Shown here one piece after another: positions 1-56,555 of a DNA stretch of 56,555 nucleotides. A program made the translations under genes and the position numbers. Under the pieces are notes generated by a model, which had not been told where the DNA came from, made no database searches, and was given only the letters and a program-made list of their open reading frames with translations. The DNA comes from Candidatus Moraniibacteriota bacterium (GTDB taxonomy: Bacteria; Patescibacteriota; Minisyncoccia; CAIUEV01; JAHKAQ01). Where the stretch lies: NCBI GenBank assembly GCA_014729725.1, contig WJJL01000045.1, forward strand, positions 1 through 56,555, in the 5' to 3' direction. The number at the start of each line of letters is the position of its first letter. Position 1 is the first letter of the stretch.

Positions 1-54
1 GCCGATGATCCGCAAGTTTTAGAATTAAAATTTTGGATATCGGCTGTTAAGTAA
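1..54 (+). CDS. 3' end of an unidentified gene (partial, enters from the left edge)
   Basis: Frame 1 is open from base 1 to TAA at 52-54 (...ADDPQVLELKFWISAVK*). Too short to name. Confidence 0.2.
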   Translation, partial: ADDPQVLELKFWISAVK

Positions 55-68
55 AGTATTTTTAAAAA

Positions 69-425
69 TCAACCTTTTATTTGATAAAATTCTATAACGT
101 TTCCTTCTGGATCTTCTGCCTGAAAAATTAAATAATTTTCAACTTTCTCTAAAGGCATGATAATTTTAGAATTTTTTTCTTTGATAATTTCAAGCATTCT
201 ATTGATATCTTCTACTTCAATGTTTGGGACTACATTATTTCCAATGGTTGTTTTTTCGTTATCAGCTGATGGATCAAATAACAGAAGTGAAATGTAATCA
301 AAGTCAAAAGAACTCATCCTTTTATCAAATGATGAAACCGGTGTGTCAAAAATATCTTCATAAAATTTTACTGCTCGCTTCATGTTTTTCACTGAAAGAT
401 AAATTGCTTTGATTTGAGGTTTCAT
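69..425 (-). CDS. VOC / glyoxalase-bleomycin resistance family protein
   Basis: 118 aa. N-terminus MKPQIKAIYLSVKNMKRAVKFYEDIF and C-terminal EDPEGNVIEF are typical of the glyoxalase/VOC fold. Confidence 0.7.
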   Translation of the reverse strand: MKPQIKAIYLSVKNMKRAVKFYEDIFDTPVSSFDKRMSSFDFDYISLLLFDPSADNEKTTIGNNVVPNIEVEDINRMLEIIKEKNSKIIMPLEKVENYLIFQAEDPEGNVIEFYQIKG

Positions 426-453
426 ATTATTAGATGATTTTTAAAAATATTTT

Positions 454-533
454 ATTTAACGTTTCTGTGTATCTGAAGTTTTTGTCTTTCTTCCTTATTG
501 TAATATAAAAGAAAGGAAAGGCAAAAATTTGGG
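454..533 (+). repeat. 5' half of structured palindromic unit 1: ATTTAAC-N14-GAAGTT-imperfect hairpin-AATTTGGG
   Basis: ATTTAAC at 454-460. CTGTGTATCTG at 465-475 is complementary to 1237-1247. GAAGTT at 475-480. Hairpin arms at about 479-496 and 508-527. AATTTGGG at 526-533. Unit 2 (1352-1519) has the same layout and the same 14-nt spacing. Confidence 0.7.
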
Positions 534-537
534 TGGA

Positions 538-594
538 GTAAAAGAGAAAATTTGAATATTTTTCCTTAATTTAAGCCCTTTTTCAATTTTAAAA
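538..594. repeat. Left arm of inverted repeat IR-a enclosing cassette 1
   Basis: GTAAAAGAGAAAATTTGAATATTT (538-561) is the perfect reverse complement of 1208-1231. GCCCTTTTTCAATTTT (575-590) is the perfect reverse complement of 1177-1192. The 13-15 nt between the two blocks has diverged. Confidence 0.85.
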
Positions 595-606
595 TTTGTT
601 TGTCGC

Positions 607-635
607 TTGACATATAGTAAGTTTTCTGCTATACT
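607..635 (+). promoter_or_regulatory. Consensus sigma70-type promoter of cassette 1 (TTGACA-17 nt-TATACT)
   Basis: TTGACA at 607-612, 17-nt spacer, TATACT at 630-635. The block TCTGCTATACTA is shared with the cassette 2 promoter. Confidence 0.6.
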
Positions 636-699
636 AATACGATACTAAGATAGTGTCAAAAGTATAGTACATTCACTTCAAAAATAGGAGGAAAACGAA

Positions 700-1119
700 A
701 TGGGAAAAGAGTATAACCTTCACTGGTACGGAGTGCTCACCATCGAAAACCTGCAACAAGTCGCAGACCTGCTCCTTCAGCTTCTTGACGGAAAACGCTA
801 CACTTTTGTGGCGGCAAACGAATTTTTTCGCTTCAAGCCAGAGGTCAGGACGGGTCAAACCCTCAGCCACAAGGGAGCCACGACGGGCAAGGCGATCAAC
901 GTCTATTATGATGAGAAAGAAAATCCGCCCAAGCACGCAGGTTTCAATGTTGGTGACACTTACGGAGTTTGGGGTTGCTCGACTAATCTGGCAACGGATG
1001 AATACGACAACGAATTTAACAACCCATACTTCGTTTTTGAGTACAACAAGGTTACGATCACTCACCGCGCGCCCGCTGGGCACTTGTTGTACTGGGTTGT
1101 TGCGATCGAACAAGATTAG
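700..1119 (+). CDS. Orphan 139-aa protein, no family recognised; roughly 50% G+C
   Basis: ATG is preceded by AGGAGG (686-691) at 8-nt spacing and followed by an intrinsic terminator. Composition is unlike every other gene in the window. I recognise no motif. Confidence 0.6.
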   Translation: MGKEYNLHWYGVLTIENLQQVADLLLQLLDGKRYTFVAANEFFRFKPEVRTGQTLSHKGATTGKAINVYYDEKENPPKHAGFNVGDTYGVWGCSTNLATDEYDNEFNNPYFVFEYNKVTITHRAPAGHLLYWVVAIEQD

Positions 1120-1134
1120 AGCAACCCCAAAGCT

Positions 1135-1176
1135 ACACCACCGTCATGTCTTCGGACCTCTGGCGGTGTTTTTTTA
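1135..1176 (+). terminator. Intrinsic terminator of cassette 1
   Basis: ACACCACCG...CGGCGGTGT stem with an inner GTC-TTCG-GAC hairpin, followed by a run of 7 T. Confidence 0.6.
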
Positions 1177-1231
1177 AAAATTGAAAAAGGGCTTATTAAA
1201 AATAAAGAAATATTCAAATTTTCTCTTTTAC
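1177..1231. repeat. Right arm of inverted repeat IR-a
   Basis: Reverse complement of 538-594 (16-nt and 24-nt perfect blocks). Confidence 0.85.
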
Positions 1232-1236
1232 GGAAC

Positions 1237-1254
1237 CAGATACACAGTGTTAAG
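1237..1254 (+). repeat. 3' closing arm of palindromic unit 1 (CAGATACACAG-T-GTTAAGT)
   Basis: CAGATACACAG (1237-1247) is complementary to 465-475. GTTAAGT fits GTTRRRY and opposes ATTTAAC (RYYYAAC) at 454-460. Confidence 0.65.
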
Positions 1255-1272
1255 TGAAGTTTTGCCGATTCA

Positions 1273-1301
1273 TAAAATTTACTTTTGAAATTACGAATCA
1301 A
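1273..1301 (-). promoter_or_regulatory. Weak relic of the host promoter-like element, pointing toward the VOC gene
   Basis: Minus strand reads TTGATT-cgtaatttcaaaagtaa-ATTTTA. It carries the AATTACGAA motif found in other host promoter elements. The -10 is poor. Confidence 0.25.
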
Positions 1302-1351
1302 CTTTTTTAATTGCACAAATATTTTCTTTTCTCGTTACAAGGCAAAATTTC

Positions 1352-1519
1352 ATTTAACGTATCCGAGTATGCGAAGTTCGCTTTTCGGATTTATCGATTA
1401 TTATTTGAATTATCTCATTACTATTTTAGCTGGTTTTTGCTTAAATTACCACTAAACAGAGAAAAGCGAATTTGGGAAAAAGGCGAGCCGAGCCTTTTTC
1501 CGCATACTCGGTGTTAGGC
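1352..1519 (+). repeat. Structured palindromic unit 2 (cargo-less copy), attC-like long imperfect hairpin
   Basis: Order of parts: ATTTAAC (1352-1358), N14 containing CCGAGTATGCG (1363-1373), GAAGTT (1373-1378), CGCTTTTC (1379-1386), long loop, GAAAAGCG (1461-1468), AATTTGGG (1469-1476), short hairpin AAAAAGGC-gagccga-GCCTTTTT (1477-1499), CGCATACTCGG (1501-1511), GTTAGGC (1513-1519). Confidence 0.75.
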
Positions 1520-1590
1520 GAGGGTGAGCGGAACGGAGTGGAGCGAAAGCGCAGCGCCCCCGTAGCGTTTTCTTTCAAATTATTTTTTGC
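1513..1590. repeat. Left arm of inverted repeat IR-b enclosing cassette 2, split by a 46-nt GC-rich insert
   Basis: GTTAGGCGA (1513-1521) and TTTTCTTTCAAATTATTTTTTGC (1568-1590) are perfect reverse complements of 2068-2076 and 2043-2065. In the right arm the two blocks are 2 nt apart. In the left arm they are separated by GGGTGAGCGGAACGGAGTGGAGCGAAAGCGCAGCGCCCCCGTAGCG. Confidence 0.85.
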
Positions 1591-1600
1591 GGTCGTGGGC

Positions 1601-1629
1601 TTGACAGATTAGCTGTTATCTGCTATACT
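1601..1629 (+). promoter_or_regulatory. Consensus sigma70-type promoter of cassette 2 (TTGACA-17 nt-TATACT)
   Basis: TTGACA at 1601-1606, 17-nt spacer, TATACT at 1624-1629. Confidence 0.6.
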
Positions 1630-1725
1630 AAACGTCAATAGTGAGAAATCTTTATTTAACCCAAAAAGGGTGGTTTCTCGCTATCGCGAGGATCTGCTCT
1701 TTACTAAACTCAAAGGAGGTAAAAA

Positions 1726-1971
1726 ATGGCACACAAAGAGTTGAAAGGTGATCGTTGTCCAAAGTGTAATGGCAGTGGAAGCGTGATTGCTGATGTTGGC
1801 GGATTTCATGCCGAAGTGGATTGCCCCGATTGTGCAGGTACCGGACTGGTAAACAGCCCAAACGCTTGCAAAAAGTGCAAAGGGTCTGGTAGCGTCATCG
1901 TTGATGCTGGTGGATTCAATGTCGAGGCAACCTGCGAACATTGCAATGGCTCCGGCTTGGAACCGCTTTAA
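1726..1971 (+). CDS. Stand-alone DnaJ-type cysteine-rich zinc-finger mini-protein (4 x CxxCxGxG), 81 aa
   Basis: Motifs CPKCNGSG, CPDCAGTG, CKKCKGSG, CEHCNGSG. Internal duplication of about 37 aa. GGAGG lies 6 nt before the ATG. A terminator follows. Roughly 50% G+C. Confidence 0.7.
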   Translation: MAHKELKGDRCPKCNGSGSVIADVGGFHAEVDCPDCAGTGLVNSPNACKKCKGSGSVIVDAGGFNVEATCEHCNGSGLEPL

Positions 1972-2001
1972 ACACCGCAAAAGCAGATCCGGTTCAATCG
2001 C

Positions 2002-2034
2002 AAGGCGTTGGCTTATATAGCTGACGCCTTTTTC
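2002..2034 (+). terminator. Intrinsic terminator of cassette 2
   Basis: AAGGCGTTGGC...GCTGACGCCTT stem followed by TTTTTC. Confidence 0.6.
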
Positions 2035-2042
2035 TTATATGA

Positions 2043-2076
2043 GCAAAAAATAATTTGAAAGAAAATGTCGCCTAAC
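2043..2076. repeat. Right arm of inverted repeat IR-b
   Basis: GCAAAAAATAATTTGAAAGAAAA-TG-TCGCCTAAC, reverse complement of the two blocks at 1568-1590 and 1513-1521. Confidence 0.85.
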
Positions 2077-2110
2077 TCCCTATATCCGAACCTCCAAATT
2101 TTTTATTATA

Positions 2111-2152
2111 ATTTAACAAAAAATTTAGAAGTTTTTTATACCCATAAGTATA
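2111..2152 (+). repeat. Degenerate or truncated third copy of the unit 5' half (ATTTAAC-N10-GAAGTT-hairpin)
   Basis: ATTTAAC at 2111-2117, GAAGTT at 2128-2133, small hairpin TATAC-ccataa-GTATA at 2137-2152. No closing arm is seen before the aspS stop. Confidence 0.4.
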
Positions 2153-2226
2153 GTATGTAGATAATTGTTTAGTCAATTAATTAGCCCTGGTTGTTTTTTA
2201 AAAAACAAACTTTTTTCAAACATCCG

Positions 2227-4101
2227 CTAAATTTCATCTTTCTTAACTTCTATCCTCAACTCATCCAAGACCTCTTTACTCACCTTTCTGGGAGCGCCTA
2301 ACATCAAATCCTGTCCTATGGCGGTTTTGGGGAAAGCCGTCATTTCGCGTACATTAGGTTCATCCCTAAGCAACATAAGCAACCTGTCTATTCCTTGACC
2401 TAAGCCGGCATGCGGAGGTGGACCGAATTTAAAAGCCTTCATTATGGGGCCAAAGTTTTTGTCAATTACTTTTTTGCTATAACCCACCGCTTCAAAAGAC
2501 TCGCTTAACATTTGTCCATCAGTACAACGCTCCCCTCCGGAAAACATCTCATAACCGTTGCAGGCAAGATCAAACTGTCTAGCCTTAATTTTTAAAAGCT
2601 CTTCAACTCCCTTTTTGCGAGCTTCTTTCAGCTGTTTTAAAGTACAGTCCGGGTTCGTAAAAGGATTATGACCGAACTGAACTCCGCTGCCTTTTTCCGA
2701 CATTCCATGAGCCCCCTCTTCCACTGGTTCAAAAAGAGGAAAATCATTAATCCAGCAAAAAGCCAAAATGTCAGGATCTCCCAATTTAAAACGCTCTTGA
2801 ATGTTTCTTCTGATAATATCCAAAATTTTAGCTGTTTCCGAGGGGTTGTCGGCGGCAAAAAAAATCGTGTCAAAAGGCTCCGGTTTTAAAGATCTTATAA
2901 ATGATAGATTCAAAAATTTGGCGATAGCTCCGCTAGCCTGACCTTTTTGATCGATTTTAATCCAGGCCAAACCAGGGGCGCCGGCGCCTTTAGCGATCTC
3001 GGTTAATTCATCGATATCTTTTCTCGAAAACTCCAAATCCCCTTTTCCGTAAACTTTTAAATTTAAATCTTTTGATTCAAAAGCTTTTTGTCTGGCTTTT
3101 GGAACTTTAAGCGCTCGAACATTTTGAGCTTGCTTGAAAATCTTAAAATCAGTTTTTTGAGCCTCCTTGGTAACATCCATTAATTCTAAAGCAAATCTCA
3201 AGTCCGGTTTTTCCGTGCCAAATCTTTCAATAGCTTCATTATAGGAAAATCTGGGCAACGGTTTTTGAAGTAATTTTTTACCTTCACCAAATTTGGTCAA
3301 AAATTGAGATAAAAAATCTTCGTACATTTGCCAAACATCCTCCTGTTTAACAAAAGCCATCTCTAAATCCAACTGATAATGCACATCTACATGACGATCA
3401 GCTCTGGAATCTTCGTCGCGAAAAGCCGGCGCAATCTGAAAATACTTATCCACACAGCTATACATTAAAAATTGCTTGAAAATCTGCGGTGATTGCGGTA
3501 AGGCGAAAAATTTCCCCGGCTCCCTCCTGGCCGGAACCAAGAAATCTCTAGCCCCCTCTGGAGCGGGCGCTGACAAAAGTGGGGTTTCTACTTCCAAAAA
3601 ATCTCTTTCACTGAACCAATTGCGAATAAACAAATTAACCGCTGCTCTAAATTTTAAATTTTCTTTCATCCTGTTTCTTCTAAGATCCAAATATCTATAT
3701 TCCAGCCTTAGCTCTTCGTTAACTGAAATCTTATCTTTGATTTCAAAAGGCGGCGTTTGAGACTTGCTCAAGATTACTAATTCATGCACCTCAATCTCGA
3801 TTTGACCGGTTTTAAGTTTAAGATTTTCCATTCCTTTTATCCTTTTTCTAACTAAACCTTTCACCTTTAAACACCACTCGGATCTAACTTGTTCTGCCTT
3901 TTGATGGGCCTGTTTATTAATTTTGGGATCAAACACAATTTGGGTAATTCCGTAAAAATCGCGTAAATCCACAAAAATCAAACCCCCATGGTCTCTTCTG
4001 GATTTCACCCAACCGGATAAAATTACCTCCTGACCGGTTTGATTTTCTTTTAATTCCCCACAAGAATTCGTTCTAAATTCATTTTTTGTTATTTTTGACA
4101 T
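2227..4101 (-). CDS. aspS: Aspartyl-tRNA synthetase (bacterial type with insertion domain)
   Basis: 624 aa. FFALPQSPQIFKQFLM and class II motif 3 GPPPHAGLGQGIDRLLMLL. Preceded by a T-box leader. Confidence 0.95.
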   Translation of the reverse strand: MSKITKNEFRTNSCGELKENQTGQEVILSGWVKSRRDHGGLIFVDLRDFYGITQIVFDPKINKQAHQKAEQVRSEWCLKVKGLVRKRIKGMENLKLKTGQIEIEVHELVILSKSQTPPFEIKDKISVNEELRLEYRYLDLRRNRMKENLKFRAAVNLFIRNWFSERDFLEVETPLLSAPAPEGARDFLVPARREPGKFFALPQSPQIFKQFLMYSCVDKYFQIAPAFRDEDSRADRHVDVHYQLDLEMAFVKQEDVWQMYEDFLSQFLTKFGEGKKLLQKPLPRFSYNEAIERFGTEKPDLRFALELMDVTKEAQKTDFKIFKQAQNVRALKVPKARQKAFESKDLNLKVYGKGDLEFSRKDIDELTEIAKGAGAPGLAWIKIDQKGQASGAIAKFLNLSFIRSLKPEPFDTIFFAADNPSETAKILDIIRRNIQERFKLGDPDILAFCWINDFPLFEPVEEGAHGMSEKGSGVQFGHNPFTNPDCTLKQLKEARKKGVEELLKIKARQFDLACNGYEMFSGGERCTDGQMLSESFEAVGYSKKVIDKNFGPIMKAFKFGPPPHAGLGQGIDRLLMLLRDEPNVREMTAFPKTAIGQDLMLGAPRKVSKEVLDELRIEVKKDEI

Positions 4102-4225
4102 AGTTAAAAATTAAATATTATACGGATAGCGCCGATTATCTGAAAGCTCTTTGCTTCTTACCTGCCGGCAAAGCAATAAGGATAAAACAAACGATTAGCC
4201 CTATTCATTATTATGAAAATTATAT

Positions 4226-4548
4226 TTAAAAAGCCGTCCTTACAAATCCAATACTACAATAAACAAGCTTCTTTGGATTTACAAGGACGGCTTTATTAAC
4301 CGCGGTGCCACCTTTTTTTATTTAGCCGTTGCCGGCCAAACCTCGATAACCTTTGAAAAATTTCAAAAAAATTATCAATTACGCATCTGAGGAATTTTGT
4401 AAACCGAAATCTTAAAGCTAAAAACCAAACAAAAGCGTAACAAAAATATTTTTCCAAGGTTGATTAGCTGTAACGGGCTAACCCGGAAAGTTCTACTTGT
4501 CCTAAAAGGACTTTCTTCTTTCAGCTAAGCGGTGTTGGCCGCCTCAAA
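4226..4548 (-). promoter_or_regulatory. T-box riboswitch leader controlling aspS
   Basis: Minus strand carries the T-box sequence AAAAAAGGTGGCACCGCGG (4301-4312 is GGTGGCACCGCG). It is followed immediately by a long terminator hairpin AAAGCCGTCCTTGTAAATCC...GGATTTGTAAGGACGGCTTTTT (4226-4294). A Stem I-like region lies upstream (GCTGAAAGAAGAAAGTCC...AGTAGAAC...CAGC). Confidence 0.8.
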
Positions 4549-4551
4549 GCT

Positions 4552-4580
4552 TTTATAATCAAAATTCTTCAATTATACAA
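4552..4580 (-). promoter_or_regulatory. Putative promoter of the T-box/aspS transcript
   Basis: Minus strand reads TTGTAT (4575-4580), 17 nt, TATAAA (4552-4557). Confidence 0.35.
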
Positions 4581-4920
4581 TTTTTATTACCCTAAAATTT
4601 AAATGATTTTGAATTATTTGCAAATTATAAATTTTAGGCTTAATTAAAAAAAACAATTCAGTTTCTTTTAAATTTAACAATAGCAAAAATCAATTAAAAA
4701 TCAATTAAAATTAATAGGAGTTGGGAAATTAAAGATTAATTGAAGACATGTTTGCTGAAAAATTCCTACTCCCCTCCTCTTTTTTTTATTTTTTAATAAA
4801 TCGTATGAGTTTTGGGTTATTGAATCAAGCTAATTGCCCGTTTTTTCCCTTAAAAAAGAAATGAAACAGGAGGTTAAATCTGCTTCAAGAAAACCGATTA
4901 AACAGCTTTGGCCGTTATTT

Positions 4921-5775
4921 TTAAGATTTTTCTACTAATTCATAAAAAGTTTCCCAGTCTTTTAAATTCAGTTCTTGAGCTCTGCTTGTTAAAGATTTAT
5001 TTGACTTATTAAGGAAAAATTTGGCTTTTTGTTGATAAATTTTGGAAACAGCGCCTAAATTATTAATTAAGGTTTTTCTGGGACTGGCAAAACCGATTTT
5101 TATTAATTTAAATAAATTTTGAATCCGGGGATCCTGATAATCCAGCTGTTTTTTGAGATTATAAAATCGAATTATCCCTGAATCAACTTTGGGTACAGGG
5201 TAAAAACATTGCTTTTTGACAGTTTGAACAAATTCCACATCATAAAAAAATTGCATCAGCAAAGCTAAAAAATTCATTTTAGGAGGTGTGGCGCAAATTT
5301 TTTTGCCCACCTCTTTTTGAAGCAAAAAAGTCATTGTTTGAGGTCTGTGGGTGATCTGTAAAAAATTTCTTAAAATCTTTTTGGAAATATTGTAAGGCAG
5401 GTTTGCAATTACTTTATAGTCAATTCCGCCGGGAGCTGATAATTGAAAAAAATTCTCCAAAACCGAATCCGGGTTAATTTTTAAAAAATCCTTTTGAATT
5501 AATTGAAGCGAGCGGTCTTTATATTTTTCGCTTAAATATTTATAATATTTTTTATCATATTCAATCGCCAAAACGGATTGAGTTTTTTTAATCAGTTTAT
5601 CCGTCAAAATTCCAAGACCCGGACCAATCTCTAAAACCTGATCATTTGAATCTAGATTGGAACTAGAAACAATTTTATTTAAAACTTCGGGGCATATTAA
5701 AAAATTTTGTCCCAAATTTTTTAAAGGCCTGGCCTGAATTTTTTTTAATTCTTGTTTAATTTGTTCAACTTGCAT
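4921..5775 (-). CDS. rsmA: 16S rRNA (adenine1518/1519-N6)-dimethyltransferase
   Basis: LKNLGQNFL and SAM motif VLEIGPGLGILT. 284 aa. Confidence 0.9.
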   Translation of the reverse strand: MQVEQIKQELKKIQARPLKNLGQNFLICPEVLNKIVSSSNLDSNDQVLEIGPGLGILTDKLIKKTQSVLAIEYDKKYYKYLSEKYKDRSLQLIQKDFLKINPDSVLENFFQLSAPGGIDYKVIANLPYNISKKILRNFLQITHRPQTMTFLLQKEVGKKICATPPKMNFLALLMQFFYDVEFVQTVKKQCFYPVPKVDSGIIRFYNLKKQLDYQDPRIQNLFKLIKIGFASPRKTLINNLGAVSKIYQQKAKFFLNKSNKSLTSRAQELNLKDWETFYELVEKS

Positions 5776-5958
5776 AAAAAAATTTGAGGAATTTAAAATT
5801 TAAACGCTTAACTAAATGAAATCTTTTAAAAAAATCCAAATTTTACAAAGAGTTTTGAATATGGGTCGAAAAACCGGCAGTGCTTTGTTCAAAAATTGAC
5901 TAAACGCATAAATCCTAAAATTGAAAAAACTATCCCAAAATGCAGCTTTCAACTTAAA

Positions 5959-6327
5959 TCAAAAAGCGCGTTTAATATGTTTTAAGACTGCCTTTTTCTT
6001 ATACATTTTTATTAAAATCACATCAAATCTATATTTCCCGTCAGGGTTAAGTTTAGATTGATAAATATATCTTTTGGCCATAAATCTTATTTTCCTCCTT
6101 TTAGTAACTGAAACAGAGGAGCTTATAGGCTCTAAATATCTTCTATTATTTAAACACCTGGATTTTACTTCTACAAAAACCGTACAGTCTTTTTCTCTGG
6201 CAATAATATCGATTTCCCCTTCCTTTTTTTGATAATTCAGTTTATCTATCTCAAATCCTTTTTTGATTAAATAAGCGACCGCTATTTTTTCCCCCGCTTT
6301 TCCTTCCTTTCTATTATTGAATTTCAT
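5959..6327 (-). CDS. YraN family (UPF0102) endonuclease-like protein
   Basis: GEKIAVAYLIKKGFEI...EGEIDIIARE...VFVEVKSR is the typical YraN pattern. Confidence 0.8.
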   Translation of the reverse strand: MKFNNRKEGKAGEKIAVAYLIKKGFEIDKLNYQKKEGEIDIIAREKDCTVFVEVKSRCLNNRRYLEPISSSVSVTKRRKIRFMAKRYIYQSKLNPDGKYRFDVILIKMYKKKAVLKHIKRAF

Positions 6328-6467
6328 AATTTATCTCCTACCTGCTTACTTTTGAATCTGAATAATAAGTGCGCTAATTATTTATTTGTCTCAAACAAAT
6401 AGCACCATAAACAAAATAACAGAAAATTATAAATTTTTTTTAAAAAAAAGATGAAATAAAAATCAAA

Positions 6468-7331
6468 TCAAGATTTTTTAGTTTTCTTTTTAACTTTCCA
6501 TCCTTTAAATTTCCAGAAATACTTAATCCCGGATAAAAAATGAATAAAAGTCATTTTATTGAAAATCAAGCTAAAAATACTTTTGGAAGCGCTCATCTTG
6601 GTATGATAATGAAACATTTTCGCTTTAGGGTGATAAACTATATCAAAACCGGACTCCCAAAAACGCCGGCACCAATCCACATCTTCAAAATACATAAAGT
6701 ATCTTTCATCCATTAAGCCAACTTTCTCCAAATTATCCCGACGAAGCATCATAGCCGAACCCATCAACCAGCCTTTAATTTTATTGGGCTTTTTATCATT
6801 GACTTTTACTTGAAATTTTTTTAGCGATTTTTTTCCAAAAAAACTTCTCCCTAAAAAAGTCCTTCTATAAACAATAGTCAAAGGAGTATAAAAATTAAAA
6901 GCCGAAACTTGACGGCTTCCGTTAAAATTTAATAATTTAGGGCCTAAAATACCCAAATTTTTATTTTTCAAAGCATATTTATATAAAATTTCTATAGAGT
7001 CTTTTTTGATTATAATATCCGGATTAAGGGAAAGAATAATAAAACCCCCGGATTTTTTAATGCCATAATTTAAGGCTTTGGCAAAACCTACATTGTTTTT
7101 TAACGGAATATACCTGAATTCAGAAAAATCTTCCAACACCAAATCGCGATTTTTCTCATTGGCTTCAATATCTATAACCAAAACTTCAAATTTAAAATTC
7201 CCGGAAAATTTTTCTTTTATGGCCTCCAGGCAAAGTTTTAAGATAGGAGTATTTTTGTAAGCGCAAATTATTATGGAGATGTTTAGCTTATTTTTTTTAT
7301 TGAGATTGGTCATCCCCGTTTTCTTCTTCAT
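6468..7331 (-). CDS. Glycosyltransferase family 2
   Basis: ISIIICAYKN start, internal DxD-like region (YFEDVDW). 287 aa. The start may instead be the internal Met at 7313. Overlaps the upstream LCP gene. Confidence 0.75.
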   Translation of the reverse strand: MKKKTGMTNLNKKNKLNISIIICAYKNTPILKLCLEAIKEKFSGNFKFEVLVIDIEANEKNRDLVLEDFSEFRYIPLKNNVGFAKALNYGIKKSGGFIILSLNPDIIIKKDSIEILYKYALKNKNLGILGPKLLNFNGSRQVSAFNFYTPLTIVYRRTFLGRSFFGKKSLKKFQVKVNDKKPNKIKGWLMGSAMMLRRDNLEKVGLMDERYFMYFEDVDWCRRFWESGFDIVYHPKAKMFHYHTKMSASKSIFSLIFNKMTFIHFLSGIKYFWKFKGWKVKKKTKKS

Positions 7332-8595
7332 CTAAATTTTGCTCAAAAATTGTTCTACATTGTTGATGAATTCTATCAAAATTATCTCCTTTGGGAAGTA
7401 AAATATAAGAACCATTATTCCCGGAATAAAGAAGACCGTCTTTTGAGTTATCCAATACCATTCTGGTTATTTCAGGATTTTCCATCTTTTTAAAAATATC
7501 ATAAAGTTTTTCAATTTCTCCCATTTTCATATCGGTCTTAATATTATTCCCCACCACTGATATCATCTCATTAACTTTTCCAAAATCCGATAAAGTGCCC
7601 TTGCTAATAGCTTTAGATTTTATAGCCAAAAGTACCTGTTGTTGTCTCCTGGCTCTGTCAAAATCAGAAGAAGCAAACCTGGCCCTTGAATAACACAAGG
7701 CTTCTTCTCCATCCAGATTAACATCGCCTGCCGGCAAACTGAATTCACCCCCGCACTCCTGGCCCTCGACAAATTGCTCGCCTTCATAAAAAGGCTTTTC
7801 AAGATGAACCGTGATACCGTCGAGAACATCAACAATTTCCCTAAGAGCATTAAAATTAGTGGCAACTCCATAATGAATGGGCAAACCAGTCACATCGCTC
7901 ACTGCTTCCTTCATAAGTTTGAGCCCTCCCCCCTCTTCTTCTCCTTCTCCGATAGGATAAACTTCATTTATTTTTCTGGAATAGTTTTTGCCCGGAATTT
8001 CCACATAAAGATCCCGGGGAATGGAAATTAAAGCGGCTCTGTTCTCTTGAGGCCTAATAGCCACCACCATAATGGAATCGGCCAAAAGACTGCCTCCGGG
8101 AATATTCTGACCTCTCATCCCCGCTACCACAATATTAACTTGACCGTCGGCCATAGCGTCTAAATCTCCAAACCAGCCCCCAAACAAACTCCCTCTTTGA
8201 GTGGAAATACTGCCGGCTATACTGTTAATCTTAAAAATAATCACCAACCCCACAATTATTCCAAATAAAAAAACCAGGCCAAAAACTTTTTTAAATTTTT
8301 TACTTTTAGAATTAAATAATTCCTTGGGATCTTCTTGATCTTTATTTTTGTTTTTCATAAAAATTTTACTTAAAAAACCTTTTTTAGTTTGATGTTTTTC
8401 TTCATCTTGTTCTTCCGTTGTTTCTTCTGTATCTTCTTCTTCCTGTTCTAAATCTTCCTGATCTGATTTTTGGTCTTTATCAGAATCAGAAATTTCTTTG
8501 GAAGGAGTTTTTTTGTTCTTTACCTTGACTCCAAATTGAGAAATTTTTTCCTCGATTTCTTCATCTTCTTTGGAGCCTGCTCTAAAATAGGGCAT
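7297..8595 (-). CDS. LytR-CpsA-Psr (LCP) family protein with acidic N-terminal tail
   Basis: One TM segment followed by LISIPRDLYVEIPG...INEVY, the core LCP motif. The N-terminus is D/E/K-rich low complexity. Confidence 0.8.
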   Translation of the reverse strand: MPYFRAGSKEDEEIEEKISQFGVKVKNKKTPSKEISDSDKDQKSDQEDLEQEEEDTEETTEEQDEEKHQTKKGFLSKIFMKNKNKDQEDPKELFNSKSKKFKKVFGLVFLFGIIVGLVIIFKINSIAGSISTQRGSLFGGWFGDLDAMADGQVNIVVAGMRGQNIPGGSLLADSIMVVAIRPQENRAALISIPRDLYVEIPGKNYSRKINEVYPIGEGEEEGGGLKLMKEAVSDVTGLPIHYGVATNFNALREIVDVLDGITVHLEKPFYEGEQFVEGQECGGEFSLPAGDVNLDGEEALCYSRARFASSDFDRARRQQQVLLAIKSKAISKGTLSDFGKVNEMISVVGNNIKTDMKMGEIEKLYDIFKKMENPEITRMVLDNSKDGLLYSGNNGSYILLPKGDNFDRIHQQCRTIFEQNLDEEENGDDQSQ

Positions 8596-8678
8596 ATTAT
8601 AATTTTAGAAATTAATTTTTTATTTTTAAAAATCTTCCTTTAATTAACGGGAAGAAAAATAAATTAACTACTGCGATT

Positions 8679-9596
8679 TTATTTTTTAAAAAAAATCACT
8701 CGCCTTGTACTATTTTTCAAAGCTTCTTTAATAAAAGCCGCTCCAAGCCTTAAAATAAAAATCATAAAAACTTCGACCTTAATTAAAAGCACAAAAACAA
8801 TATTGTCTTTAGAATAGTGCTTAGTTAAAAAATAGTAAAGACCTTTTGTCCAAGCCTTTATTCTTTTAACTTCTTTCCAGGTCCTGGCGCTTTTGCCGTG
8901 AAAATGAATAACTTTTATTTTGGGAATAAACAAATGTTTGAAATTCTTTTTGTGAATTCTATAACTTAAATCCGCATCGTTAAAATATAAAAAAAACTCC
9001 TTGCTCTGATCAAAACCGTTTATCTCTCGAATTATTTGAGTTTTTATCATTAAACACGAGGCCATGGGCTGATCAACAAACTGCTTTTTATCATAACTAT
9101 AATAATTTTCATGCCAGCGGCCGCCTGTCAAAATATCCCACAAAACATTAAAAGGCGTTGGAAAAGGCCTAAGACTTTTTTGCAAGTTCCCGTTTGGATA
9201 GACCAATTTGGGAGCTACGGCGCCCACTTGCTTTTTGGCTTTTTCAAAAGCCTCTATCATCTTTGATAAAACCCCGTCTTTAACTATTATATCCTGATTT
9301 AAAAATAAAATATATTTTCCTGTTGCTTTTTTAATACCTTGATTATTAGCTTTGGGAAAGCCGAGGTTTTTTTGATTTTGAATTAATTTAATAAACTTTT
9401 TTCCAAACTTGTTCTGTTTTTGATTGATGATCTCTATTGTCGAATCTCTTGAAGCGTTGTCGACAATTATCAATTCAAAAAAAACATTTTTTTGTTTCAA
9501 CAGCGAATCAAGGCATTTTTTTATCACTTTTTCACCATTCCAGGAAACTATAATTATCGATAAAATCGGCTTTTTATCTGGATTGTTGGAATTCAT
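8679..9596 (-). CDS. Glycosyltransferase family 2 with C-terminal TM segment
   Basis: LSIIIVSWNG...IIVDNASRDST...NLGFPKANNQG. Confidence 0.8.
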   Translation of the reverse strand: MNSNNPDKKPILSIIIVSWNGEKVIKKCLDSLLKQKNVFFELIIVDNASRDSTIEIINQKQNKFGKKFIKLIQNQKNLGFPKANNQGIKKATGKYILFLNQDIIVKDGVLSKMIEAFEKAKKQVGAVAPKLVYPNGNLQKSLRPFPTPFNVLWDILTGGRWHENYYSYDKKQFVDQPMASCLMIKTQIIREINGFDQSKEFFLYFNDADLSYRIHKKNFKHLFIPKIKVIHFHGKSARTWKEVKRIKAWTKGLYYFLTKHYSKDNIVFVLLIKVEVFMIFILRLGAAFIKEALKNSTRRVIFFKK

Positions 9597-9685
9597 ATTT
9601 TTTTGTATAATTTACTTTACGATTCTTTTGTCAGCATTTAAAATTACAGCTGGTTTTAAATATATATTAAAAATAAAAAAATAAA

Positions 9686-9964
9686 ATGCAAATACTTCCC
9701 CTTGAAAACCCGACCACCTTAATTATTATTCTTGTAATAATCACTTTATGGAACATCCCCTGGAAGGCTATGGCTCTTTGGAAAAGCGCCAGAAAAGGTC
9801 AGATTGGTTGGTTTATCTTTTTTCTTCTTGTTAATTCCATTGGCATTGCGGAGATTATTTATTTATATTTATTGGCCAAAGTACGAGTAAAAAATTTGGA
9901 AATGAATCCGCCCAAAAAAAACAAAGGGAATTCAAAATATATTCGAAGAGACAAAATAGTTTAA
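9686..9964 (+). CDS. Small membrane protein (DUF5652-like)
   Basis: 92 aa with two hydrophobic helices. ALWKSARKGQIGWFIFFLLVNSIGIAEIIYL resembles that family from memory. Confidence 0.45.
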   Translation: MQILPLENPTTLIIILVIITLWNIPWKAMALWKSARKGQIGWFIFFLLVNSIGIAEIIYLYLLAKVRVKNLEMNPPKKNKGNSKYIRRDKIV

Positions 9965-9977
9965 AGCCCCTAAATTT

Positions 9978-11516
9978 TTAATTATTTCTAATAAATCTTT
10001 TTCTATTTTTTTTGGATTTTTTCATAAAAACCTGCTTCATCTTAGAAAAATCCTTCATATTTACCTCTTTTAACAAAAACAAAATTATAAAATAAATCAC
10101 AAAAAACAAAACCGCATAAGGAATAAAGCTTAAATTAGGAAAGTCATTAATTATCAATTCTTTCCTGAGCTGCCAATTAGGAAGAAGGACTTTATAAAAA
10201 AGAACCGATACCGCAGCCGCCCCTACAAAGGATCTAAAAATGGTAAGATAATTTATAAAATTGCCAAATATTCTTTGAGTATAAAAAATCGAAATAGTCA
10301 TTAATAAAAAAGCGGTTGGAATAATGGAAATAGCGGCTCCTAAAATTCCAAATCTGGGTATTAAAATATAATTAAGTCCCACATTTATAACAACCCCGAT
10401 CCAGGTTAGATAAATAGAAGTTCTAACATTATTGGAGCCGTTTAAAATAAAACTGCAGATATAATAAACAGTAAAAGCCCCGATACCTACAACATAAAAT
10501 TTTAAAGCAAAATTTCCAGGGGAATAATCGGAAGAATACAGCAGCCGGATTATCTGATCGGAAAAAATAATAACGCTTGCCACAGCCGGAAACAACAGAA
10601 TAAAAATATAGCGCATTGATTGACGAATCACCTCTTGAGCCACCTTTACGGTCTTTTTTTCCAAAATGTTGGAGATGGTGGGAAGCAATAAAATGGCAAA
10701 ATTAGAGAAAAAATAGAAAGGAATTTGTCCAATCACCATTACCGTATTATAAATTCCCGCCCAGTAATCTTCACCCGTAATCTTTTTCACCAAAAAAATC
10801 CCTGCGTTATTCAACAGCTGATAGGCTACCATAAAAATTACTATCTCTATTCCAAAACTAAGAATTACTTTTAAAGGAAAGTTGCCTTTTTGGACTAGAT
10901 CAGGATCTTTTTTCCTGTATTTATCAACGGTAAAAGAATAAAGAAAAACAAAAATGGGAGCTAAAATATAACCGATAATCGCCCCGGTTACGCCAAAAAA
11001 ATAAGCTAAACTAACGATTGCCGAAACTCTGGCGATAGATCTGATAGTTCTTTGAGTGGCTTGCAAGCCGAACTTTTTCAAACCGTTAAAATAATTATTA
11101 TAAAAACTGGCACTGGCAAAAGCGGGGATAATCAAGGTGGAAAGTTTAATATAGGGAATTAAACTCTTATCTTCCAAAAATCCGGCAATTAAGGAAGCGG
11201 AAAAATAATAAATAATGGAAATCACAATAATCAAAAGCAGCTGGGCCAGAGCCGCTTTTTTTTTGATAATTTTTTCTTTTTCAGGGTATTGGGAAATATA
11301 TTTGGACAAAGCCTTGGGTACTCCATCGCCGACAAAAAAAATCACTGTCATAGCCAAACTTACGATTATGCTATAACGCCCATAATCCGATGGATCAAGC
11401 ATTCTTCCCAGGGAAGAATGAATTATATACCCGGAAGCGATAAAAAAAATCTCGGCAATGTTTATTATTATAAAAGACCGAACTAAGGACATTTTAAATA
11501 AATAATTATTAATCAA
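9978..11516 (-). CDS. Polysaccharide/oligosaccharide flippase (MOP superfamily, Wzx/MurJ-like)
   Basis: 512 aa, about 12-14 TM helices, in a glycosyltransferase neighbourhood. Confidence 0.6.
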   Translation of the reverse strand: MINNYLFKMSLVRSFIIINIAEIFFIASGYIIHSSLGRMLDPSDYGRYSIIVSLAMTVIFFVGDGVPKALSKYISQYPEKEKIIKKKAALAQLLLIIVISIIYYFSASLIAGFLEDKSLIPYIKLSTLIIPAFASASFYNNYFNGLKKFGLQATQRTIRSIARVSAIVSLAYFFGVTGAIIGYILAPIFVFLYSFTVDKYRKKDPDLVQKGNFPLKVILSFGIEIVIFMVAYQLLNNAGIFLVKKITGEDYWAGIYNTVMVIGQIPFYFFSNFAILLLPTISNILEKKTVKVAQEVIRQSMRYIFILLFPAVASVIIFSDQIIRLLYSSDYSPGNFALKFYVVGIGAFTVYYICSFILNGSNNVRTSIYLTWIGVVINVGLNYILIPRFGILGAAISIIPTAFLLMTISIFYTQRIFGNFINYLTIFRSFVGAAAVSVLFYKVLLPNWQLRKELIINDFPNLSFIPYAVLFFVIYFIILFLLKEVNMKDFSKMKQVFMKKSKKNRKRFIRNN

Positions 11517-11617
11517 CCAAAATCTCCTAGTAGAACATTTTTATTTTTTGAAATACTGGGACATTTCTAAATTGGCTTGACATTTAAACACAAACAACCA
11601 ATTAACTAAAAAACAAT

Positions 11618-12205
11618 TTAACTTAATTTTTCAAATTTTTTTCTAATTATATTTTTTACGATTTCTTTATCTTTGGTGGAATCAACTTGAAAAAAATTCA
11701 ATTCTTTCTTTAACTGTTCAAAATATTTAAATTTTTTTTTCAAATATTTTGCGCCCTGCTCGTTTTTTCTTTTATCCGCTTCCTTATAATCAAGTCTTAA
11801 ATAAACCGCTAAATCCGGCTTGGGAATTAAGCTTTTTAAAAAAGGCTGGATTTGGGCTTTATTTCTGTTTTCCAAATAATAAATATTTAAAAGATAATCA
11901 AAAAAATATCTGTCAAAAATCAAAACATCGAATTTCTTTTTCTTAAAAAAAAGAAAAATTTTAAAAATAACTATATCTATTAATAAAGCTATTTTTCGAA
12001 GAAATATTTTAAAAATACAAGCCTTTTTCACCGATTGGTCCTTTTTGGGATTTTTCTTTTTTTTAAGAATTCTGTTGGCCAGAGAATTTTCAATAATATG
12101 AATCTTTTTATACTTAAAATTATTTTTTTCTAAATATTTTTGAAAAAATTTAATCTGAGTAGTCTTTCCACTACCATCCAGGCCAGAAAAAGTAATTATT
12201 TTCAT
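11618..12205 (-). CDS. Thymidylate kinase-like P-loop kinase
   Basis: MKIITFSGLDGSGKTTQ P-loop and DRYFFD. Contains an unusual basic/hydrophobic insert. Confidence 0.55.
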   Translation of the reverse strand: MKIITFSGLDGSGKTTQIKFFQKYLEKNNFKYKKIHIIENSLANRILKKKKNPKKDQSVKKACIFKIFLRKIALLIDIVIFKIFLFFKKKKFDVLIFDRYFFDYLLNIYYLENRNKAQIQPFLKSLIPKPDLAVYLRLDYKEADKRKNEQGAKYLKKKFKYFEQLKKELNFFQVDSTKDKEIVKNIIRKKFEKLS

Positions 12206-12406
12206 TAAAATTAGTTAAGCTTTATTTTTGCAAGCTTTTTTCTGATTTTTAATTATAACAAAAATAAATTTAAAATTGCAATTAAAAGGCAAGCTTGATA
12301 TTATACACTAATAAACAGTATTGTTTGTTTGATATTTATCTGGACGCCACTGCCCCCCCCTAGGAAAGGTGCTTTTAAAAACAATACTTAATCCAATTAA
12401 GCAACT

Positions 12407-13105
12407 ATGAATAAAAAAACAAAACTAGCGGTTTTTGATATAGACGGAACTATTTTTCGAAGCAATTTACATTTTGAATTACTGGATGGACTGGCTTACA
12501 AGGGTGTTTTTGAAAAAAAAGCGCTTCTTCGAGTCATTAAAAGCTACAGAGACTGGCTGGATAACTTGGGAACTTATGAGAAATACAAAGAGGAACTTGT
12601 AAAAACTTACAGTCAGCAATTAAAAGGCAAAAATAAAGACGCCATAATCAAAATAGCGGGAAAAGTGGTGGATTTTTACCGAAACAGAAAATTCATTTAC
12701 ACCACTAAATTAATTAAAAAACTTCGAAAAGATCACATGCTGTTGGCAATTTCCGGTTCGCCCATTGAAATTGTCAGACAATACAATAAATATCTTAAAT
12801 TCGATGATGTTTTCGGAACTGTTTACGAAATTGATAAAAATCGTAATTATACAGGTAAGGAAGTTTACACTCCTGTTGATAACAAATCTAGAGTGTTAAA
12901 AAGATATGTGGCAGAAAAAGGAATTAGTCTGAAAGGCTCCACCGGCGTTGGAGACACCGCTTCAGATATAACCGCTTTGGAACTGGTGGAAAATCCCATA
13001 GCTTTCAATCCTGATTTGAATTTATATAAACATGCTCAAAAAAAGAAATGGAAAATTGTTGTGGAAAGAAAAGATGTTATTTATAAGATACCTCTAAAAA
13101 AATAA
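12407..13105 (+). CDS. HAD-IB family hydrolase (phosphoserine phosphatase-like)
   Basis: LAVFDIDGTIF motif I and GVGDTASD motif IV. Confidence 0.8.
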   Translation: MNKKTKLAVFDIDGTIFRSNLHFELLDGLAYKGVFEKKALLRVIKSYRDWLDNLGTYEKYKEELVKTYSQQLKGKNKDAIIKIAGKVVDFYRNRKFIYTTKLIKKLRKDHMLLAISGSPIEIVRQYNKYLKFDDVFGTVYEIDKNRNYTGKEVYTPVDNKSRVLKRYVAEKGISLKGSTGVGDTASDITALELVENPIAFNPDLNLYKHAQKKKWKIVVERKDVIYKIPLKK

Positions 13106-13113
13106 ATAAAACT

Positions 13114-13257
13114 ATGCTTGATCCCGATAAAAATAAGATACCTATAAATATTTTTTTTGATAAATTTTGGAGGAAAACCTGGTTTTTATGGCAACCTTTT
13201 GTTACGCTTACAAAGCAATTGGCTTTTTATTTGGAAGATAGAAAAAGAAAAAAATAA
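13114..13257 (+). CDS. Possible unannotated 47-aa small ORF
   Basis: ATG at 13114 to TAA at 13255-13257 (MLDPDKNKIPINIFFDKFWRKTWFLWQPFVTLTKQLAFYLEDRKRKK). Fills the gap between two plus-strand genes. No other support. Confidence 0.2.
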   Translation: MLDPDKNKIPINIFFDKFWRKTWFLWQPFVTLTKQLAFYLEDRKRKK

Positions 13258-13260
13258 TTA

Positions 13261-14424
13261 ATGAAGAAGAAATATTTACTATATTCCACCGCGTCTTTGA
13301 TCGGTTATATCATTGGAGCGGGTATTTTTGGTCTTCCTTTTGCGATACAGCGCCTGGGATTTTTTCCGGGTGTTGTTTTGTTTGGCCTGCTCACCCTAAC
13401 AACGGCGCTGAATTGTTTAAGTTTGGGAGAAATTATTCTTCGCACCAAAGGACTAAATTACTTCCCCAATCTTGTTGGATTTTATTTGGGAAAAAAGGGT
13501 AAATTGTTTGAATTCATAGCCTTAATTGTTAGCGGTTTCGGATCAATTTTAGCCTACTATATTCTGGGGGGAGCTTTCTTAAATTCTCTTTTTGGAAATC
13601 TCTTGTCTAAGATGACTCCTGTTTTAAACAATAATAAAGAGCTATTTTTTATTATTATTTTTATTTTAATCGGGGCCCTCTTTATTTGGAGAGGCATTGA
13701 AGAGCTTGGAAAAGTTGAATTGATTATGTCTTTGATTCTAGGGTTAATTATTTTAGTGGTAAGCTGGAAAAGTTTTCATAAAATTAATTTGAATAATTAT
13801 TTTGATTACAATTTTGATCAATTATTACCGGCTATCGGAGTAAGTTTATTTGCTTTGGACGGAATAGGCGGTATTTTTATTTTAAGAAACATTCTGTTTA
13901 AAAAAGAAAAACTTCTTGAAAAATCCATCCTTATTTCTTACATAACAGTTTTTATTTTATCCATAATTTTTTGCGGCTCTTTAGTCGGGGTTTTCGGCGC
14001 CTCAATTGATCCGGCCGGGGTGATCGGAATCGGATCAAAATTGGGAGTAAGTATTGAAAAGGGAGCCACTTTTTTTGGATTTTTGGCTGTACTTTCCTCT
14101 TTCATTGTAGTCGGCTCCTCTTTAAAAAACACTTTTATATTCGATTTTAAATTTCCCGCCTTTTATTCTTGGGTAGTGGTCTGGATATTCCCGTTGATTT
14201 TTTATATAATAGGAATGGATAATTTTATCTTATTAATTTCTTTAATTGGCGCTTTTTTTGGAGTTGTAAATACGGTTTTAATTACGATTTTATTAAAAAA
14301 AGCCCGGGAAAAAGGAAACAGAAACCCTGAATTTCAAATAAAAACTCCTTATTGGATCAATCTGGTTATTATCATTTTTTATATATTTGGTTTGTTAAGC
14401 GAAATAAATATCTTTTTAAATTAG
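13261..14424 (+). CDS. Amino acid permease-like transporter (aromatic amino acid/Trp-Tyr permease-like)
   Basis: 387 aa, about 11 TM. N-terminal LIGYIIGAGIFGLPFA. Confidence 0.55.
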   Translation: MKKKYLLYSTASLIGYIIGAGIFGLPFAIQRLGFFPGVVLFGLLTLTTALNCLSLGEIILRTKGLNYFPNLVGFYLGKKGKLFEFIALIVSGFGSILAYYILGGAFLNSLFGNLLSKMTPVLNNNKELFFIIIFILIGALFIWRGIEELGKVELIMSLILGLIILVVSWKSFHKINLNNYFDYNFDQLLPAIGVSLFALDGIGGIFILRNILFKKEKLLEKSILISYITVFILSIIFCGSLVGVFGASIDPAGVIGIGSKLGVSIEKGATFFGFLAVLSSFIVVGSSLKNTFIFDFKFPAFYSWVVVWIFPLIFYIIGMDNFILLISLIGAFFGVVNTVLITILLKKAREKGNRNPEFQIKTPYWINLVIIIFYIFGLLSEINIFLN

Positions 14425-14431
14425 AAATTAA

Positions 14432-14806
14432 ATGATTAAAGCCATTCCCTTTTTTATTAAATCCATTACTTTAAACATTTCCGCCTGGTCGGTAGAGCTG
14501 CTTTATTTTTGGTTAATCAAAGCTCCTGTTAATTTTTGGAGGATTGCTCTTAGGATGAATCTGGCTTTTGAAAGTCAATGGGCCACTTATATAACTTTTA
14601 GAAACCTGTTTGCTCCTCTTTATCAAGATTATTCAATTATCGGCAGAATTATTGGACCGATTTTTAGAATTATTAGAATATTTTTTGGTCTTATCTGTCA
14701 CTTAATTCTTTTTATAACCGAAATTATCGCTTTTGCCGTTTTTTGCTTAATATTTGAAGCCGCTCCGGTTTGGTTTATAGTCAATTTGTTTATTTGGAAT
14801 CAATAA
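14432..14806 (+). CDS. Hypothetical membrane protein
   Basis: 124 aa, hydrophobic, tightly packed between the permease and the Clp-like gene. Confidence 0.45.
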   Translation: MIKAIPFFIKSITLNISAWSVELLYFWLIKAPVNFWRIALRMNLAFESQWATYITFRNLFAPLYQDYSIIGRIIGPIFRIIRIFFGLICHLILFITEIIAFAVFCLIFEAAPVWFIVNLFIWNQ

Positions 14807-14822
14807 ATTTATTTATTCGCTT

Positions 14823-17561
14823 ATGAATGTAAATGACAAAAAAAACTCAGAACTGATTAGCTGTCAGACCTGCCAAGGAGCAGGCTGGATTAATTCTGTT
14901 GGAAATCCCTGCCCTGACTGTAAAGGTAAAGGTTATTTTGAAACAGTTAGAGGAGTTAAGCTATATTGGGGTAAAGAAATCAGAGGAATTCCCCCGCTTC
15001 TTAGAAAATCGGTAAAAAAAACCAAATCGCTTTTTGAAATTTTAACCTGGGGAATAGGAATTTTATTTTTTACAATTGGAGGAATAAATCTTTTTGACAG
15101 TTTAAGAGCCCACAGTAAGCTAAAGCTGGATTTAAATTTATTTTTCGATGTGTTTTTTGCCGGTTTTTCCACTTCAATTTTTTGGCTGGCAATAACTATC
15201 TTTGGAATTCTCTATTTTTCCAAAAAAATTTTTAAAAAACCAAAACCCATCGATTTAAAAGATCCCAAATATAATTTCATTTTGTCAAAAGATTTCAGTA
15301 AAGAAAAAAAACCCTCTGAAATTGACATTTCCCAATCAGCGGATCGCCGATTAATAATAATCTTACAGGACGCTTTGGATTTGGCTTTTCAAAACAAACA
15401 ACAACCTAATCTTGTTCACCTGGTTTTTGCTTTATTGAAATCGCCTTCGGTTTATGAAATATTTAAAAAACTGGAAATTCCGATAAAAGAATTTATCCAG
15501 GATCTTGCCGGCCGGATGGAAAGCATTAATTTAAAAAAAGGCGAAGCGATTTTAAATCAAAATTATAAAATCTATTTACTATCTGCTTTCTGGCACACGG
15601 CAAAAGTTCAGGGAAGAACCATTAAACCGCAAAATCTTTTATTTGCAGCGATTTCAGACCCAAGGTTAAAGCCGGTTTTAAATAAATACTCTCTTCAAAA
15701 AGAAGATTTTGAAAATATCGCTCTTTGGAACAAATATAAAAATATCAAAGCTAAAAATTTTCTTAGCAAGAGCTCCTTTGACAAACCGCCCCATCTAATT
15801 ATGAACAAAAGCTGGAGTGCTATTCAAACCAAAACTTTGGACAGATTCAGTACAGATATCACTGATTACGCCAGAGTGGGAAGACTGTTACCTTTGGTAA
15901 ACAGAGAAGACGAAATGCGACTGTTGATTAGAATTTTACAGCGAAGCTCGAAAAATAATGTTCTTTTAATCGGAGAAGAAGGTAGCGGCCGCGATTCCAT
16001 GGTAAGGGGATTGGCCACCAGAATCGTTAAAAACAAAGTTCCTTCAATGCTTTTTGACAAAAGAGTCGTTAAGCTAAATCTGGGCAAGCTGGGAAGCGGA
16101 GACGGTAACGCTTTAAAAGCCAGGATTGAAGAAATTATGATAGAAGTGGTCAGAACCCAAAATGTCATAATTTATATCCCTAACATTCACGAACTGGCTA
16201 AAGTGCAAAGTTTCACTAATATGGATATTTTAAGCTTTTTAACCCCGCTTTTTTCCAAAAATGTAATTCAGGTGATCGGCGCTACGGAACCGAAAAACTA
16301 TCATAAACATATCGAGCCCAGAGGAGACTTTGCTCAAACTTTTGACAATATCAAAATAGAAGAATTATCCAAGGAAAAATCCCTCCAAGTTCTTTCCATT
16401 CAAATTCCTTTACTGGAAAAAAGCCACAATGTAAAAATTTCTTATAACGCAGCCGAGGAAGCTATTGATAATTCCAAACAGTTTATTCCTGACCGGCTTT
16501 TACCTCAAAAAGCTATTGATATAATTTCAGAAGCTATTGTCAGAGCCAAAAATGTTAAGGGATCCGATTTGGTTACCAAACAAGAAGTTTTGGAAGTGTT
16601 TTCCGAAAAAACCGGAATTCCGGTTACTAAAATCAATCGCAATGAAGCTGAAGAGCTGCTGCATTTAGAGGAAAAAATTTCCAAGAAAGTTGTGGGCCAG
16701 CCTCGAGCGGTCAAAAATACCGCTTCAGCAATTAGAAGAATGAGAGTAAGAATTGGGGAACAGGAAAGGCCAATTGCGGTTTTTATGTTTTTGGGCCCCA
16801 CTGGGGTGGGCAAAACGGAGCTTTCTAAAACTCTTGCGGAAATTTATTTCGGGGCCCGGGATAAAATGATTAGAATCGATATGAGCGAATTCGCCACTCC
16901 CTACGACCTGGAAAGGCTAATTGGAGACAGCTCCGGAAATCTTAACGGACTTTTGACCGAAAAAGTCAGAAAAAATCCTTTTTCCCTGGTTCTTTTGGAC
17001 GAGTTTGAAAAAGCTCATTCCACTGTTTGGGATTTGTTTTTACAAATTTTTGACGACGGTAGAATAACCGACGGCAAAGGAAGAGTTATTAATTTTACCA
17101 ATACAATAATTATCGCCACCTCCAATGTAGGGGCTAAAATGATTATCTCAACCTTAAACAAAGGAGGAGGCGTGGATGAAATTAAGCCTTACTTAAAAAA
17201 CGAGTTGCTTAAAATATTCAGACCCGAATTTTTAAATAGATTCGATGATATAATAATTTTCAATGCCTTGACTCTGGAAAACATCAAGGAAATCGCCAGA
17301 ATCGAAATCAATAAATTGAACAAAAGACTGGAGGAAGAACAAGGAATTACAGTTAAATTAACGGATCCGGCATTGAAGTATCTTGCCAAAATCGGCCACA
17401 GCCCTGAATTTGGAGCTAGATTTCTTAAAAGAACCATTAGGGAAAAAATCGAAGATGCTTTAGTGGTCGGAATTTTAAAAAAGCAATATCAAAGAGGAAG
17501 TCAAGTTATAATAGACAAAGCCCAGCTGGCTAAAAAAGAAAATGAATCGATTAATCAATAA
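14823..17561 (+). CDS. Clp/Hsp100-family AAA+ protein with N-terminal CxxCxGxG zinc finger, two TM helices and a degenerate first ATPase module
   Basis: N-terminus CQTCQGAG...CPDCKGKG. Two hydrophobic helices follow, then a Clp_N-like repeat. NBD1 reads GEEGSGRDS (no Walker A Lys-Thr) and IIYIPNIHEL (no Walker B DE). NBD2 is intact: GPTGVGKTE, LVLLDEFEKAH. Confidence 0.8.
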   Translation: MNVNDKKNSELISCQTCQGAGWINSVGNPCPDCKGKGYFETVRGVKLYWGKEIRGIPPLLRKSVKKTKSLFEILTWGIGILFFTIGGINLFDSLRAHSKLKLDLNLFFDVFFAGFSTSIFWLAITIFGILYFSKKIFKKPKPIDLKDPKYNFILSKDFSKEKKPSEIDISQSADRRLIIILQDALDLAFQNKQQPNLVHLVFALLKSPSVYEIFKKLEIPIKEFIQDLAGRMESINLKKGEAILNQNYKIYLLSAFWHTAKVQGRTIKPQNLLFAAISDPRLKPVLNKYSLQKEDFENIALWNKYKNIKAKNFLSKSSFDKPPHLIMNKSWSAIQTKTLDRFSTDITDYARVGRLLPLVNREDEMRLLIRILQRSSKNNVLLIGEEGSGRDSMVRGLATRIVKNKVPSMLFDKRVVKLNLGKLGSGDGNALKARIEEIMIEVVRTQNVIIYIPNIHELAKVQSFTNMDILSFLTPLFSKNVIQVIGATEPKNYHKHIEPRGDFAQTFDNIKIEELSKEKSLQVLSIQIPLLEKSHNVKISYNAAEEAIDNSKQFIPDRLLPQKAIDIISEAIVRAKNVKGSDLVTKQEVLEVFSEKTGIPVTKINRNEAEELLHLEEKISKKVVGQPRAVKNTASAIRRMRVRIGEQERPIAVFMFLGPTGVGKTELSKTLAEIYFGARDKMIRIDMSEFATPYDLERLIGDSSGNLNGLLTEKVRKNPFSLVLLDEFEKAHSTVWDLFLQIFDDGRITDGKGRVINFTNTIIIATSNVGAKMIISTLNKGGGVDEIKPYLKNELLKIFRPEFLNRFDDIIIFNALTLENIKEIARIEINKLNKRLEEEQGITVKLTDPALKYLAKIGHSPEFGARFLKRTIREKIEDALVVGILKKQYQRGSQVIIDKAQLAKKENESINQ

Positions 17562-17690
17562 AATATTTTAAAAATAAATTTATTATATTTTCCTTTCATT
17601 GCTCTTGCATTTTTTATCGAAAATAAGCTAAAATAAAAGAAGGTTAAAATTAATTAAAGTTAACCATAATTAATAACTAAATTTCATAAA

Positions 17691-18062
17691 ATGCCAAAAA
17701 AAGAAAAACCTGCTCAAAAAAATCAAGAAAAAGAAAATAAATCATCAACTGGTAATAAAGATATCGAGGAAAATAAAGCTGTTGCCGCCATCGGTTATTT
17801 GGGGCCTCTTTGCCTTGTTCCTTTATTGGCCAAAAAGGAAAGTGATTTTGCGCAATTTCATGGAAAGCAAGGCTTGGTTTTATGTATCGGGATTGTAGTT
17901 AGCTGGGTTGTGATAATTATTCCTTTTATTGGATGGTTGCTATTCCCTTTATTGGAAATAGCAATCTTGGTTTTTATGATTATGGGAATAATCAACGCCT
18001 TGGGCGGAAAAAAAGAAAAACTTCCTATGATTGGAGATTTTGCCGATAAAATCAATTTATAA
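17691..18062 (+). CDS. DUF4870-like membrane protein
   Basis: AAIGYLGPLCLVPLLAKKESDFAQFHGKQGLVL, followed by two TM helices. Confidence 0.6.
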   Translation: MPKKEKPAQKNQEKENKSSTGNKDIEENKAVAAIGYLGPLCLVPLLAKKESDFAQFHGKQGLVLCIGIVVSWVVIIIPFIGWLLFPLLEIAILVFMIMGIINALGGKKEKLPMIGDFADKINL

Positions 18063-18075
18063 TTTTATTCTCTCG

Positions 18076-19434
18076 ATGCAGACAAAAATTGTATGCACTA
18101 TTGGACCTGCTTCCAAAGAAAAAAAAACTCTAAAAAAAATGATAAAAGCGGGGATGACTGTAGGAAGAATTAATTTTTCTCATGGAACCCATGAAAGCAA
18201 CGGAAAAATTTTGAAAAATATCCGCCGGGCATCTCAAGACTTAAATAAAGATGTGGCTGTTATGACCGATTTACAGGGGCCAAGGATAAGAATCGCTAGT
18301 GTAAAAAAGGAACTGATCATAAAAAAAAATCAAAAAATATTTTTATATGAAAATAAAAAACCTGATATTGAATTTAAGGAAAAGGTAAAATTTTTGGGCA
18401 TAGACAGTAAGAATCTATTAAAATATTTAAAAAAGGGAGATTCTGTATATATAGATAACGGGATGATGGAATTAAATGTGGTGGATAAAAAAGCCCAAGG
18501 AATTGTTTGTGATGTAGTGGTGGGCGGTAAAATCTTACCCAGAAAAGGAATTAATATTCCTCAAATATCCCCCAAAATGGAAGCTTTTACCAAAAGCGAC
18601 AAAAAAAATCTTGAATATGCTCTTTCTCAAAATGTTGATCTAATCGCTATGTCTTTTGTTAAAACTCAAAAAGACATTCTAAATTTAAGAAAAACAATCA
18701 AAAAAATGTTGCCCGGCGTGAAGGAGGAACAGCAACCTGGTATAATTGCTAAAATCGAAACCAGCGCCGCGGTAAAAAATTTCGATCAAATTCTGCAAGC
18801 GGTTGATGGTGTTATGATTGCCAGAGGAGATTTAGCCATAGAAGAACCAATGGAAAAAATTCCAGCGCTTCAAAAAGAAATGATTAAAAAATGCCTGAAT
18901 TATTCCAAACCGGTAATAGTAGCCACCCAAATGCTCGAATCCATGATGGAAAATCCAAGACCCACCAGAGCCGAAATTACAGATGTAGCCAATGCGGTAA
19001 TCGATCATGCCGATGCGGTTATGCTTTCCGGAGAATCGGCAATGGGTAAATACCCTGTGGAAACTGTTAGTACAATGCAAAAAATTATCCAATATACTGA
19101 AGAAGGTCCCTTTGACGACTTAAAATTGGAAGAAACTCATTCCCAAAAAGAAGCCTCCGATTTATTTGTAGCCAAATCAGCGGTTATGCTGGCTGGAGAA
19201 ATCGAAGCAAAAAGTATCATAATAAAAAACTCTCCCAAAGAAATAGTTCAAAAAATTTCCAGTTTTAGACCTCAAACCAAAATTTATTATCTGACAAAAA
19301 ATAGCCACATCGCCAAAAAACTAGCTCTGGTTTGGGGGGTAAGCGCTATTGATGATATTGAAAAATTGAAAGGACCTTATGTGGTAATTGACAATATAGG
19401 CAAAGGCAACGGTCAAATAAAATACAAAATCTGA
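18076..19434 (+). CDS. pyk: Pyruvate kinase
   Basis: MQTKIVCTIGPAS, MIARGDLAIE, ATQMLESM. The start is placed at the internal Met of the ORF that opens at 18031. Confidence 0.9.
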   Translation: MQTKIVCTIGPASKEKKTLKKMIKAGMTVGRINFSHGTHESNGKILKNIRRASQDLNKDVAVMTDLQGPRIRIASVKKELIIKKNQKIFLYENKKPDIEFKEKVKFLGIDSKNLLKYLKKGDSVYIDNGMMELNVVDKKAQGIVCDVVVGGKILPRKGINIPQISPKMEAFTKSDKKNLEYALSQNVDLIAMSFVKTQKDILNLRKTIKKMLPGVKEEQQPGIIAKIETSAAVKNFDQILQAVDGVMIARGDLAIEEPMEKIPALQKEMIKKCLNYSKPVIVATQMLESMMENPRPTRAEITDVANAVIDHADAVMLSGESAMGKYPVETVSTMQKIIQYTEEGPFDDLKLEETHSQKEASDLFVAKSAVMLAGEIEAKSIIIKNSPKEIVQKISSFRPQTKIYYLTKNSHIAKKLALVWGVSAIDDIEKLKGPYVVIDNIGKGNGQIKYKI

Positions 19435-19949
19435 TCGGCGCTTATAAGGTCATCTTTATTAATCTTGACTTTCTTTTTAAAATTTAAAATTTCCAAAAAA
19501 ATATTTTTACCTCTAATTTTTCTTATCCTGGCAGGCAGGGAATATTTTAAATTAATTTTATTATTATTTTTAAAAGGGTTTAATTTAGTTAATACATAAT
19601 CTCCCACTTCCGGTTTGTCTTTAATGTTTTTTGTTTTTGAAATTTTCAAAGATTCATTATTTAGATAAAGATTAATCTGATCATTATAACCGGTAATAAT
19701 AAGTAAAGTATTTTTGGAGATATAATTTTTAACATCAATAACTATTTTTTTAATTTCAAATTTAGGATGAGTTAGAAATATTTTTAATAAATTTTTTTCT
19801 TTGAGCACAAAAACTCTGCTACCATCCTCAACGGTAAATTCCCCCAACTCCACTTTTGAATTCAATTTCCTCCAATAAGGATTATTTTTGGCTTTAAGCC
19901 AAAATCCCATATAAAAACTTCTATTTTCTCTTACTTTCAACTGCATCAA
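19413..19949 (-). CDS. Hypothetical protein
   Basis: 178-aa ORF with no recognisable motif. Its 3' end overlaps the pyk 3' end convergently by 22 nt. Confidence 0.4.
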   Translation of the reverse strand: MMQLKVRENRSFYMGFWLKAKNNPYWRKLNSKVELGEFTVEDGSRVFVLKEKNLLKIFLTHPKFEIKKIVIDVKNYISKNTLLIITGYNDQINLYLNNESLKISKTKNIKDKPEVGDYVLTKLNPFKNNNKINLKYSLPARIRKIRGKNIFLEILNFKKKVKINKDDLISADQILYFI

Positions 19950-20027
19950 GGTGTTTTTAAAATCATCATTTAAGCCATCTTTCTTAACCCAACCGGGTCT
20001 GAAGAATTTAGCGACTAAATTTTAAAG

Positions 20028-21449
20028 TTACATTTCTTGATGCCGTTCGTCAATATCCATAAATTTGACTGAGTTTTCGTCAAAAAATAAATCAACCTTT
20101 CCCACCGGGCCGTTTCTATGTTTGGCAATATGAATTTCAGCTATATTTTTCTTTTGACTTTCCGGATTTTCTCTATCTTCGCGATAAATAAACATTACAA
20201 CATCGGCATCCTGTTCAATCGATCCAGATTCTCTTAAATCGGAAAGTTTGGGAATTTGAGGTGAACGGTTTTCAACGGCTCTGGAAAGCTGACTTAAAGC
20301 TAAAACCGGAACATTCAGTTCTCTGGCCAGCTGTTTTAAGGAACGGGAAATTTCCGATATTTCCTGAACCCTGCTGTCCACATTTCCTCTACCCTCCATT
20401 AATTGAAGGTAATCCACAATAATCAATCCTAATTCCTGTTCAGCCTGAAGTCTTCGGGCCATCGCTCTTATCTGCATAATATTTGCTCCGCCTGAATCAT
20501 CAATAAAAATCGGAGCTTCTGACAAAAGACCCATCGCGTCTCCTAAACGCTGAAAATCGCTATATTCTCCAGTATCGGATAATTTTCCGGTTCTTAACTT
20601 CCATAAATCAATTCCCGCTTCCGAAGAAAGCATCCTGTCAATCAACTGATCTTTACTCATTTCCAAAGAAAACATAGCCACCGGCTTTTTTTCCTTAATC
20701 GCCGCATTTCTCATAATATCAAGCGAGAGAGTGGTTTTTCCCAAACTGGGTCTGGCGGCCAGTATAATTAAATCTGATTTTTGCATTCCAGCTAAAATTC
20801 CATCTATACTTTTAAATCCGGTGGAAATACCTCTAAGCGAATTTCTGTTTTTGTGCAATTCATCAATTCTGTTAAAAGCATCCTCTAAAATATTTTTAAT
20901 GGGAATAAAATCCTGTTTTAAAAATTTCTGACTCACGGAAAAAAGCATCTGTTCAGCCTCATCCAGTAAAGACTCCACATCCTCTACCTCTTCATAGCCC
21001 ATCTGGGCTATTCTGGTGGCTGAATCAATCAGTCTTCTAAGGGTGGCTTTTTTGGCGACAAATTTGGCGTAATAATCAATATTGGTCGCTACAGGAACTT
21101 CGTTAGCCAATTCGCTTAAATAGGTATTGCCCCCAATCTCTTTTAATTGTTTTTTTTCTTTTAAACGGCCGGCTACACTTATTAAATCGATAGGATCATT
21201 TTTTTCATACAGCTCCATCATAGTTTCAAAAATTATACCATTCCTTTTTTCGTAAAAATCAGGCCGACTTAAAATATCGGCTACTTTATTGGCTGCGTTC
21301 TCATCTATCAACATTGAACCTATTACGCTCCTTTCCGATTCTAGGCTCTGCGGGGGGAGTCTTAATTGATCCCCTTTTGTAAAACTATTTTTAACATTTT
21401 TATCTTTATTTTCCTTATTTTTTTCTTTGGTTTTGGCCATTTTTAGCAT
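20028..21449 (-). CDS. dnaB: Replicative DNA helicase
   Basis: PPQSLESERSVIGSML N-domain, Walker A ARPSLGKTTLSL, IVDYLQLM. Confidence 0.95.
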   Translation of the reverse strand: MLKMAKTKEKNKENKDKNVKNSFTKGDQLRLPPQSLESERSVIGSMLIDENAANKVADILSRPDFYEKRNGIIFETMMELYEKNDPIDLISVAGRLKEKKQLKEIGGNTYLSELANEVPVATNIDYYAKFVAKKATLRRLIDSATRIAQMGYEEVEDVESLLDEAEQMLFSVSQKFLKQDFIPIKNILEDAFNRIDELHKNRNSLRGISTGFKSIDGILAGMQKSDLIILAARPSLGKTTLSLDIMRNAAIKEKKPVAMFSLEMSKDQLIDRMLSSEAGIDLWKLRTGKLSDTGEYSDFQRLGDAMGLLSEAPIFIDDSGGANIMQIRAMARRLQAEQELGLIIVDYLQLMEGRGNVDSRVQEISEISRSLKQLARELNVPVLALSQLSRAVENRSPQIPKLSDLRESGSIEQDADVVMFIYREDRENPESQKKNIAEIHIAKHRNGPVGKVDLFFDENSVKFMDIDERHQEM

Positions 21450-21497
21450 TTAATCTTAAAAAAATCACGCTCTGGGAACCGCTAATAAAAATTTTAT

Positions 21498-22520
21498 TTA
21501 TCTGAATTTTCTTAAAGTCAGTTTTAAATTTTCCAAGGAAATTTTTCTTTCAAACACCACTTTTATCTGAGAAATTTCCAGCTTGTCAGATAATTTGAAA
21601 TAATAAGCATTTCCAATTTGATTTTTAAAAGCTTTATCCAAATTAAATTCACAAACCAGCTTATCGTTTAAAGAACATGTCCTTACTTTATCTGAATTTA
21701 AAGAATCATTATTATCTTTCTCTTGTTTTTGAGTCAAAACCGGTTTTACAAAACTAAAATATTTTAAATATTCCCGCTTATCAAGCTCGATTAATTCTCC
21801 TTTATCCACCAAATAATAATTTTCCCCGTCAAAGAAAATGGTGCCGTCGGGGTGAGCCGACTGCAAAGTTAAGGGGTTGGGAGACCTTGAGTGAATTCTG
21901 GCTTCTTCAGGATCAATTTGAACAACAGCGTCCCAGTCGTAACCAAGCTGATCAAATATCAAAGGTGAAGAGATCAGGTGCCTATTTGAATTGCCGATTA
22001 CAAAAACCGCATCTTTATATTCTATTAGAGTTCCATCCAGGAATCCCACCAAATCTCTACTTAAAGGAAGTTTTTTAAATTCCTCCTCGGACATTTCAGG
22101 AATTTTATCAATATCTTTAACATAGCTTTTTAAAATGCTTTGACTGGGGATTAACTTTTTTCGACTATCGGTAACAACATAGTAAACATCCAGATATTTT
22201 TTAACTTCAAAGTTTCTTTGATAATTTTTTTTACTTATTGGATAAAAATAGGCCGCATATCCTTTTCTTAAAGTCATTTTTTTATCTTGAATATTTTGAC
22301 TTTCCTCTGCCAGTTCCACTTCCACTTTTATATCTTCAAAATCGCTTCCCGGATGCAGAGAAAAAGAATTATCATTGCCAATAATTAAATTGGATTTATC
22401 CAGATTTTCTCGATTGTAATAAAATTTGGAGGAGGGAAAAATTTTTAAAAAAACCAAAACCATAGCGGCTAAACCCGGTAAAATAAAGATCAAAATCTGG
22501 ATAAGCTTTCTTTTTTTCAT
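21498..22520 (-). CDS. Hypothetical membrane-anchored protein
   Basis: 340 aa, single N-terminal TM, no recognisable domain. Confidence 0.45.
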   Translation of the reverse strand: MKKRKLIQILIFILPGLAAMVLVFLKIFPSSKFYYNRENLDKSNLIIGNDNSFSLHPGSDFEDIKVEVELAEESQNIQDKKMTLRKGYAAYFYPISKKNYQRNFEVKKYLDVYYVVTDSRKKLIPSQSILKSYVKDIDKIPEMSEEEFKKLPLSRDLVGFLDGTLIEYKDAVFVIGNSNRHLISSPLIFDQLGYDWDAVVQIDPEEARIHSRSPNPLTLQSAHPDGTIFFDGENYYLVDKGELIELDKREYLKYFSFVKPVLTQKQEKDNNDSLNSDKVRTCSLNDKLVCEFNLDKAFKNQIGNAYYFKLSDKLEISQIKVVFERKISLENLKLTLRKFR

Positions 22521-22558
22521 AAATTAAAATTTAGCAGTAGTTATTTTTTTTAAATTCC

Positions 22559-24613
22559 TTAAAATTCAAGATAATCTTCCTGATAAAAATCACTGTCAGT
22601 TTCCGGATAATCAACATACTCTCCAATTTTAGGCTCGCTAATATGACTTTCCAGCAAATCCTTGGAAATATCATCGATAAATCGGGAAGGGGTTCCTTTA
22701 ATCACCTGACCGAATATCTGTCGATTCCGGGTATGGACCAGCCATAACTTTTCCATAGCTCTTGTAATTCCAACATAGCATAATCTTCTTTCTTCTTCCA
22801 TTTCCCCGGGATTTCTAAGGGACCTGGAATGAGGCAGCATTCCTTCTTCAACTCCGGCAATAAAGACATTTTTAAACTCCAATCCTTTGGCGGCATGCAA
22901 AGTCATTAAAGTAACAACATTATTAGCCTGATTGGGGTTTTCCTGGCTAGTGGCCAAAACCACCTCGTCCAAAAAAGCCCTCAAAGCTCTTTCGCCTTCA
23001 ATATTATTATATTTTTTAGCAACAGACAAAAGTTCCATAACATTTTCAAATCTAATCTTTCCCTCTTCCCCTAAATTCAATAAAAAATTGTCATAACCAG
23101 ATTTTTCAATAGTTTTGGCAATTAAATCCTTTAAAGCTATCTTTTTGCTTTGCCTGGAAAGTTTTTTGATTAACCCGGAAAAATTTTCTAAAGTTAAAGC
23201 TTTTGAGGAATTAATAGAATACTGCTGCGGATTTTTCACAATTTTATCGATTGCTCTAATATAATCGATTTGATTGGTTTGGGCAAAGTCAATAATTTTC
23301 TTAACCGTAATTTTTCCAATATTTCTTTTAGGCAGATTAATTATTCTTTCCAAGGCCAATCTGTCAAAAAAATTAGAAATCAGTCTTAAATAAGCTATAA
23401 TATCTTTGATTTCAGCTCTCTGATAAAAGTTTATCCCCCCCACGATCCGATAAGGTAAACTTTTGTTTAAAAATTTTTCCTCTAAAACTCTGGATTGAGC
23501 GTTTATTCTATAAAGAACAGCAAAATCCTTAAAAGAATTCCCTGCTTTTTTGGTCATCTCCAAAATCTTTTCCACAATATAGTCAGCTTCATCCTCCTCG
23601 TCAGCGGCTTCATAATTAAAAATAGGTTCTCCGCTGGAATTATCGGTCCAAAGCTTTTTAGCTTTTTGATTAGGGTTTTGATCGATAACATTTTGCGCCG
23701 CATTTAAAATATTTTGGGTGCTTCTGTAATTTTGCTCCAATAAAATTATTTTGGCTTTGGAATAATCTTTTTCAAAGTCTAAAATATTCTTAATATTGGC
23801 GCCTCTCCAGGCATAAATACTTTGATAATCATCCCCTACGGCAAAAACATTATTATTCTTCCTGCCCAACAAATTTATTAATTCATATTGAGCGTCATTA
23901 GTATCTTGATATTCATCCACTAGAATATAAGGAAATCTGTCCTGATACTTTTTTAAGATTTCCTTGTTTTTTTTCCAAATTTTTAAAGTAAGCGCTATTA
24001 TGTCATCAAAATCCACCAAATTATTGTTTTTCAATTCCTTTTGATAAACCAAATAAATATCCGCGGCCTCTTGTTCAAAATAATTATCACAAAATTTTTG
24101 AGCTTGTTTGGGATCGATTAACTTGTTTTTAAAATTGGAAATTTTGGAACTGATAGCTTTAGGATTGAGTCTGTCCAGACTTTTTCCTTGATCTCTTATC
24201 AATCTTTTAATTATGATTAACTGATCTTTGTCATCGGCGATATTGAAATTCCTGTTATAACCCAAATAATCGATATCTTCCTTTAAAACACTTAAACAAA
24301 AAGAATGAAAAGTTCCTATAAAAGGAAAGTCATTGCCATAAGCTAAAGGCCAAAAATTATTCCTTCTTTTTGACCCGCTCCGGCCAATTAATTTAGCGAG
24401 CCTTTCCCTCATTTCAATAGCCGCTTTATTGGTAAAAGTCACCGCCAAAATGCTTTGAGCCGGGATTTTATGACCCTTTATCATATTGGCAATGCGGTAA
24501 GTGAGGGTCCTGGTTTTACCGCTTCCGGCTCCAGCTAAAACTAAAACCGGGCCTTTGATAATAGAAACCGCTTGTTTTTGATTTTTATTTAAGGAGTTTA
24601 TTAAATCTTTCAT
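22559..24613 (-). CDS. pcrA: ATP-dependent DNA helicase, UvrD/PcrA family
   Basis: AGAGSGKTRTLTYRI, LVDEYQDTN, TLHAAKGLEF, RLCYVGITRA. Confidence 0.9.
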   Translation of the reverse strand: MKDLINSLNKNQKQAVSIIKGPVLVLAGAGSGKTRTLTYRIANMIKGHKIPAQSILAVTFTNKAAIEMRERLAKLIGRSGSKRRNNFWPLAYGNDFPFIGTFHSFCLSVLKEDIDYLGYNRNFNIADDKDQLIIIKRLIRDQGKSLDRLNPKAISSKISNFKNKLIDPKQAQKFCDNYFEQEAADIYLVYQKELKNNNLVDFDDIIALTLKIWKKNKEILKKYQDRFPYILVDEYQDTNDAQYELINLLGRKNNNVFAVGDDYQSIYAWRGANIKNILDFEKDYSKAKIILLEQNYRSTQNILNAAQNVIDQNPNQKAKKLWTDNSSGEPIFNYEAADEEDEADYIVEKILEMTKKAGNSFKDFAVLYRINAQSRVLEEKFLNKSLPYRIVGGINFYQRAEIKDIIAYLRLISNFFDRLALERIINLPKRNIGKITVKKIIDFAQTNQIDYIRAIDKIVKNPQQYSINSSKALTLENFSGLIKKLSRQSKKIALKDLIAKTIEKSGYDNFLLNLGEEGKIRFENVMELLSVAKKYNNIEGERALRAFLDEVVLATSQENPNQANNVVTLMTLHAAKGLEFKNVFIAGVEEGMLPHSRSLRNPGEMEEERRLCYVGITRAMEKLWLVHTRNRQIFGQVIKGTPSRFIDDISKDLLESHISEPKIGEYVDYPETDSDFYQEDYLEF

Positions 24614-24944
24614 TGTAAATCTTTAATTAAATGAAATTATGCTTTATAGTTACAATTCTGGCAGCTTAGAACAGGTTTTAAATTTCATAATTTATGCTTG
24701 GAGTTTTAAAAAACGCAGCAAAAGCGAAAAAATCTTTTTTCTTGTTTTGCCGCCGGTTTTTAAAAATTTAACCCACAGGAAAATCAAAAAAATTGACAAA
24801 TTCAATAATAAACAATATTACTTAAATTAACGCTGGATAATTCGCTTAATCTAATCAAGCAGCAATCTTTCCCGGATCAGGCCCGCAGAACTTTCTGATT
24901 CAAAAAATAAACTAATTCAACAGGAGCTATTTTAAATACTAACT

Positions 24945-25994
24945 ATGATAAATCTTAAAGACAAATTTGGCAAAAATCCCTTTTCTTTTTTATTGCCTAT
25001 ATTTATTCTTGTGGTAATTGCCATAAAACCGCAATTACTACCTTTAATAATAATAATTTTTATCTTATTCAAATTAAATGAAAAAGTTTTAAAAAAAATC
25101 TTAAATTTTAATAATAGTAATATGAAGTATAATTCCCAAAACATCAAAGACGCCGTAACCGAAGCATCTCAGAAAACCAAAAAAATAATTTTTCTGGTTG
25201 TAATTTTGATAATGGCTGTAATAATTTTAATAAAATCAATTTCAATTGTAGAAGCCGGTCAAGTCGGAGTTTATTCCTTGTTTGGGAAAGTTAAAGATAA
25301 AGAGCTGGGAAACGGCATCCATATTGTAAATCCGCTGGCAAAAATTACTAAAATGTCGATTAGAACTGAAGAATACACAATGAGTGTAGTAAGCCAGGAA
25401 GGTAGAAAAAGCGGAGTTGACTCAATAAGCGCTCTTACTAAAGAAGGATTGAATATCGATTTGGATATAACTATTTTGTATAGTTTAAACAAAAAAGAAG
25501 CTTCTAAAGTTTATGAACAAGTGGGTTTGAATTATGATGAAAAAATTATTAGACCGGCCATAAGAAGCACTATTCGTTCGGTGGTGGCCAAATACGAAAC
25601 CAAGGCCATTTATTCTGAAAAAAGAGAGGACGCCTCAAAGGAAATTTACGAAACCCTGGATAAAAAATTTAAGCAAAGAGGCATTGTTCTGGAAGATGTG
25701 CTTTTAAGAAATGTAAAATTGCCTTCCAATCTAACCCGGGCCATACAGGAAAAACTGCAAGCCGAGCAAGAGGCTCAAAAATATGATTTTATTTTACAAA
25801 GAGAGGAAAAAGAAAAACAAAGAAAGATTATTGAAGCGCAAGGCCAGAAGGAATCCCAGGAAATAATCAACCAGAGTCTTTCTCAAAATTATCTTAACTA
25901 TCTCTACATAACCAATCTGGAAAACCGGGAGGGAACCATTTATGTTCCCACCAATCCATCAACTGGTATGCCCATGTTTTTCCAAAATAAATAA
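24945..25994 (+). CDS. SPFH/band 7 (prohibitin/HflC-like) protein
   Basis: IVEAGQVGVYSLFGKV..., a coiled-coil EQEAQ region. The true start may be the internal Met near 25122. Confidence 0.8.
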   Translation: MINLKDKFGKNPFSFLLPIFILVVIAIKPQLLPLIIIIFILFKLNEKVLKKILNFNNSNMKYNSQNIKDAVTEASQKTKKIIFLVVILIMAVIILIKSISIVEAGQVGVYSLFGKVKDKELGNGIHIVNPLAKITKMSIRTEEYTMSVVSQEGRKSGVDSISALTKEGLNIDLDITILYSLNKKEASKVYEQVGLNYDEKIIRPAIRSTIRSVVAKYETKAIYSEKREDASKEIYETLDKKFKQRGIVLEDVLLRNVKLPSNLTRAIQEKLQAEQEAQKYDFILQREEKEKQRKIIEAQGQKESQEIINQSLSQNYLNYLYITNLENREGTIYVPTNPSTGMPMFFQNK

Positions 25995-26054
25995 TTTCTA
26001 CTGAATTTTTTGATTTATTGTTAAATTTATACTATTATACAAAGTCATTTCTGG

Positions 26055-26095
26055 AAAAATGAGAATTGCAGTAGTTGATTTGTTTTTCTTCAGAC
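26055..26095 (+). repeat. Copy 1 of a 41-43 nt dispersed repeat
   Basis: AAAAATGAGAATTGCAGTAGTTGATTTGTTTTTCTTCAGAC matches the reverse complement of 46495-46537 with a single 1-nt indel. Confidence 0.85.
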
Positions 26096-26175
26096 TCCTA
26101 AATCCAGATAATGCAATAAAAATATGCTTTCTAAAAAATTAAGCAAAATTTAAAATTTGGAATTAAGTTTTAGAA

Positions 26176-27234
26176 ATGGGAAAAAAACAAGGATTTTTTA
26201 AAAAATTATTTAATAAAAAAGATGATTATAAAGATAACTTCTCTTCAGGAGGAAATAATGTTTATGACAAAAGTATTTTTTCCCAAACCGACGATTTAAA
26301 TATTAAAAACAAAGATGTTTCCAAAGCTAAAAAAAACAAGCCATTTAAAATTCTAAACCTGATTAAAAAAATCTTAATTGTTATAGTTTTCATTGCTTTA
26401 TTTTATGTCATTATTTCAATTATTCTGGATTATAGAGATAGGGTGAAAATCCGAAATCAAAAATTTTTACAAAGAACCCAGGATTTTTCCTTAATCGTGG
26501 AAAGGATTAATGTTTTAGATACCGAAAAAAGCCCTAAAAAAGATAGACTTGAACAAAACGAGCTCTACATTGAAGAATTAAAAAAAGAATTAACGAAAAT
26601 CAAAGAAGCCAAAAAAGAAATTAAAAAAACGCTTGAAAAAAAAGATCAAAATTCCTGGCATTATTTTGGCTTTGACAAAAATTTAGAAGAATTTTATCAA
26701 AATGCTTTACTGGAGCTCAACGAATATGAAAAATTTTACGCTTATGAAATTCAAAGCCATCAAAAAGCCTTGCCCTTGTTATATAGTCAAAGCAATCTTC
26801 TGACTCGTCTAAAAATTTCTGAAAATAATAAAATCGTTGCCAGAGAAACTCTTGAGTTTAAAAAAGAACTGGATGAAGCGCTGCAATACTTTAAGAAGCT
26901 TAAGCCCCCTGAAAAATTAAAAAACTATCATCAAAAAAGTCTTTATTTTTTGGAAAAATATTCCACAATAGTCAATGGTATTTCACAAGGCCTTTATCAA
27001 AAAGATGAAAAAAATTCCCATCAATATCAAAAATCAATAAAAGAATATAGAGATTTTATTAATTCAGATAGATCAATAGAGGAATTAGAAGAATTATGGG
27101 AGTTTTACTTTGAAAAAATGCATCTTGATTTTAAAGAATTAAGACAAGAAGCTGATGATATTAAATCAAGATTTATTTACGACAGCGCTTATCTTGGAAC
27201 GCAAAGCGTTCCGATTTATATTGAAGCTTGGTAA
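26176..27234 (+). CDS. Hypothetical membrane-anchored coiled-coil protein
   Basis: 352 aa, one TM after a basic N-terminus, K/E-rich helices. Confidence 0.45.
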   Translation: MGKKQGFFKKLFNKKDDYKDNFSSGGNNVYDKSIFSQTDDLNIKNKDVSKAKKNKPFKILNLIKKILIVIVFIALFYVIISIILDYRDRVKIRNQKFLQRTQDFSLIVERINVLDTEKSPKKDRLEQNELYIEELKKELTKIKEAKKEIKKTLEKKDQNSWHYFGFDKNLEEFYQNALLELNEYEKFYAYEIQSHQKALPLLYSQSNLLTRLKISENNKIVARETLEFKKELDEALQYFKKLKPPEKLKNYHQKSLYFLEKYSTIVNGISQGLYQKDEKNSHQYQKSIKEYRDFINSDRSIEELEELWEFYFEKMHLDFKELRQEADDIKSRFIYDSAYLGTQSVPIYIEAW

Positions 27235-27312
27235 CCTAAAGATATTTTACCCTAGTCAAGCTATTCTTCTTCAGGTTCCTTTATTGAAAGGTTTTAAAGA
27301 TTGAAATTTATT

Positions 27313-28209
27313 ATGAAACAGTCTATTGAAGATAAAAAAATTATAGCCATAGTTGGACCGACCAGCTGCAGCAAAACTAAAATCGCAATTAATCTGGCTA
27401 AAAAATTTAACGGCGAAATTGTTGGCGCCGATTCCAGACAAATTTACAAAGGTTTGGATATCGGGACCGGCAAAGATTTGGAAGAATACGGCGATCTTCC
27501 TTATCATTTAATCGACATCGTTAAGCCCGATTATCGTTATTCTTTAGCTCAATACCAAAACCGGGCTTATAAAGCTATTGATTCAATTTTAAAAAAACAA
27601 AAAATTCCTTTTTTGGTTGGCGGAAGCGGTTTATATTTAAATTCCGTTTTAAACGGCATCAGCCTTCCCAAAGCAAAACCTAACCAAAAATTAAGGAAAA
27701 AATTACAAAATATGCAAGATAAAGAAAGAATTAAATTGCTAAAAAGCTATAATCCACCCCGAAACTTTGATTTTAACAATCCCAGAAGAGTTATAAGAGC
27801 TATTGAAATCTGCATTCAAACCGGCAGTAAAATTTTTAAAATAGCCAATAAAAACCAACCCCGTTATAACAGTTTGGTTTTGGGGAAAACCTTCCCTATA
27901 AATCAAATTCGAGAACGAATAAAAAAAAGAGTGGATAAATGGATGAATCAAGGCCTTGTTCAGGAAGTTAAAGAATTAAAAGATAACGGTTTAAGCTGGC
28001 AAAGGCTGGATGAAATTGGTTTGGAATACCGGTATGTTTCTTATTATCTTCAGGGTAAAATCGATTACAAAACCCTGATTGATAAATTAATTATCGCCAC
28101 CGGCCAATATGCTAAAAGACAAATAACATGGTTTAAAAAAGATAAACGAATAATTTGGATTAAAAACAGGAAAGAAGCTCAGGAAAAAATCCGGAATTTT
28201 TTATCTTAA
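27313..28209 (+). CDS. miaA: tRNA dimethylallyltransferase
   Basis: IAIVGPTSCSKT P-loop, DSRQIYKGLDIGT, GGSGLYL. The start is placed at the ATG inside the ORF that opens at 27301. Confidence 0.9.
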   Translation: MKQSIEDKKIIAIVGPTSCSKTKIAINLAKKFNGEIVGADSRQIYKGLDIGTGKDLEEYGDLPYHLIDIVKPDYRYSLAQYQNRAYKAIDSILKKQKIPFLVGGSGLYLNSVLNGISLPKAKPNQKLRKKLQNMQDKERIKLLKSYNPPRNFDFNNPRRVIRAIEICIQTGSKIFKIANKNQPRYNSLVLGKTFPINQIRERIKKRVDKWMNQGLVQEVKELKDNGLSWQRLDEIGLEYRYVSYYLQGKIDYKTLIDKLIIATGQYAKRQITWFKKDKRIIWIKNRKEAQEKIRNFLS

Positions 28210-28428
28210 GCAAAGAAAGCTTCAATTCTATAAATATATGAAAACCGCTTTGTTTGTTTTATGCCAAAAAAATGCTGGCAAATAAATTAATGACCGCAAC
28301 GCGGAAAATCTTTTAAAAAACGATCTTGAAAACTCTTGGAAATTATGCGCATAAATAAACCTTGCACTTATTGAGTTAGCGGGAAAAACTAAATTTTTGA
28401 ATTAAAAAAATCAAGCAGTTTGATTTTG

Positions 28429-28501
28429 AGCCAAGAATGGGAATCGAACCCATGACCTACGCGTTACGAATGCGTTGCTCTGCCGACTGAGCTACCTTGG
28501 C
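28429..28501 (-). tRNA. tRNA-Thr (anticodon CGU)
   Basis: Hand-folded cloverleaf: GCCAAGG acceptor, GCTCAGTCGGCAGAGC D arm, anticodon loop TT-CGT-AA, GGGTTCGATTCCC T arm. No encoded CCA. Confidence 0.85.
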
Positions 28502-28505
28502 AAGT

Positions 28506-29369
28506 CTAGCTGTCGGAATTGTTTTTAATCACCTGAGTTTCAAATTTTTCCATATCGCTGTCGCTAAAACGAAGGGTGGAATTTTCTTTATCCCAATAAT
28601 AATTATCCAATAAAACTATAATTTTATAATTTTTTATTTGCTCATTTAACCATTGATCAAAATCAACCTCGGTTTGAGTGGTTTGTTTTTCATTTTCATC
28701 GCTACTTTGATCATCTTTAATTATTTTACTTTGAATCAAAAACTCTTTTAAATTTTTTTTATATAACGCGTTTTTTAAAATATTTTGTTCAAAATAATCG
28801 GTTTCAATATTATAAGTCTGCTCGATTTTTTCATCCAATTTTCTTTTTCCTCCGTTTAAATTAGCTATTTTTTCACTTTGTTCTTGAATTTGATCTTGGG
28901 TGACAGTTACATTATATTTTTGAGCTAAATCTTCGATAATTTGATTTTCTATCATGTTTTGCAGGGTGTTTTTTTGAGCCACCTTAAAAAACTTTACCCC
29001 CTTGTCTTTGGCTAAATCAAATTCTTCAAAGCTGGTCATTACGCTGTTTAAATTATGGTAGCGACGAATCAATTCTACATTCTGCCTGTAATCTTTGTAA
29101 GTGATTGTTTTAGTTTTTCCAATTATTACAGCTGGATAAGGTACGGCTTTTGAGGCATAAACCGTCACAAAATTATTCCAATTTAAAAAATAAATTCCAA
29201 AACCCACCAATAAAAAAATCACCAAAAGCGCGCTTAAAAAAATCGCTATACTCATTAATATCTTGTTGATTTTAACGGTTTTATTGATCTTTTTAAGCAG
29301 TTTTGAAATCTGTTTTAGATTTAAAGATTTCTCGAATTTTTTCTTCTTGTTTTTTTTACTTTTTTTCAT
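28506..29369 (-). CDS. Hypothetical membrane-anchored protein (SurA N-terminal-like chaperone?)
   Basis: 287 aa, basic N-terminus plus one TM. The family assignment is weak. Confidence 0.4.
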   Translation of the reverse strand: MKKSKKNKKKKFEKSLNLKQISKLLKKINKTVKINKILMSIAIFLSALLVIFLLVGFGIYFLNWNNFVTVYASKAVPYPAVIIGKTKTITYKDYRQNVELIRRYHNLNSVMTSFEEFDLAKDKGVKFFKVAQKNTLQNMIENQIIEDLAQKYNVTVTQDQIQEQSEKIANLNGGKRKLDEKIEQTYNIETDYFEQNILKNALYKKNLKEFLIQSKIIKDDQSSDENEKQTTQTEVDFDQWLNEQIKNYKIIVLLDNYYWDKENSTLRFSDSDMEKFETQVIKNNSDS

Positions 29370-29414
29370 TTATAATTTATAGTTAGCGATAATCTTTGAT
29401 TGTTTTTTTACTGA

Positions 29415-29846
29415 TCAGGAAAAGAAATAATCCCACCATTTTTGGGAATTGGATTTTTGCTCAACTTTTGCCCCCTCCTTATTGTGAACCTGATTGTGAA
29501 CCTGACCTTGCCCAGATTCCTGATTTGTTTGTTCCGGATCCTTCTCTTTTGCCGGCTCTTTGGTTTTTATCATTATTACCTTTTCTCCTTCTTTTTTAAC
29601 ATTTAATTTTTCTTTAGCCTCTTTTTGAGAAAAACTTAAACTTTTAAAATATTCGATTGATCCTTTCAATTTTTGATTTCTTTGTTCCATTTCCTGAACC
29701 TGATGCCTTAAATTCTCCACTTCCTTTTTTATCTTATGTTTTTTATAAATTACTTTAAAAATACCATAACCCCATAAAATTAAAAAACCACAAACAACAA
29801 ATAAGAAAAACTTAATCCAAAAAATCGAATTGTTATTGTTTTTCAT
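29415..29846 (-). CDS. Septum formation initiator family protein (FtsB/DivIC-like)
   Basis: N-terminal TM then a coiled coil (EVENLRHQVQEMEQRNQKLK) and EAKEKLNVKKEGEKVI. The C-terminal tail contains a tandem VHNQ-VHNK. Confidence 0.6.
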   Translation of the reverse strand: MKNNNNSIFWIKFFLFVVCGFLILWGYGIFKVIYKKHKIKKEVENLRHQVQEMEQRNQKLKGSIEYFKSLSFSQKEAKEKLNVKKEGEKVIMIKTKEPAKEKDPEQTNQESGQGQVHNQVHNKEGAKVEQKSNSQKWWDYFFS

Positions 29847-29929
29847 ACTAAAATTTAACTATAAATCCTTAAACCCTTAGTGATTGATGGGGGCTGATAA
29901 TGTTTGGAAATCACTTATTAAAATAACTA

Positions 29930-29979
29930 ATTATCTTGAATTACGAAATTAAAAATCAATTGATTGGCTGTTTCTTAAA
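29930..29979 (-). promoter_or_regulatory. Conserved promoter-like element, copy A
   Basis: Minus strand reads TTAAGAAACAGCCAATCAA-TTGATT-tttaatttcgtaattcaa-GATAAT. Lies upstream of the ftsB-like gene. Confidence 0.5.
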
Positions 29980-30011
29980 TTAACTTTGTAATTAAAAGTA
30001 ATTATCACTGG

Positions 30012-30545
30012 TCATTTATTTTTTTCTTTTCTTAATTGGTTGATTGCATGCATTAATCCTTCAGGATCTTTTACATTAAAAGCCACTATTTTTCCGCCTT
30101 CTTTGATTTCAATAATTAAAGTTCCAATATTAAACAAACCGGCCCAAATCCCTTCTTTATAAATGGCCAAATTTGAAATATCGCTTAACAAAGCTTCAGT
30201 TACCATTCTTCTGGTTAAATCTTTTTGATTGATATCGATTACTCTTTCGTCGGTTATAGTAATACAAGTAGAATACCAAACCACAAATTTAAAAATCAAA
30301 AAAGCAATACTGAAAATCAAAAGCAATAAAAAAATTATCAATTTCCAAATGCTTTCAGGCATGAAATAATAAAAAGCTCCACAAACCCCCAACAAAATCA
30401 AAAATTGGAAAAAACTGCCTGAAAAAGAAAAAATATGCTGCCTTACTACTGCCAGCAATTTTTCATTTTTGGATAAGCTTAAATTAAATAAACTCATAGG
30501 TTTAATTATGGCTAGATTATGGCTAGCATTAATGATTGAAACCAC
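30012..30545 (-). CDS. Bacterial PH domain (bPH_2/YdbS-like) membrane protein
   Basis: Two TM helices followed by ITDERVIDINQKDLTRRMV...IGTLIIE. Confidence 0.6.
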   Translation of the reverse strand: MVSIINASHNLAIIKPMSLFNLSLSKNEKLLAVVRQHIFSFSGSFFQFLILLGVCGAFYYFMPESIWKLIIFLLLLIFSIAFLIFKFVVWYSTCITITDERVIDINQKDLTRRMVTEALLSDISNLAIYKEGIWAGLFNIGTLIIEIKEGGKIVAFNVKDPEGLMHAINQLRKEKNK

Positions 30546-30649
30546 TCATTTAACTTTGATTTTCTGTTTTAAAATGAAACTGCTGATCTGAGGGGCAAAA
30601 TGGCTCTGCTATCAAAATAATTATAACTCATAAATCTTTATCGAAAATC

Positions 30650-30742
30650 TTAAAAAAGCGGCACTAAAGTAAAAAATATCATACCTAAAAGCAAAATTAA
30701 AGCCACCACTATTTTTACAATTTTAAATTTTTTCTTCTTCAT
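30650..30742 (-). CDS. Possible 30-aa hydrophobic micropeptide
   Basis: ATG at 30742 to TAA at 30650-30652: MKKKKFKIVKIVVALILLLGMIFFTLVPLF. Below the ORF-track cutoff. No other support. Confidence 0.2.
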   Translation of the reverse strand: MKKKKFKIVKIVVALILLLGMIFFTLVPLF

Positions 30743-30840
30743 AATAAAATAATATCATAATTTTAAAATATTAGTAGGGATTACACATTTAAAAAAATTT
30801 CCAAATCAGGGAGTTTAATTTTTTTCAAACATTTCCCAAT

Positions 30841-30890
30841 ATATCTTAAATCAGGAAATTAAAGGTCAATTGATTTGCTGTTTTGTTTAA
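30841..30890 (-). promoter_or_regulatory. Conserved promoter-like element, copy C
   Basis: Minus strand reads AAACAAAACAGCAAATCAA-TTGACC-tttaatttcctgattta-AGATAT. Confidence 0.45.
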
Positions 30891-30936
30891 ACCAGACTGT
30901 TTCAAGAAAAAGTGATTATGGCTCAAATAACAATAA

Positions 30937-31000
30937 ACCAAAAAAGGAGTTACGAATTTAGGTAAATTTTTAAAAAATTTACCAAAACCGTAACTCCTTT
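30937..31000 (-). terminator. Strong hairpin terminator after the 31012-31506 gene
   Basis: 12-bp perfect stem AAAGGAGTTACG/CGTAACTCCTTT with an inner GGTAAATTTTT/AAAAATTTACC stem, followed by a T-run on the minus strand. Confidence 0.7.
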
Positions 31001-31011
31001 TGTATTTATAT

Positions 31012-31506
31012 TTATTTTGATGTTTTATTAGCGGATTGTGATTGCGACTGGGAAAAAGCCAAATAACCGGGAACAATCAAATTAACAATCGGCACCAAAG
31101 TAAGTACCCCCCACCAATTTGGTTTTCCAAGTCTTTCCGCAATTTTCATCCAGCTTATAACGTTAATTACCAGCATGGCAATTCCGGCGATAAAATTTAC
31201 TACAGGAATAAACATTCCTACAAAAACAAGCGCCAACCATGGAGACATTTTAGCGACTTGAAGCTGTAATACAACATTGGCAACAGGAATCCAAGCCATC
31301 CAGGCATTGTTTACATTCAATCTTTTGGCGATTTTCATTAAGCAAATAGCATAATAAACATAAAGGGCAATCCCTAAAATAAGAAATATTATACCAAAAG
31401 TAGCAAAAGTAGCCGCAATAGCCCCGGCTGCCGTTGGATCTAACTGTTCTGCGCCACTTGAATATTCATAAGTTGTTGAGTAATCCATTTTTTCACCCCC
31501 TTTCAC
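31012..31506 (-). CDS. Hypothetical polytopic membrane protein
   Basis: 164 aa, 4 predicted TM helices, NAWMAWIPVANVV motif. Family uncertain. Confidence 0.5.
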   Translation of the reverse strand: MKGGEKMDYSTTYEYSSGAEQLDPTAAGAIAATFATFGIIFLILGIALYVYYAICLMKIAKRLNVNNAWMAWIPVANVVLQLQVAKMSPWLALVFVGMFIPVVNFIAGIAMLVINVISWMKIAERLGKPNWWGVLTLVPIVNLIVPGYLAFSQSQSQSANKTSK

Positions 31507-31751
31507 TAAAAATTATATCCCCCTAATTATCTTTAAGTATATTTAATTTTTATTTATAGTAAAGACCTTATTAATTAAGAAAAAAAATAAAAAAATTTCA
31601 GGTGGTAAAAAGTCTTTATTTAAAGGGACTTTGCTTAATTAAAAAATTTTTCTATCACCTAAGGAAAAAATTAATGGTTTAAATCCATCTATATTTTTTT
31701 ATTTTTTGAAAATTGATTAAGTTAATTAAGATTAAAATAACCTCTTTAAAT

Positions 31752-31837
31752 TGGTGCCGCGGGGGAGACTCGAACTCCCATGGGAAAATCCCACCAGTTC
31801 CTAAGACTGGCGTGTCTACCAATTCCACCACCGCGGC
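31752..31837 (-). tRNA. tRNA-Leu (anticodon UAG), class II with long variable arm, CCA encoded
   Basis: GCCGCGG acceptor, anticodon stem-loop CCAGT-CT-TAG-GA-ACTGG, long variable arm, GGGAGTTCGAGTCTCCC T arm, ...GCACCA 3' end. Confidence 0.85.
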
Positions 31838-32020
31838 CTTTACTTTTCTTGAATTTTAATAATACTAAAAAAAAGCTTTAAAAATCAAGTTTTTGAATAA
31901 CCCAATCCCCTTAATAAATCTCTGAAAAAAAGATAACCCGACCAAATAAAAAGTCAATCGATTAATTGATAAATATTGGCTTAAAAATCTTAATTCCCTA
32001 ATTCAAAGCAATTTCTACAA

Positions 32021-32449
32021 TTATTTTAATTCTTCAATAATATCAACATCTCCGCTCATACAGTTTCCGTTATAATACAAAACCGGCACAGAAATATTTT
32101 GAGGCTTTTCCTTCCCGCATTTTTCAAAAGCTTTTAAATAAATTTTCTGATTAGCTTTTTGAGCAAAAACCTCTAATATTTCAATTTTCTTTTTTTCCTT
32201 TAAATTGTTTTGTTCAATATAATTTTCCACCTTTTCACAATGACCACATCCCTCCCCTACAAAAAGATAATAAACTCCTTGGTTTAAATCACTTTGTTGC
32301 CCGGATTGGTTGTTGGAGGAATCTTTTTGTTGGACTGAATCATCTTCAATATTATTTTGAATATTGGAAGAATTAAATTTTTTTAAACCTACTAAAAATC
32401 CAATCACCAATGAAAGAACCAACCCAATAATCAGAAATTGTTTGTTCAT
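32021..32449 (-). CDS. Membrane-anchored thioredoxin-fold protein (CGHC active site)
   Basis: N-terminal TM, then a Q/N/S-rich linker, then YYLFVGEGCGHCEKVE. Confidence 0.6.
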   Translation of the reverse strand: MNKQFLIIGLVLSLVIGFLVGLKKFNSSNIQNNIEDDSVQQKDSSNNQSGQQSDLNQGVYYLFVGEGCGHCEKVENYIEQNNLKEKKKIEILEVFAQKANQKIYLKAFEKCGKEKPQNISVPVLYYNGNCMSGDVDIIEELK

Positions 32450-32511
32450 AATTTTAAAAAATTAATTTATTAGTTTAAATATAAAAAAATTGATCTATTT
32501 TTCAAAGACTC

Positions 32512-33360
32512 CTAAATTAACTTAAAAAGATTAAAGCAATTTTTAGTAGTTTGATCGTACACCTCTTGCCTATCGAGTCCTTTAATTTGAGCGATTTTGT
32601 CGGCCACCAACTCCACATTATTAGGAGTGTTTCTCTGCCCTCTTTTGGGAACCGGCGACAAATAAGGACAGTCAGTTTCAACCAATATCTTTTTTAAATC
32701 AATTTTCTCAATCAGTTTATCATAATCACCGGAAAAAGTAATAATTCCTGTAAATCCGATATAAAATCCTAATTTAAGGAATGTATTTGCAATCTCCGAA
32801 TTTCCTCCATAACAATGAATTACTCCCCTTAGGTCATAGTCCCCAAAATTCTTTTTAAAATCTTGTAAAATGTTTAACATATCCCAATAAGCATCATTCT
32901 TGTGATAAGAACGAACATGCAAAACCAACGGTAAATTACTAATTCTGGCTAATCTCAAATGAGCTTTAAACAGTTCTTTTTGCTTTTTTATCAATTTATC
33001 CGATTTCCCGGCTTTTTCTTGAAGTTTTCCCTCTTTTTTAAAAATGTGAAAGTAATCCAATCCAGTCTCTCCCACCGCTATCACCTTTTCATTATTATTA
33101 ATTAAATCCAGCATACACTGCTCGTCATAAGTTTCATCCAAAACATGAATCGGATGAACCCCCACAGCGGTATAAACTCCATTGGAATAATCTTGAGATA
33201 TTTCCGTGGCTTTTCGACTCGTCTCAAAATCAGAACCGATATTGATCATCCAAACTCCCGCTTCCAAAGCTTTATCAATCACTTCTCGCCGATCTTTCTC
33301 AAAGGCTTCAAAATTAACATGAGCGTGTGAGTCAATTAATTTTAATTTTCCCATTTGCAT
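32512..33360 (-). CDS. tatD: TatD family metal-dependent hydrolase
   Basis: LIDSHAHVNF, GETGLDY, VLHVRS, ETDCPYL. Confidence 0.9.
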   Translation of the reverse strand: MQMGKLKLIDSHAHVNFEAFEKDRREVIDKALEAGVWMINIGSDFETSRKATEISQDYSNGVYTAVGVHPIHVLDETYDEQCMLDLINNNEKVIAVGETGLDYFHIFKKEGKLQEKAGKSDKLIKKQKELFKAHLRLARISNLPLVLHVRSYHKNDAYWDMLNILQDFKKNFGDYDLRGVIHCYGGNSEIANTFLKLGFYIGFTGIITFSGDYDKLIEKIDLKKILVETDCPYLSPVPKRGQRNTPNNVELVADKIAQIKGLDRQEVYDQTTKNCFNLFKLI

Positions 33361-33377
33361 AATCCAAATTTAAGTTA

Positions 33378-34829
33378 CTATTTTTTAAAAAGCGGTTTGG
33401 GCTCGCCTGATTCCAGCTGATTTAACATTTCCTTGGAAATATCCGGCATAAAAGGTTTTATGAGCCGGGCCACCAAAATCAGTCTGCGATACAAAGTTAT
33501 TAAAACTTTTTGGCACTGAATTTTATCTGTCTTGGCTAACTCCCAGGGCTTGTTGGCTTCAATATATTTGTTGCTTTGGGAGATATATTTATCAATTTTC
33601 TTAATCGCTTTAAATATTTTTAAATTATCCATAAAATTTAAAAAACCATCCAAATCAAAATCAAATTCTTTTTGAAAATCTAAATCTTGATGTTTATAAG
33701 GATCGATTTTAAACGCTTTGTCTTTAACTTCAAATTTATTCATCATCACTAAGACACGCTGAAGAAGATTGCCCAAATCATTAGCCAGATTAGCCTTATA
33801 CTGAGCTTCCAGTTTTTCCAGAGAAATATCGCCGTCCTCTCCAACCGGAAATTGATTTAAAATCAAGTATCGAGTCGCGTCTTTACCCCATTTTTCCACA
33901 AGGTCGTTAGGATCAATAACATTGCCTATGGTCTTGCTCATTTTTTCTCCATTTATAGTGAAATACCCGTGAGCAAAAACCTGTTTGGGCAAAGGAAGCT
34001 TCAAACTCAATAAAATCGCCGGCCAATAAATGATATGGAATTTGGTAATATCTTTGCCAATCAAATGAAGATCCGCTGGCCAGAATTTTTTAAACTTCCC
34101 GGCTTGCCTGCCTTGTTTGCCATAATCCAAGGCGCTTATATAATTCATCAAAGCCTCAACCCAGACATAGATCTTTTGGGTTTTATCAAAAGGCACATCA
34201 ATTCCCCATTCAACGGACTCTCTGGAAATGGAAAAATCCTCTAAATTAGTGTCAAGCAGACTTATTATCTCGTTTTTTCTTTTTTGGGGCCGCACCAAAA
34301 GCTCGTCTTTTTTTACCTTTTCTTTAATAACTCCGGTATATTTGGAAAGTTTAAAAAAATAATTTTTCTCCCTGATCAGTTCCGGCTCCACCTGATGATC
34401 CGCGCATTTTCCATCAATTAGTTCCTTTTGAGTTAAAAATTTCTCACAACCTGTGCAATAAAAACCTTCATAATCGGCTTTATAAATATCCCCATTTTCT
34501 TTTAACTGTTTTATCATTTTGACAACTCCTTTTTTGTGCAATTCACTGGTTGTTCTGATAAAGCTATCAAAAGTAATATCCAAATTAAGCCAGGCCTTTT
34601 CAAATTGCCCCGCGACTTGATCGCAAAATTCCTGAGGATTTTTTCCAAACTCTTGAGCTTTTTGAGCAACTTTGGCTCCATGTTCATCGGTCCCGGTTAA
34701 AAAAAACACTTTCTTTCCTTTAAGCCTGAGGTATCTAGCCAAGACATCGGCGATTAAAGTGGTGTAGGCGTGAGCTATATGTGGTTTGGCATTTACATAA
34801 TAAATGGGAGTTGTAATATAGTATTTCAT
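33378..34829 (-). CDS. metG: Methionyl-tRNA synthetase (short form)
   Basis: YYITTPIYYVNAKPHIAHAYT, zinc knuckle CTGCEKF...CADH, KMSKTIGN. Confidence 0.95.
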   Translation of the reverse strand: MKYYITTPIYYVNAKPHIAHAYTTLIADVLARYLRLKGKKVFFLTGTDEHGAKVAQKAQEFGKNPQEFCDQVAGQFEKAWLNLDITFDSFIRTTSELHKKGVVKMIKQLKENGDIYKADYEGFYCTGCEKFLTQKELIDGKCADHQVEPELIREKNYFFKLSKYTGVIKEKVKKDELLVRPQKRKNEIISLLDTNLEDFSISRESVEWGIDVPFDKTQKIYVWVEALMNYISALDYGKQGRQAGKFKKFWPADLHLIGKDITKFHIIYWPAILLSLKLPLPKQVFAHGYFTINGEKMSKTIGNVIDPNDLVEKWGKDATRYLILNQFPVGEDGDISLEKLEAQYKANLANDLGNLLQRVLVMMNKFEVKDKAFKIDPYKHQDLDFQKEFDFDLDGFLNFMDNLKIFKAIKKIDKYISQSNKYIEANKPWELAKTDKIQCQKVLITLYRRLILVARLIKPFMPDISKEMLNQLESGEPKPLFKK

Positions 34830-34850
34830 TTAATATTCTTAGCCGACTTA

Positions 34851-34899
34851 ATAATCTTGAATTGGGAAATAGAAATCGATTAATTGCTGTTTCTTAAAA
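34851..34899 (-). promoter_or_regulatory. Conserved promoter-like element, copy B (directly upstream of metG)
   Basis: Minus strand reads TTAAGAAACAGCAATTAA-TCGATT-tctatttcccaattcaa-GATTAT. The -10 lies about 22 nt before the metG ATG. Confidence 0.5.
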
Positions 34900-35251
34900 T
34901 GAAGATCAATTTTGTAATTCAAGGTAATAAATTTTTTCTTTGTATCTAAAATTGAATTTGATAAAAATGATCCGGGGCGATTTTAAAAAATCAAGCCCGA
35001 AATTTGCCTAATCGATACTTAGAATTTAAAACTTAAATTCTACCATCAACCTTATAACCCTAATCTAAACACAATTTAATAAGTTTCTCAAATAAACCGA
35101 ATTAAATCATAAAAATTTAAATAAAAAAGGTTAACTCTTGCCTAGGAAAAAATAAAATTTATGAACAAAAAAATAAATTTTTGTCAATTACCCTAAATTG
35201 ATTAATTTAAATTAGGAAATGGTTATTTTTTTCCAAAAAAAGCGCCCGCTG

Positions 35252-35270
35252 CCCCCCCCCCTTTTTTTTT
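35252..35270. repeat. Homopolymer junction C10-T9
   Basis: GCCCGCTG-CCCCCCCCCC-TTTTTTTTT-CAGC, located in an otherwise AT-rich 630-bp intergenic region. Confidence 0.9.
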
Positions 35271-35304
35271 CAGCAAGTAGATCTCTTGTTTTTAAAGTAT
35301 AAAT

Positions 35305-35340
35305 ATCAATTGATTTTAATTTCCCAATTTGCCTTAATTT
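35305..35340 (+). promoter_or_regulatory. Conserved promoter-like element, copy D (plus orientation, upstream of galT-like gene)
   Basis: ATATCAA-TTGATT-ttaatttcccaatttgc-CTTAAT. The spacer has the same sequence family as copies A-C. Confidence 0.4.
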
Positions 35341-35457
35341 GTTTTTTTTAAAAAATTTGTTAAATTTAATCAAAGATATAAATAAAAAATATCAATAAAT
35401 TCAAAATAGCTGCTAAACAAGCTGAATTATTTAATATTGTTTAATTTAATAAATTTT

Positions 35458-36426
35458 ATGCCGCAAATCAGAAAAGACTATGTATTGAACCGTTATGTAA
35501 TAATCGCCCAAAAAAGATTTGGTCGTCCTTATGATTTTTCCAAATCCCAGCAAAAGAAAAAAATAATTTCCAAAAATAAAACCTGCTTCTTCTGCCCCGG
35601 CAATGAAGAAAAAACCCCTCCGGAAATTTCCAGAATAAAAGCAAAGGATAAAGACTGGCAAATCAGGGTTTTCCCCAATAAATTTCCCGCAGTAATTGCC
35701 AAAGGGAGTTACAAATTTAAAACAAAGGATAAAATTCTCCATTATTCCAATGCTTTTGGTTATCAAGAGGTTATTGTGGAAACACCTGTCCATAGCCAAA
35801 AAATTTCCGATTTAAACCAAAAACAAATCCTACAGCTTTTAAAAATCTACGCCGATAGAATCAGAAAATTAAGCCAAAAAAAAGGTATAAAATATGTTTC
35901 TGTTTTTAAAAATCAAGGCAAAGAAGCCGGCGCCTCCCTGGAACACACTCATACTCAAGTAGCCGCTTACAATCTCCTTCCCTCAATTATTGAAAAAAAA
36001 GAAAAATTATCAAAAAATAAATGCCCTTACTGCGAAGTTATTAAAGTAGAAAAAAACAGCCCGAGAAAATGCTTTGAAAACAATTCTTTTTTAGCTTTTA
36101 CCCCTTTTGCTTCAAGATTTGCCTATGAAATTTGGTTAATGCCTAAAAAACATATAATCAACTTTGAGCAACTGGACGAAACAAGCTTGAAAGATTTAGC
36201 GGAAATCTTTAAAAAAATTATTGAAAAAATAGACTTTCTAAATATAAGCTATAATTTTTTTATTCAATATGGTATAAAAAACATGCATTTGCAGATTATA
36301 TTCATCCCCAGAGTTTCCAACTGGGGAGGTTTTGAATTCGGTCCGGAAACGGTAATCAATACGGTTAGCCCGGAAAATGCGGCTAAATATTACAAGTCAG
36401 TAGTCAATCAGACAAAAGAGCCTTAA
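35458..36426 (+). CDS. galT: Galactose-1-phosphate uridylyltransferase-like HIT-family nucleotidyltransferase
   Basis: CFFCPGNE zinc motif and catalytic EHTHTQV (HxHxQ). The start is placed at the ATG inside the ORF that opens at 35437. Confidence 0.8.
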   Translation: MPQIRKDYVLNRYVIIAQKRFGRPYDFSKSQQKKKIISKNKTCFFCPGNEEKTPPEISRIKAKDKDWQIRVFPNKFPAVIAKGSYKFKTKDKILHYSNAFGYQEVIVETPVHSQKISDLNQKQILQLLKIYADRIRKLSQKKGIKYVSVFKNQGKEAGASLEHTHTQVAAYNLLPSIIEKKEKLSKNKCPYCEVIKVEKNSPRKCFENNSFLAFTPFASRFAYEIWLMPKKHIINFEQLDETSLKDLAEIFKKIIEKIDFLNISYNFFIQYGIKNMHLQIIFIPRVSNWGGFEFGPETVINTVSPENAAKYYKSVVNQTKEP

Positions 36427-36701
36427 CAATTAAGGATAAATTTTTTATTATTTTTACAATTAACAGGTTTGTAGATTTTTTCTGGGTCTTCCGGGGCAGA
36501 ACCAATTAGAATTCTAATTTCAAAAGCAGAACTGGTTAAAATCAAATTTTAAAAAATTACGAAATTAACGGCTTTTTTAGATAATTAATTATTTTTCAGA
36601 GGTTCCCAAGCCATAATCGTATATTTTGTCCACTAAATCAATTTAGATTCACAAACGCGCTTATTAATTTCAATTCTAAATTTATTAATAAAATTTAAAA
36701 A

Positions 36702-37892
36702 ATGAAGCTTCTAAAATTTCCAAAAAGTAAAGAGACGCAAAAAAAAGTAAAAAATCCAGGTCCGGCTCTTAAAAAAATTATTCAAAAACTGAAAAAAATA
36801 AGAGAGAAAAAACTATACGGTCTAACCGCTGTCGGAGAATTCTTGGTGGATTCAATTACTCCGGAAAACAGCATCGAGGAAGCTGAAAAATCGCTGGATT
36901 ATAAAGACAGACCCGGAGGATCCCCGGCCAACACCGCGGTCAACTTTTTTAAGCTGGGAATTAGCGCCAATTTAATCGCCAAAATCGGTTATGATTTTAA
37001 CGGCAAATTTCTTTTAAAGAATCTAAAGCAACAATCTTTTCCCTCTAAAGGAATAGTTAGAGAATACAAAAAACCAACCAGCCGGGTCTTGATCGCCACC
37101 GGTACTGAAGGGAAATTCGATCTTTCCAAAACTCATCGGGAAGCGGATACAAATTTAAGGTATAAAGATGTTGATCAGGAATTGGTCAAAAAGGCTTTTT
37201 GTTTGACTTCCGGTATTTTTGCCACCGAATATCCAACCACTCGGGAAACTATTTTAAAAATATTTAAACTTGCTAAAAAAAGAGAGCAGCTTATCCTGAT
37301 CGATCCGGATTTTAACGGTTTCAGAAGATTCAGGGGTTTTGATCACAAAGAAACTATTATTTCCCCCTTCCAATACTCTTTAAAAATCGATCAAACTCCT
37401 GAATACCCGGAAGAGATCTTAAAAAAAATAGATAACTTCATTAAAAAGTACTTAAGACTTGCCGATATAGTTACTCCCTCCAGATTGGATGCAAAAAGAT
37501 ATTTGGGCTCGCAAGCCGTCAAAAATATGTCAAACGAGGATATCGCTAAAAAATATTATGAAATAAGCGATCAAGCGTTAGTGGTTATGACGGTGGGAGC
37601 TGAAGGATCGCTAATTTATGACGGAAAAAACTTTTATAACATTCCACCTTATAAAGCTTTTAAATCCCTTTCCACCAAAGGGGCGGGCGATGCTTTTAAG
37701 GCCGGTTTTCTGGCCGGTTTGGAACGATCAAGAAATATTTCCGACATTGTTTACTGCGCCGCTTTAGGTAATATAGTAGGGGCTTACTGCACCAGTCAAA
37801 TTGGAGCCTGGATCCAGTTTCCCGGCCTTGGGAAATGGTTCAGATTAGGCAGAGATCTTTTTAATAAAGTTAAAATATATAAAAAATCATAA
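36702..37892 (+). CDS. PfkB-family carbohydrate kinase
   Basis: GGSPANTAVN and TKGAGDAFKAGFLAG signature motifs. Confidence 0.8.
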   Translation: MKLLKFPKSKETQKKVKNPGPALKKIIQKLKKIREKKLYGLTAVGEFLVDSITPENSIEEAEKSLDYKDRPGGSPANTAVNFFKLGISANLIAKIGYDFNGKFLLKNLKQQSFPSKGIVREYKKPTSRVLIATGTEGKFDLSKTHREADTNLRYKDVDQELVKKAFCLTSGIFATEYPTTRETILKIFKLAKKREQLILIDPDFNGFRRFRGFDHKETIISPFQYSLKIDQTPEYPEEILKKIDNFIKKYLRLADIVTPSRLDAKRYLGSQAVKNMSNEDIAKKYYEISDQALVVMTVGAEGSLIYDGKNFYNIPPYKAFKSLSTKGAGDAFKAGFLAGLERSRNISDIVYCAALGNIVGAYCTSQIGAWIQFPGLGKWFRLGRDLFNKVKIYKKS

Positions 37893-37903
37893 ATCAATTC
37901 TTT

Positions 37904-39289
37904 ATGCCGAAAAATCAACAAAAAAACGAAGTATTCAACAAAAGTAAAAGGCAGCATGTTCTAATGATCACCAATCACGGCTGTCACAGTCCCAAAATTA
38001 AGGTTACTATCGACACTGCCGGTCAAAACTTTTATGTCAACGACTATTCAAGAGCTTTATTAAAATTAGGATATAAAGTTACCATTTTAAATCGAGGCGG
38101 TTACGCTCACCCGGTTTCTAAAGAAAAACAGCAAGGAATTAAATATTATAATAAGGTTTGGGGAGAAGAGCTTGGAAAATACTGCCGGGTTGTTTATTTG
38201 GAAGATAGCTGGAAAAAATTTATCGCAAAAGAGGAAATCAAAGAAAAAAATCTGCAACAAGAATTGGACTTTCTTTTTGATTTAGCCGAAAAAATTAAGC
38301 TGGATTTTGAAAAAATAAAATATATAAATTCTCATTATTGGGACGGCGGGATTCTGGGATTAAAACTAAACGAAGAACTGCAAAAAAAACATAATCTTCA
38401 TATTCCCCATGTTTGGACTCCTCATTCTCTGGGAATTCTCAAACAGGAAAATTACAATAACGAACCCAAAGAAATTATCGAAAAATTAAAATTTCCCAAA
38501 AGAATTGCCTATGAAGAACAAATCATTAAAGAAAGCGAAGCTGTTGTGGCCAACGCCAAAATAGTTGAACAATATTTGGAAAAATATCAAAACCGGCCCA
38601 AGGAAATCTTATGGTTCCCGCCCGGAGTAGATACTGAACTTTATTATCCCAGAGAACTTAATCAATGCATGGATGCAATCACTCTTTTAGCCAATATAAA
38701 AAATATCGACATTGAAGTAATGAAAAAAATCATTGAGGAAAAAACCGTTTTTTTTGAAATCAGCCGCACCCAGGAATCAAAAAGGAAAAAGGTAATCTTA
38801 AAAGCTTTTACTCAGATTAAAAGCAAAGACAAGGCGATTTTAATAATGGCTTTAAATAAAGGAAGCGAGGTTTACGAAAACTTAATGAAAATTTATAATA
38901 AAAATAAAGAAAAAAACAATTTGATTTTAATCGACAGTTTTATTGAAAGAAATCAGGGAGCTCAATTGTATGCTTTAAGCGATGTTTTTGCCACCGCTTC
39001 GCATGTGGAAAGCTGGGGGATGACCTCTCATGAAGCAGCAGCCAGTAAATGCACCGTAATTTCCTCCAAATATGTCCCATCAGTTACCGAAGTCTTAAAA
39101 GAACATGCCATTATAATAGAACAAGAAGATCCGAAAAAATATGCCCAGGCCATGGAAAAATTAATCGAAAATAGGGAATTGAGAGAAGAAATGGCTTTTA
39201 ATGCTTTCGAGCTGGTGGCTAATCATTATTCCTGGAAGGCTTTAGGCGAAAATTTTCTAAAAGATTTAGCCAAGAAAAATATTATTTAA
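37904..39289 (+). CDS. GT-B glycosyltransferase family 4, sucrose-phosphate-synthase-like
   Basis: The N-terminal HVLMITNHG...IDTAGQNFYVND resembles the SPS DTGGQ motif. C-terminal E-x7-E region (ESWGMTSHEAAAS). Confidence 0.6.
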   Translation: MPKNQQKNEVFNKSKRQHVLMITNHGCHSPKIKVTIDTAGQNFYVNDYSRALLKLGYKVTILNRGGYAHPVSKEKQQGIKYYNKVWGEELGKYCRVVYLEDSWKKFIAKEEIKEKNLQQELDFLFDLAEKIKLDFEKIKYINSHYWDGGILGLKLNEELQKKHNLHIPHVWTPHSLGILKQENYNNEPKEIIEKLKFPKRIAYEEQIIKESEAVVANAKIVEQYLEKYQNRPKEILWFPPGVDTELYYPRELNQCMDAITLLANIKNIDIEVMKKIIEEKTVFFEISRTQESKRKKVILKAFTQIKSKDKAILIMALNKGSEVYENLMKIYNKNKEKNNLILIDSFIERNQGAQLYALSDVFATASHVESWGMTSHEAAASKCTVISSKYVPSVTEVLKEHAIIIEQEDPKKYAQAMEKLIENRELREEMAFNAFELVANHYSWKALGENFLKDLAKKNII

Positions 39290-39298
39290 GTTTTAAAA

Positions 39299-40099
39299 AT
39301 GCTACAAAAAATATCTTTGGGTCTTTTTTTAGCCGCTTTTATATTTCTAACCGGCTGCGATAAAAAAGACGCCTCAACTCAATCTCAAAAACAAAACGAA
39401 GAATTTTTAGCCAGTCTGCCCGATTATAACGAAAATCAATTCCATAAAAAAATTATGGAAATGCAAAATGATGCCAATCAACAAAGTTTAAAAGAAAATG
39501 GACAACAAAACCAGGCAACCGCAAACCCGCAAACATCAGAAAAAACAAACAGCCAGGACAAGAAAAACCGGGATTCCCAAGCTAAAGAAGCTGATGAGCA
39601 GGAAGAAGAAACATCAAATAAGGATAAAGATAATAATGATGAGGACGAGGAGGAAGAGGAGGAGGACGAAGAAGAAGAGCAAAAATGGGAAACTTATGAA
39701 AATAAAAAATATGGTTATAGTTTTTCCTATCCCCAAAATGCTCGAATCAATCAAGAAAAAGACAGCTGTACAACTGTTGAGTTTGAGTGCGGTTTTATCG
39801 CGATTAGCCCGGATTCAGAAAAAGCCCGGGATTGTTATAAAATTGAAGAAAAAGCCAAAAAAGAAAAAGAAAAAACCGAATCCATCAATATCGAAGGCGA
39901 CATCTATGAAGCCCAAGGTAAAATGCTTTATAAAGATGACAATGATTCAGTTGATTTTGAATTCTTACAAATAGAATTAAACAACGGAATGTTTATAAAA
40001 TACGGATCATGCGACTTAAAGAAAAAAGACATCTCCTACCAACAATACCTAAGAAAAAAAAGAAACCTTATTGGAACTTTAATTAGCTTTGAAAAATAA
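39299..40099 (+). CDS. Lipoprotein with poly-acidic tract
   Basis: Lipobox LTGC after a hydrophobic signal sequence, and a long DEDEEEEEEDEEEE stretch. Confidence 0.6.
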   Translation: MLQKISLGLFLAAFIFLTGCDKKDASTQSQKQNEEFLASLPDYNENQFHKKIMEMQNDANQQSLKENGQQNQATANPQTSEKTNSQDKKNRDSQAKEADEQEEETSNKDKDNNDEDEEEEEEDEEEEQKWETYENKKYGYSFSYPQNARINQEKDSCTTVEFECGFIAISPDSEKARDCYKIEEKAKKEKEKTESINIEGDIYEAQGKMLYKDDNDSVDFEFLQIELNNGMFIKYGSCDLKKKDISYQQYLRKKRNLIGTLISFEK

Positions 40100-40878
40100 T
40101 GAAAACCTTTTTAATAATTTTAATCCTCATTCTAATTGCGGCAGGAGGTTTTGTATTATTTCGTTCCTATAAACAAAAAAACAATTTTCAAGCCGCTCAA
40201 AAAACCGACAGCCCCACCGTTAAGGATGATCGGATTAATGAAAAAAACAATTCTGCGCCTTCAATGAATCCCGAGCAAGAAAGTCAGGAGCTATCCAATG
40301 TAAACTCCGATAATCAAAATCAAGATTCCAAGAATTTATTAGAAAAAATCCAAGCTCTTGAGATTGTTTTAAAAAACAAAACTCTTTTTAAGGAGCTTCC
40401 TCTTCAATACAATAAAATCAAGGGTTTGAAAAAAATAAAACTAATGGATGAAAATCAAAATCCCATTAAAACTAAAGTGGCTCTAAACCAGGAAAATATT
40501 GATTTTCCCTCAATGATTATAACTGACAATCTAGAATTTCTCATCTATAAAGGCCCTGAAGACCCTGCTCCCAGCCACGCTATTTTAATTAAAAACAATA
40601 ATGACGCCAATAAAAATCTGGAAATTATGAAAAATTGGGAACCTTCAATGATAAAGGATCTAAAAAGCTTTATTTTGATCGGGGAAAAATACGACACAGT
40701 TGAGATAATTGAAAATCCACAATTCAAAGACAGTAGCTTTTCCGAAAATACGCGTTATTTCAACTTTACCAATGACAACGCGATCTCTCTGACTTACACG
40801 GTTAAAGACGATTATATAATAATTTTTAACAGTCTTTCTATACAGGAAGTTTTAAAAGAACATTTAAAAAATCTTTAA
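40099..40878 (+). CDS. Hypothetical membrane-anchored/secreted protein
   Basis: 259 aa, N-terminal TM. Its start abuts the previous gene's stop. Confidence 0.45.
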   Translation: MKTFLIILILILIAAGGFVLFRSYKQKNNFQAAQKTDSPTVKDDRINEKNNSAPSMNPEQESQELSNVNSDNQNQDSKNLLEKIQALEIVLKNKTLFKELPLQYNKIKGLKKIKLMDENQNPIKTKVALNQENIDFPSMIITDNLEFLIYKGPEDPAPSHAILIKNNNDANKNLEIMKNWEPSMIKDLKSFILIGEKYDTVEIIENPQFKDSSFSENTRYFNFTNDNAISLTYTVKDDYIIIFNSLSIQEVLKEHLKNL

Positions 40879-41170
40879 ATAAAAAATTTAAAAAAAATTT
40901 TTACCTTTTAAAAAATAGGTTCCGTAAAGTCTTCGCAACAAAGCCGATTTCTCTTCTTGAGTTTTCAAAAAAAATATGATTTAATAACAAATCTGAGTAA
41001 TTGTCAGCGACCCGATTTTTTTCTGCTTAAACCTAAATTCTAAAAATTTATAGGTTTTAAGAAAGTTTCCTTTTCTTGTTAAAATTTAAACCATCCGAGT
41101 TGAAGCAAAAATCTAATTTGCAAGACTTACACTCCTGATTGATACCGGCTATTATTCTTTAACACCTATA

Positions 41171-42190
41171 ATGATAATTCTAAGAGCATTAAAATTTATT
41201 GTTTTTCTGGCTTTCCTGGGAGCTGCTGGCGCTTTTATTTATGAAAGTCTAAATTCTCCTAAATATCAATCGGGTTTTTCCTTTATTTTGGTTAATCAAA
41301 AAATCGAAAACCAAAACCCTGTTTCACCAAAATATCTTGAAAAAGCCGCTTCAGGTGTAGGGCCTTATATTTTAAGCGATTCTTTTATCGAATTTATTGA
41401 AGAAAAAAACCAACAAAACGATAAAGAAAGTTTAAAAAACATAGATAAAGAAAATTGGAAAGAATCGATCCGGGTAAAAAAGAATTTGGAGGCTAATCTG
41501 ATTTCGGTTAGGATATTTGATAACGATCCCAATCAAGCTTATCTCAAAGCTCAAGAAATATCTTTTCATTTGGAGGAGGGATTAAATCAATTATTAAACA
41601 GTCCACAAATTAAATTAAAAATTATTAACTCTCCCTATCAACCCCAAGATTTCCATTTATCTAATCTAATCATACCAACTGTTAAAGGAGCCCTCTTGGG
41701 CGGGGTTTTAGGTTTTATTTTATTTATCTTGTTTGGAGCAAGAGTAGATAAATGGCTGTATAAAAAACCAACCTTACCCTCCCAACCAAGAGCTTATTAT
41801 CCCACCGGCCAAAATAGAATGATCCAAAATCAAACCCCTCCCTTAACCCGGTCTCCTCAAGAAAAAATCCAAAATCAAAATCAAAATCAACTTCCAAATT
41901 ACTCGGGGCAAGGAATTAATTTTTATCAAAATCAAAAAGCCTTATCTCAAAAACAGCAAAATCAAAATTTTAAGCCAACCGCTCCGATGGCAAACTCTCA
42001 AACTCAATCTTTAAAGCAAAGCCCCGATAATAAAAACCATAAACAAGCAATCAACGATCAGTCAAACAAAGATAATCAAATCAATGAACCAACTCAGCCA
42101 AATCAATCGCCCAATCAAAAACAAAAATCCGCAAAGCAAATAGAAGAAGAGCAAATCAAAGAAAGACTAAATCGTTTAATTAGCGGATGA
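41171..42190 (+). CDS. Wzz-like (chain-length-determinant-like) bitopic membrane protein with Q/N-rich tail
   Basis: N-terminal TM plus YQSGFSFILVNQ, a second TM near residue 175, and a long Q/N/P-rich C-terminus. Confidence 0.45.
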   Translation: MIILRALKFIVFLAFLGAAGAFIYESLNSPKYQSGFSFILVNQKIENQNPVSPKYLEKAASGVGPYILSDSFIEFIEEKNQQNDKESLKNIDKENWKESIRVKKNLEANLISVRIFDNDPNQAYLKAQEISFHLEEGLNQLLNSPQIKLKIINSPYQPQDFHLSNLIIPTVKGALLGGVLGFILFILFGARVDKWLYKKPTLPSQPRAYYPTGQNRMIQNQTPPLTRSPQEKIQNQNQNQLPNYSGQGINFYQNQKALSQKQQNQNFKPTAPMANSQTQSLKQSPDNKNHKQAINDQSNKDNQINEPTQPNQSPNQKQKSAKQIEEEQIKERLNRLISG

Positions 42191-42262
42191 TTTTTCTTTT
42201 AGCATTCTGGCAATTATGATATACTAAAAGCGTTACTGCTTTTAAAAATTAAAGTTTGACTA

Positions 42263-43693
42263 ATGGAAAAAGCCGCTTTAAAAGGAACCGTAAAATTCGC
42301 TATTTTTTTAATAGCGATTCTGACAATTGTATCTATAATTAATTACTATTTTAGAGATCAACTTAATATATTTCTCGATTTTAAACAACCCCCCGCCCCT
42401 CCCGTAATCTCTCCTTTACCTACTTCTCAACAGCCCAATGAAGAAATGAATTTCTTTACTTTTGGAGAGAAGTTAGCAGGCATCCAAGAAAAAAAAACCT
42501 ATCTGATTCTTTTTCAAAATTCAATGGAACTTAGGCCCGGAGGAGGATTTATAGGTTCCTTTGGTACTTTTGAAATTAAAGATGCGAAAATTATCGACAA
42601 AAAAATACACAATACCGCTGTATTTGACAGCACCTTAAATAATCCACCCAGCCCTCCTTATATCATCCAAAAATATTTTAATACCGATCAATGGGGAATT
42701 CGTGATTCCAACTGGTCTTTGGATTTTCCTACCAACGCGGAAAAATTTTGGGAAATTTATCAATTAAGCTCTCAAAAAAAATTTGAGGAAATCGACGGTA
42801 TAATCGGAATAACTACCAATATCTTTCCTTATCTTATAAAACAAACCGGGCCCATTACCCTGGAAGGCGTCGAGGGGGAATTTAATGAAAAGAACGCTTT
42901 GGAAAAACTGGAATATGAAGTGGAGGTCGGATATGTGGAAAGAGGAATAAAAAAAGAACATAGAAAAAAAATTATAAACACTCTTTTCGATAAAATTTTT
43001 GAAAAATTCCAACAAATCGATAAAATACAACAACTAATTATTTTAAACGATCTTAAACAGTTTCTGGACACCAAAGAAATCCAATTATATTTGTTTGATA
43101 AAAAATTACATAATTTTGCTAAAAAATATAACTGGACCGGCGAAATAATCCAAACCAAAGTTGATCAAGATTACTTGGCAGTAGTTGATTCCAACCTGGG
43201 AGCTTTGAAGTCCGACCGTTGTATCCAAAGAAATATTGATTATTTGGTGGATACAACTCAAGAGCCTTTGCAAGCCACGGTTACTATAAATTATAAACAT
43301 AAATGCAGTCAAAAAAATTTTATGACCGATGACTACCATAGTTATCTAAGGATTTACGCCCCTTTAAATGCTACCTTGATTGAAACAACCGGTTTTGTAA
43401 CTCAAAGCGTTAATGAAATAATTCAAGGAAAGGATAAAGCTGTAGTGGAAATTGAAGCGAATAAAAAAGTATTTGGCAATATGGTTTTTGTTCCTTTAAA
43501 AGGAGAAGAATCTTATTCGTTTACCTATTCTCTACCTCTTCAAATAAAGCCCCGGGATTATCGTCTTTATTTTCAAAAACAAAGTGGCATGAATGACGCC
43601 TTTCTTAAAGTTAGATTTAAAAATCAACAAGACCAAGAAATCCTTTACGAATCCCAAATTCTAAAGGATATTGAGATAGAAAGAGGAAGGTGA
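42263..43693 (+). CDS. DUF4012 domain protein
   Basis: N-terminal TM and LILFQNSMELRPGGGFIGSFG, the hallmark DUF4012 motif. Confidence 0.7.
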   Translation: MEKAALKGTVKFAIFLIAILTIVSIINYYFRDQLNIFLDFKQPPAPPVISPLPTSQQPNEEMNFFTFGEKLAGIQEKKTYLILFQNSMELRPGGGFIGSFGTFEIKDAKIIDKKIHNTAVFDSTLNNPPSPPYIIQKYFNTDQWGIRDSNWSLDFPTNAEKFWEIYQLSSQKKFEEIDGIIGITTNIFPYLIKQTGPITLEGVEGEFNEKNALEKLEYEVEVGYVERGIKKEHRKKIINTLFDKIFEKFQQIDKIQQLIILNDLKQFLDTKEIQLYLFDKKLHNFAKKYNWTGEIIQTKVDQDYLAVVDSNLGALKSDRCIQRNIDYLVDTTQEPLQATVTINYKHKCSQKNFMTDDYHSYLRIYAPLNATLIETTGFVTQSVNEIIQGKDKAVVEIEANKKVFGNMVFVPLKGEESYSFTYSLPLQIKPRDYRLYFQKQSGMNDAFLKVRFKNQQDQEILYESQILKDIEIERGR

Positions 43694-43778
43694 GCTTACA
43701 GAATTACAGAACTTATAAAAACAAAATTTTTTTAATTTAAAAAACAATCATTTTAAATTACGAAATTAAAATTAAATT

Positions 43779-45791
43779 ATGCAAAAACCTAATTTTAAAT
43801 TTTTTAAAAACAACAAAAAATTTGTAATCATTTTCGGTCTAATTCTTCTGGTTGGAATATATTTAAGACTCTACAGACACGATGATTTTTTACATTTTGA
43901 ACTCGATCAGGCCAGAGACAGTATTGTAATAAGCCAGGCAATAGAAGAAGGACCGGGGGAACTGCCTCTTTTAGGTCCCAGAGCAGCCGGAACCATGTTG
44001 CGACTGGGTCCTGTTTTTTACTATTTTCAATACTTAAGCGCTTTAATTTTTGGAAACACTCCGCCGGCAATGAACTCCATTAATATGTTTTTTTCAATTC
44101 TTGCCATTCCTTTGCTTTATATTTTTTTATCCTTTTATTTTTCCAAAAAAATCAGTCTTTTAACCAGTGCGGTTTTTTCAGTCTCTTTATTTGCGGTCAC
44201 TTACAGCAAATTCGCCTGGAATCCCAACAGTCTGCCATTTTTTATTTTATCGATTTTTATTATTTTAAATCTTTTGTTTCATAAACCCAAAAAGAAAAAA
44301 AATAAAGTAATCTTAATCTATCTTTTGACAATTTGCGCCTCAATCGCTATGCAGCTTCATTTTCTGGCTTTTTTAGCGGTGCCGGTTTTTCTTTTGGTTT
44401 ATCTGATTTTTAATAAGATATTTTTAAAACCAATCTTAGAATTTAAAATTTTCTATAAAAAACCTAAAGATAAAAAAATAAAACGAAAATCTTATAGTCT
44501 TTTCTATTTAATCATCAAACAAACAAAAAAAGCTTTTAAAGAATTAAGTAAAAATTTTAAAAACAACAAAAAACACTATATTGGGGTTTTTCTACTCTTT
44601 ATTTTTTTCTTCAGTCCAGTTTTTATTAACGAATATCTTACGGGAGCCGACAATACCAGAGAATTTTTCAAAGCAATTTCTGAAAAAAGCGAGCGCGGAG
44701 ACCGTCATAATTTAGTGGAAAATTTAGCCAGAAATTACCAGGAATATTCCAGGGGATATTTTCTGATCATTTCAGGAATTGAAAAAACGGACAATGTTGG
44801 AATGGACTTTTTCAATGACGGTCACAAATTAAATTTTTCCTGCGATAAAAAATGTAGAGAAAGACTGCCTTTTAGTGTTTTGGCTTTTGTTTTTTTTACC
44901 ACAGGTTTAATCTTTTTACTTTTAGAAATAATCAAAAACTTTAAAATATCCAACAGGATAGTCCTTAAAAACCGTCAAAAAGATTTTTCCAAGCTCTCTT
45001 TTGGTAAAAATAAAACTATCGCCAAATTAAATTTTTTATTAATAATTTTAATTTTTCTTTCAGTGGTTTTTTTCGGCTTTGTCTCGGCAGCTTATAAATT
45101 TCCCCCAAGATTTCTTTTAACCACCCTTCCCATAGCTTTCGTGTTTCTAGCTCTTTGGCTGGATAAAATAGACAGTCTAAGTCAGTGGAAGCTAAAAATC
45201 TTTAAAAATCCACTATTGAAAAAAAACTGGCCTCATCTTTTAATTTATTTAATTGTGGGTTTGGTGATAATTTTAAATTTATATTTCAACTTCGAGCGTT
45301 TTTCACAGCAAGCTACGGCTCATACAAAAAACCCCATAGAATTTGAAAGAGACACTGTTTTAAAAGAAGACATAAGATTTACCTTGCTTCAACAAAGAAT
45401 AATTACCGACTGGATTGTAAAAAACTCAACCTATGAGCGAATTTATGTCTGGGCTCCTCCCAAATATTACCGGCCTTTTCTTTATCATCTGATTTATCAA
45501 AGACATAAAGACGGCCAGCGGCTCAGATATAGTGTGGAGTGTTTGGAAGCGGATTTTTTCGCTATAGTGAAAAAACATTCGGACAACGATTTTTTTCCAA
45601 AAGGAGGCAAATATTTTGAATCAAAATATTCAAAAAATTTCGGTACTTTAACCGTTCATAAGCTCAAAGTTATCGATAAAAAAATGGCTGAAAGTAAAAA
45701 ATGCAAACCGGACGAAGAAAATAAACCGCAAAGCTATGCCAGAAGATATAATTGGAACGAAGTTATTCCAAAACTTTTGGAAAAAGATTAA
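43779..45791 (+). CDS. GT-C fold membrane glycosyltransferase (ArnT/GT39-like)
   Basis: 670 aa polytopic protein. First loop reads HFELDQARD...PLLGPRAAGTMLRLGPVFYY. Confidence 0.6.
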   Translation: MQKPNFKFFKNNKKFVIIFGLILLVGIYLRLYRHDDFLHFELDQARDSIVISQAIEEGPGELPLLGPRAAGTMLRLGPVFYYFQYLSALIFGNTPPAMNSINMFFSILAIPLLYIFLSFYFSKKISLLTSAVFSVSLFAVTYSKFAWNPNSLPFFILSIFIILNLLFHKPKKKKNKVILIYLLTICASIAMQLHFLAFLAVPVFLLVYLIFNKIFLKPILEFKIFYKKPKDKKIKRKSYSLFYLIIKQTKKAFKELSKNFKNNKKHYIGVFLLFIFFFSPVFINEYLTGADNTREFFKAISEKSERGDRHNLVENLARNYQEYSRGYFLIISGIEKTDNVGMDFFNDGHKLNFSCDKKCRERLPFSVLAFVFFTTGLIFLLLEIIKNFKISNRIVLKNRQKDFSKLSFGKNKTIAKLNFLLIILIFLSVVFFGFVSAAYKFPPRFLLTTLPIAFVFLALWLDKIDSLSQWKLKIFKNPLLKKNWPHLLIYLIVGLVIILNLYFNFERFSQQATAHTKNPIEFERDTVLKEDIRFTLLQQRIITDWIVKNSTYERIYVWAPPKYYRPFLYHLIYQRHKDGQRLRYSVECLEADFFAIVKKHSDNDFFPKGGKYFESKYSKNFGTLTVHKLKVIDKKMAESKKCKPDEENKPQSYARRYNWNEVIPKLLEKD

Positions 45792-45842
45792 AAATTCAAA
45801 ATTCAAAACATCCTTATTCTTTTAAATTCTTTAAAGAAACCT

Positions 45843-46442
45843 CTAAATATCTTTCATTTCTTTTCTAAGGATTTTATACCTGGGAATAGTCCTTTGGACC
45901 AAAGCCCAGAATTTTTTAGAATGATTTAATTGTTTTAAATGACATAATTCATGAACGATTAAATAATCGGCATAAACTTCATCCAGTAAAACAATCCGCC
46001 AGTTAAAATTCAAATTACCCATTGAAGAACAGCTTCCCCAACGAGTTTTTTGGTTTCTAATATAAATTTTTCTATAACTAAAATTATAAAATCGATTGTA
46101 CTTTTCCAATTTTTCTTTAACCAAATCATAGGCTCTTTGCTTGTTTTTAAAATAATCTTTTCTGTCTCCCCTATCCAATAAGCCCGGCTTCATGTTTTTT
46201 ACCTCATTTATTTTTTTAAAAATCCAAGAGGATTTTTTAAAAATAAAATTTTCCAAAGTTTTTTTTCTGGCTATCCAAGGTAAAGTAGCTATCAACTGGC
46301 CTTTTTGATTAACAGTTAAACGAATATTTTTCGCTCTGGAACTTCTTCTTAAAAAATACTGAATCTCCTTGTCTTTAATTTTTAGATTATTTTTTCTCAT
46401 ATTATTGAGATTGGGAATAAATTTCATTAATTCTAATTTCAA
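45843..46442 (-). CDS. YgjP-like (DUF45/M48-related) metallopeptidase
   Basis: RWGSCS...LIVHELCHLKQLNHSKKFW. Confidence 0.8.
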   Translation of the reverse strand: MKLELMKFIPNLNNMRKNNLKIKDKEIQYFLRRSSRAKNIRLTVNQKGQLIATLPWIARKKTLENFIFKKSSWIFKKINEVKNMKPGLLDRGDRKDYFKNKQRAYDLVKEKLEKYNRFYNFSYRKIYIRNQKTRWGSCSSMGNLNFNWRIVLLDEVYADYLIVHELCHLKQLNHSKKFWALVQRTIPRYKILRKEMKDI

Positions 46443-46494
46443 AGCCTATTTTTTACAATAACTCCTAAAGATCTTTTTGAGACGACCTTAAGGG

Positions 46495-46537
46495 GTCTGA
46501 AGAAAAACAAATCAAACTACTGCAATTCTCATTTTTT
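46495..46537 (-). repeat. Copy 2 of the 41-43 nt dispersed repeat
   Basis: Reverse complement AAAAAATGAGAATTGCAGTAGTTTGATTTGTTTTTCTTCAGAC matches 26055-26095. Confidence 0.85.
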
Positions 46538-46610
46538 GGCAAATTTTTTAAGATGAAAATTTTATTATATCGCCTTGTTTTTCAGAGGTTCCTTAACTTT
46601 GTTTAGAATT

Positions 46611-48029
46611 CTACTTTAAAAAATCCAGCAAATTAGATCTTTCATAAAATTGATCTTGAGTGATAAAATTTCCATAAACAAAAGGGCTGAAATACCAAAA
46701 ACCCACAATCACCAAAGCCAATAAAATAAAACATAATAAATAACCGATTTTTTTGGGCAGTTTAAAAATTAAAAAATTAAAAAACAAAGCAAACAAAATT
46801 AAGGAAAATATATAAGCGCTGATATAGGAATATAAAAATAAAGGCCGCTCGATAAGTAAGAAAGGGACATAATTAACAAGGTAACCCAAAAACAATCCGC
46901 TTTTAATAGAAAAATCCGTGGTGATGTTTCTAAAAAACAAAACAAAACCCGCTAATCCAATAAGTCCAAGGAAACCTACTGCGGGGTTGGGCATAAAGCT
47001 AATCCCTGCCACTCCCCCGCTTGGATTGTTTTTTGTCCAGTATAATACGCTTTTTTGCATTAACGGCCATTTTTTGGCTTTGCTGGCATATGGATGATCC
47101 GCTCTAATGGCTGCATTAGAGGTGTACATCAATTTGTGATGCGAAACAATATATTTCAATTTGGCATAACCATTAACAATAAAGCTGTTATCCTTATCAA
47201 AACCGTTTTGCTTTAAATCATAATCGGAAATCGGTAAAAAAGAAAAATGAATCATCCAGGTTAATAAATAAATCGCCAGGGAGAAAAATATCATTAAAAA
47301 AGGTGTTTTTATAACTTTTAGTCTTTTTTTGTAAGACTTTAAGTCAAATCTTTTCTTGTAGACAAAAAATAAAAAGTCAAACCCGACTATCAATAAAGCA
47401 CAGGCTAAAAAACCGGCGCCAGTCCATTTAATGCTAAAACACAAACCCAAAAAAACAGAGGAGATGATTAAAATCTTGCTATTGTATTTTTTTTCTCTGG
47501 CTTTTAGAAAAAATAAGATTCCCAGCAATCCAAAAAAAATCAAAAAACCGTCTAAAAGAATAAGTCTTGACTGTACAATTAAAGAATTTTCAAAAACCGG
47601 AAAAAGGGCCGATAAAAAAGCAATCGAGTCTTTAAGCTTTAATTGTTTTAACAAATAATAAAAAACCAAAGGTATCAAAGCTCCGAATAAAGCCGGAAAA
47701 AATCTGAACCCAAGATAGGGAACCTCATTATAGAAACTGTTAAATTCAAAATCAAATCCTTTAGTTTCGCCCACATACTCTTTATACCCGCCTAATCTTG
47801 CTCCTGCATAAATTATTAATTTTCCAAGCGGCGGATGGATGTCAAAGTAACTTTCCCCAATAAAATAAGAGTTTACAAATGAACCAAAATGAGACTCATC
47901 AAAAACGACCTGTTTTGGATAATTTAAAAAAGCAAACCTGGTGCAAAGGCCTAAAATAATTAAAATAAAAGGCAAAATAATCTTTTTATTTTTTTGAAAA
48001 AAATCAATGAATTCTTTTATTTTGGACAT
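46611..48029 (-). CDS. Dolichyl/polyprenyl-phosphate-mannose protein mannosyltransferase (PMT, GT39)
   Basis: VFDESHFGSF...FDIHPPLGKLI loop-1 motif. Polytopic. Confidence 0.8.
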   Translation of the reverse strand: MSKIKEFIDFFQKNKKIILPFILIILGLCTRFAFLNYPKQVVFDESHFGSFVNSYFIGESYFDIHPPLGKLIIYAGARLGGYKEYVGETKGFDFEFNSFYNEVPYLGFRFFPALFGALIPLVFYYLLKQLKLKDSIAFLSALFPVFENSLIVQSRLILLDGFLIFFGLLGILFFLKAREKKYNSKILIISSVFLGLCFSIKWTGAGFLACALLIVGFDFLFFVYKKRFDLKSYKKRLKVIKTPFLMIFFSLAIYLLTWMIHFSFLPISDYDLKQNGFDKDNSFIVNGYAKLKYIVSHHKLMYTSNAAIRADHPYASKAKKWPLMQKSVLYWTKNNPSGGVAGISFMPNPAVGFLGLIGLAGFVLFFRNITTDFSIKSGLFLGYLVNYVPFLLIERPLFLYSYISAYIFSLILFALFFNFLIFKLPKKIGYLLCFILLALVIVGFWYFSPFVYGNFITQDQFYERSNLLDFLK

Positions 48030-50080
48030 TTTATCTTATAAAGCGGATATTTAGGATTAAGCTTTTCAACAATAGAAGGTCCGGATTTAAGCTTGGACAA
48101 GGAAAAATTAAAATCTCGCTCAAAACACTCATCAATTAAAACATGCGTAACTTGATCCCGGCAAATTTTCCTTGAATCAGAATTATTTAAAAAATTTCTG
48201 ATATTTTTAGATCTATCTTGAATCAATTCCGAATTTCCTTGAGTCCAAAGCCAACCCGAAAAACCTAAATAAACTGCTCTTCCGGTCAAAATTGCGATTT
48301 TATTGTTAGCGTTGGAACAAGTTAAAATTATATCGTTTGGTAAGGTGTTTTTCTCTATCCAATGATAAGTCTTTAAATCCTCTTGGGCAAAATAACCATA
48401 ATTTTTTGTATTGTTAATTTCAAGTCCATTTTTTAACCGATTTATACTATCAATTAAACCTGCGAGGCTGGCTAAAATAATAAATAAAATCAAAAATGTT
48501 TTTTTAACAATTTTTATTTTATTTTTAACCCTTTCACTACACTTCTGGCAAAAAAAGTCCAAATTAAAAAAATTCAAGCCCAATATTACAGCCAAAATCC
48601 ACCAATAAAAGATTATTTTATTATTATCGAATTCCCATGGTTGAAATTTAAAAAAATTAAATATTAAAAATATCAAAATACTGGGAATAATTAATTGTTT
48701 TATCTTTTTATTTTTAATTTTAAAAAATAAAGCTATTGAAAAAACCCACACCAAAAAAACTGCCCCGAAATTTTTCAAAGTAAAAAACCAAAAACTTTTA
48801 TCCATTCCTTTTTCAACTTCGTCGCAAGAAAACCAGTTAAGTTTATGAGTACATTGCATCCAGCCAAACCAAGGCTTCACAATCCCCTTTTGAGAAATTT
48901 CAGTGCCTTTTAATATAAACAAAATTTGAGGAATGATAAATAAAAGAATCAAAAAAACAAAAAAAATAAAGCTCTTGCTGATAAAAATCCTGTAATCTTT
49001 TTTTATCCATTGAATAATTAAAGCAAAAATCAAAATAGCAAAGGCCAAAAAACTGTGCACATGGGAAAAAGGAAAAATTATTCCAGGGAAAAACCATTGC
49101 CAGTAAACCTTTTTCTTAAATCTATACAAAAAAACCCCATAAAGAATTAAGAAAAAAAGAAAAGCTCCCGCATTAAAGGACCTTTGATGGGAGAAAAAAG
49201 AAATCAAAGGGACAATCCAAACAATGTTGGCATTATGATTCATGTGAGCGGGTTTACCTCCGGTTCTTTGATCAAGATGACTATATTCGTAAGAAGGATC
49301 TTTGAATTCTTTTATTAAAGCAATCGGCAGACTTTCATTATACTTTTCCCCGGCCTGCCCGAAATAATAGACAAATCCACCGCCGGATCCAAATAAAGTT
49401 AAAAATAACAAAGCCACAGCCAGGCTTTCTTTTTTGAAAATCAACTTGCCAAAAGCTTTAAGTAAAAAAACAAAACTTAACCCGAAGATTAAAAGAGGTA
49501 AATGCCAGCTGATTTTAAAAGAAAGACCCGCTTTTAAAAGCACGGCGCTGGTAAAATTAATAAAGAAAGTATAGGTTAGAGGATGACCGCCGGCAACCGG
49601 ATGATCCAATTTAAAAGGATCCGAAACCGAAAGATGTTTTATCATTCCCATATGATAAGCCCCGTCTCCCCATCCCTTTAATATACCGTAAGGAAAAACG
49701 GAATCTTTCCAAAGCATGCCCTGCAAAGAATTTAAAACAAAAGCAAAGACAATTAAGCCAAAAATAACGGTAAAAATATTTATTTTTTTAAAAGACCGAG
49801 AGGAAATTTTATACAACTTTATTTTCTTTGATAAGCTTTGGCTGGCTAAAAAAACGAAAAATGAAAGCAAAAAAAGAAAAATGTTCAAAAAATGAAGCGA
49901 AAAATTTAAATCTCTAAAACCAAGCGCCAATATTAAAAGCAAAAAATTATAAAAAGCAAAACCAACCGCCAAAGTAAGGATAATTCTCAATAATCCTTTA
50001 ATATAATCTTCTTTATCTAGGCTCGCCAAAATCCAAAAACCAAAAATAAAACAAATTAAAAAAAAGAATAAAATATACAT
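48017..50080 (-). CDS. Large polytopic membrane protein, possible GT-C-like
   Basis: 687 aa, more than 12 TM, translationally coupled to the PMT gene (13-nt overlap). No clear motif. Confidence 0.45.
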   Translation of the reverse strand: MYILFFFLICFIFGFWILASLDKEDYIKGLLRIILTLAVGFAFYNFLLLILALGFRDLNFSLHFLNIFLFLLSFFVFLASQSLSKKIKLYKISSRSFKKINIFTVIFGLIVFAFVLNSLQGMLWKDSVFPYGILKGWGDGAYHMGMIKHLSVSDPFKLDHPVAGGHPLTYTFFINFTSAVLLKAGLSFKISWHLPLLIFGLSFVFLLKAFGKLIFKKESLAVALLFLTLFGSGGGFVYYFGQAGEKYNESLPIALIKEFKDPSYEYSHLDQRTGGKPAHMNHNANIVWIVPLISFFSHQRSFNAGAFLFFLILYGVFLYRFKKKVYWQWFFPGIIFPFSHVHSFLAFAILIFALIIQWIKKDYRIFISKSFIFFVFLILLFIIPQILFILKGTEISQKGIVKPWFGWMQCTHKLNWFSCDEVEKGMDKSFWFFTLKNFGAVFLVWVFSIALFFKIKNKKIKQLIIPSILIFLIFNFFKFQPWEFDNNKIIFYWWILAVILGLNFFNLDFFCQKCSERVKNKIKIVKKTFLILFIILASLAGLIDSINRLKNGLEINNTKNYGYFAQEDLKTYHWIEKNTLPNDIILTCSNANNKIAILTGRAVYLGFSGWLWTQGNSELIQDRSKNIRNFLNNSDSRKICRDQVTHVLIDECFERDFNFSLSKLKSGPSIVEKLNPKYPLYKIKCPK

Positions 50081-50094
50081 TTATTTTTTTGTTT

Positions 50095-51969
50095 TTAGTT
50101 ATTAATATATTTTTTTCTCAATTCTTTTGCTTCACCCTGTTCTACAAATTCATCTTCTATTGCAACCAGCTTGACCGGTCTGATAATTTTTCTTTTAGCC
50201 AGTTCAGTCATCAAATAAGCTCCAAATCCACCTATTTTAACATTTTCTTCAATTACGGTTAACTTTTTAGCTTCTTTAGCGTAATTAAAAATTTCCTCAT
50301 CAATTGGTTTAAGACAACTTACATTAATAACAGTGGGTAAATTTTTTAATTCCTTGTCTTTAATTTTTTGCTCAATAATTTCAAGAGCTTTTTCCAACTG
50401 ACTGCCTACAAATAATATTAGCTCCTCTTTACCTTTATAAAGCACCCGGCTTTTGGCAAATTGAAATTCAACAGATTGATTTTTTGCTTTTAAAACAGGC
50501 TCTAGTTTTAGGCGATATTTTTTAAAATCAATTTTATTTTGACTCTTGGGGTATCTTATAGCCAAAGGGGCTTTATAACCAACTGAAAATTCCAGCATCT
50601 CTTCCAACTCCTTTTGATTGCTTGGCGCCAAAACCGACATATTGGGAATATGAAGCAAATAGCTTAAATCAAAAACCCCGTGATGGGTTGGACCGTCATG
50701 ACCCACAATCCCGGCCCTGTCAATGGCAAATACCACCGACAAATTTTGCAAACAAATATCATGGACTATTTGATCGTAAGATCTTTGAAGAAAAGTCGAA
50801 TAAATTGCCACATAAGGTTTATAGCCTCTGGCTGCCAAACCTCCCGCAAAAGTTACCGCATGACTTTCACAAATCCCCACATCATAAAATTGAGTTTTTA
50901 ATCTGTTGGCAAAGTCCGCCAAACCGGTTCCTTCAGCCATAGCCGCAGTGACCGCAATAATTTTCTTATCCTTTTGAGCAAGTTCTGATAATTTTTTACC
51001 AAATACTTGAGAATAACAAATTTTTTCCTCCCCGGATTTTTTACTTTCGCACTTACCGGTGGATATTTGAAAAGGCGACACTCCGTGAAACTTATCCGCG
51101 TTTTTTTCCGCCAATTTGTAGCCCATTCCCTTTTTGGTTCTGGCGTGAATCAGCACCGGCCCTTTTAATTTGTCAGCTTTATTTAAAGCTTTGATTATCT
51201 GTTCAATAGTATGCCCGTCAATAGGCCCAATATAATTTATCCCCAATTTTTCAAATAACAAACCGGGGGTTCCCACCTTTTTAAAAGCCTTTTTTAAAGA
51301 TCTTAGTCTTTGAAGGCTTTTTTGTTTTTCAAAAGTGGAAGCCATCAAATAACTAATATCTGATTTTACCGATTTATAAATTTCGGTTTTCTCAATTCTT
51401 TTGGTATAGCGAGAAAGAGCTCCAACATTTTCGTTAATCGACATTCTGTTGTCATTTAATATTATGATTACATTGGACCTTAAATAACCGATTTGATTAA
51501 TGGCTTCAAGCGCCAATCCGCTGGTCAAAGAACCATCACCTATGAAAGCCGCCACTCTTGTTTTAAAATTTTGTTTCTTAAAAGCCTCTGCCATACCCAT
51601 AGCCGCCGAGATAGAGGTGCTGCTATGCCCTGTTCCAAAAGCATCAAATTTACTTTCACTCATCCTTGGAAAACCGCTAATCCCACCTTTTTGTCTTAGA
51701 TTTTTAAACTCATTTTTTCTTCCTGTTAGAATTTTATGGACATAACTTTGATGTCCCACATCCCAAATCAATTTATCTTTGGGGCAATCCAAAAATTTAT
51801 GCAAAGCCAAAGTTAGCTCCACCACTCCCAAATTGGAAGCCAAATGCCCTCCTGTTTGAGAGACATTCTCCAATAAAAACTCTCTGATTTCTTTAGCTAA
51901 AATATTTAACTTTTTAGGAGTAAGCGGTTTTAAATCTTGAGGATAATCGATTTTGTCTAAAAGTTTCAT
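50095..51969 (-). CDS. dxs: 1-deoxy-D-xylulose-5-phosphate synthase
   Basis: GGHLASNLGVVELT, GHSSTSISAAMGMA, IGDGSLTSG. Confidence 0.95.
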   Translation of the reverse strand: MKLLDKIDYPQDLKPLTPKKLNILAKEIREFLLENVSQTGGHLASNLGVVELTLALHKFLDCPKDKLIWDVGHQSYVHKILTGRKNEFKNLRQKGGISGFPRMSESKFDAFGTGHSSTSISAAMGMAEAFKKQNFKTRVAAFIGDGSLTSGLALEAINQIGYLRSNVIIILNDNRMSINENVGALSRYTKRIEKTEIYKSVKSDISYLMASTFEKQKSLQRLRSLKKAFKKVGTPGLLFEKLGINYIGPIDGHTIEQIIKALNKADKLKGPVLIHARTKKGMGYKLAEKNADKFHGVSPFQISTGKCESKKSGEEKICYSQVFGKKLSELAQKDKKIIAVTAAMAEGTGLADFANRLKTQFYDVGICESHAVTFAGGLAARGYKPYVAIYSTFLQRSYDQIVHDICLQNLSVVFAIDRAGIVGHDGPTHHGVFDLSYLLHIPNMSVLAPSNQKELEEMLEFSVGYKAPLAIRYPKSQNKIDFKKYRLKLEPVLKAKNQSVEFQFAKSRVLYKGKEELILFVGSQLEKALEIIEQKIKDKELKNLPTVINVSCLKPIDEEIFNYAKEAKKLTVIEENVKIGGFGAYLMTELAKRKIIRPVKLVAIEDEFVEQGEAKELRKKYINN

Positions 51970-52080
51970 TATTCAATATTCAATTTTATAAAATTTGAGA
52001 ATTTAATAATTAGCGCTAAACCCCCTGTTTTAAGCGCTTAATCTAAAGTTAATCAAGACTAGCCACAATAATGCTGGGGA

Positions 52081-52794
52081 CTAAAAATGTGAATTTCCCA
52101 GATTTATTAAAGCTTTGGCCTTTAAAAAATCCTGTTTAAAAGTTATCTTAAAATTCAATTTTGTGCCAGGTATAATTTTTACTTTTTCACCTAATCTTGA
52201 AATTAATTCAAGTTCGTCGGTTCCTATAAAATTTTCCTTTTTAGCCTTTTTAAAGGCTTTCATTAAAACCGACAATCTTGCTCCTTGAGGGGTTTGGGTC
52301 CTCCAAATTTTTTCTCTCTCCAGCTTTTTGAGGATTTTAAAATTTTTACCCAATTTTCTTAGCGTATCAACTGAAGGCAAAGCCACGGCACAAGCACAAT
52401 CTTTTTTAACTCCTTCAATAACCTTATTAAAATCGGATTTTTTAGCAAAAATATTGGCTGCATTGTGGACTAAAATAATCGGATTATTTTTAAAATTCTC
52501 ATCATAGATTTTTACCAAACCTTTATAAACCGAATCTTGTCTTTCTTTGCCCCCGCTAATAATATAGCTAACTTTAACAAGTTCTTTTTTATTAAAATGT
52601 TTCTTCAAACTGGTTTTAAATACATCCTCCCATCCTTTTGGCGCGGCAATAATTACCTTTTTTACTTTACTGGAAAAAACATTTTTCAAAGAATAATAAA
52701 AAATCGGTTTATTCTTAATTGGAACCAGAGCTTTGGGTAAATCTTTCCCCAACCTTTTCCCCTTTCCGGCGGCGCAAAGAATTAAAATAGCCAT
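52081..52794 (-). CDS. ispD: 2-C-methyl-D-erythritol 4-phosphate cytidylyltransferase
   Basis: ILCAAGKGKRLG N-terminal motif. 237 aa. Confidence 0.8.
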   Translation of the reverse strand: MAILILCAAGKGKRLGKDLPKALVPIKNKPIFYYSLKNVFSSKVKKVIIAAPKGWEDVFKTSLKKHFNKKELVKVSYIISGGKERQDSVYKGLVKIYDENFKNNPIILVHNAANIFAKKSDFNKVIEGVKKDCACAVALPSVDTLRKLGKNFKILKKLEREKIWRTQTPQGARLSVLMKAFKKAKKENFIGTDELELISRLGEKVKIIPGTKLNFKITFKQDFLKAKALINLGNSHF

Positions 52795-52808
52795 AAATTT
52801 AAATTAAA

Positions 52809-53390
52809 CTAACTGTTTTTAACTTTCAAATCGTAGAGCATCATTTCCAAATTTTTTACATTTCTTTTGGCCTGATCAAATTTATGTCTTGAACCGCCTT
52901 TTAAATCCATTTCCAAAAGATTTTCGATAACTTTTCCGCTTACTTTATGAAACTGCTCTAGTTTGTCCATATTTTCTCTGGAGGCTATGCGAACGGCTCT
53001 TCGTTGAAGCTCGCCGGTAAAATCGCAAAATCCGCCAATCAAAATTTCCGGAGTATCTTTAAAAAAATCCAAAATTTCTTTTTCCAAAAAAACCTTTGAA
53101 TTTTTGGAGAAATTGTAAAAAAGTAAAGCCTCCACAAACTCCTCCATAGCTTCTTGAAAATAACCTTCGTATTTTATTTTTACGCTTTTATTAACCATTT
53201 CTTGCAACCGGTTAAAAATTTCCCAAGCTTCTTTTAACAGCTCCGCGGCTGATTTTAAATCATCATTGTGAACTTTACTGATCGATTTTTTGGAATTTTT
53301 TAAAACAACTCTACTTTTGGGAAAAGCCTGCTCCTTTTTTTTATCAATTCTGTTAAAAGATTCGATAATATCTGAAAATATTTTTTCCAT
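52809..53390 (-). CDS. Translin-family protein
   Basis: FCDFTGELQRRAV and the C-terminal RHKFDQAKRNVKNLEMMLYDLKVK parallel translin ...SELSRL... and RKRYDGLKYDVKKVEEVVYDLSIR. Confidence 0.55.
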   Translation of the reverse strand: MEKIFSDIIESFNRIDKKKEQAFPKSRVVLKNSKKSISKVHNDDLKSAAELLKEAWEIFNRLQEMVNKSVKIKYEGYFQEAMEEFVEALLFYNFSKNSKVFLEKEILDFFKDTPEILIGGFCDFTGELQRRAVRIASRENMDKLEQFHKVSGKVIENLLEMDLKGGSRHKFDQAKRNVKNLEMMLYDLKVKNS

Positions 53391-53406
53391 GCTTGTTTTT
53401 TAAAAT

Positions 53407-54258
53407 TTATAAATCATAACTTTTTAATTTTTCTTCAAACTGCTTAATCAAATAATCCGGAATGGAAGCGCCGGTACAAATCCAGACCCTACAGTCTTTT
53501 TTAAACCACTGTTTTTTCAAATCAATAGGTTTATCAACAAAATAAGTTTTTTGGTTTAACTTTTTACATATTTTATAAAGTTCTTTGGAATTGGCGCTAA
53601 AGGGAGAACCGATAACTATTACTACATCAGCTTCTCTGGCCTTTTCTTTAGCCTCTTTTTGTCTTTTGTAAGTGGCCGAACAAATCGTGTTGATCACTTT
53701 GATATTTGGAAAATTGTCCAGTAATTCTTGTTTTATCTGCTTAAATTCATCAATATTTCTGGTAGTCTGACAAACAAGTCCCAATTTTTCTTTCCGCGAA
53801 ATTTTTTTGATTTTTTCCCGTAAATCCTCAATATCGGAAAATATAACCCCCTGATTTTCGATAGCTCCGTTAATGGCTTTTACCTCGGAATGATCTTTGT
53901 TACCGAAAATTAAAACCTGTCTGCCTTGATGTTTCAAAAACCTGGCTTTAGCGATCACTCTTGAAACTTTGGGGCAAACAACATTTAAAATCTCCACTCC
54001 CCTGTCTCTAATGGATTGGATGATTTTGGGATCTATACCATGAGCCGTAATAATAACCGTTCCCTTTTTGGCTTCTTCGGGGCTGAAAATTTTTTTTATC
54101 CCCCAGTTTCTGGTTTCATTAATTACATAAGTGTTATGCACCAGATCGCCTAGAATATAAATCGGTTTGGGATATTTGGAATAATTTTTTTTAACCTTTT
54201 CATAAGCTCTTCTAACTCCGGAACAAAATCCGCTCTTTCTGGAGGTTATAATTTTCAT
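53407..54258 (-). CDS. ispH: 4-hydroxy-3-methylbut-2-enyl diphosphate reductase
   Basis: GFCSGVRRA. The start is placed at MKIITS, which forms an ATGA overlap with the upstream stop. The ORF track opens at 54288. Confidence 0.9.
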   Translation of the reverse strand: MKIITSRKSGFCSGVRRAYEKVKKNYSKYPKPIYILGDLVHNTYVINETRNWGIKKIFSPEEAKKGTVIITAHGIDPKIIQSIRDRGVEILNVVCPKVSRVIAKARFLKHQGRQVLIFGNKDHSEVKAINGAIENQGVIFSDIEDLREKIKKISRKEKLGLVCQTTRNIDEFKQIKQELLDNFPNIKVINTICSATYKRQKEAKEKAREADVVIVIGSPFSANSKELYKICKKLNQKTYFVDKPIDLKKQWFKKDCRVWICTGASIPDYLIKQFEEKLKSYDL

Positions 54259-55325
54259 TGTTTTCTGTTTATCATAAAATCGGCGCAATTCAAAAAGAAA
54301 TTCCTGGAATCAGCATTCATTGAGGAATTAGAAATCGCTTTTACCGCCTTTTTATAATAGCTTTTTTTTAAATTTTCACAATATTCAAGCGCTCCGGTTT
54401 TTTCGGCGATTTCTTTAAAATTTTGCAACTGTGCTTTACTTAAGCGAGATTTAAAAAAAAGATTCTCAATAAACTTCTTGTCTTTTGGGGAAGCCTTTTC
54501 CAGTATTTTTAGCAAAAGCAGGGTTTTTTTACCTTTCTTAATATCGGCTCCCATTTCCTTGCCAATCTTGTTTTTATCACTGTAAATTCCAATCAAATCG
54601 TCATGAATTTGAAAAGCGATACCGATATTTTTAGCGTATTGAGCTAAGACTCTTTTTTGATTCAAAGGAGCTTGAGCTAAAACAGCCCCTATCATTAAAG
54701 GAGTCTGAAAAGTATATTCAGCGGTTTTTAGTTGGTAAATCTTTAAAATTTCATCAAAGGCCAGATTTTGCTCAAAATCGCTTTTAACATCTTTAATTTG
54801 TCCCAAAACCGTGTTTTTAAAAGCTTTCAAAAACAATTTTAAAGCCTCTAATTTTAAATTTTCTTTAAACGAGCTTTTCAAAATTATTTTAACAGCTATG
54901 GAAAAGCTTATATCAGAGGCCAAAACCGCTAAAGACTCTCCGGTTTTTTGAGATTTTTTTTTGGGTAATTCAGACAATATTTCTTCATAGATCTTATGGA
55001 CAGCCGGACCGCCTCTTCTAACCAAATCATCATCCATTATGTCATCTTGGATTAATAGACAGGTGTGCAAAAACTCCATTGATAAAGCGCAATTGACAAT
55101 AGCTTTGACATCTTTGCCTTGGCAGGCGACATATCCCCAATACATCAAACTTGATCTGATCCTTTTCCCTCCTCTTAAAATAAAGGTTTCTAAAATCTTT
55201 AAATTTTCCTTATAGTCCTTGTCGGGGTTTTTGGCTTTTTCGAATTCTTTTCCAAACCACTCTTCCAGTTCCTTGTCAAAAAGCTTTTTCATTTGGATAA
55301 TGTCTTTTTCAAAATAATAAGTCAT
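54255..55325 (-). CDS. Polyprenyl diphosphate synthase (GGPP/FPP synthase family)
   Basis: First and second aspartate-rich motifs LIQDDIMDDD and FQIHDDLIG. Confidence 0.9.
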   Translation of the reverse strand: MTYYFEKDIIQMKKLFDKELEEWFGKEFEKAKNPDKDYKENLKILETFILRGGKRIRSSLMYWGYVACQGKDVKAIVNCALSMEFLHTCLLIQDDIMDDDLVRRGGPAVHKIYEEILSELPKKKSQKTGESLAVLASDISFSIAVKIILKSSFKENLKLEALKLFLKAFKNTVLGQIKDVKSDFEQNLAFDEILKIYQLKTAEYTFQTPLMIGAVLAQAPLNQKRVLAQYAKNIGIAFQIHDDLIGIYSDKNKIGKEMGADIKKGKKTLLLLKILEKASPKDKKFIENLFFKSRLSKAQLQNFKEIAEKTGALEYCENLKKSYYKKAVKAISNSSMNADSRNFFLNCADFMINRKQ

Positions 55326-55350
55326 AAATGAAATTTAAATTTAAAGACAT

Positions 55351-56220
55351 TTAAGACAATCGCTTAAGTTTATGACAGATTAAAATATTTTCCAGCAACA
55401 TTGCCACGGTCATAGGCCCGACACCGCCCGGCACCGGGGTAATAAAAGCGCTTTTTGACTTCACATCGTCAAAATTCACATCTCCGACAAGTTTTCCCTT
55501 CACTCTATTAATTCCAACATCGATCACAAAAGCCCCCTTTTTTACCATATCTTTTTTTATAAAATTGGGAATACCAACGGCGGTCACAAGTATATCGGCT
55601 TTTTTAGTAAATTGTTTCAGGTTTTTGGTTTTACTGTGACAAACACTTACAGTAGCATCTTGACTTAAAAGCAATCGAGCCATAGGTTTACCCGCAATAT
55701 TGGATCTGCCCACAATAACAGCATTTTTTGATTCAATATCAAAATTAAAATGTTTCAATAAATACAAACAGCCTTTGGGGGTACAAGGAGCCAATTTATC
55801 TACTTGGAATTTATTTAAAAACAAATTGCCGAAATTGAAAGGATGTAGGCAGTCCACATCTTTTGCCGGATCCATTCGAGAAATTATCGCGTTTTCATCG
55901 ATCGCGCGAGGAAGAGGGAGTTGAACCAAAATACCGGTAACATTTTTATCCCAATTGAGCTTTTGGATTGTTTTTGTTAAAACGCAGTCTTTGGAATCTA
56001 TTGTTTTGCAGGCTTCCCGGGGAGAAATTTTAATCAATTCAAAATCTATTCCCGCTTCCACACAAGCCTTTTCTTTCATTTTAACATAAACAACCGAAGC
56101 CGGATCGTCGGAAACTAAAATAACAGCCAATTTAAGCTTCTTATCAAGCTTTTTAAGCTTTTTTTTAACATTTTGCCGAATTTGGGCGGCAATTTCTTTG
56201 CCATTGACAGTTTTTGTCAT
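55351..56220 (-). CDS. folD: Bifunctional methylenetetrahydrofolate dehydrogenase/methenyl-THF cyclohydrolase
   Basis: VQLPLP, GRSNIAGKPMA, PGGVGPMTVAML. Confidence 0.95.
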   Translation of the reverse strand: MTKTVNGKEIAAQIRQNVKKKLKKLDKKLKLAVILVSDDPASVVYVKMKEKACVEAGIDFELIKISPREACKTIDSKDCVLTKTIQKLNWDKNVTGILVQLPLPRAIDENAIISRMDPAKDVDCLHPFNFGNLFLNKFQVDKLAPCTPKGCLYLLKHFNFDIESKNAVIVGRSNIAGKPMARLLLSQDATVSVCHSKTKNLKQFTKKADILVTAVGIPNFIKKDMVKKGAFVIDVGINRVKGKLVGDVNFDDVKSKSAFITPVPGGVGPMTVAMLLENILICHKLKRLS

Positions 56221-56448
56221 TTTATTAAATTATTTTGAATTATTAAACCAATGGTTTTTCCAAAACGGTCATTGTCAATTGATCTATTAATTTATAAGTA
56301 GTGCCAACAATTTATCTTAAAAACAAACCGCAATAAGTATAATTATGAAAAAAAACTTTATTTAAACCACTGAATAAAAATAAACTCAAGCTTATCACTG
56401 TTATAATCATACTATATACTTATATAGATAAATATTGCAAACAAAATA

Positions 56449-56555
56449 TTTTCAAAAAGTAGAAATTGAATATTGAAATTGAGAAGGGGGTGATTAAGAT
56501 GAAAGAAGATCTACAAAAGTAGAAATTGAATATTGAAATTGAGAAAGGACAACTA
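56449..56555 (-). CRISPR. Distal end of a CRISPR array with Cas12a (type V-A)-like repeats; partial, continues past the right edge
   Basis: The 31-nt core AAAAGTAGAAATTGAATATTGAAATTGAGAA occurs at 56455-56485 and 56515-56545 (period 60). The minus-strand repeat reads TTCTCAATTTCAATATTCAATTTCTACTTTTGTAGAT. The copy nearest folD has lost the GTAGAT arm, as terminal repeats often do. The spacer between the copies is about 23-24 nt (56486-56508). Confidence 0.55.

Follow-up and report, generated by a model that had tools for sequence, protein, structure and literature searches.

What kind of element is the 1.8-kb island (positions 426–2226) that lies between a VOC gene and aspS on this 56,555-nt contig of a Candidatus Moraniibacteriota bacterium (the whole stretch is hereafter called the window)? 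An earlier note, made from the sequence alone, had described it as two promoter-equipped mini-genes enclosed by long inverted repeats and had suggested either an attC- or CALIN-like cassette cluster or a MITE-like carrier. We consider it likely that the island is a short, recombinase-less gene-cassette array of an integron-like system widespread in CPR/Patescibacteria. Directly observed are the anatomy of the island, the family to which its repeats belong, the covariation and box pattern within that family, and the linkage and polarity of an associated recombinase.

Composition and expression signals of the island

Against a G+C content of 0.327 for the window, ORF1 (700–1119) reaches 0.493 and ORF2 (1726–1971) 0.504, while the remaining 46 ORFs of the window range from 0.233 to 0.395 (median 0.328). 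The previously noted contrast of the two island ORFs thus holds (49–50% vs. at most 39.5% for all other ORFs), as does the claim that each of them forms a complete expression unit. Both are preceded by a TTGACA-17-TATACT promoter that matches 11 of 12 consensus positions and carries a TG extension (607–635 on the + strand for ORF1, 1601–1629 for ORF2), and by an AGGAGG ribosome-binding site read from the sequence (686–691 and 1714–1719, respectively). The expression-signal scan called a terminator hairpin followed by a T-run downstream of ORF2 (2002–2030); that of ORF1 (~1136–1175, + strand), likewise a hairpin with a T-run, was seen by eye in the sequence, left unflagged by the scan, and is kept in two related loci (L005, L007).

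ORF1 (+ strand) encodes a 139-aa protein that, by homology search, belongs to a conserved family with 54 homologues and unknown function. Its predicted fold is beta-rich (pLDDT 93.8), and comparison of the predicted structure with the PDB returned no significant match. The 81-aa product of ORF2 (+ strand) contains two CXXCXGXG zinc-finger repeats of the DnaJ central-domain type.

A sharp G+C step combined with near-consensus expression signals might also betray an assembly chimera, contamination or a vector-like insert at 426–2226. This is very hard to reconcile with independent assemblies, in which units, cassette chassis and even the flanking VOC gene are found again (L097, L122, L018, L005/L006, L060), and with the AT-rich arms and units of the island, whose composition matches that of the host; we assign it the least credence of all readings considered.

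Two repeat units and their cassettes

The earlier note had recognised three copies of one repeat grammar, starting at 454, 1352 and 2111. The first two (454–1255 and 1352–1519, hereafter units A and B) are real, adopt the same three-way-junction fold and have a common 35-nt 5′ end (80% identity); the third is unsupported. The pattern TTAAC-N-GAAGTT occurs five times in the window vs. 0.94 expected, with three occurrences inside the island; AATTTGGG alone shows no enrichment in the window. In ATTTAAC, GTTAAGT, GTTAGGC and GCCTAAC, the 7-mers do fit the RYYYAAC and GTTRRRY patterns, as had been proposed.

Unit A is split by its cargo. Its 5′ half (454–537, + strand), delineated by sequence, repeat analysis and fold, starts with the R''-type box ATTTAAC (454–460), continues through GT, a 3-nt bulge and the 5′ strand of the closing stem P1 (to 474) into the P2 hairpin (476–530, with AAGTT/AATTT at its base), and ends in a GGG junction. 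Hairpin P3 follows, both arms of which were found by the inverted-repeat scan: the left arm (538–594, + strand) comprises a 24-nt outer stem (538–561), the internal loop TTCCTTAATT and an inner cassette arm TAAGCCCTTTTTCAATTTTAAAA (572–594), and the right arm (1173–1231, + strand) the matching inner (1173–1195) and outer (1208–1231) segments. Complementarity amounts to 100% over the 24 nt of the outer stem and to 96% over the 23 nt of the inner arms. The 3′ half (1232–1255, + strand; sequence and fold) contains GGAACC, the 3′ strand of P1 (AGATACACAG, 1238–1247), a T and the R'-type box GTTAAGT (1249–1255). Closed by P1 and 794 nt in length, unit A folds into a three-way junction with a z-score of −13.4; the covariance model matched it only in part (476–543, 24.9 bits).

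The portable segment of cassette 1 (562–1206, + strand), delimited by comparison with locus L005, holds the inner arms, promoter, 5′ UTR, ORF1 and terminator. With 82% identity, the segment recurs at positions 628–1278 of L005, where it sits between two units, not inside one, and we count this change of slot, known from sequence comparison alone, as support for putative cassette mobility. Inverted pairs of the inner arm also flank promoter-bearing cassettes in L005, L018, L033, L095 and L102. Units A and B are joined by a segment (1249–1358, + strand; inverted-repeat scan and L005 comparison) in which the inverted arms GTTAAGTGAAGTTTTGCC and GGCAAAATTTCATTTAAC enclose 74 nt without a gene, the positional homologue of the cassette-bearing inverted repeat of L005.

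Unit B (1352–1519, + strand) is, by fold, covariance model and relatives, a complete and compact unit. ATTTAAC, P1 and a long P2 hairpin are followed by AATTTGGG (1469–1476), P3 (1477–1500), the 3′ strand of P1 (1501–1511), a T and GTTAGGC (1513–1519). It folds into a three-way junction (z-score −5.66), scores 71 bits with the covariance model, whose training set includes this very sequence, and is 91% and 85% identical to its relatives in L097 and L018, respectively. Downstream lies a G+C-rich (0.72) 46-nt element (1522–1567, + strand), recognised by composition and recurrence, which is present on one cassette arm only and of which other loci carry copies after R' boxes.

The chassis of cassette 2 (1568–2065, + strand), defined by inverted repeats, promoter scan and relatives, consists of arms, promoter, 5′ UTR, ribosome-binding site, ORF2, 3′ UTR and terminator, and houses unrelated ORFs in L097 and L060. 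Its arms (1568–1590/2043–2065) are 100% complementary over 23 nt; a perfect 9-nt inverted repeat lies outside them (1513–1521/2068–2076, read from the sequence), and another between 5′ UTR and 3′ UTR (1690–1702/1979–1990) brackets the ribosome-binding site and ORF. Each cassette does lie within long inverted repeats, as first described, with perfect pairing over 23–24 nt (24/24 at 538–561/1208–1231 and 23/23 at 1568–1590/2043–2065). The two repeats named in the earlier note are, however, not the same kind of element: the one around cassette 1 (538–594/1177–1231) combines the P3 hairpin of unit A with cassette arms, and the one around cassette 2 (1513–1590/2043–2076) is complementarity of the cassette ends, with the R' box of unit B facing the next R''-type box.

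The aspS-side end of the array

Comparison with recombinase-bearing loci identified an attI-like half site, GCCTAAC-TCC-CTATATCCGAAC (2070–2091, + strand). Related loci have this sequence 80–115 nt ahead of the start codon of the recombinase gene. In the window it is aspS that comes next, not a recombinase gene, and a search for tyrosine recombinases across the 56-kb window revealed none encoded, consistent with the absence of an integrase claimed before. Because its attI-like site lacks a recombinase, the window is CALIN-like: it has two units, whose starts are 898 nt apart, and an attI-like half site, with no recombinase in 56 kb. The CALIN definition, two or more neighbouring attC sites without an integrase, applies only on the premise that the units count as attC sites. 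The missing recombinase could also reflect collapse between repeats, a point in favour of an assembly artefact, and a local collapse of this kind cannot be excluded without reads.

On the − strand, a promoter-like site (TTGACT-18-TATACT, 10/12; 2147–2176), for which a consensus match is the only evidence, faces the array from its aspS end, at the position where a Pc-like promoter would sit. The claimed third grammar copy (2111–2133) is part of a separate, imperfect 20-nt hairpin found by the inverted-repeat scan (2089–2133) and not a unit; its spacing is N10, it lacks the conserved AACGT..TAT core, and the covariance model did not match it even at E=10 with filters off.

A conserved family of structured repeats in CPR/Patescibacteria

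Copies of the grammar proved numerous in other genomes. A 23-base pattern occurred at more than 118 genome loci, nearly all of them CPR/Patescibacteria among the matches listed, and covariance model R1 recovered 240 + 78 = 318 copies at E<1e-3, the comparative data being MAGs and metagenome contigs only. Units measure ~80–200 nt (mostly ~135–145) and have one conserved sequence and structure in common across phyla, namely an AAC/GTT box, a 3-nt bulge, the 11-bp P1 and a three-way junction with the variable hairpins P2 and P3. Neither AACG/TGTT nor AAGTT/AATTT varies, and G-T wobbles occur on the + strand. P1 is paired in 98.6% of cases, with compensatory changes at 6 of its 11 pairs and a covariation score of 0.30, vs. 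0.11 for shuffles (0 of 500 reached 0.30) and 0.04–0.08 for slid controls. Folding with DNA energy parameters favours the + strand in 59 of 63 units (p=4e-11). The covarying closing stem and the invariant AAC/GTT back the earlier suggestion of structured, probably single-strand-folding sites.

Units form co-oriented arrays with ~400–900 bp spacing, those of one locus lying on one strand almost without exception, and alternate with single small ORFs; the largest arrays reach nine co-oriented units per 5.5-kb locus (L033), and arrays are present also on contigs classed as viral. In 27 of 129 closed repeats the cargo sits inside the repeat, as in unit A, which supports the proposed ability of the sites to carry promoter-equipped cargo apically; expression modules can occupy either the space between two units or the apical loop of a P3 or P2 hairpin.

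The covariation is strong, G-U wobbles are conserved and folding is clearly strand-asymmetric, all of which would equally be expected if the units were transcribed and acted as structured RNA, e.g. as processing sites, insulators or stabilisers in an operon-like array, and the complementarity of the 5′ and 3′ UTRs of cassette 2 does suggest RNA-level design. Yet no Rfam covariance model matched 426–2226 better than E=7.8, and given that the strand with the better fold lies antisense to the majority of cassette ORFs, transcripts of the array would contain the poorer structure. Strand asymmetry of folding is, moreover, an established property of integron attC sites, and neither the box pairing across cassettes nor the recombinase linkage described below has an RNA-level rationale, leaving a structured RNA a decidedly remote prospect.

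Cassette logic and orientation

Full complementarity of the 4-nt boxes is common across the cassette (57 of 95 cases) and much less so within a unit (22 of 143); over the next 15 nt, ~40% of cassettes show complementarity of their ends as well (at least 13 of 15 positions paired in 36 of 95). Variable boxes whose partners lie at the other end of the cassette, and not of the repeat, are consistent with the pattern expected from a circular cassette intermediate, as far as sequence can indicate. Among 83 inter-unit ORFs, 72 run opposite to the recombinase gene vs. 11 in the same direction, and a consensus promoter is missing in 63 of the 72 on the majority strand. The typical cassette of a complete array is a single ORF that lacks a promoter and is directed away from the recombinase; reverse-oriented modules with a promoter, UTRs and a terminator of their own are a minority. 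Both ORFs of the window are reversed relative to this norm and both are self-promoted. The cargo ORFs inspected encode small proteins, with no transposase and no element-maintenance genes among them.

An array-linked tyrosine recombinase

The top ORF cluster near units (29 loci) comprises XerA/IntI-like tyrosine recombinases of 270–285 aa (~275 aa). In 29 of 29 loci carrying it, the gene lies 3′ of the units and on the same strand, with no units beyond. The enzyme scores above the cut-off of NF040815 (‘site-specific tyrosine recombinase/integron integrase’), and TIGR02249 (integron integrase) is its first or second match with a score about as high, yet below its own cut-off (196–244 bits vs. 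265). The TIGR02249 alignment falls into two stretches, skipping profile positions after ~180, and residues 173–241 of VchIntIA (2a3v) have a counterpart of only 27 aa; by both alignments, the array-linked recombinase does not possess the IntI-specific additional domain. Its best structure match is PDB 4a8e (E 9e-43), so that archaeal XerA, together with the ‘Cand’ subgroup, provides the best family and structure matches (NF040815 above cut-off; 4a8e).

A conserved attI-like site, ...RYYY-AAC-NNN-TT.TAT(A/G)CGAA, precedes the recombinase start by 80–115 nt. Several loci have a classical palindromic core, TTATTATACGAA-GTGTTT-TCGTATAATAA, as their recombinase-proximal site, and the cassette junction lies ~15 nt outside the spacer of the palindrome. 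Related loci thus present a primary site by the recombinase gene, which is divergent from the cassettes, as well as co-oriented, mostly promoterless single-ORF arrays, the latter feature not being met by the ORFs of the window. For instance, L097 carries the 91% identical unit B, the cassette-2 chassis and the attI-like site, followed by the recombinase, and in L122 a VOC homologue is followed by five units and then the recombinase.

Selfish REP- or MITE-like repeats, which possibly insert into one another's hairpin loops, spread by an unrelated mechanism and simply build up in permissive intergenic DNA while the small genes are ordinary residents, would account for the hairpin-in-hairpin architecture, with its common TTCCTTA-type loops and GAAGTT/GATGT-type flanks in P2, P3 and inter-unit stems, for the high sequence conservation between distant genomes, and for the many ORF1 homologues on very short contigs, which suggest assembly breaks at repeats. 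Scanning the 56-kb window with the covariance model, however, yielded a single cluster and no dispersed copies; target-site duplications are not visible at unit ends (read from the sequence, without a systematic count), and the cargo inspected is devoid of transposases. Nor would strict co-orientation, the 29/29 fixed polarity to a recombinase or box pairing across cassettes be expected. The MITE-like alternative of the earlier note thus finds no support, and we regard REP- or MITE-like repeats as improbable.

Members of the ‘Cand’ subgroup of simple tyrosine recombinases are Xer-related enzymes of Candidate phyla with a presumed Xer role (Smyshlyaev et al. 2021, PMC8138268); cassette arrays and structured sites were not reported for them there. 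The array-linked enzyme could simply be the Xer of its lineage, as that study assumes for ‘Cand’. The recombinase would then be the CPR dimer resolvase, the proximal site dif, and the units dif-mimicking folded sites of small integrative, IMEX-like elements piling up at dif (compare CTX phage attP and XerCD), i.e. a system exploiting Xer, not a dedicated gene-capture platform. A XerA-like enzyme without the IntI insert, the treatment of ‘Cand’ as Xer substitutes (PMC8138268), the palindromic core next to the recombinase in several loci and the arrays on contigs classed as viral all speak for it. On the other hand, cassettes are single small ORFs without element-maintenance genes, one unit sequence and structure is conserved across phyla where one site per element would be anticipated, arrays of 5–9 co-oriented ORFs, mostly without promoters and directed away from the recombinase, resemble a platform, and the cassette junction misses the spacer of the palindrome by ~15 nt. 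This explanation is unlikely, though the most serious competitor; it differs from an integron-like array mainly in the primary role of the enzyme, not in mechanism. As to site identity, the units do not qualify as dif or pdif, whose sites of roughly 28 bp consist of two 11-bp arms and a 6–8-bp spacer: they are structured and 80–200 nt long, with a palindromic core only beside some recombinase genes.

Relation to integrons and other known systems

As in integrons, above all sedentary chromosomal ones, and in CALINs, which are attC clusters without an integrase, single-ORF cassettes are parted by imperfect-palindrome sites with conserved AAC...GTT boxes, and it is the strand opposite to most cassette ORFs that folds better, as with the attC bottom strand. 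Integron-like, too, are an IntI/Xer-clade tyrosine recombinase at one end, divergent from the cassettes and behind a simple attI-like site, and a box complementarity that fits circular cassette intermediates; recombinase-less arrays, as in the window, exist in the form of CALINs. Set against attC sites, the invariant AAC/GTT, conserved 3-nt bulge, 11-bp covarying second helix and variable P2/P3 of the units speak for a likeness, whereas their three-way junction, strong sequence conservation and a bulge on the other arm speak against it.

In contrast to integrons, the CPR recombinase is ~275 aa long and without the IntI-specific insert, and the sites are sequence-conserved across phyla (AACGTWT..G..TAT..GAAGTT ... 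AATTTGGG ... TGTT), end in a three-way junction instead of a single variable loop, and have an R-box stem lengthened by 5 + 15–25 nt of cassette-specific complementarity. Their bulge is on the arm opposite to the extrahelical bases of canonical attC sites, on our reading of attCaadA7. Further differences are that cargo can sit inside the apical hairpins of a site and that some cassettes are full expression modules of which only the ORF is exchanged.

Other systems show partial likeness. CTX phage attP likewise relies on a Xer-type enzyme (XerCD) without the IntI insert, with a folded single strand that could mimic the duplex core; IMEX and pdif modules are small and bounded by recombinase sites, and in XerS/difSL and XerH/difH the proximal site adjoins the recombinase gene. 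Unlike 28-bp dif-like sites, however, CPR units are structured sites of 80–200 nt; they are co-oriented, whereas the pdif sites flanking an Acinetobacter module are inverted, and their cargo consists of single small ORFs in long arrays, not of phages or islands. IS1111-attC elements and group IIC-attC introns also place foreign DNA inside a recombination-site hairpin, but the CPR cargo is a promoter-ORF-terminator module with inverted arms and has no transposase or reverse transcriptase.

The attC/CALIN reading of the earlier note is therefore largely supported by array, polarity and box data, but membership of integrons proper fails, because the associated recombinase lacks the hallmark domain of IntI. 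The system looks like an integron analogue, not a canonical integron, and our literature search found no prior description of such an analogue.

A model for the array and its present state

In the mechanism we propose for this integron analogue, units would fold, probably as single-stranded DNA, into the AAC/GTT-closed stem, and a XerA/IntI-related recombinase would recombine the folded sites at or beside the AAC/GTT core. Cassettes would leave the array as circles and later be re-inserted. In such a circle, the unit would be flanked by a stem whose two halves are the 4-nt boxes together with the further inverted repeats of the cassette ends. That recombination takes place, on which strand, and where the crossover falls, is inferred only, without experiments or excision products; the strand asymmetry of folding and the box complementarity across cassettes lend indirect support. 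How cargo enters a hairpin loop is not explained by the integron model, which counts against it, as does the atypical state of the window, with both cassettes reverse-oriented and self-expressed and one of them inside a unit.

Read according to this model, the island consists of unit A with cassette 1 in its P3 hairpin, an empty inter-unit slot, unit B, cassette 2 and the attI-like site. With no recombinase in 56 kb, nothing ties this array to an active enzyme. Unless the genome supplies a recombinase from another locus, the array is probably static, and what it now yields would be two small, constitutively expressed proteins.

Two expression cassettes in a compositionally foreign island

The island at 426–2226, lying between a VOC/glyoxalase gene (69–425, minus strand) and aspS (2227–4101, minus strand), proved as foreign in composition as the earlier note had proposed: G+C content is 0.493 for ORF1 (700–1119) and 0.504 for ORF2 (1726–1971), compared with 0.233–0.395 (median 0.328) for the 46 other ORFs of the window. 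Each ORF was likewise confirmed as a complete expression unit, with a near-consensus TTGACA-17-TATACT promoter bearing a TG extension (607–635 for ORF1, 1601–1629 for ORF2), AGGAGG 6–8 nt 5′ of the start codon, and a terminator formed by a hairpin and a T-run. The long inverted repeats said to enclose both ORFs are real and far above chance, comprising a perfect 24-nt pair (538–561/1208–1231), a 23-nt pair at 96% (572–594/1173–1195), a perfect 23-nt pair (1568–1590/2043–2065), and a perfect 9-nt pair (1513–1521/2068–2076) read from the sequence inside a longer computed repeat.

An Rfam search of positions 1–5000 at E up to 10 revealed no family in the island, and a tRNA/tmRNA scan none close to it. 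Rfam did match a T-box leader 5′ of aspS (4280–4556, minus strand; RF00230, 49.9 bits, E 4.7e-9), with a score under the gathering score of 93 and a long insertion in the middle of the element.

A repeated unit folding into a three-way junction

The earlier note had read three copies of one repeat grammar into the island. Those starting at 454 and 1352 stood, as they have their 5′ end in common and adopt one fold architecture, in which RYYYAAC (R″ box), GT, a 3-nt bulge and an 11-bp helix (P1) lead into a three-way junction with hairpins P2 and then P3, before P1 closes and GTTRRRY (R′ box) at the opposite end pairs with RYYYAAC. GAAGTT and AATTTGGG together form the base of P2 (AAGTT/AATTT, with one G-T wobble) plus the junction Gs; as an isolated motif, AATTTGGG showed no enrichment. 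Unit B (1352–1519) is compact, and unit A (454–1255) is the same structure with a 645-bp gene module in the apical loop of P3. The copy proposed at 2111 did not hold up: its spacing is different, the conserved core is missing, our covariance model remained silent even at E=10 with filters off, and the sequence is part of an unrelated 20-nt hairpin. Two occurrences of TTAAC-N-GAAGTT, at 40826 and 48815, had no covariance-model match either and were taken as chance.

Hammerhead and other small ribozymes were rejected: the junction strands measure only 1–3 nt, the conserved cores are missing and there is no Rfam match. Readings as a retron, an IS200/IS605 element or a group II intron were dismissed because reverse transcriptase, TnpA/TnpB and an Rfam match are all absent.

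The unit family is widespread in CPR bacteria

On the contig carrying the closest ORF1 homologue (L005; L001 to L130 denote comparison loci, mostly from CPR genomes), the grammar recurs but its 7-mers differ (GCACAAC/GTTGTGC). From four units we derived a pattern with 23 specified bases, which matched more than 118 loci in a collection of species-representative genomes. Further copies in related genomes, proposed earlier as a check, thus exist, and nearly all lie in CPR/Patescibacteria genomes; among the matches listed, many such lineages are represented (Uhr-, Magasanik-, Falkow-, Kuenen-, Moran-, Kerfeld- and Peregrini-/Peribacteria, Gracilibacteria, Absconditabacterales and Saccharibacteria). 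Regular-expression searching gave 172 unit starts, 129 of which were closed by the P1 partner followed by GTT; 102 of these closed units were compact (79–200 nt) and 27 long (240–1814 nt), carrying an insertion. A covariance model (R1), built from an alignment of 33 diverse units (A1), gave 240 matches over 100 loci, plus another 78 over 33 additional loci (E<1e-3). Within a locus, matches occupied a single strand with almost no exceptions, and the densest locus (L033) held nine units in 5.5 kb.

Some loci bear non-CPR labels (L032, L036, L042, L043, L054, L057, L097, L122 and others; Gammaproteobacteria, Pseudomonadales, Bdellovibrionales, Flavobacterium, Woesearchaeota, Omnitrophota, Marinimicrobia and Mycoplasmatota), yet contain typical CPR-type units and the CPR recombinase described below. 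These metagenome-assembled genomes, one of which is named 'HK-STAS-PATE-17', are probably taxonomic mislabels or binning errors. Six IMG/VR contigs of 15–42 kb classed as viral (L009–L014) carry co-oriented arrays of 2–6 units each; the recombinase family was not seen in the parts of these contigs examined. Either these arrays reside on CPR phages or the contigs are misclassified.

The folded structure is under selection

P1 was paired in 98.6% of cells of alignment A1, and six of its 11 pairs had changed on both sides, one of them occurring as CG 13, AU 10, GC 9 and UA 1 times. The covariation score of 0.30 compared with 0.11 ± 0.009 after shuffling (reached in 0 of 500 shuffles) and 0.04–0.08 when the partner was slid. 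The unit's structure is therefore under selection. Invariant in A1 were AACG/TGTT and AAGTT/AATTT, each containing a G-T wobble on the plus strand, and with DNA energy parameters 59 of 63 units were more stable as the plus strand (p=4e-11). Most inter-unit ORFs lie antisense to the better-folding strand, for which reason a function of the units purely at the RNA level fits poorly.

A tyrosine recombinase and a proximal site mark one end of the arrays

Integrons, the textbook bacterial gene-capture system, are defined by their integrase, IntI, and its special domain. When every ORF of 130 aa or more in the loci was clustered, the leading cluster, present in 29 loci (any other cluster, at most six), was a tyrosine recombinase of 270–285 aa. 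In all 29, gene and units are on one strand, the gene 3′ of the units, and no unit lies past it. The protein scored 227–240 bits for NF040815 ('site-specific tyrosine recombinase/integron integrase'), above the cut-off of 220; TIGR02249 (integron integrase) was first or second match at 196–244 bits, below its cut-off of 265 and in a two-piece alignment. The best match of solved structure was P. abyssi XerA (4a8e). Alignment to VchIntIA (2a3v) was again in two pieces, skipping residues 173–241, opposite which the CPR protein has only 27 residues; we infer that the IntI-specific insert is absent. In L068 (3273–4220), the recombinase has a ~35-aa low-complexity insertion (…NGRNVPIPSSSPLGPDAFGAGSLRDRGRQQSE…) near the site of that domain, and TIGR02249 was its top match (244 bits), the alignment again two-piece. 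Such enzymes have been grouped as the 'Cand' subgroup of Xer-related recombinases with Xer function assumed, and arrays are not mentioned for the subgroup there (PMC8138268).

A conserved site lies 80–115 nt 5′ of the recombinase start codon and has the form cassette end-RYYY-AAC-NNN-TT.TAT(A/G)CGAA; a perfect palindromic core, TTATTATACGAA-GTGTTT-TCGTATAATAA, comes after it in some loci. This proximal site looks like a unit's 5′ half and by its position takes the part of attI. The palindrome was seen upstream of recombinase genes in L043, L112, L130 and L078; together with the conserved unit arm TAT(A/G)CGAAGTT, it resembles the loxP arm, TATACGAAGTTAT. This likeness is probably coincidence, but it hints at a possible place of enzyme binding.

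Of the inter-unit ORFs, 72 are oriented against the recombinase gene and 11 with it; a consensus promoter is missing from 63 of the 72. Seen from the cassette side, the layout is that of an integron, namely a divergent recombinase gene, a proximal site, and then cassettes without promoters, with a folded site after each one, whereas the missing IntI insert and several features of the sites differ. The main alternative leaves the mechanism as it is and gives the enzyme another part to play, as the Xer of the lineage itself; the proximal site would be its dif, and the cassettes IMEX-like parasites using folded dif mimics of the kind known from CTX phage. Absence of the IntI insert and the palindromic cores at proximal sites favor this, but the uniformity of the sites, the single-ORF promoterless cassettes and the polarity of the arrays favor a dedicated platform.

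The island is the recombinase-proximal end of an array

The window contains its own proximal site at 2070–2091 (GCCTAAC-TCC-CTATATCCGAAC), nearly as in L023 and L046. No recombinase gene follows it (the 3′ end of aspS begins ~135 nt on) and none for a tyrosine recombinase is encoded in the entire window, in agreement with the first reading of this DNA, which had found no integrase. Between the site and aspS lies a promoter-like TTGACT-18-TATACT (10/12; 2147–2176, minus strand), directed into the array at the position that a Pc-type promoter would take. L097 combines a unit B counterpart (91% identity), the same chassis as cassette 2 (the ORF2 cassette), a proximal site and the recombinase; in L122, a VOC homologue (73% nucleotide identity) is followed by five units and then the recombinase. 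From these layouts we deduce that the island is the recombinase-proximal end of such an array, with the enzyme lost from it or, less likely, lost in assembly. As independent assemblies have these parts too, we exclude an assembly chimera as the origin of the entire island; a local collapse remains possible.

Cassette ends are often complementary across the cassette

Within a unit, the variable bases beside AAC and GTT paired at all four positions in only 22 of 143 cases (mode 2/4, near chance). Across the intervening cassette, the variable boxes were complementary in 57 of 95 cases, and the next 15 nt past the conserved GATGT/ATTTC paired at 13 or more positions across 36 of the 95 cassettes (~40%). 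For instance, the five-unit array of L018 (Uhrbacteria), which stops at the uvrA start, contains three minus-strand ORFs of 97–158 aa, and each cassette has a private 12–20-nt inverted repeat at its ends.

Such pairing would be expected if a cassette and one unit existed as a circle, in which both cassette ends would flank the unit and lengthen its stem; recombination would then take place at or adjoining the invariant core. The circle model would also account for two pairs in the window, GTTAGGCGA...TCGCCTAAC around cassette 2 and GTTAAGTGAAGTTTTGCC/GGCAAAATTTCATTTAAC around an empty 74-nt slot. Spread of the units as REP- or MITE-type repeats, the latter an option of the earlier note, fits poorly, as it leaves the clustering, polarity and box pattern unaccounted for. 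That note's other reading, of folded attC- or CALIN-type recombination sites with cargo, gained support from the unit family, the covariation, the boxes and the linkage to a recombinase.

Probable cassette mobility and a chassis with different cargo

Both window cassettes belong to a minority type that is self-expressed and reversed relative to array ORFs. Cassette 1 (562–1206) is 82% identical to its counterpart in L005, where it sits between two units rather than in a P3 loop as in unit A, so it has moved on its own, apart from the units. The inner arms of cassette 1 (AAGCCCTTTTT.AAATTTT) also occur in five other loci, as inverted pairs that flank further promoter-bearing cassettes. The chassis of cassette 2 (arms, promoter, 5′ UTR, 3′ UTR and terminator; window 1568–2065) is kept in L097 (4733–5165) and L060 (about 4726–5220), with an unrelated ORF in each of the three; the part that is exchanged (RBS and ORF) lies between the halves of a 13-bp inverted repeat, GGATCTGCTCTTT/AAAGAGCAGATCC. 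By inference only, complementary arms might let a large insertion extrude as a stem-loop, leaving the folded site intact.

One cassette arm only contains a 46-nt GC-rich (0.72) element (GGGTGAGCGGAACGGAGTGGAGCGAAAGCGCAGCG..., 1522–1567). Copies with 90–96% identity occur after R′ boxes in L097, L059, L050 and L111, shorter matches in L098, L104 and L130, and L005 is dense in similar GC-rich repeats over positions 1–460.

Neither ORF1 nor ORF2 was on record in an exact-protein look-up. ORF1 has 54 homologues, none annotated and mostly on short contigs, the closest being that of L005 (86% amino-acid identity). In L001, L002, L003 and L007 it is solitary, with no units nearby, and hence not obligatorily array-borne. 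Near-invariant in the family are G11, K32, Y34, P47, R50, W91, P109, Y110, R123 and W132. Pfam, PHROGs and PADLOC returned no family for ORF1 or only matches at E>0.08. Its AlphaFold model, predicted with very high confidence, is beta-rich with one helix; no PDB entry matched at E<=0.001 (best, YojF, 1njh; TM 0.45, E 6e-3). ORF2 (81 aa) contains two CXXCXGXG zinc-finger repeats, and its only family matches were of zinc-finger type.

In L002 (Paceibacterota), direct repeats at 3375–3420 and 4442–4487 (CAAACG.T.T.TG..CAAG.CAGACAGGGATAATCGTCCGCCTAC) part the ORF1 homologue from a small ORF and adjoin a tRNA gene and a GIY-YIG ORF. Model R1 did not match them, and they may represent a second, diverged family of cassette-separating repeats.

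Implications

A large part of bacterial diversity belongs to the CPR, whose members have tiny genomes with few recognised mobile elements. The system as a whole is integron-like in its working but fails the defining IntI test, and no recombination step has been demonstrated. We regard the case as evenly balanced that CPR/Patescibacteria and some of their phages own a gene-capture platform parallel to integrons, built from a Xer-type recombinase without the IntI insert, conserved single-strand-folding three-way-junction sites, private complementarity of cassette ends and an ORF-swapping chassis that can be parked inside a site. Full-text literature searches turned up no account of integrons, attC sites or similar arrays from these bacteria, and Patescibacteria and Saccharibacteria go unmentioned in the IntegronFinder 2.0 paper; some arrays may have been flagged as CALINs (attC clusters without integrase) without comment in large surveys.

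With the 23-base signature and the covariance model, arrays are easily found; they are likely to break assemblies and mislead binning. The promoter-UTR-terminator chassis with exchangeable ORFs is a ready natural expression module for organisms for which, to our knowledge, genetic tools are still lacking. Many cassette proteins appear, by inspection, to be membrane-bound or secreted, and most are small and uncharacterised. The cassette pool extends across CPR classes and to contigs classed as viral, and functions in host interaction and phage defence would be obvious things for such a shared pool to supply. A platform running on a plain Xer-like enzyme would bear on the origin of integrons from Xer recombinases and reveal the features that attC recognition can do without. 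If true, it would have been invented independently of integrons or would be a deep sister lineage of them, and it would give genes a major path of exchange within a radiation otherwise regarded as poor in mobile elements.

Follow-up and report, generated by a model that had tools for sequence, protein, structure and literature searches.

A complete gene within an attC-type site of an integron-like cassette array in a Moranbacteria-related CPR genome

An integron-like cassette array occupies the first 2140 positions of the window (the whole stretch of DNA that was analysed, 56,555 nt), which comes from a CPR genome related to Moranbacteria, and the part represented is the end proximal to the recombinase. 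This end comprises three attC-type hairpin sites and an attI-like end site at 2070-2091, and one of the three, unit 1, carries a complete gene in its own loop, pointing against the array direction. As far as could be found, this gene-inside-attC layout is apparently undescribed, and it recurs with at least 27 different genes; a literature search for an ORF within the attC terminal structure, or for integrons in CPR/Patescibacteria, found only a short ORF inside an attC that aids translation. The array reading, the assignment of unit 1 as a gene-carrying site and a mechanism in which a recombinase would act in trans are, taken jointly, considered probable.

The repeated units described in the original prediction are attC-type sites, that is, imperfect hairpins in which an R box (RYYYAAC/GTTRRRY) and an 11-bp L box are combined with a terminal structure that varies. 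Each site opens with RYYYAAC, GTWT and an 11-nt L box, continues with the branch AAGTT..AATTTGGG and then another hairpin, and closes with the complementary L box followed by T and GTTRRRY. The features of the region are the following:

1-52, plus strand: unit 0, an attC-type site of which the end of the contig leaves only the 3' part (closing-arm pattern as in about 200 units), with L'' GCCGAT(G)ATCC at 1-11 (bulged G), AAGTT at 14-18, L' GGATATCGGC at 35-44, T at 45 and R' GTTAAGT at 46-52
69-425, minus strand: VOC/glyoxalase-family gene, 118 aa (Pfam PF00903), in the sense orientation of the array
454-1255, plus strand: unit 1, with R'' at 454-460, GTTT, L'' at 465-475, hairpin 1 at 476-530, GGG at 531-533, the long arms, L' at 1237-1247, T at 1248 and R' at 1249-1255
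535-594, plus strand: left arm of hairpin 2 (inverted repeats I2 and I4; covariation), pairing with 1173-1232
607-635, plus strand: cargo promoter TTGACA-17-TATACT with TG extension (promoter scan), common to the second cargo (1601-1629)
700-1119, plus strand: 139-aa ORF, antisense to the array (conserved family, 54 homologues)
1136-1175, plus strand: terminator-like hairpin and T7 run 3' of the ORF (read from the sequence; kept in L003, L005 and L144)
1173-1232, plus strand: right arm of hairpin 2 (inverted repeats; covariation)
1256-1351, plus strand: X hairpin GAAGTTTTGCC..GGCAAAATTTC, 96 nt (inverted repeat I7; homologous in L130 and L146)
1352-1519, plus strand: unit 2, an ordinary 168-nt attC-type site, the attC of the zinc-finger cassette
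1520-2069, plus strand: body of the first cassette, with a GC-rich element at 1520-1567, arms at 1568-1590/2043-2065 and the promoter at 1601-1629
1726-1971, plus strand: ORF of the first cassette, 81 aa, with DnaJ-type CXXCXGXG
2002-2030, plus strand: terminator of the first cassette
2070-2091, plus strand: attI-like end site GCCTAAC TCCC TATATCCGAAC, with no recombinase gene after it

The full architecture (GT-type spacer, 11-nt complementary L box, T, GTT) was found twice in the first 2.1 kb and not once in the remaining 54 kb, which is significant against chance, and it was also present in about 200 units on public contigs. The short motif RYYYAAC-N14-GAAGTT alone was not significant in the window (two found, 1.2 expected). 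The paired R''/R' and L''/L' boxes, the variable terminal structure and the hairpin fold that characterize an attC were all observed, with a fold z-score of -5.6 in unit 2. Unit 1 reached -9.1 when its 811-nt strand was folded, and the resulting structure reproduced the long arms, hairpin 1 and the R/L stem. In 190 of 206 units, the central spacer had the four nucleotides GTWT facing a single T, and L'' of unit 0 contained a bulged G. Read in the array orientation (minus strand), unit 0 is the attC of the VOC cassette. The zinc-finger gene constitutes the first cassette, adjoining the attI-like site, and copies of its unit 2 with 87-90% identity were detected in L009 and L052. Cassettes with co-oriented ORFs, each followed by its attC, were found in related arrays (50:2); in the window, unit 0 goes with the VOC gene and unit 2 belongs to the zinc-finger cassette.

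The direct reading of the sequence confirmed that units 1 and 2 share a common order and that unit 1 holds its cargo at the place where unit 2 (1352-1519) has only a short hairpin, AAAAAGGC/GCCTTTTT at 1477-1499. Unit 1 opens with ATTTAAC (454-460), GTTT, CTGTGTATCTG (465-475), AAGTT (476-480), a hairpin and the branch end at 526-533, and its closing arm is formed by CAGATACACAG (1237-1247), T (1248) and GTTAAGT (1249-1255). The last base of this unit, previously given as 454-1254, is therefore 1255. Repeat finding located the arm pairs 538-561/1208-1231 (24 nt, 100% complementary) and 572-594/1173-1195 (23 nt, 96%), so that hairpin 2 has arms of about 57 nt with a 578-nt loop between them. 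As had been proposed, and as both the sequence and the repeats confirmed, these arms enclose an expression module, in which the 139-aa ORF is preceded by a consensus promoter, a 5'UTR and the ribosome-binding site AGGAGG and followed by a terminator, although a simple terminator scan did not flag the hairpin at 1136-1175. The GC content climbs from about 0.25 to 0.52 within the ORF. Two other interpretations of parts of this unit were rejected: hairpin 2 as a degenerate nested attC, given that no R or L boxes are present at the hairpin base, and a dif-like 11-6-11 duplex site at 454-481, whose inner dyad is absent.

The view of unit 1 as a discrete, mobile and foreign-looking module was borne out by a copy in another metagenome (L144), 93.5% identical to positions 457-1267 of the window and located beside a different gene. 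The homology between both copies stops inside both R boxes. The variable part of R' agreed with the R'' of the next unit at 4/4 positions in 39 of 71 cases and with the R'' of its own unit in only 11 of 71, so that cassettes are delimited within the R box, in the manner of integrons. The fact that the L144 homology also ends in the other R box is not predicted by this classical boundary rule. According to the rule, the X hairpin belongs to the cassette of unit 1, which would extend from 460 to 1357. X hairpins reassort independently of units across contigs, a behaviour that a single crossover point does not predict.

In the original prediction, unit 1 is an insertion that separates a host promoter from its gene, VOC, and thereby interrupts the 5'UTR. 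Unit 1 is an independent module adjoining VOC, the GC content of VOC is host-like, and homologues of this gene are found outside arrays; array-type sites were absent around the VOC homologues looked up. Moreover, the minus strand does carry the supposed promoter element, TTGATTCGTAATT, at 1289-1301, and deleting 454-1254 leaves it about 47-75 nt from the VOC start codon. This element, however, showed no enrichment in the window, where 8 occurrences with two mismatches at most compare with 6.9 expected, and the promoter scan gave no call for it. Candidate starts of the 139-aa and VOC transcripts are the plus-strand promoter at 607-635, the minus-strand positions 659-631 and 2176-2147, and the supposed element at 1273-1301. 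The latter sits in the 96-nt hairpin 1256-1351, and homologous hairpins follow gene-bearing units of the CTGTGTATCTG frame with other cargos (L130, L146). The VOC gene itself is bracketed by attC-type sites (R' at 46-52, R'' at 454-460) and by the inverted repeat I1 (46-84/422-460, 39 nt, 79% complementary), which is typical of the cassettes found here, and its orientation is that of 50 of the 52 cassette genes in related arrays. Structurally, VOC is a cassette gene and not a host gene. The relatives closest among those available have AspRS proteins 70% and 65% identical, and in both of them aspS has neither VOC nor an array as a neighbour. The absence of VOC there also speaks against the insertion; synteny with both relatives is too low to reveal a genuinely empty site. 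Altogether, an insertion into a host 5'UTR is considered quite improbable.

To place the array among its relatives, one genome per species was scanned with the opening arm, and at least 119 loci were obtained, Patescibacteria accounting for most titles among the matches listed. At least 104 units could be paired with a closing arm, typically spanning 76-198 nt, and a more general detector yielded at least 206. The units of related arrays are separated by gaps of 300-1500 nt, which contain the co-oriented ORFs mentioned above. A full-length tyrosine recombinase gene was found at the array end in 24 loci, and in L035, L116, L128, L172, L040 and L170 the start codon of this gene is preceded, at a distance of 70-110 nt, by a conserved site, RYYYAAC-TNNN-TATATNCGAA. 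The same motif is carried by the window at 2070-2091, which suggests a putative attI-like site. In a tblastn search with an approximate IntI1 query, no recombinase gene was detected across the 56-kb contig; the activity of the array in this genome is therefore not to be assumed.

The recombinases of the related arrays scored 208-247 bits against TIGR02249 (cut-off 265), split in two stretches, while they exceeded the cut-off of NF040815 (XerA) and aligned to 4a8e in one full-length stretch. When compared with VchIntIA (2a3v), residues 184-202 of the query faced 179-240 of the chain, with about 40 residues missing. By sequence, the recombinase is XerA-like and devoid of the IntI-specific insertion. 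No tyrosine recombinase with the IntI-specific domain was found next to the array, either in the window or in the related arrays. The excision and insertion of cassettes by a recombinase is suggested only indirectly, by the occurrence of one unit in two arrays and by units in first position; in our own reading of the downstream flanks, about nine units lie directly beside an attI-like site.

The gene-bearing layout of unit 1 was then sought in public metagenomes. Among 34 complete units with the L box CTGTGTATCTG, 33 were 510-1103 nt long and contained an ORF between the arms. The 31 distinct units of this frame carried 27 unrelated cargo families, with a GC content of 0.48 in the ORFs and 0.30 in the scaffold. 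The ORFs have been exchanged precisely within conserved scaffolds of promoter, UTR and terminator, of which there are two types, the CTGTGTATCTG frame and the frame of unit 2 with the zinc-finger gene. Units with other L-box types also hold ORFs in the same loop, enclosed by unrelated arms. The arms of 29 units were analyzed for covariation: 25 of the 26 pairs of the outer helix showed compensatory changes, and none of 500 shuffles reached the observed score. Overall, 84.6% of the cells were paired (75.6% in the shuffles), 42 pairs had double changes, and pairing fell to 41-54% when the partner was slid. Judging from this covariation, the arms of the units are maintained as a stem. The mismatches of the G-T and A-C types (53 and 60) were treated as equal, so that neither the folding strand nor folding at the DNA level is indicated by the mismatch data.

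These results also bear on two further explanations of unit 1. The arms could be the terminal inverted repeats of a non-autonomous transposon with passenger genes, which would target attC loops as IS1111-attC elements do. Arms of about 57 nt are recognisably alike across the 27 cargo families, the junctions are conserved (GGGTGGA on the left, GGAAC on the right, with GGA often on both sides), and in L003 the 139-aa gene lies elsewhere, namely between two sites, and is still enclosed by the inner segments of the arms. Nevertheless, no transposase was found in the units, each with a single small ORF, or in the window, and ten cargo proteins other than the 139-aa protein had no Pfam match. The arms co-vary instead of remaining constant, other attC types hold genes at the same place within unrelated arms, and the homology between the window and L144 stops at the R boxes and not at the arms. 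The flanking GGA repeat is present in many units but not in all of them, the trinucleotide being unduplicated in several (e.g., L043 and L149). For these reasons a transposon origin is regarded as improbable.

Alternatively, two flanking attC sites could each have lost their inner half and mimic a single site by fusion or, as a variant, through an assembly chimera. The loss of an attC does yield fused cassettes in classical integrons (PMC8876359). Against this, L'' and L' were complementary at 10 or more of 11 positions in all 33 gene-bearing units, and at 11/11 in all 27 that passed the filters of the general detector. The covariation of the arms and the presence of the layout on about 30 independent contigs from many samples point in the same direction, and a fusion artefact is considered extremely improbable.

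The protein encoded in unit 1 had been described as an orphan that could not be recognised, and database searches agreed: no match was obtained in Pfam, PADLOC, BFVD or, with Foldseek, the PDB, where the best hit had an E-value of 0.012 and a TM-score below 0.35, corresponding to no known fold. The AlphaFold2 model reached a pLDDT of 93.8. The 139-aa protein is a member of a conserved family of unassigned function, with a confidently predicted fold that matches nothing known. Some of its homologues are solo genes among housekeeping genes, without these sites (L001, L002, L005). A protein scan of the species genomes for this family gave nine pattern matches, none of which was confirmed as a locus. 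No Rfam match was found in positions 1-2300 of the window, and no similarity of the region to annotated phages and plasmids was detected.

The system resembles classical integrons in its RYYYAAC/GTTRRRY boxes, the site-variable complementary L box, the variable terminal structure, the arrays of co-oriented small ORFs, the cassette boundaries inside the R box and the divergently transcribed tyrosine recombinase at one end, beside a distinct end site. It differs from them in the lack of the IntI-specific insertion in the array-type recombinase, in the 11-bp L box with its unequal spacer (4 nt facing 1 nt on the opposite arm), and in having a branch hairpin, AAGTT..AATTTGGG, that is conserved. 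Inverted repeats of 12-31 nt are also present beyond the R box in half of the ordinary cassettes, and some cassettes hold a gene inside the attC, with sites of 450-1100 nt, whereas published attC sites measure roughly 57-150 nt.

Other known systems show partial likenesses. The window contains at least two attC sites with no integron integrase nearby and, with its three attC-type sites and no recombinase within 56 kb, it resembles a CALIN (Cury et al., 2016; PMC4889954), from which it differs in retaining an attI-like end site and in the truncation of its array where the contig ends. An internal promoter is also a feature of cmlA1 and the toxin-antitoxin cassettes (PMC8876359), which are comparable in this respect and, by analogy, in an expression that would be independent of position; in those cassettes the gene lies outside the attC, while here promoter, gene and terminator are inside the hairpin and point against the array. 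IS1111-attC elements and group IIC-attC introns likewise place extra DNA within an attC site. In our case no transposase, reverse transcriptase or ribozyme was found (Pfam on the sole ORF; Rfam on 1-2300), and the position and the flanking stem form a conserved, co-varying frame. The recombinase is closest in sequence to XerA, which recalls the archaeal XerA and the pdif modules of Acinetobacter plasmids, but the sites described here are hairpins of at least 76 nt and not 28-bp duplex dif-like sites.

A possible mechanism can be outlined from these observations. In a single-stranded state, during replication or transfer, the long arms would zip and join both halves of the unit 1 site; an XerA/IntI-like tyrosine recombinase supplied in trans could then bind the R and L boxes, and the exchange would take place at the R box, as in integrons. 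The cargo gene may be transcribed from its own promoter, independently of its position in the array. The cassettes of the window would be the zinc-finger cassette, first and by the attI-like site, the VOC cassette and, preceding the latter, the segment 460-1357 with the X hairpin and unit 1. To our knowledge, recombination has never been demonstrated for a site whose loop measures about 700 nt.

Integron detection tools set an upper limit of about 200 nt for attC sites, and the IntI-specific domain is also required. If these limits hold, cassettes with a gene inside the site, and this type of recombinase, would escape detection or be recorded as orphan attC clusters. Should a site with a 500-1000-nt loop recombine, the attC terminal structure can be gene-sized, given long closing arms, and the definition of a cassette changes. 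The IntI-specific domain is thought to be necessary for integron recombination, and a recombinase devoid of it may be an intermediate between Xer and IntI. Additionally, the conserved scaffolds with precisely exchanged ORFs provide a concrete data set on how cassettes are built. A broader proposal, tentative and rather doubtful at present, is that CPR bacteria and DPANN archaea possess an XerA-type integron-like system without the IntI domain, in which every gene would lie in a stem-closed loop between or inside sites, both R boxes would be exchange points, and expression scaffolds (site, arms, consensus promoter, 5'UTR and terminator) would receive unrelated ORFs swapped from start to stop codon. 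If this were true, the XerA-type system would be a natural platform for cassette building, with a bearing on the unsolved origin of cassettes and of the Xer-derived integron integrases.

Direct reading of the sequence placed the opening of unit 1 at ATTTAAC (454-460), followed by GTTT, CTGTGTATCTG (465-475), AAGTT, a hairpin and AATTTGGG (526-533), and its closing at CAGATACACAG (1237-1247), a T and GTTAAGT (1249-1255). The order, arms and cargo described in the original prediction were seen in the sequence; since GTTAAGT occupies 1249-1255, the unit ends at 1255 and not at 1254. Unit 2 (1352-1519) had the same order with AAAAAGGC/GCCTTTTT alone in place of the long arms, which agrees with the proposal that the cargo of unit 1 replaces a short hairpin. 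The long stem of unit 1 comprised two arm pairs:

538-561/1208-1231, outer arm pair of unit 1, 24 nt, perfect
572-594/1173-1195, inner arm pair of unit 1, 23 nt, 96%

The arms enclosed a near-consensus promoter (TTGACA-17-TATACT with a TG extension), AGGAGG, the 139-aa ORF (700-1119) and a hairpin with a T-run, and GC was ~0.5 within the ORF versus ~0.25 in its surroundings. The full 811-nt strand was predicted to fold at -140 kcal/mol (z = -9.1), with the R/L stem, hairpin 1 and both arm segments formed. The second cargo of the window, a DnaJ-type zinc-finger ORF (1726-1971), had the same promoter context, GCTTGACA-N13-CTGCTATACTAA. A minus-strand promoter-like site (631-659, TTGACA-17-TAGTAT) stood back to back with that of the cargo and faced the VOC/glyoxalase-family gene (VOC), whose ATG lay 206 nt downstream; the metagenomic locus L144 contained a similar sequence.

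The end boxes of the units fit the integron attC consensus RYYYAAC ... GTTRRRY, and the 11-nt segments beside them were complementary inside a unit and different from unit to unit. The L'' box of unit 0, the site cut by the contig end (window 1-11), carried a bulged G (GCCGAT-G-ATCC versus GGATATCGGC) resembling the extrahelical base of classical attC sites, whereas units 1 and 2 had no bulge. An opening-arm scan over one genome per species returned at least 119 loci; among the matches listed, the majority of titles shown were Patescibacteria, with a few other phyla and archaeal MAGs, and a closing arm was found for 104 opening arms, typically at 76-198 nt. The loci concerned (L022, L026, L029, L048 and others) comprised archaeal MAGs, namely Nanoarchaeota (one with a recombinase hit), Methanoperedens, Nitrosocosmicus and Methanobacteriota, and also MAGs with the labels Gammaproteobacteria, Omnitrophota and Bdellovibrionales; this distribution could reflect cross-domain spread or mis-binning. 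A detector without the AAGTT requirement yielded 206 units, with the spacer GTTT, GTAT or GTTC in 174 and a single T before GTT in 190. Units with a GT-type spacer and T bulge were confined to the first 2.1 kb of the window. Within arrays, units were separated by gaps of 300-1500 nt, and 50 of the 52 gap ORFs of related arrays lay on the strand opposite to the units as written, so that the array's own direction corresponds to the minus strand of the window.

The four variable positions of R' perfectly matched those of the next unit's R'' in 39 of 71 consecutive-unit pairs, and those of the unit's own R'' in 11 of 71. This pattern is characteristic of integrons, where the crossover falls within the R box, and the resulting boundary rule delimited three cassettes:

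1358-2075, cassette 1, zinc-finger gene, antisense, with its own promoter; attC is unit 2
460-1357, cassette 2, 96-nt hairpin plus unit 1
from 459 leftwards, cassette 3, VOC in sense orientation; attC is unit 0

VOC thus lay between two sites, and a 39-nt inverted repeat (46-84/422-460) flanked it as well. The original prediction that unit 1 had been inserted into the 5'UTR of a host VOC gene was therefore abandoned, because VOC is itself a cassette. The weak promoter copy regarded as a relic of the VOC promoter (1273-1301, minus strand) belongs to a hairpin that accompanies such units in other arrays, and its motif was not enriched in the window; other candidate promoters toward VOC lay on the minus strand at 659-631 and 2176-2147. 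In the nearest relatives (Moranbacteria, AspRS 70% and 65% identical), aspS was adjoined by neither VOC nor an array, although these genomes are too distant to serve as an empty-site comparison. Inverted repeats reaching 12-31 nt past the R box were found in 30 of 61 ordinary cassettes of related arrays versus 1.6% of mismatched controls, and the genes of these cassettes thus likewise lie in stem-closed loops. Such repeats are not known from integron cassettes of the classical type.

A full-length tyrosine recombinase gene, transcribed away from the array, was located at the array end in 24 loci. The probe was an IntI1 sequence, and the family assignments of the recombinases were independent of it. 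In related arrays, the stretch from the last cassette to the start codon of the recombinase gene contained a conserved site, RYYYAAC-TNNN-TATATNCGAA(C), found at 2070-2091 of the window as GCCTAAC TCCC TATATCCGAAC and in the related locus L035 as GCTTAAC TGCC TATATCCGAAC. Since this motif is common to the window and to recombinase-bearing arrays, the apparent 'unit 3' represents an attI-like array end. Its reading as a truncated, inverted unit was dropped because the motif matches the recombinase-proximal site of related arrays. Only 135 nt separated the attI-like site from the aspS stop codon, and no recombinase gene was detected anywhere in the window with the IntI1 probe. Related arrays have a recombinase gene after this site; 2070-2226 of the window had none, and 'CATAAGTATAGTATGTAG' in that stretch showed a loose likeness to the surroundings of the L035 recombinase start codon. 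Past the attI-like site, a promoter-like sequence (TTGACT-18-TATACT, 2147-2176, minus strand) was directed into the array, at a position equal to that of the cassette promoter (Pc) of integrons.

Three array-linked recombinases (270-290 aa) passed NF040815 'XerA / integron integrase' (234-247 bits, cut-off 220) and failed TIGR02249 'integron integrase' (208-247 bits, cut-off 265), with the alignment in two stretches. They aligned in one stretch with the archaeal XerA structure (4a8e) and in two with VchIntIA (2a3v), query residues 184-202 standing opposite chain residues 179-240; hence, they lack ~40 residues of the IntI-specific insertion. Published archaeal integron integrases have been reported with the IntI-specific domain (PMC9668308). 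Judged by its sequence, the array-linked recombinase is not a canonical IntI. Given the missing insertion, the system was named integron-like, and the array of the window an attC cluster without integrase. Full-text literature searches returned no account of CPR integrons or of attC sites with a gene in their terminal structure, an absence that is no proof of novelty. Comparison of the window with annotated phages and plasmids revealed no similarity.

At E ≤ 0.01, 54 homologues of the 139-aa ORF were found; every one came from a metagenome or a CPR MAG, many of them on 1-2-kb contigs, and several residues were nearly invariant in the family. Its confidently predicted structure (pLDDT 93.8, pTM 0.88) contained one helix and nine strands. 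The protein had no match in Pfam or PADLOC, and comparison of the model with PDB and BFVD gave no convincing hit, in line with the original description of an orphan protein that resembled nothing recognised. In L006 (5596-6414) and L007 (383-1201), a 128-aa ORF without Pfam match lay 18 nt upstream of a 72%-identical homologue, and the two may form a two-gene operon. In L002, a Paceibacterota genome, the homologue was located between direct repeats (5368-5440 and 6437-6510, ..CAAACG..CAAG.CAGACA.GGATAATCGTCCGCCTAC..). Homologues of VOC (57-85% identity) occurred in CPR bacteria and DPANN archaea, those at 65-70% (P0086, P0089, P0129 and others) being common to CPR bacteria and the DPANN groups Woesearchaeota and Aenigmarchaeota, and none of the homologues examined was flanked by attC-type sites.

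The scaffold of the zinc-finger cassette (window 1352-2076) was 87-90% identical to L009 (5377-5998) and L052 (3432-4111) and included unit 2, a GC-rich 48-nt element, arms, promoter, a 95-nt 5'UTR and the terminator. The ORF itself lay outside this homology, which broke between 1700 and 1728 (ATG at 1726) and returned between 1966 and 2001 (stop codon 1969-1971); in its place, L009 and L052 encoded unrelated hydrophobic peptides of 49 and 57 aa, versus the 81-aa zinc-finger protein. Eight gene-in-site units likewise had a common 5'UTR module ahead of unrelated ORFs, and terminator modules were also shared. We know of no mechanism for so precise an ORF replacement. The GC-rich ~48-nt element (GAGGGTGAGCGGAACGGAGTGGAGCGAAAGCGCAGCGCCCCC...), directly past R' of an attC-type site in the window (1520-1567), L009 (5548-5595), L052 and L139, was conserved in several unrelated contigs.

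Unit 1 behaved as a mobile module, as originally predicted: L144, from another sample, was 93.5% identical to the window over 457-1267 and had different neighbours, with another gene on the left (154-aa ORF) and another hairpin on the right. The homology stopped inside R'' at one side and inside R' at the other. The hairpin to the right of unit 1 in the window was common to L130 and L146, both with other cargos, and that of L144 to L173 and L132; hence, reassortment of units and hairpins has taken place. Such reassortment would not be expected from one crossover point alone, so both R boxes may be in use. From the downstream flanks, about nine gene-bearing units were read as lying directly beside an attI-like site, the slot of the most recent insertion in integrons. 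In L003, the 139-aa module and the inner arm part were found between two sites rather than within one.

A metagenome scan with the exact opening arm of unit 1 returned 50 loci with 34 complete units, 33 of which (510-1103 nt) had an ORF between the arms; the sole exception, L139 (114 nt), had a 9-bp hairpin in its place. The 31 distinct gene-bearing sequences encoded 27 unrelated ORF families (52-293 aa), with a GC of 0.48 in the ORFs versus 0.30 in the scaffold, and ten of the cargo proteins had no match in Pfam. Common to all was the frame through GGGTGGAG and the left arm, and a TTGACA promoter was usual. When the arms of 29 units were aligned, 84.6% of cells were paired versus 75.6 ± 0.5 in shuffled alignments, and changes on both sides were seen in 42 of 67 pairs overall and in 25 of 26 in the outer arm. 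The observed covariation score was reached by none of 500 shuffles, and sliding the arm partner by 1-3 columns lowered pairing to 41-54%. Sites with other L boxes (L054, L067, L108, L173 and others) contained an ORF in the same loop, enclosed by arms unrelated in sequence; these ORFs ran in array sense, without promoter and flush with the arms. In a scan not selected on the L box, long units accounted for 5 of 109 distinct units among the matches listed. The gene-in-site layout is a recurrent one.

What the first reader, a model, noticed from the sequence alone, without database searches (positions are those of the whole stretch)
1352..1519. 168-nt imperfect palindrome with attC-like R/L box layout and no cargo
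Seen:
- ATTTAAC (RYYYAAC) at the 5' end and GTTAGGC (GTTRRRY) at the 3' end.
- Inner complementary boxes CCGAGTATGCG / CGCATACTCGG.
- A second complementary pair CGCTTTTC / GAAAAGCG around a loop of about 75 nt.
- An extra GC hairpin on the 3' side only, which makes the two strands fold asymmetrically.
Established knowledge: attC sites are recognised as folded single strands with exactly this R''-L''...L'-R' architecture and strand asymmetry, though they are usually 57-141 nt long.
Inference: this may be the empty form of the carrier element that holds cassettes 1 and 2. Its 3' GTTAGGCGA also serves as the outer end of IR-b, so the units are chained head to tail as in a cassette array.
Basis: partly seen in the sequence, partly recalled or inferred. 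Interest (0 to 1): 0.7.

Follow-up and report, generated by a model that had tools for sequence, protein, structure and literature searches.

The report
Integron-like cassette site in CPR bacterium
The 168-nt palindrome is real and belongs to a family of folded, attC-like DNA sites that separate small mobile gene cassettes in an ultra-small (CPR) bacterium and in several phage-like contigs, but no integron integrase was found near any of them.

Summary
All four described features are at the stated coordinates, and the element folds far better than shuffles (z about -5.6).

It is not a one-off. A covariance model built only from 35 related elements on other contigs finds window 1344-1527 as the single strong hit in 56.5 kb (55.9 bits, E 1.7e-11).

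The family has:
- invariant AAC...GTT ends;
- an 11-bp stem whose sequence changes by compensatory Watson-Crick substitutions;
- a conserved AAGTT/AATTT(GGG) box with a G.T wobble;
- a variable two-hairpin tip.

The sites lie co-oriented in arrays between single small ORFs. The strand antisense to those ORFs folds better in 26 of 27 sites. Each cassette's start pairs with its own end rather than across the neighbouring site. These are the signatures of integron cassette arrays.

Points against simple membership:
- the geometry differs from a real attC (aadA2);
- there are no extrahelical bases;
- no IntI was found in the window, L036 or 20 kb of a phage-like contig.

The "empty carrier" idea is only partly right. 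The slot after AATTTGGG holds 6-51 nt in most sites and a 700-nt gene unit in the neighbouring site, but the finding is not that site's empty allele.

Verdict: a new variant of a known kind, and moderately interesting.

The parts
1..52 (+). Site M0. It is the 3' two-thirds of an attC-like site, cut by the contig start about 9 nt after the expected AACGT. Sequence: GCCGAT(G)ATCC, GC, AAGTT...AATTT, GGATATCGGC, T, GTTAAGT.
   Evidence: Sequence. Model R2 matches 1-60 as a 5'-truncated hit, 19.7 bits, E 0.021. The window is the whole 56555-nt contig.
46..460 (-). Cassette body carrying a glyoxalase/bleomycin-resistance-family ORF (69-425, - strand). Its ends form a 26-bp inverted repeat, GTTAAGTAAAGTATTTTTAAAAATCA (46-71) against 435-460, which ends in ATTTAAC.
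   Evidence: Pfam PF00903, E 5.5e-9. Inverted repeat I1 and arm comparison.
454..1255 (+). Site M1. In order: ATTTAAC (454-460), GTTT, 11-nt arm CTGTGTATCTG (465-475), AAGTT (476-480), hairpin 1, AATTT-GGG (526-533), a slot holding a gene unit (538-1231), GGAAC, arm CAGATACACAG (1237-1247), T, GTTAAGT (1249-1255).
   Evidence: (I2, I4). The block 457-1264 is 93.6% identical to L036 4702-5508, with different neighbours on both sides.
538..1231 (+). Gene unit nested in the terminal structure of M1. It has a 24-nt perfect outer inverted repeat (538-561 / 1208-1231), an inner inverted repeat (572-594 / 1173-1195), a TTGACA-17-TATACT promoter (607-635), a 139-aa ORF of unknown function (700-1119) and a terminator-like hairpin.
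   Evidence: no Pfam hit; 54 homologues; promoter, 11 of 12 matches. The same core unit sits in an ordinary inter-site segment in L031.
1249..1358 (+). ORF-less inter-site segment of 110 nt. Its ends form an 18-bp stem, GTTAAGTGAAGTTTTGCC / GGCAAAATTTCATTTAAC, with two G.T wobbles on the + strand.
   Evidence: (I7), and (longest ORF 20 aa).
1352..1519 (+). THE FINDING, site M2. In order: R core ATTTAAC (1352-1358), spacer GTAT (1359-1362), 11-nt arm (1363-1373), AAGTT (1374-1378) pairing with AATTT (1469-1473) with a G.T wobble, hairpin 1 stem CGCTTTTC / GAAAAGCG (1379-1386 / 1461-1468) with a 74-nt loop, GGG (1474-1476), hairpin 2 (1477-1499), C, 11-nt arm (1501-1511), T (1512), R core GTTAGGC (1513-1519).
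   Evidence: Model R2 gives 55.9 bits, E 1.7e-11, for 1344-1527.
1513..2076 (+). Inter-site segment carrying the zinc-finger gene unit. It has R arms GTTAGGCGA (1513-1521) and TCGCCTAAC (2068-2076), a GC-rich 46-nt bulge (1522-1567), a 23-nt perfect inverted repeat (1568-1590 / 2043-2065), a TTGACA-17-TATACT promoter (1601-1629), an 81-aa DnaJ-type CXXCXGXG ORF (1726-1971) and a terminator-like hairpin (2002-2030).
   Evidence: (I3, I8). A twin copy in L039 ends TCGCCTAAC GT..., so a further site follows there.
2077..2226 (.). Array boundary. There is no complete site after TCGCCTAAC. This is the junction with the 3' end of aspS (2227-4101, - strand). A sigma70-like match on the - strand (2176-2147) points into the array.
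   Evidence: The closest relative's aspS has no array downstream of it.

Best explanation
Window 1352-1519 is a single-strand-folding recombination site of the attC type. It is one of three in the first 2.1 kb of the contig, and these delimit mobile gene cassettes in an integron-like array that has no adjacent integrase (a CALIN-type array). The array lies downstream of aspS in a Moranbacteria-like CPR bacterium.

Proposed mechanism (inferred, not shown):
- The + strand is antisense to most cassette ORFs and folds into a rod.
- The rod consists of an R stem built on the invariant AAC/GTT, a 4-by-1 internal loop, an 11-bp stem, and a forked tip made of hairpin 1, closed by an AAGTT/AATTT box with a G.T wobble, and hairpin 2.
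- A structure-specific recombinase encoded elsewhere recognises this shape rather than the sequence. It is most likely a tyrosine recombinase of the IntI/Xer kind.
- It exchanges strands at the AAC/GTT core, so that cassettes are excised, inserted and reshuffled.

With the - strand as the cassette coding strand, the finding is the site belonging to the zinc-finger cassette (1358-2075). The forked tip tolerates very different contents, up to a whole promoter-gene-terminator unit in the neighbouring site M1.
For: Shown here:
1. The element is real and strongly structured.
2. It belongs to a family.
   - Model R2 was built from 35 sites on other contigs. It scores the finding at 55.9 bits, E 1.7e-11, as the only strong hit in the window.
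   - Model R1 gave 40 hits, all in array-bearing loci and none in 14 control loci.
3. Structure is conserved but sequence is not.
   - AAC/GTT is invariant.
   - The 11-bp stem is 97-99% paired, and 8-10 of its 11 pairs show changes on both sides. No shuffle of 500 reached the observed covariation.
4. The context is a cassette array.
   - Sites are co-oriented.
   - Segments of 110-1866 nt lie between them, mostly with one small ORF.
   - 14 of 15 such ORFs lie on the strand opposite the site orientation, often with a ribosome-binding site and ATG right after the R arm.
5. The strand antisense to the ORFs folds better in 26 of 27 sites (p 9e-6). It carries the conserved G.T wobble in 17 of 19 sites. 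Integron bottom strands behave this way.
6. There is a chimeric-site signature. Variable R-arm positions 6-9 pair between the start and end of a cassette (0.76), not across the site (0.47; random pairing 0.53; p 3e-5).
7. There is evidence of mobility.
   - The same site block (93.6% identical) has different neighbours in the window and in L036, with breakpoints at TAAC and GTTA.
   - The 139-aa gene sits in three different contexts.
   - The array is absent downstream of aspS in the closest genome.
8. The cargo is typical of integron cassettes, for example a glyoxalase/bleomycin-resistance family protein and methyltransferases.

From the literature:
- CALINs with functional attC sites occur in virulent phages (PMC9892861).
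- Many integron-type recombinases in metagenomes lack detectable attC sites, possibly because their attC sites are novel (PMC13323075).
Against: - No integron integrase was found.
  - 30 window ORFs have no recombinase domain.
  - phmmer with IntI1 and XerD finds nothing in the window, L036, L053, L054, L059, L060, L063 (20 kb), L089 or L091.
  - The one Xer-like integrase, in L092, lies 3 kb from the sites and scores 21.9 bits against a cutoff of 265 for TIGR02249.
- An integrase should sit on the same side of every array. Whichever side that is, either the window array (aspS side) or the L036 array (aroA side) lacks one there.
- The geometry differs from a real attC read here (aadA2).
  - aadA2 has spacers of 5 and 6 nt and two extra bases in L''.
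  - The family has spacers of 1 and 4 nt (ORF-sense strand), a perfect 11-bp stem and no extrahelical bases.
- The family model gives the true attC only 5.8 bits, matching just the AAC...GTT ends.
- The shared M1 block differs from its neighbours on both sides. A single integron-type crossover does not explain that.
- Two of the window's three cassette genes carry their own promoters and lie antisense to the other cassette ORFs.
- The IntegronFinder and HattCI models could not be run.
Confidence: 0.6

Rival explanations
1. The sites are foldback or MITE-like non-autonomous elements. They would be mobilised as hairpins by a single-strand transposase such as an HUH/Y1 enzyme of the IS200/IS605 kind, insert at AAC|GTT-type targets, and build arrays by repeated insertion.
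For: - The M1 block (TAAC...GTTA) and the duplicated site in L060 are shared as units, and both flanks differ.
- Sites and segments are each bounded by their own inverted repeats.
- A TnpB (OrfB_IS605) gene lies 3 kb from the sites in L060.
- No integrase is nearby.
Against: - No target-site duplications were seen.
- The stems covary instead of being copies by descent.
- Orientation is fixed relative to neighbouring ORFs in 14 of 15 cases.
- R arms pair across the gene segment, not across the inserted element. Simple insertion does not predict this.
- No Y1/HUH transposase gene was seen in any locus.
Confidence: 0.13
2. The hairpins act at the RNA or transcription level. They would be insulators, processing or stabilising elements, or weak terminators between small genes, like REP/BIME elements or the promoter-stem-loop repeats of T4-type phages. 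Shuffling would then occur by homologous recombination between repeats.
For: - The sites are intergenic and lie after ORFs.
- The RNA fold is strong (z -6.47).
- The regions resemble phage accessory regions packed with small genes.
- attC sites are themselves thought to be weak terminators (PMC9892861).
Against: - The better-folding strand, which carries the conserved G.T wobble, is antisense to 14 of 15 ORFs.
- No U tract follows the stems.
- There is no Rfam match.
- Stem changes are almost all Watson-Crick to Watson-Crick. That fits a DNA-level constraint.
- Stem sequences differ too much between sites for homologous recombination, yet breakpoints fall exactly at the AAC/GTT cores.
Confidence: 0.1
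3. The junctions are duplex Xer/dif-like sites with one conserved arm (ATTTCnnnTAAC) and one variable arm. They alternate in inverted orientation, as in the pdif modules of Acinetobacter plasmids, and are used by the host XerC/D.
For: - The R arm contains GTTAAAT/ATTTAAC, as in XerD-binding arms (own knowledge).
- Consecutive junctions are inverted, and every segment is bounded by inverted repeats.
- Housekeeping Xer recombinases would explain why no dedicated integrase is nearby.
Against: - The 'variable arm' covaries precisely with its partner 45-790 nt away. That is a hairpin signature and has no role in a duplex site.
- All sites in an array have the same polarity.
- The two arms are not inverted repeats of each other.
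Confidence: 0.07
4. It is a chance palindrome or an assembly artefact at a contig end.
For: - The region lies in the first 2.1 kb of the contig.
- The contig starts inside a repeat.
Against: - The fold z-score is about -5.6.
- The independent family model gives E 1.7e-11.
- Near-identical blocks occur in independent assemblies from ENA, JGI and Logan.
Confidence: 0.01

Closest known systems
Integron attC sites in arrays lacking an integrase (CALINs), including those reported in virulent phages (Cury et al. 2016, PMC4889954; Qi et al. 2023, PMC9892861)
   Same: - Imperfect palindromes with conserved 5'-AAC...GTT-3' ends.
- Structure conserved while sequence is not.
- A variable terminal structure.
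- Co-oriented sites after single small ORFs.
- The better-folding strand is antisense to the ORFs.
- R arms are chimeric across a site but complementary between the start and end of a cassette.
- ORF-less cassettes occur.
- The sites occur in both chromosomes and phage genomes.
- No neighbouring intI.
   Different: - The R stem is usually 9 bp and up to 26 bp, against 7 bp, with conserved unpaired positions 10-11.
- Spacers are 1 and 4 nt. The real aadA2 attC has 5 and 6 nt.
- The stem is a perfect 11 bp with no extrahelical bases.
- There is a conserved AAGTT/AATTT(GGG) box with a G.T wobble.
- A whole gene unit can lie inside the terminal structure.
- The family model does not recognise attC_aadA2.
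- The host lineage is CPR.
Long, species-specific attC repeats of sedentary chromosomal integrons, such as Vibrio cholerae repeats (own knowledge; branched terminal structures were described by Bouvier et al. 2009)
   Same: - Long sites, over 120 nt, with branched terminal structures.
- High similarity among sites within a lineage.
- The same site type next to many unrelated genes.
- Assemblies break at the repeats.
   Different: - Those arrays have an intI and an attI at one end.
- Their stems carry extrahelical bases.
- They do not share the AAGTT/AATTTGGG motifs.
pdif modules (gene modules flanked by inverted XerC/D sites on Acinetobacter plasmids; own knowledge)
   Same: - Every gene segment is bounded by inverted copies of a recombination-site arm.
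- There is no dedicated recombinase next to the modules.
   Different: - pdif sites are 28-bp duplex sites with two conserved arms.
- Here one 'arm' covaries with a distant partner, so a hairpin forms.
- All sites here share one polarity.
REP/BIME and other intergenic palindromic repeats, and MITE or foldback elements
   Same: - Repeated intergenic palindromes.
- Individual blocks are found in new contexts.
   Different: - The stems covary.
- Orientation relative to ORFs is fixed.
- Cassette ends are complementary to each other.
- There are no target-site duplications.
- No RAYT or Y1 transposase gene was seen.

Membership tests
Integron attC site | Conserved 5'-RYYYAAC (R'') and GTTRRRY-3' (R') boxes with invariant AAC/GTT triplets | tested here: met
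   The finding has ATTTAAC and GTTAGGC. AAC/GTT is invariant in 8 of 8 and 19 of 19 aligned sites. Across the family the outer positions are often ACAAC/GTTGT, which departs from RYYY/RRRY at one or two positions.
Integron attC site | Second pair of inverted repeats (L''/L'), conserved in structure but not in sequence | tested here: met
   The 11-bp stem is 97-99% paired. 8-10 of its 11 pairs change on both sides. No shuffle of 500 was as high.
Integron attC site | Extrahelical bases in the L box of the folded bottom strand | tested here: not met
   The real attC_aadA2 has two extra bases in L''. The finding and nearly all family members have a perfect 11-bp stem. Only M0 has one bulged G.
Integron attC site | Unpaired central spacer of about 5 and 6 nt between the R and L boxes | tested here: not met
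   aadA2 has AATTC and TCCGGC. The family has 4 nt (GTxT) against 1 nt (T). The canonical spacing is approached only if the first 4 bp of the 11-bp stem are counted as a paired spacer, giving 5 and 8 nt. That mapping is an inference.
Integron attC site | Variable terminal structure; overall length about 57-141 nt | tested here: met
   Core spans are 45-169 nt in 27 sites. The finding is 160 nt from AAC to GTT. Two outliers of 793-794 nt carry a gene.
Integron attC site | The bottom strand, antisense to the cassette ORFs, is the better-folding and recombinogenic strand | tested here: inconclusive
   Folding and orientation agree with the rule. The antisense strand is more stable in 26 of 27 sites, and 14 of 15 ORFs lie on the other strand. 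Recombination itself was not tested.
Integron attC site | Score above threshold with the IntegronFinder attC covariance model or HattCI | not testable with these tools
   The model is not in Rfam and its seed alignment is not held. The reciprocal test gave 5.8 bits, E 1.6, for the family model R1 on the true attC_aadA2.
Integron attC site | Recombined by an integron integrase (attC x attI or attC x attC) | not testable with these tools
   This needs an experiment.
Integron (complete) | intI gene with its extra domain, an attI site and a Pc promoter adjacent to the array | tested here: not met
   No tyrosine recombinase was found in the window, L036, L063 or most phage loci. The array start abuts the 3' end of aspS. 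A - strand promoter-like match at 2176-2147 is only a consensus match.
CALIN (cluster of attC sites lacking an integrase) | At least two co-oriented attC sites spaced by cassette-sized segments, with no intI nearby | tested here: met
   The window has M0, M1 and M2, all on the + strand within 1.5 kb. L036 has 4 sites and L063 at least 11. This holds only if the sites are accepted as attC.
Cassette array (integron type) | The start of a cassette is complementary to the R'' of its own site, so sites in the array are chimeric | tested here: met
   Within a segment, arm positions 6-9 pair at 0.76. Across a site they pair at 0.47, and random pairing gives 0.53 (p 3e-5). In the window, GTTAGGCGA pairs with TCGCCTAAC, and the other segments have 18-bp and 26-bp stems.
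MITE / foldback transposon | Target-site duplication, and copies related by descent with conserved terminal repeats | tested here: not met
   No duplications flank the sites. The stems differ by compensatory changes.
Known structured RNA (Rfam 15) | Match to a curated covariance model | tested here: not met
   There was no match at E up to 1 in window 1-2400. L031, L036 and L039 gave only chance microRNA hits.

The most novel reading that the evidence does not exclude
The sites belong to a distinct hairpin-cassette system that does not depend on IntI. It would be shared by CPR bacteria and phage-like elements. In it, a recombinase encoded in trans reads a pseudo-symmetric rod: two AAGTT/AATTT G.T boxes flank an 11-bp stem beside the AAC/GTT core. 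The recombinase can exchange at either core triplet. This would let site blocks move independently of both neighbours and would let whole genes travel inside the site's terminal loop.
Probability: 0.2. Interest if true: 0.85.

Novelty: new variant of a known kind. Interest (0 to 1): 0.58.

Why it matters
CPR/Patescibacteria have tiny genomes, and little is known about how they gain genes. In the paper library searched here I found no description of integron-type arrays in them.

A family of attC-like sites is shared between a CPR chromosome and phage-like contigs. One stem-plus-box sequence, GCGGATATGAGAAGTTG, occurs in both L036 and the phage-like contigs L054 and L059. This would point to a cassette-exchange route between these bacteria and mobile elements.

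The sites may escape standard attC models. If so, they would be a concrete example of the "novel attC sites" invoked to explain integron-type recombinases that lack detectable arrays (PMC13323075).

A site whose terminal loop carries a complete gene also shows how much such structure-specific sites can tolerate.

Tried and rejected
1. A metagenome scan with ATTTAACGT-N13-AAGTT-N15-45-TGTTARG returned 17 loci. None had complementary arms and several lay in coding sequence, so all were treated as chance.
2. The genome scan with AspRS gave the taxonomy and showed that the relative has no array, but it found no further arrays.
3. Exact look-ups of the glyoxalase and zinc-finger proteins found nothing on record.
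4. Homologues of the 139-aa protein (P0006, P0017, P0003, P0009, P0015) sit in ordinary operons or next to an IS element, without sites.
5. Rfam gave nothing.
6. BLAST of a phage-type site against 50,697 GenBank phages gave no match.
7. The search for an 'empty' M1 with CTGTGTATCTGAAGTT in viral contigs gave 25 chance hits. The exact 5' half of the finding gave 0 hits.
8. It matched only the 5' half, at 11.8 bits. This was solved by rebuilding the model from 35 sites that include long ones.
9. The supplementary attC seed alignment of IntegronFinder is not held.
10. I first took the + strand to be the attC top strand. ORF orientation, folding asymmetry and the incomplete site at the aspS boundary argue for the opposite assignment.
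11. I first thought the ORF-less segments next to M1 in the window and in L036 were homologous. Their interiors are no more alike than shuffles.
Full report
**1. Observation**

- ATTTAAC lies at 1352-1358 and GTTAGGC at 1513-1519.
- The perfect 11-nt complement CCGAGTATGCG / CGCATACTCGG lies at 1363-1373 and 1501-1511.
- CGCTTTTC / GAAAAGCG lie at 1379-1386 and 1461-1468, around a 74-nt loop.
- A GC hairpin lies at 1477-1499, on the 3' side only.

As single-stranded DNA the + strand folds to -33.2 kcal/mol (z -5.64) and the - strand to -30.8 kcal/mol (z -5.45). No shuffle of 200 folded as well.

**2. Surroundings in the window**

The window is a whole 56,555-nt contig. Its AspRS is 70% identical to that of a Candidatus Moraniibacteriota MAG, and the next-best hits are about 41% identical. 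In that relative, other genes follow aspS directly and there is no array.

The first 2.1 kb of the window hold three sites of one design, all on the + strand.
- M0 (1-52) is cut by the contig start.
- M1 spans 454-1255.
- M2, the finding, spans 1352-1519.

Each site reads AAC, then GT(A/T)T, then an 11-nt arm, then AAGTT, hairpin 1, AATTT-GGG, a variable slot, the complementary 11-nt arm, T, and GTT.

Three segments lie between and after the sites, and the two ends of each pair with each other.
- 46-460 carries a glyoxalase/bleomycin-resistance-family ORF on the - strand. Its end stem is 26 bp.
- 1249-1358 has no ORF. Its end stem is 18 bp.
- 1513-2076 carries a DnaJ-type zinc-finger ORF with its own promoter. 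Its end stem is 9 bp, followed by a 23-bp inner repeat.

In M1 the slot after AATTTGGG holds a 694-nt unit (538-1231). It has perfect 24-nt terminal repeats, a TTGACA-17-TATACT promoter, a 139-aa ORF of unknown function and a terminator-like hairpin. No complete site follows TCGCCTAAC at 2076, and aspS starts at 2227.

**3. Relatives elsewhere**

Contigs carrying homologues of the 139-aa protein gave three further arrays.
- L031/L032 has the gene in an ordinary inter-site segment, between two sites of the same design as the finding.
- L036/L037/L038 has four sites. One is a 93.6%-identical copy of M1 with the gene inside it.
- L039 is a twin of the zinc-finger unit. It is followed by TCGCCTAAC GT..., the beginning of a further site.

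A pattern scan of IMG/VR (AACGTNT-N11-AAGTT-N5-35-AATTTGGG), followed by a second scan, found true sites on six phage-like contigs.
- These are held as loci L051/L059/L063/L090 (one 39-kb contig with at least 11 sites), L053, L054, L060, L089, L091 and L092.
- They encode a phage replisome organiser, DnaB, a DnaC-like loader, a 5'-3' exonuclease, HU, methyltransferases and a PD-(D/E)XK nuclease.

In total 29 sites met a strict structural definition. Of these, 27 begin AACGT, 19 have AAGTT and 14 have AATTTGGG.

**4. Is the finding a member of this family?**

A covariance model (R2) was built from 35 sites, none from the window. It scores window 1344-1527 at 55.9 bits, E 1.7e-11, across the whole model with every pair standard. 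This is the only strong hit in 56.5 kb. M0 is found as a truncated hit at E 0.021.

All were in array-bearing loci, and none were in 14 control loci.

The strict scan gave zero-mismatch hits only in arrays. Shuffles gave only two-mismatch hits.

**5. What is conserved**

- AAC and GTT never vary.
- The 11-bp stem is 97-99% paired. 8 of its 11 pairs (8 sites) and 10 of 11 (19 sites) show changes on both sides, nearly always Watson-Crick to Watson-Crick. No shuffle of 500 reached the observed covariation, and sliding the partner columns by 1-3 drops pairing to 31-50%.
- AAGTT pairs with AATTT at the base of hairpin 1, with a G.T wobble in 17 of 19 sites.
- The R arms carry a related motif, ATTTC...GAAGT. 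Positions 10-11 of the R stem are seldom Watson-Crick paired.

I selected the sites partly by their complementarity, so the paired percentage is biased upward. The register relative to the invariant motifs and the model-based recovery of untrained sites are independent of that choice.

**6. Signatures of a cassette array**

- Sites are co-oriented within every array.
- Segments between consecutive sites are 110-1866 nt long. In 14 of 15 cases with an ORF of at least 40 aa, the ORF is on the strand opposite the site orientation.
- In L059 each ORF has its ribosome-binding site and ATG just inside one R arm and ends at the next site.
- The site-orientation strand is therefore antisense to the ORFs. 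It folds better than its complement in 26 of 27 sites (mean -22.0 against -19.1 kcal/mol, Wilcoxon p 9e-6). Folding on the strand antisense to the ORFs is the integron 'bottom strand' rule.
- At the variable arm positions 6-9, the start of a segment pairs with the end of the same segment (0.76). It does not pair with the arm across the adjacent site (0.47; random 0.53; p 3e-5). Arrays built by exchange at the conserved core should show this pattern. It matches the chimeric attC sites described for integrons (PMC4889954).

On this reading the - strand is the cassette coding strand.
- The array starts at 2076 next to aspS, where no full site is needed.
- The finding is the site of the zinc-finger cassette (1358-2075).
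- In L036 the distal end of the array ends in a complete site, next to aroA.

**7. Mobility**

The M1 block (window 457-1264) is 93.6% identical to L036 4702-5508. Third-codon-position differences in its gene are 21 of 140.

To its left the two contigs carry unrelated genes. To its right the ORF-less segments are no more alike than shuffles (interior identity 0.55 against 0.55). The breakpoints therefore coincide with TAAC and GTTA on the two sides.

L060 has two copies of one site next to different sequences.

The 139-aa gene core (window 562-1206) occurs inside a site (window, L036), in an inter-site segment (L031), and without repeats (L034).

One integron-type crossover does not explain a block that differs from both neighbours. 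That would need two exchanges or activity on either strand, and it remains unexplained.

**8. Comparison with a real attC**

My recalled IntI1 sequence matched plasmid intI1 genes at 100%. I then read the aadA2 cassette of plasmid pFBAOT6.

Its top strand reads GTCTAAC, AATTC, GTTCAAGCCGAC, a loop, GCGGCTTAAC, TCCGGC, GTTAGAT. This gives spacers of 5 and 6 nt and two extra bases in L''.

On the ORF-sense strand the present family has R'', 1 nt, an 11-nt arm, the tip, the other 11-nt arm, 4 nt, then R'. There are no extra bases in the stem.

The longer spacer lies on the same arm as in aadA2. The spacing approaches the canonical one only if four stem pairs are counted as a paired spacer, which is an inference.

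The family model R1 gives the true attC 5.8 bits and matches only the AAC...GTT ends.

The IntegronFinder model is not available here, so formal membership is untested.

**9. Recombinase**

- None of 30 window ORFs has a recombinase domain.
- phmmer with IntI1 and XerD against all ORFs of at least 100-120 aa in the window and the array loci found nothing. The only exceptions were a control XerD in L010 and one Xer-like phage integrase in L092 (717-1865, - strand). That integrase lies 3 kb from the sites and scores 21.9 bits against a TIGR02249 cutoff of 265.
- The 9 kb upstream of the array in the 39-kb phage-like contig encode replication and modification genes only.

The arrays are therefore CALIN-like. 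The enzyme is unknown and is inferred to act in trans.

**10. The 'empty carrier' idea**

The slot between AATTTGGG and the 3' arm holds 6-51 nt in 14 sites, often as a small GC hairpin with a GAGCCGA-like loop. It holds 24 nt in the finding and 702-703 nt in M1 and its twin. Hairpin 1 ranges from 9 to 100 nt and is 90 nt in the finding.

The finding is thus a normal long-form member of the family. The terminal structure can host a gene. However, the finding has a different stem from M1 and is not M1's empty allele, and no empty M1 was found.

**11. Rival explanations**

- A foldback or single-strand transposon model fits the two-ended block sharing. It does not fit the covarying stems, the fixed polarity or the arm-pairing pattern, and no duplications or transposase were seen.
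- An RNA-level role is disfavoured. The better-folding strand with the G.T wobble is antisense to the ORFs, no U tracts follow the stems, and Rfam has no match.
- A duplex Xer/dif-like reading cannot explain covariation between arms 45-790 nt apart.
- Chance and assembly artefact are excluded.

**12. Verdict**

The best-supported reading is an attC-type, structure-specific recombination site in an integrase-less cassette array of a CPR bacterium. It belongs to a family that also occurs in phage-like contigs (confidence about 0.6).

It works like an attC in every feature that could be tested by sequence. It fails two defining structural features, the extrahelical bases and the 5/6-nt unpaired spacer, and it has no integrase partner. 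I therefore file it as a new variant of a known kind, not as a proven attC.

In the paper library I found no description of such arrays in CPR bacteria. CALINs in virulent phages are already known (PMC9892861).

Noticed in passing
window 700-1119 (+); homologues P0002-P0054: The 139-aa protein has no Pfam domain. It has 54 homologues, nearly all on short metagenome contigs and probably from CPR-like organisms. It often carries its own strong promoter and terminator. It occurs in several contexts: inside a site, in a cassette segment, in two-gene operons, and next to an IS-type transposase (L045). Its function is unknown.
   Followed up: partly
window 1522-1567; L031 180-460; L036 3660-3700, 3885-3940, 4575-4610: GC-rich stretches and hairpin loops of the type GAGCG / GAGCCGA / GTAGCGGAGCGGA recur at cassette starts, in hairpin 2 of the sites and in ORF-less spacers. 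The surrounding genome is about 31% GC. In L036/L037 two cassettes also share a hairpin with the loop GAGGGGTTAGGGGTGAA.
   Followed up: no
window 2147-2176 (- strand): A sigma70-like match (TTGACT, 18 nt, TATACT; 10 of 12) lies between aspS and the first cassette and points into the array. A cassette promoter would be expected in this position, but this is only a consensus match in AT-rich DNA.
   Followed up: no
window 607-635 and 1601-1629 (+): The two self-expressed gene units share a near-identical promoter, GCTTGACA-17-TGCTATACTAA (11 of 12, with an extended -10 TG). The coding sequences behind it are unrelated. Both units lie antisense to the other cassette ORFs.
   Followed up: partly
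L060 4458-5717 (+): A TnpB (OrfB_IS605 / Cas12f-like) gene lies about 3 kb from two identical sites in an 86-kb phage-like contig. No TnpA was seen.
   Followed up: no
L092 717-1865 (-): A Xer-like tyrosine recombinase lies at the end of the replication module of a phage-like contig that carries at least five sites. It is far below the integron-integrase model cutoff. This is the only recombinase seen near any array.
   Followed up: partly
L036 3805-3815; L054 1847-1857; L059 8617-8627: The same 11-nt stem plus box, GCGGATATGAG-AAGTTG, occurs in the CPR-type array L036 and in two different phage-like contigs. Either the site type is shared between host and phage, or there is a preferred stem consensus (GCGGxTATxxG).
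   Followed up: partly
L039 1-17: The Logan contig starts with ATGTGTATAAGAGACAG, a Nextera transposase adapter remnant, so its left end is not genomic.
   Followed up: no
L023 56-177, 1896-2743, 3695-4657: A contig fetched only by chance (Ga0123355) holds several long perfect palindromes, up to nested arms about 850-960 nt apart. They are unrelated to this family.
   Followed up: no
window 28428-28501 and 31752-31837 (-): These are tRNA-Thr(CGT) and tRNA-Leu(TAG) genes. The rest of the contig is ordinary housekeeping and cell-envelope genes, including DnaB, pyruvate kinase, MiaA, TatD, LytB, FolD and glycosyltransferases.
   Followed up: no

Follow-up and report, generated by a model that had tools for sequence, protein, structure and literature searches.

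Here we show that the short segment at positions 1359-2076 of 56,555 nucleotides of DNA from a Candidatus Moraniibacteriota bacterium (contig WJJL01000045.1, positions 1-56,555, assembly GCA_014729725.1; these 56,555 nucleotides are hereafter called the window) has the organization of one gene cassette of an integron-like array, carrying a real and conserved gene for a small, free-standing DnaJ-type zinc-finger protein. The inverted repeats that border the gene include the split cores of attC-like recombination sites, of which we found about 130 homologues in 78 metagenome loci, in many Patescibacteria (ultra-small bacteria). Twelve of these loci encode a ~270-aa tyrosine recombinase in one fixed layout, whose closest solved relative is VchIntIA, but which lacks the domain thought to define integron integrases. 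No integrase gene is present in the window itself.

All the features described in the sequence-only reading were found in the sequence where it had placed them. The ORF (1726-1971, plus strand, 81 aa) contains four CxxCxGxG motifs, and its two halves align over 31 residues with about 58% identity. The 23-nt repeat 1568-1590/2043-2065 is 100% complementary, as are the outer 9-mers GTTAGGCGA (1513-1521) and TCGCCTAAC (2068-2076). In the whole window, only two perfect inverted repeats of at least 20 nt lie within 2.5 kb of each other, and they flank this gene and the neighboring gene at 700-1119. GGATCTGCT in the leader (1690-1698) and AGCAGATCC in the trailer (1982-1990) are also exact complements; this match is weak on its own, since we estimate that about 0.02 such 9-mers are expected between a 90-nt leader and a 70-nt trailer, but it recurs in related sequences (see below).

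The interpretation given in that reading is only partly supported. Its proposals that the gene encodes a free-standing, translated mini-protein rather than a pseudogene, that it is mobile cargo and that the UTR complementarity is a conserved feature agree with our data. However, its "32-nt split inverted repeat" is not a pair of transposon ends, the mobile unit is 1359-2076 and not 1513-2076, since it includes the attC-like hairpin (1352-1521) lying upstream, and the promoter, leader, trailer, terminator and 23-nt repeat belong to a reusable frame and not to this gene.

The protein matches Pfam DnaJ_CXXCXGXG (PF00684) with an E-value of 4.3e-15 and 56 bits against a cut-off of 32.7. That its cysteine pattern might not be conserved, or that its homologues might be plain dnaJ fragments, had been set beforehand as grounds for rejection. 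We find instead 30 homologues of 77-102 aa in which all eight Cys are invariant and the termini and linker are conserved, about 20 stand-alone representative clusters, and purifying selection (dN 0.13-0.35 with synonymous sites saturated, dN/dS about 0.1). Together with its own Shine-Dalgarno, promoter and terminator and a motif spacing (22-15-22) that differs from that of DnaJ, these data refute a decayed dnaJ fragment, even though the DnaJ central domain is its only family match. It is not a DnaJ chaperone either: there is no J domain, G/F region or C-terminal client-binding domain, and NCBIfam DnaJ models score 18-45 bits against cut-offs of 338-556. An AlphaFold2 model (pLDDT 84) predicts two beta-hairpins, and the top structural matches are the DnaJ cysteine-rich domain (structures 1exk, 2ctt; the first Foldseek match), the UvrA zinc finger and BSD2. 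In a profile alignment, three consecutive motifs plus the beta-hairpin match E. coli DnaJ, but the spacing indicates two tandem copies of the hairpin-containing zinc unit rather than the interleaved zinc centers of DnaJ. The protein also resembles Anti-TRAP (RtpA, 3lcz) and plant BSD2, tiny zinc proteins built only from CxxCxGxG motifs that act by binding another protein. Pfam Anti-TRAP scores 35 bits (cut-off 32) in two stretches, whereas NCBIfam RtpA scores 41 bits, below its cut-off of 65. Anti-TRAP is a ~53-aa single-zinc protein under T-box control that binds TRAP; here there are two predicted zinc units, no trp context and no T-box or other Rfam element in the leader. An exact-protein look-up returned nothing, PADLOC gave no hit to a defense-system model for the protein of this cassette or of its neighbor, PHROGs gave only motif-level hits to Q-like antiterminator zinc fingers, and viral contigs held only distant relatives (33-43% identical), so this is not a phage-specific gene.

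The recombination site of the DnaJ-finger cassette spans 1352-1521. It begins with R'' ATTTAAC (1352-1358), which belongs to the previous cassette, followed by the inferred crossover after 1358, a GTAT spacer, L'' CCGAGTATGCG (1363-1373), two internal hairpins, L' CGCATACTCGG (1501-1511), a T, and R' GTTAGGCGA (1513-1521; core GTTAGGC). Its single-stranded DNA fold has a z-score of -4.5, and it is matched at 83 bits (E 3e-18) by R1, our model of these sites, which finds 139 matches in 93 sources. Across 132 distinct units, the 11-bp L stem is 97% paired with double changes at 10 of 11 pairs, and AAC/GTT is essentially invariant, although the alignment used for these counts was fitted to the model. 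The imperfect palindrome with outer RYYYAAC and GTTRRRY cores, inner L boxes and a typical length of 104-121 nt corresponds to integron attC sites. In integron sites, extrahelical bases in the folded L box mark the recombined strand; here, no conserved extrahelical base is seen in the L stem, and asymmetry exists instead as a 3-4-nt bulge (GTTT versus T) separating the R and L stems. R' is followed by an accessory element, present at 1520-1567 as a short variant, of general form GA-NNN-(variable hairpin)-GAGAGTGCAACGT-nnn, in which NNN and nnn covary. Its strict core motif occurs in 50 of 119 units, and more carry variants by eye, so that roughly half of the units or more possess it. Rfam returned only two tRNAs in the window at the gathering threshold and nothing at E <= 1 for window 1-2300 or for positions 4300-11650 of L010, a metagenome locus with a homologous array; the leader, the attC-like site and the accessory element are therefore not known RNA families.

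The boundaries of the cassette are supported by two further observations. First, R' is complementary to the R'' across the cargo (5.44 of 9 positions) but not, beyond the level of random pairs (3.77 of 9), to the R'' of its own hairpin (3.97 of 9), which is the signature of integron cassettes, in which R' is inherited with the downstream cargo. Second, homology between the window and L032, a metagenome locus that has the same frame at 84-90% identity around an unrelated 49-aa ORF, starts right after AAC at 1358 and stops right after AAC at 2076. This makes a transposon-like mobile insertion cassette or MITE very unlikely. Such an element, mobilized by a transposase encoded elsewhere, would explain perfect inverted repeats around a promoter-gene-terminator unit without a transposase, and other self-expressed modules in L010 also have flanking inverted repeats, of different sequences. 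However, no target-site duplication flanks the 9-nt or the 23-nt repeat, the 23-nt arm occurs only in this frame and in L032, the outer repeat is the GTTRRRY/RYYYAAC core, the frame is inherited together with its attC-like hairpin, and neither a transposase nor a related IS was seen.

Window 1-2076 is the integrase-proximal end of the array. At 1-52 lies the 3' part of an attC-like site cut by the contig start (L'' GCCGATGATCC, with one extra G; L' GGATATCGGC; R' GTTAAGT at 46-52), and the array probably continues beyond the contig. Its box layout matches the units of R1, but there is no significant R1 match (best 46-85, 7.5 bits, E 0.53). The distal cassette (53-460) carries a promoterless glyoxalase-family gene (69-425, minus strand, which is the array orientation; Pfam Glyoxalase, 5.5e-9) and ends in R'' ATTTAAC (454-460), with an inverted repeat at 46-84/422-460. 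The next cassette (461-1358) is an attC-like hairpin (L'' 465-475, L' 1237-1247, R' 1249-1255) whose distal loop holds a promoter, a 139-aa ORF (700-1119) and a terminator between 24-nt and 23-nt inverted repeats; a 97-nt empty cargo loop follows, ending in R'' at 1352-1358. Positions 906-1715 of locus L047 are 93% identical to this cassette, and at least 25 other cargos sit in the same frame. The different sequence following R' in L047 initially suggested a second crossover point, but this was rejected, as the segment is a diverged homologue with compensatory R'/R'' changes. Similarly, taking the plus strand as the array orientation and 455-1255 as an abnormally long attC was ruled out by the position of the recombinase in related loci and the breakpoints with L032.

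The DnaJ-finger cassette ends with R'' TCGCCTAAC (2068-2076), with the inferred crossover after AAC (2074-2076). The following junction, AAC|TCCCTATATCCGAAC, is attI-like and is followed by 150 nt (2077-2226) up to the end of aspS, with a promoter-like site on the minus strand (2176->2147) pointing into the array. A search of the window for a partner of TATATCCGAAC that would form a hairpin after 2076 found none, which led to the attI-like reading, and the junction AAC|T...TAT.CGAAC matches 11 recombinase-proximal junctions. As tblastn found no recombinase gene in the window, activity here would need an enzyme in trans, or the array is fossil. In related loci, the array lies directly upstream of a divergently transcribed recombinase, with an attI-like junction, in 12 of 12 recombinase-bearing loci, which were fetched by the site motif alone. 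Most loci were collected through this motif, which is an ascertainment bias. Among recombinase loci chosen only by the length of their contigs, 3 of 4 have units upstream. Of 72 cassettes, 59 have one ORF pointing away from the recombinase.

The recombinases of the related loci align with VchIntIA (2a3v) in two blocks, 7-178/7-181 and 194-272/240-318, so that about 43 residues are missing, and TIGR02249 scores 211-213 bits in two stretches, below its cut-off of 265. The missing segment corresponds to the IntI-specific additional domain (I2 alpha-helix) near patch III, named as defining in the published literature and regarded as necessary for attC recombination; its absence counts against the integron-like reading. 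An alternative, which we consider rather unlikely but not excluded, is that the arrays are not integrons in the strict sense but stacks of small elements exploiting the host's single Xer-type chromosome-dimer recombinase, as do IMEX elements such as CTX-phi, which integrates as a hairpin through XerCD. Each folded hairpin would then mimic a double-stranded dif-like site and the attI-like site beside the recombinase gene would be the chromosomal dif. In favor of this, the recombinase has no IntI domain and scores at the cut-off of the XerA model, its family is very large in Patescibacteria (more than 6,500 proteins at E <= 1e-40), as expected for a housekeeping enzyme, its flanks include housekeeping genes such as dnaG-rpoD and lepA, and the L stem is a perfect duplex mimic without conserved bulged bases. 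Tandem stacking at one chromosomal site is likewise shared with IMEX elements and the pdif modules of Acinetobacter plasmids. However, the units are 0.4-1.5-kb single-gene cassettes and not phage genomes, with promoterless genes of diverse metabolic functions co-oriented away from the recombinase, which is the integron pattern; the sites are 100-nt hairpins instead of 28-bp double-stranded dif sites; and the closest solved relative by sequence is an integron integrase.

The expression module is bracketed by the 23-nt repeat, whose left arm is identical in L032. The sigma-70-type promoter TTGACA-17-TATACT (1601-1629, 11 of 12, TG-extended) and the intrinsic terminator (2002-2030; a 12-bp stem followed by a T run to 2036) are the best consensus matches in the region, and a pattern search for the promoter shared with the neighboring cassette found the two sites. 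The promoter reads toward the attI-like end, opposite to the array orientation; in integrons, a minority of cassettes also carry their own promoter in reverse orientation, as for toxin-antitoxin cassettes in Vibrio arrays. The leader (1637-1725) contains a hairpin (1638-1684), a terminator-like hairpin (1675-1692) followed by a T-rich run, GGATCTGCT, and CTCTTT (1697-1702), which can pair with the Shine-Dalgarno AAGGAGG at 1713-1719. Homologous leaders are found in L032 and L010. The leader/trailer pairing is present in all four homologous frames found, once through a compensatory GCT/AGC to GTT/AAC change, and is part of the minimum-energy fold of the predicted mRNA. It probably closes the mRNA ends and may also free the ribosome-binding site from the CUCUUU segment once the full transcript is made, but this is inferred. 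We regard as unlikely that this is an ordinary chromosomal gene whose repeats serve only RNA-level roles (insulation, stability, translation control). Most homologues of the mini-protein are indeed free-standing genes outside arrays, with their own promoters and terminators in varied contexts, and the pairing is predicted in the mRNA. However, the gene lies between recombination-type sites, an identical frame carries a different ORF in L032, a homologous gene lies in the L010 array, and the 23-nt arms lie outside the predicted transcript.

Based on the above data, we propose, with good though not full confidence, that 1359-2076 is the cassette nearest an attI-like site abutting aspS, composed of an attC-like hairpin, a short accessory element and a self-contained expression module in which the ORF can be replaced. 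The outer 9-nt repeat would be the cassette's own R'/R'' pair, split when a circular cassette was inserted by strand exchange at the conserved AAC/GTT triplet. In this view, the excised circle would carry the junction ...GTCGCCTAAC|GTATCCGAGTATGCG... (or ...TGTCGCCTAAC|GTATCCGAGTATGCG...) and the empty site would read ...TTTCATTTAAC|TCCCTATATCCGAAC.... What the analysis itself establishes is the recurrence and covariation of the sites, the R'/R'' signature, the breakpoints at AAC, the fixed layout with the recombinase and the common ORF orientation in related loci, the match of the window junction, the purifying selection and predicted fold of the protein, and the sharing of the frame with its conserved pairing; we infer that the recombinase, or a copy elsewhere in this genome, moves the cassettes by recombining folded single-stranded hairpins, and excision and insertion, zinc binding and the role of the protein are likewise inferred.

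Compared with integrons, these systems differ by the absence of the I2 helix from the recombinases of related loci, by the asymmetric bulge between the R and L stems where no conserved extrahelical base is seen, by the covarying accessory stem-loop that follows R' in roughly half of the sites or more, by the genes carried in some cassettes inside the distal loop of the attC-like hairpin, and by conserved promoter/leader/trailer frames with interchangeable ORFs. The last two features were not found described for integrons in the papers searched, and literature searches for integrons in Patescibacteria/CPR found no description, although the incomplete collection searched means that this is not proof of novelty. 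A bolder possibility, which we hold only tentatively, at somewhat less than even odds, is that many Patescibacteria carry a cassette-capture platform that works like an integron but is run by a compact Xer/IntI-like recombinase without I2, acting on about 105-nt hairpin sites that have a covarying accessory stem-loop. The platform would include a class of self-expressed cassettes built on conserved promoter-leader-trailer-terminator frames in which ORFs are exchanged, with the gene inside the loop of the recombination hairpin in one frame type, and the DnaJ-finger protein would be one such cargo. If this recombinase recombines folded single strands without I2, the accepted view that acquisition of I2 created integron-type recombination would need revision; alternatively, these systems would represent a pre-I2 or convergent stage. 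Cassette arrays with integron logic appear to be common in Patescibacteria, beside a recombinase that lacks the domain regarded as the key innovation of integron integrases, which makes the origin of single-strand attC recombination directly testable with natural proteins and sites, and standard integron finders, which require the IntI domain, would at best report them as orphan attC clusters.

For the gene, these results define a small, conserved family of free-standing DnaJ-finger proteins of Patescibacteria, predicted to hold two zincs, that is sometimes carried as mobile cargo and is a candidate chaperone adaptor or inhibitor. The sequence-only reading had proposed a holdase, a redox-active protein or a decoy for a chaperone or protease; on present evidence, the most likely role is a small zinc-dependent protein-binding module (holdase or adaptor), a step that is inference only and remains weak, as no conserved neighbor was found in seven genomic contexts and no partner protein or phenotype is known. 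The Clp-like ORF at 14823-17561 does begin with two CxxCxGxG motifs, as had been noted.

The sequence around the DnaJ-finger gene shows that the observation made in the sequence-only reading holds in full, as every element it listed is present. The ORF at 1726-1971 (+) encodes an 81-aa protein with four CxxCxGxG motifs, which matches Pfam DnaJ_CXXCXGXG at E 4.3e-15, above the curated cut-off, and more weakly other DnaJ-finger families. Its two halves align over 31 residues and are about 58% identical. The 23-nt inverted repeat 1568-1590 / 2043-2065 is perfect, and GTTAGGCGA (1513-1521) and TCGCCTAAC (2068-2076) are exact complements, as are GGATCTGCT (1690-1698) in the leader and AGCAGATCC (1982-1990) in the trailer. 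In the whole window, only two perfect inverted repeats of at least 20 nt lie within 2.5 kb of each other, and they flank this gene and the gene at 700-1119. Both genes have nearly the same strong promoter, TTGACA-N13-CTGCTATACTAA, which occurs nowhere else in the window, and a clean intrinsic terminator follows the DnaJ-finger ORF at 2002-2030.

The gene is real. A search of 5.8 billion proteins found 29 homologues besides the window protein itself, 77-102 aa long and 50-77% identical, which come from Patescibacteria where they are named. All eight Cys, the linker LVNSPNAC and the C-terminal GSGLEP are conserved. Against six homologues, the non-synonymous divergence is 0.13-0.35 while synonymous sites are saturated, and dN/dS is about 0.1 where it can be measured. 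The possibility that homologues would prove to be plain fragments of dnaJ, set beforehand as a ground for refutation, was examined by an exhaustive profile search of 1.84 billion representatives. This returned only 78 proteins at E <= 1e-10, about 20 of which are stand-alone proteins of 70-120 aa that cover the whole profile, the rest being longer multi-repeat proteins. The family is therefore small and distinct, and not a set of dnaJ fragments. AlphaFold2 applied to the alignment predicts, with a pLDDT of 84, two beta-hairpins at 19-32 and 56-69. The profile aligns three consecutive motifs and the hairpin to the E. coli DnaJ cysteine-rich domain, and the top Foldseek matches are DnaJ zinc-finger domains, the UvrA zinc finger and BSD2, all with weak E-values as expected for so small a fold. 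The motif spacing of 22-15-22 suggests two tandem hairpin-type zinc units.

The repeats surrounding the gene follow a regular grammar. GTTRRRY occurs at 46-52, 1249-1255 and 1513-1519, and RYYYAAC at 454-460, 1352-1358 and 2070-2076, while between an RYYYAAC and the next GTTRRRY lie perfect 11-bp inner boxes, CTGTGTATCTG / CAGATACACAG and CCGAGTATGCG / CGCATACTCGG. This is the layout of integron attC sites. The element at 1352-1521 is predicted to fold as a long hairpin on either strand (z about -4.5 to -4.8).

The closest homologue of the mini-protein (77% identical) lies on a 17-kb contig, L010, in a run of nine such units, each about 105 nt long, which separate single genes lying mostly on the opposite strand. 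The run ends at the N-terminus of a tyrosine recombinase that is cut by the contig end. One L010 unit, at 4390-4529, is a hybrid whose L'' (CTGTATATGCG) and L' (CAGATATACAG) come from two different unit types and pair over only 8 bp, as would be expected after recombination between unlike sites. A metagenome scan with the 19-nt motif AACGTTTCTGTRTATCTGA returned 78 loci, and a covariance model (R1) built from nine units found 139 matches in the loci collected, often 3-7 per locus. On the 132 distinct units, the L stem is 97% paired with changes on both sides at 10 of 11 pairs, AAC/GTT is essentially invariant, and the outer R stem is only 77% paired, whereas controls with slid partners collapse to 20-47% pairing. 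The alignment is fitted to the model, which favors pairing, but the size of the contrast makes the hairpin convincing all the same. In roughly half of the units or more, R' is followed by a covarying accessory stem-loop (window 1520-1567; L010 6947-7010, 7812-7875 and others), a strict core motif of which matched 50 of 119 units. Its form is GA-NNN-(variable hairpin)-GAGAGTGCAACGT-nnn, with NNN/nnn switching between GGG/CCC, CCC/GGG, CCT/AGG and ATC/GAT, and it has no Rfam match.

In integrons, the R' that follows a site belongs to the next cassette and hence matches the R'' beyond that cargo. We measured this on 59 consecutive unit pairs: R' is complementary to the next R'' at 5.44 of 9 variable positions, to the R'' of its own hairpin at 3.97 of 9, and random pairs give 3.77 of 9. 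The outer repeat GTTAGGCGA/TCGCCTAAC, which the sequence-only reading had taken as part of a split inverted repeat bounding the cassette, is exactly such a pair.

The boundaries were obtained from the metagenome locus L032, which is nearly collinear with the window. Identity of 84-90% begins immediately after AAC (window 1356-1358), runs through the hairpin, the accessory element, the 23-nt arm, the promoter and the leader up to the ATG, is lost over the ORF, resumes at AGCAGATCC and ends immediately after AAC (2074-2076). The mobile unit is therefore inferred to be 1359-2076, rather than the 1513-2076 initially delimited, with strand exchange at AAC| on the window + strand. After 2076 the window reads TCCCTATATCCGAAC, for which a search of the window found no hairpin partner, but which matches the junctions found next to the recombinase genes, with AAC|T, TAT and CGAA at the same offsets. 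The true array orientation is thus the window minus strand. The DnaJ-finger cassette is the first after an attI-like site, and the promoterless glyoxalase gene (69-425, minus strand) follows the array orientation. A promoter-like site, TTGACT-18-TATACT, at 2147-2176 (minus strand) in the attI-like region points into the array; it is a candidate equivalent of the integron Pc promoter and would transcribe the DnaJ-finger gene in antisense. The contig starts inside another attC-like site (1-52), which fits an assembly break in a repeated or variable array, and the array probably extends further, its distal part being missing.

A tblastn search found recombinase genes in 12 of the loci fetched by the site motif. 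In every case the units lie upstream of the gene in the same relative orientation, and the gene is transcribed away from the array. Of 72 inter-unit segments, 59 have their longest ORF pointing away from the recombinase. To reduce the ascertainment bias, we fetched four recombinase loci chosen only for the length of their contigs, and three of them have units upstream in the expected orientation. The gene next to the array in locus L058 (8432-9242) appears frameshifted near its C-terminus, as the ORF ends after HSLRHSFATHLSGKWS and the last 40 residues continue in another frame. The proteins are about 270 aa long, and their best solved relative is the integron integrase VchIntIA. However, this alignment breaks into two parts and skips about 43 residues of VchIntIA at the place of the IntI-specific domain, which is described in the literature as defining and as the innovation that enabled single-strand recombination. 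The integron-integrase model TIGR02249 scores 211-213 bits, below its cut-off of 265, whereas the XerA model ('tyrosine recombinase/integron integrase') scores about at its cut-off. The family is very large in Patescibacteria. tblastn found no such gene in the window, where the end of aspS comes 150 nt after the attI-like junction.

Based on the above data, we propose that the system works like an integron. The architecture and covariation of the sites, the cassette boundaries, the layout of the related loci and the purifying selection on the gene are shown by the analysis, whereas movement of the cassettes by the recombinase, zinc binding by the mini-protein and its cellular role are inferred from sequence and predicted structure. 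The interpretation offered in the sequence-only reading, a free-standing DnaJ-type mini-protein carried as mobile cargo within an inverted repeat, is thus supported in part, the outer repeat being the core pair of an integron-like site. The site, boundary and layout criteria of integrons are satisfied, but the recombinases of related loci do not satisfy the integrase criterion and the window has no integrase at all. We therefore regard the array as integron-like, and not as a member of the integron family in the strict sense. A Xer-exploiting (IMEX-like) mechanism remains a serious alternative for the same anatomy. Searches of the available literature found no description of such arrays in Patescibacteria, although this is not proof of novelty.

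Four expression frames of the DnaJ-finger type were found, in the window, in L032 and twice in L010, and they hold three different ORFs: the mini-protein twice, a 100-aa protein and a 49-aa hydrophobic peptide. All four keep a leader segment complementary to the sequence at or just after the stop codon, over 9 nt in the window and 14 nt in L032, and one L010 frame has a compensatory change, GCT/AGC to GTT/AAC. In the predicted mRNA (1637-2038) this pairing is part of the minimum-energy fold (z -5.2), while in the leader alone CUCUUU is predicted to pair with the Shine-Dalgarno AAAGGAG. As single-stranded DNA, the + strand of the cassette is predicted to fold into two adjacent hairpins, one being the attC-like hairpin and the other a cargo hairpin closed by R'/R'', the 23-nt arms and the leader/trailer pair (z -6.6). 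The bracketing of self-expressed modules by inverted repeats recurs in L010 with unrelated arm sequences.

The neighboring unit at 461-1358 is a second frame type, in which the promoter-gene-terminator module lies inside the distal loop of the attC-like hairpin, between 24-nt and 23-nt inverted repeats. Its gene (700-1119) encodes a 139-aa protein with no family match. The metagenome locus L047 holds the same unit at 93% identity, and at least 25 different cargos of 58-269 aa occupy homologous frames in other metagenome loci. Most of these frames carry a TTGAC...TAnnnT promoter match, and in most the longest ORF reads toward the recombinase.

Only the window and the L010 group place the mini-protein gene in arrays, the other homologues being monocistronic genes in varied contexts without R1 units. 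No conserved neighbor was found, a search against defense-system models gave no hit, and hits to phage families are at motif level only. Anti-TRAP and BSD2 act by binding another protein, and by analogy with them and with the DnaJ cysteine-rich domain we tentatively propose a zinc-dependent protein-binding module (holdase or adaptor), a step in which our confidence is low. The ClpB/ClpC-like AAA+ protein (AAA_2, ClpB_D2-small) at 14823-17561 carries a related N-terminal finger, CQTCQGAG...CPDCKGKG, that matches the Anti-TRAP model. The sequence-only reading had correctly noted these two motifs, but a link between the two proteins is speculation. The contig L004 also encodes a 170-aa protein with about eight such motifs near its mini-protein gene. 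Lastly, the free-standing homologues in loci L001 and L005 share leader segments, about 120 nt upstream of the mini-protein genes, that are absent from the window leader (attgcggaaa, and gggyatgaa..ttcgtrcctgaarcg) and that may represent a conserved 5' UTR element.
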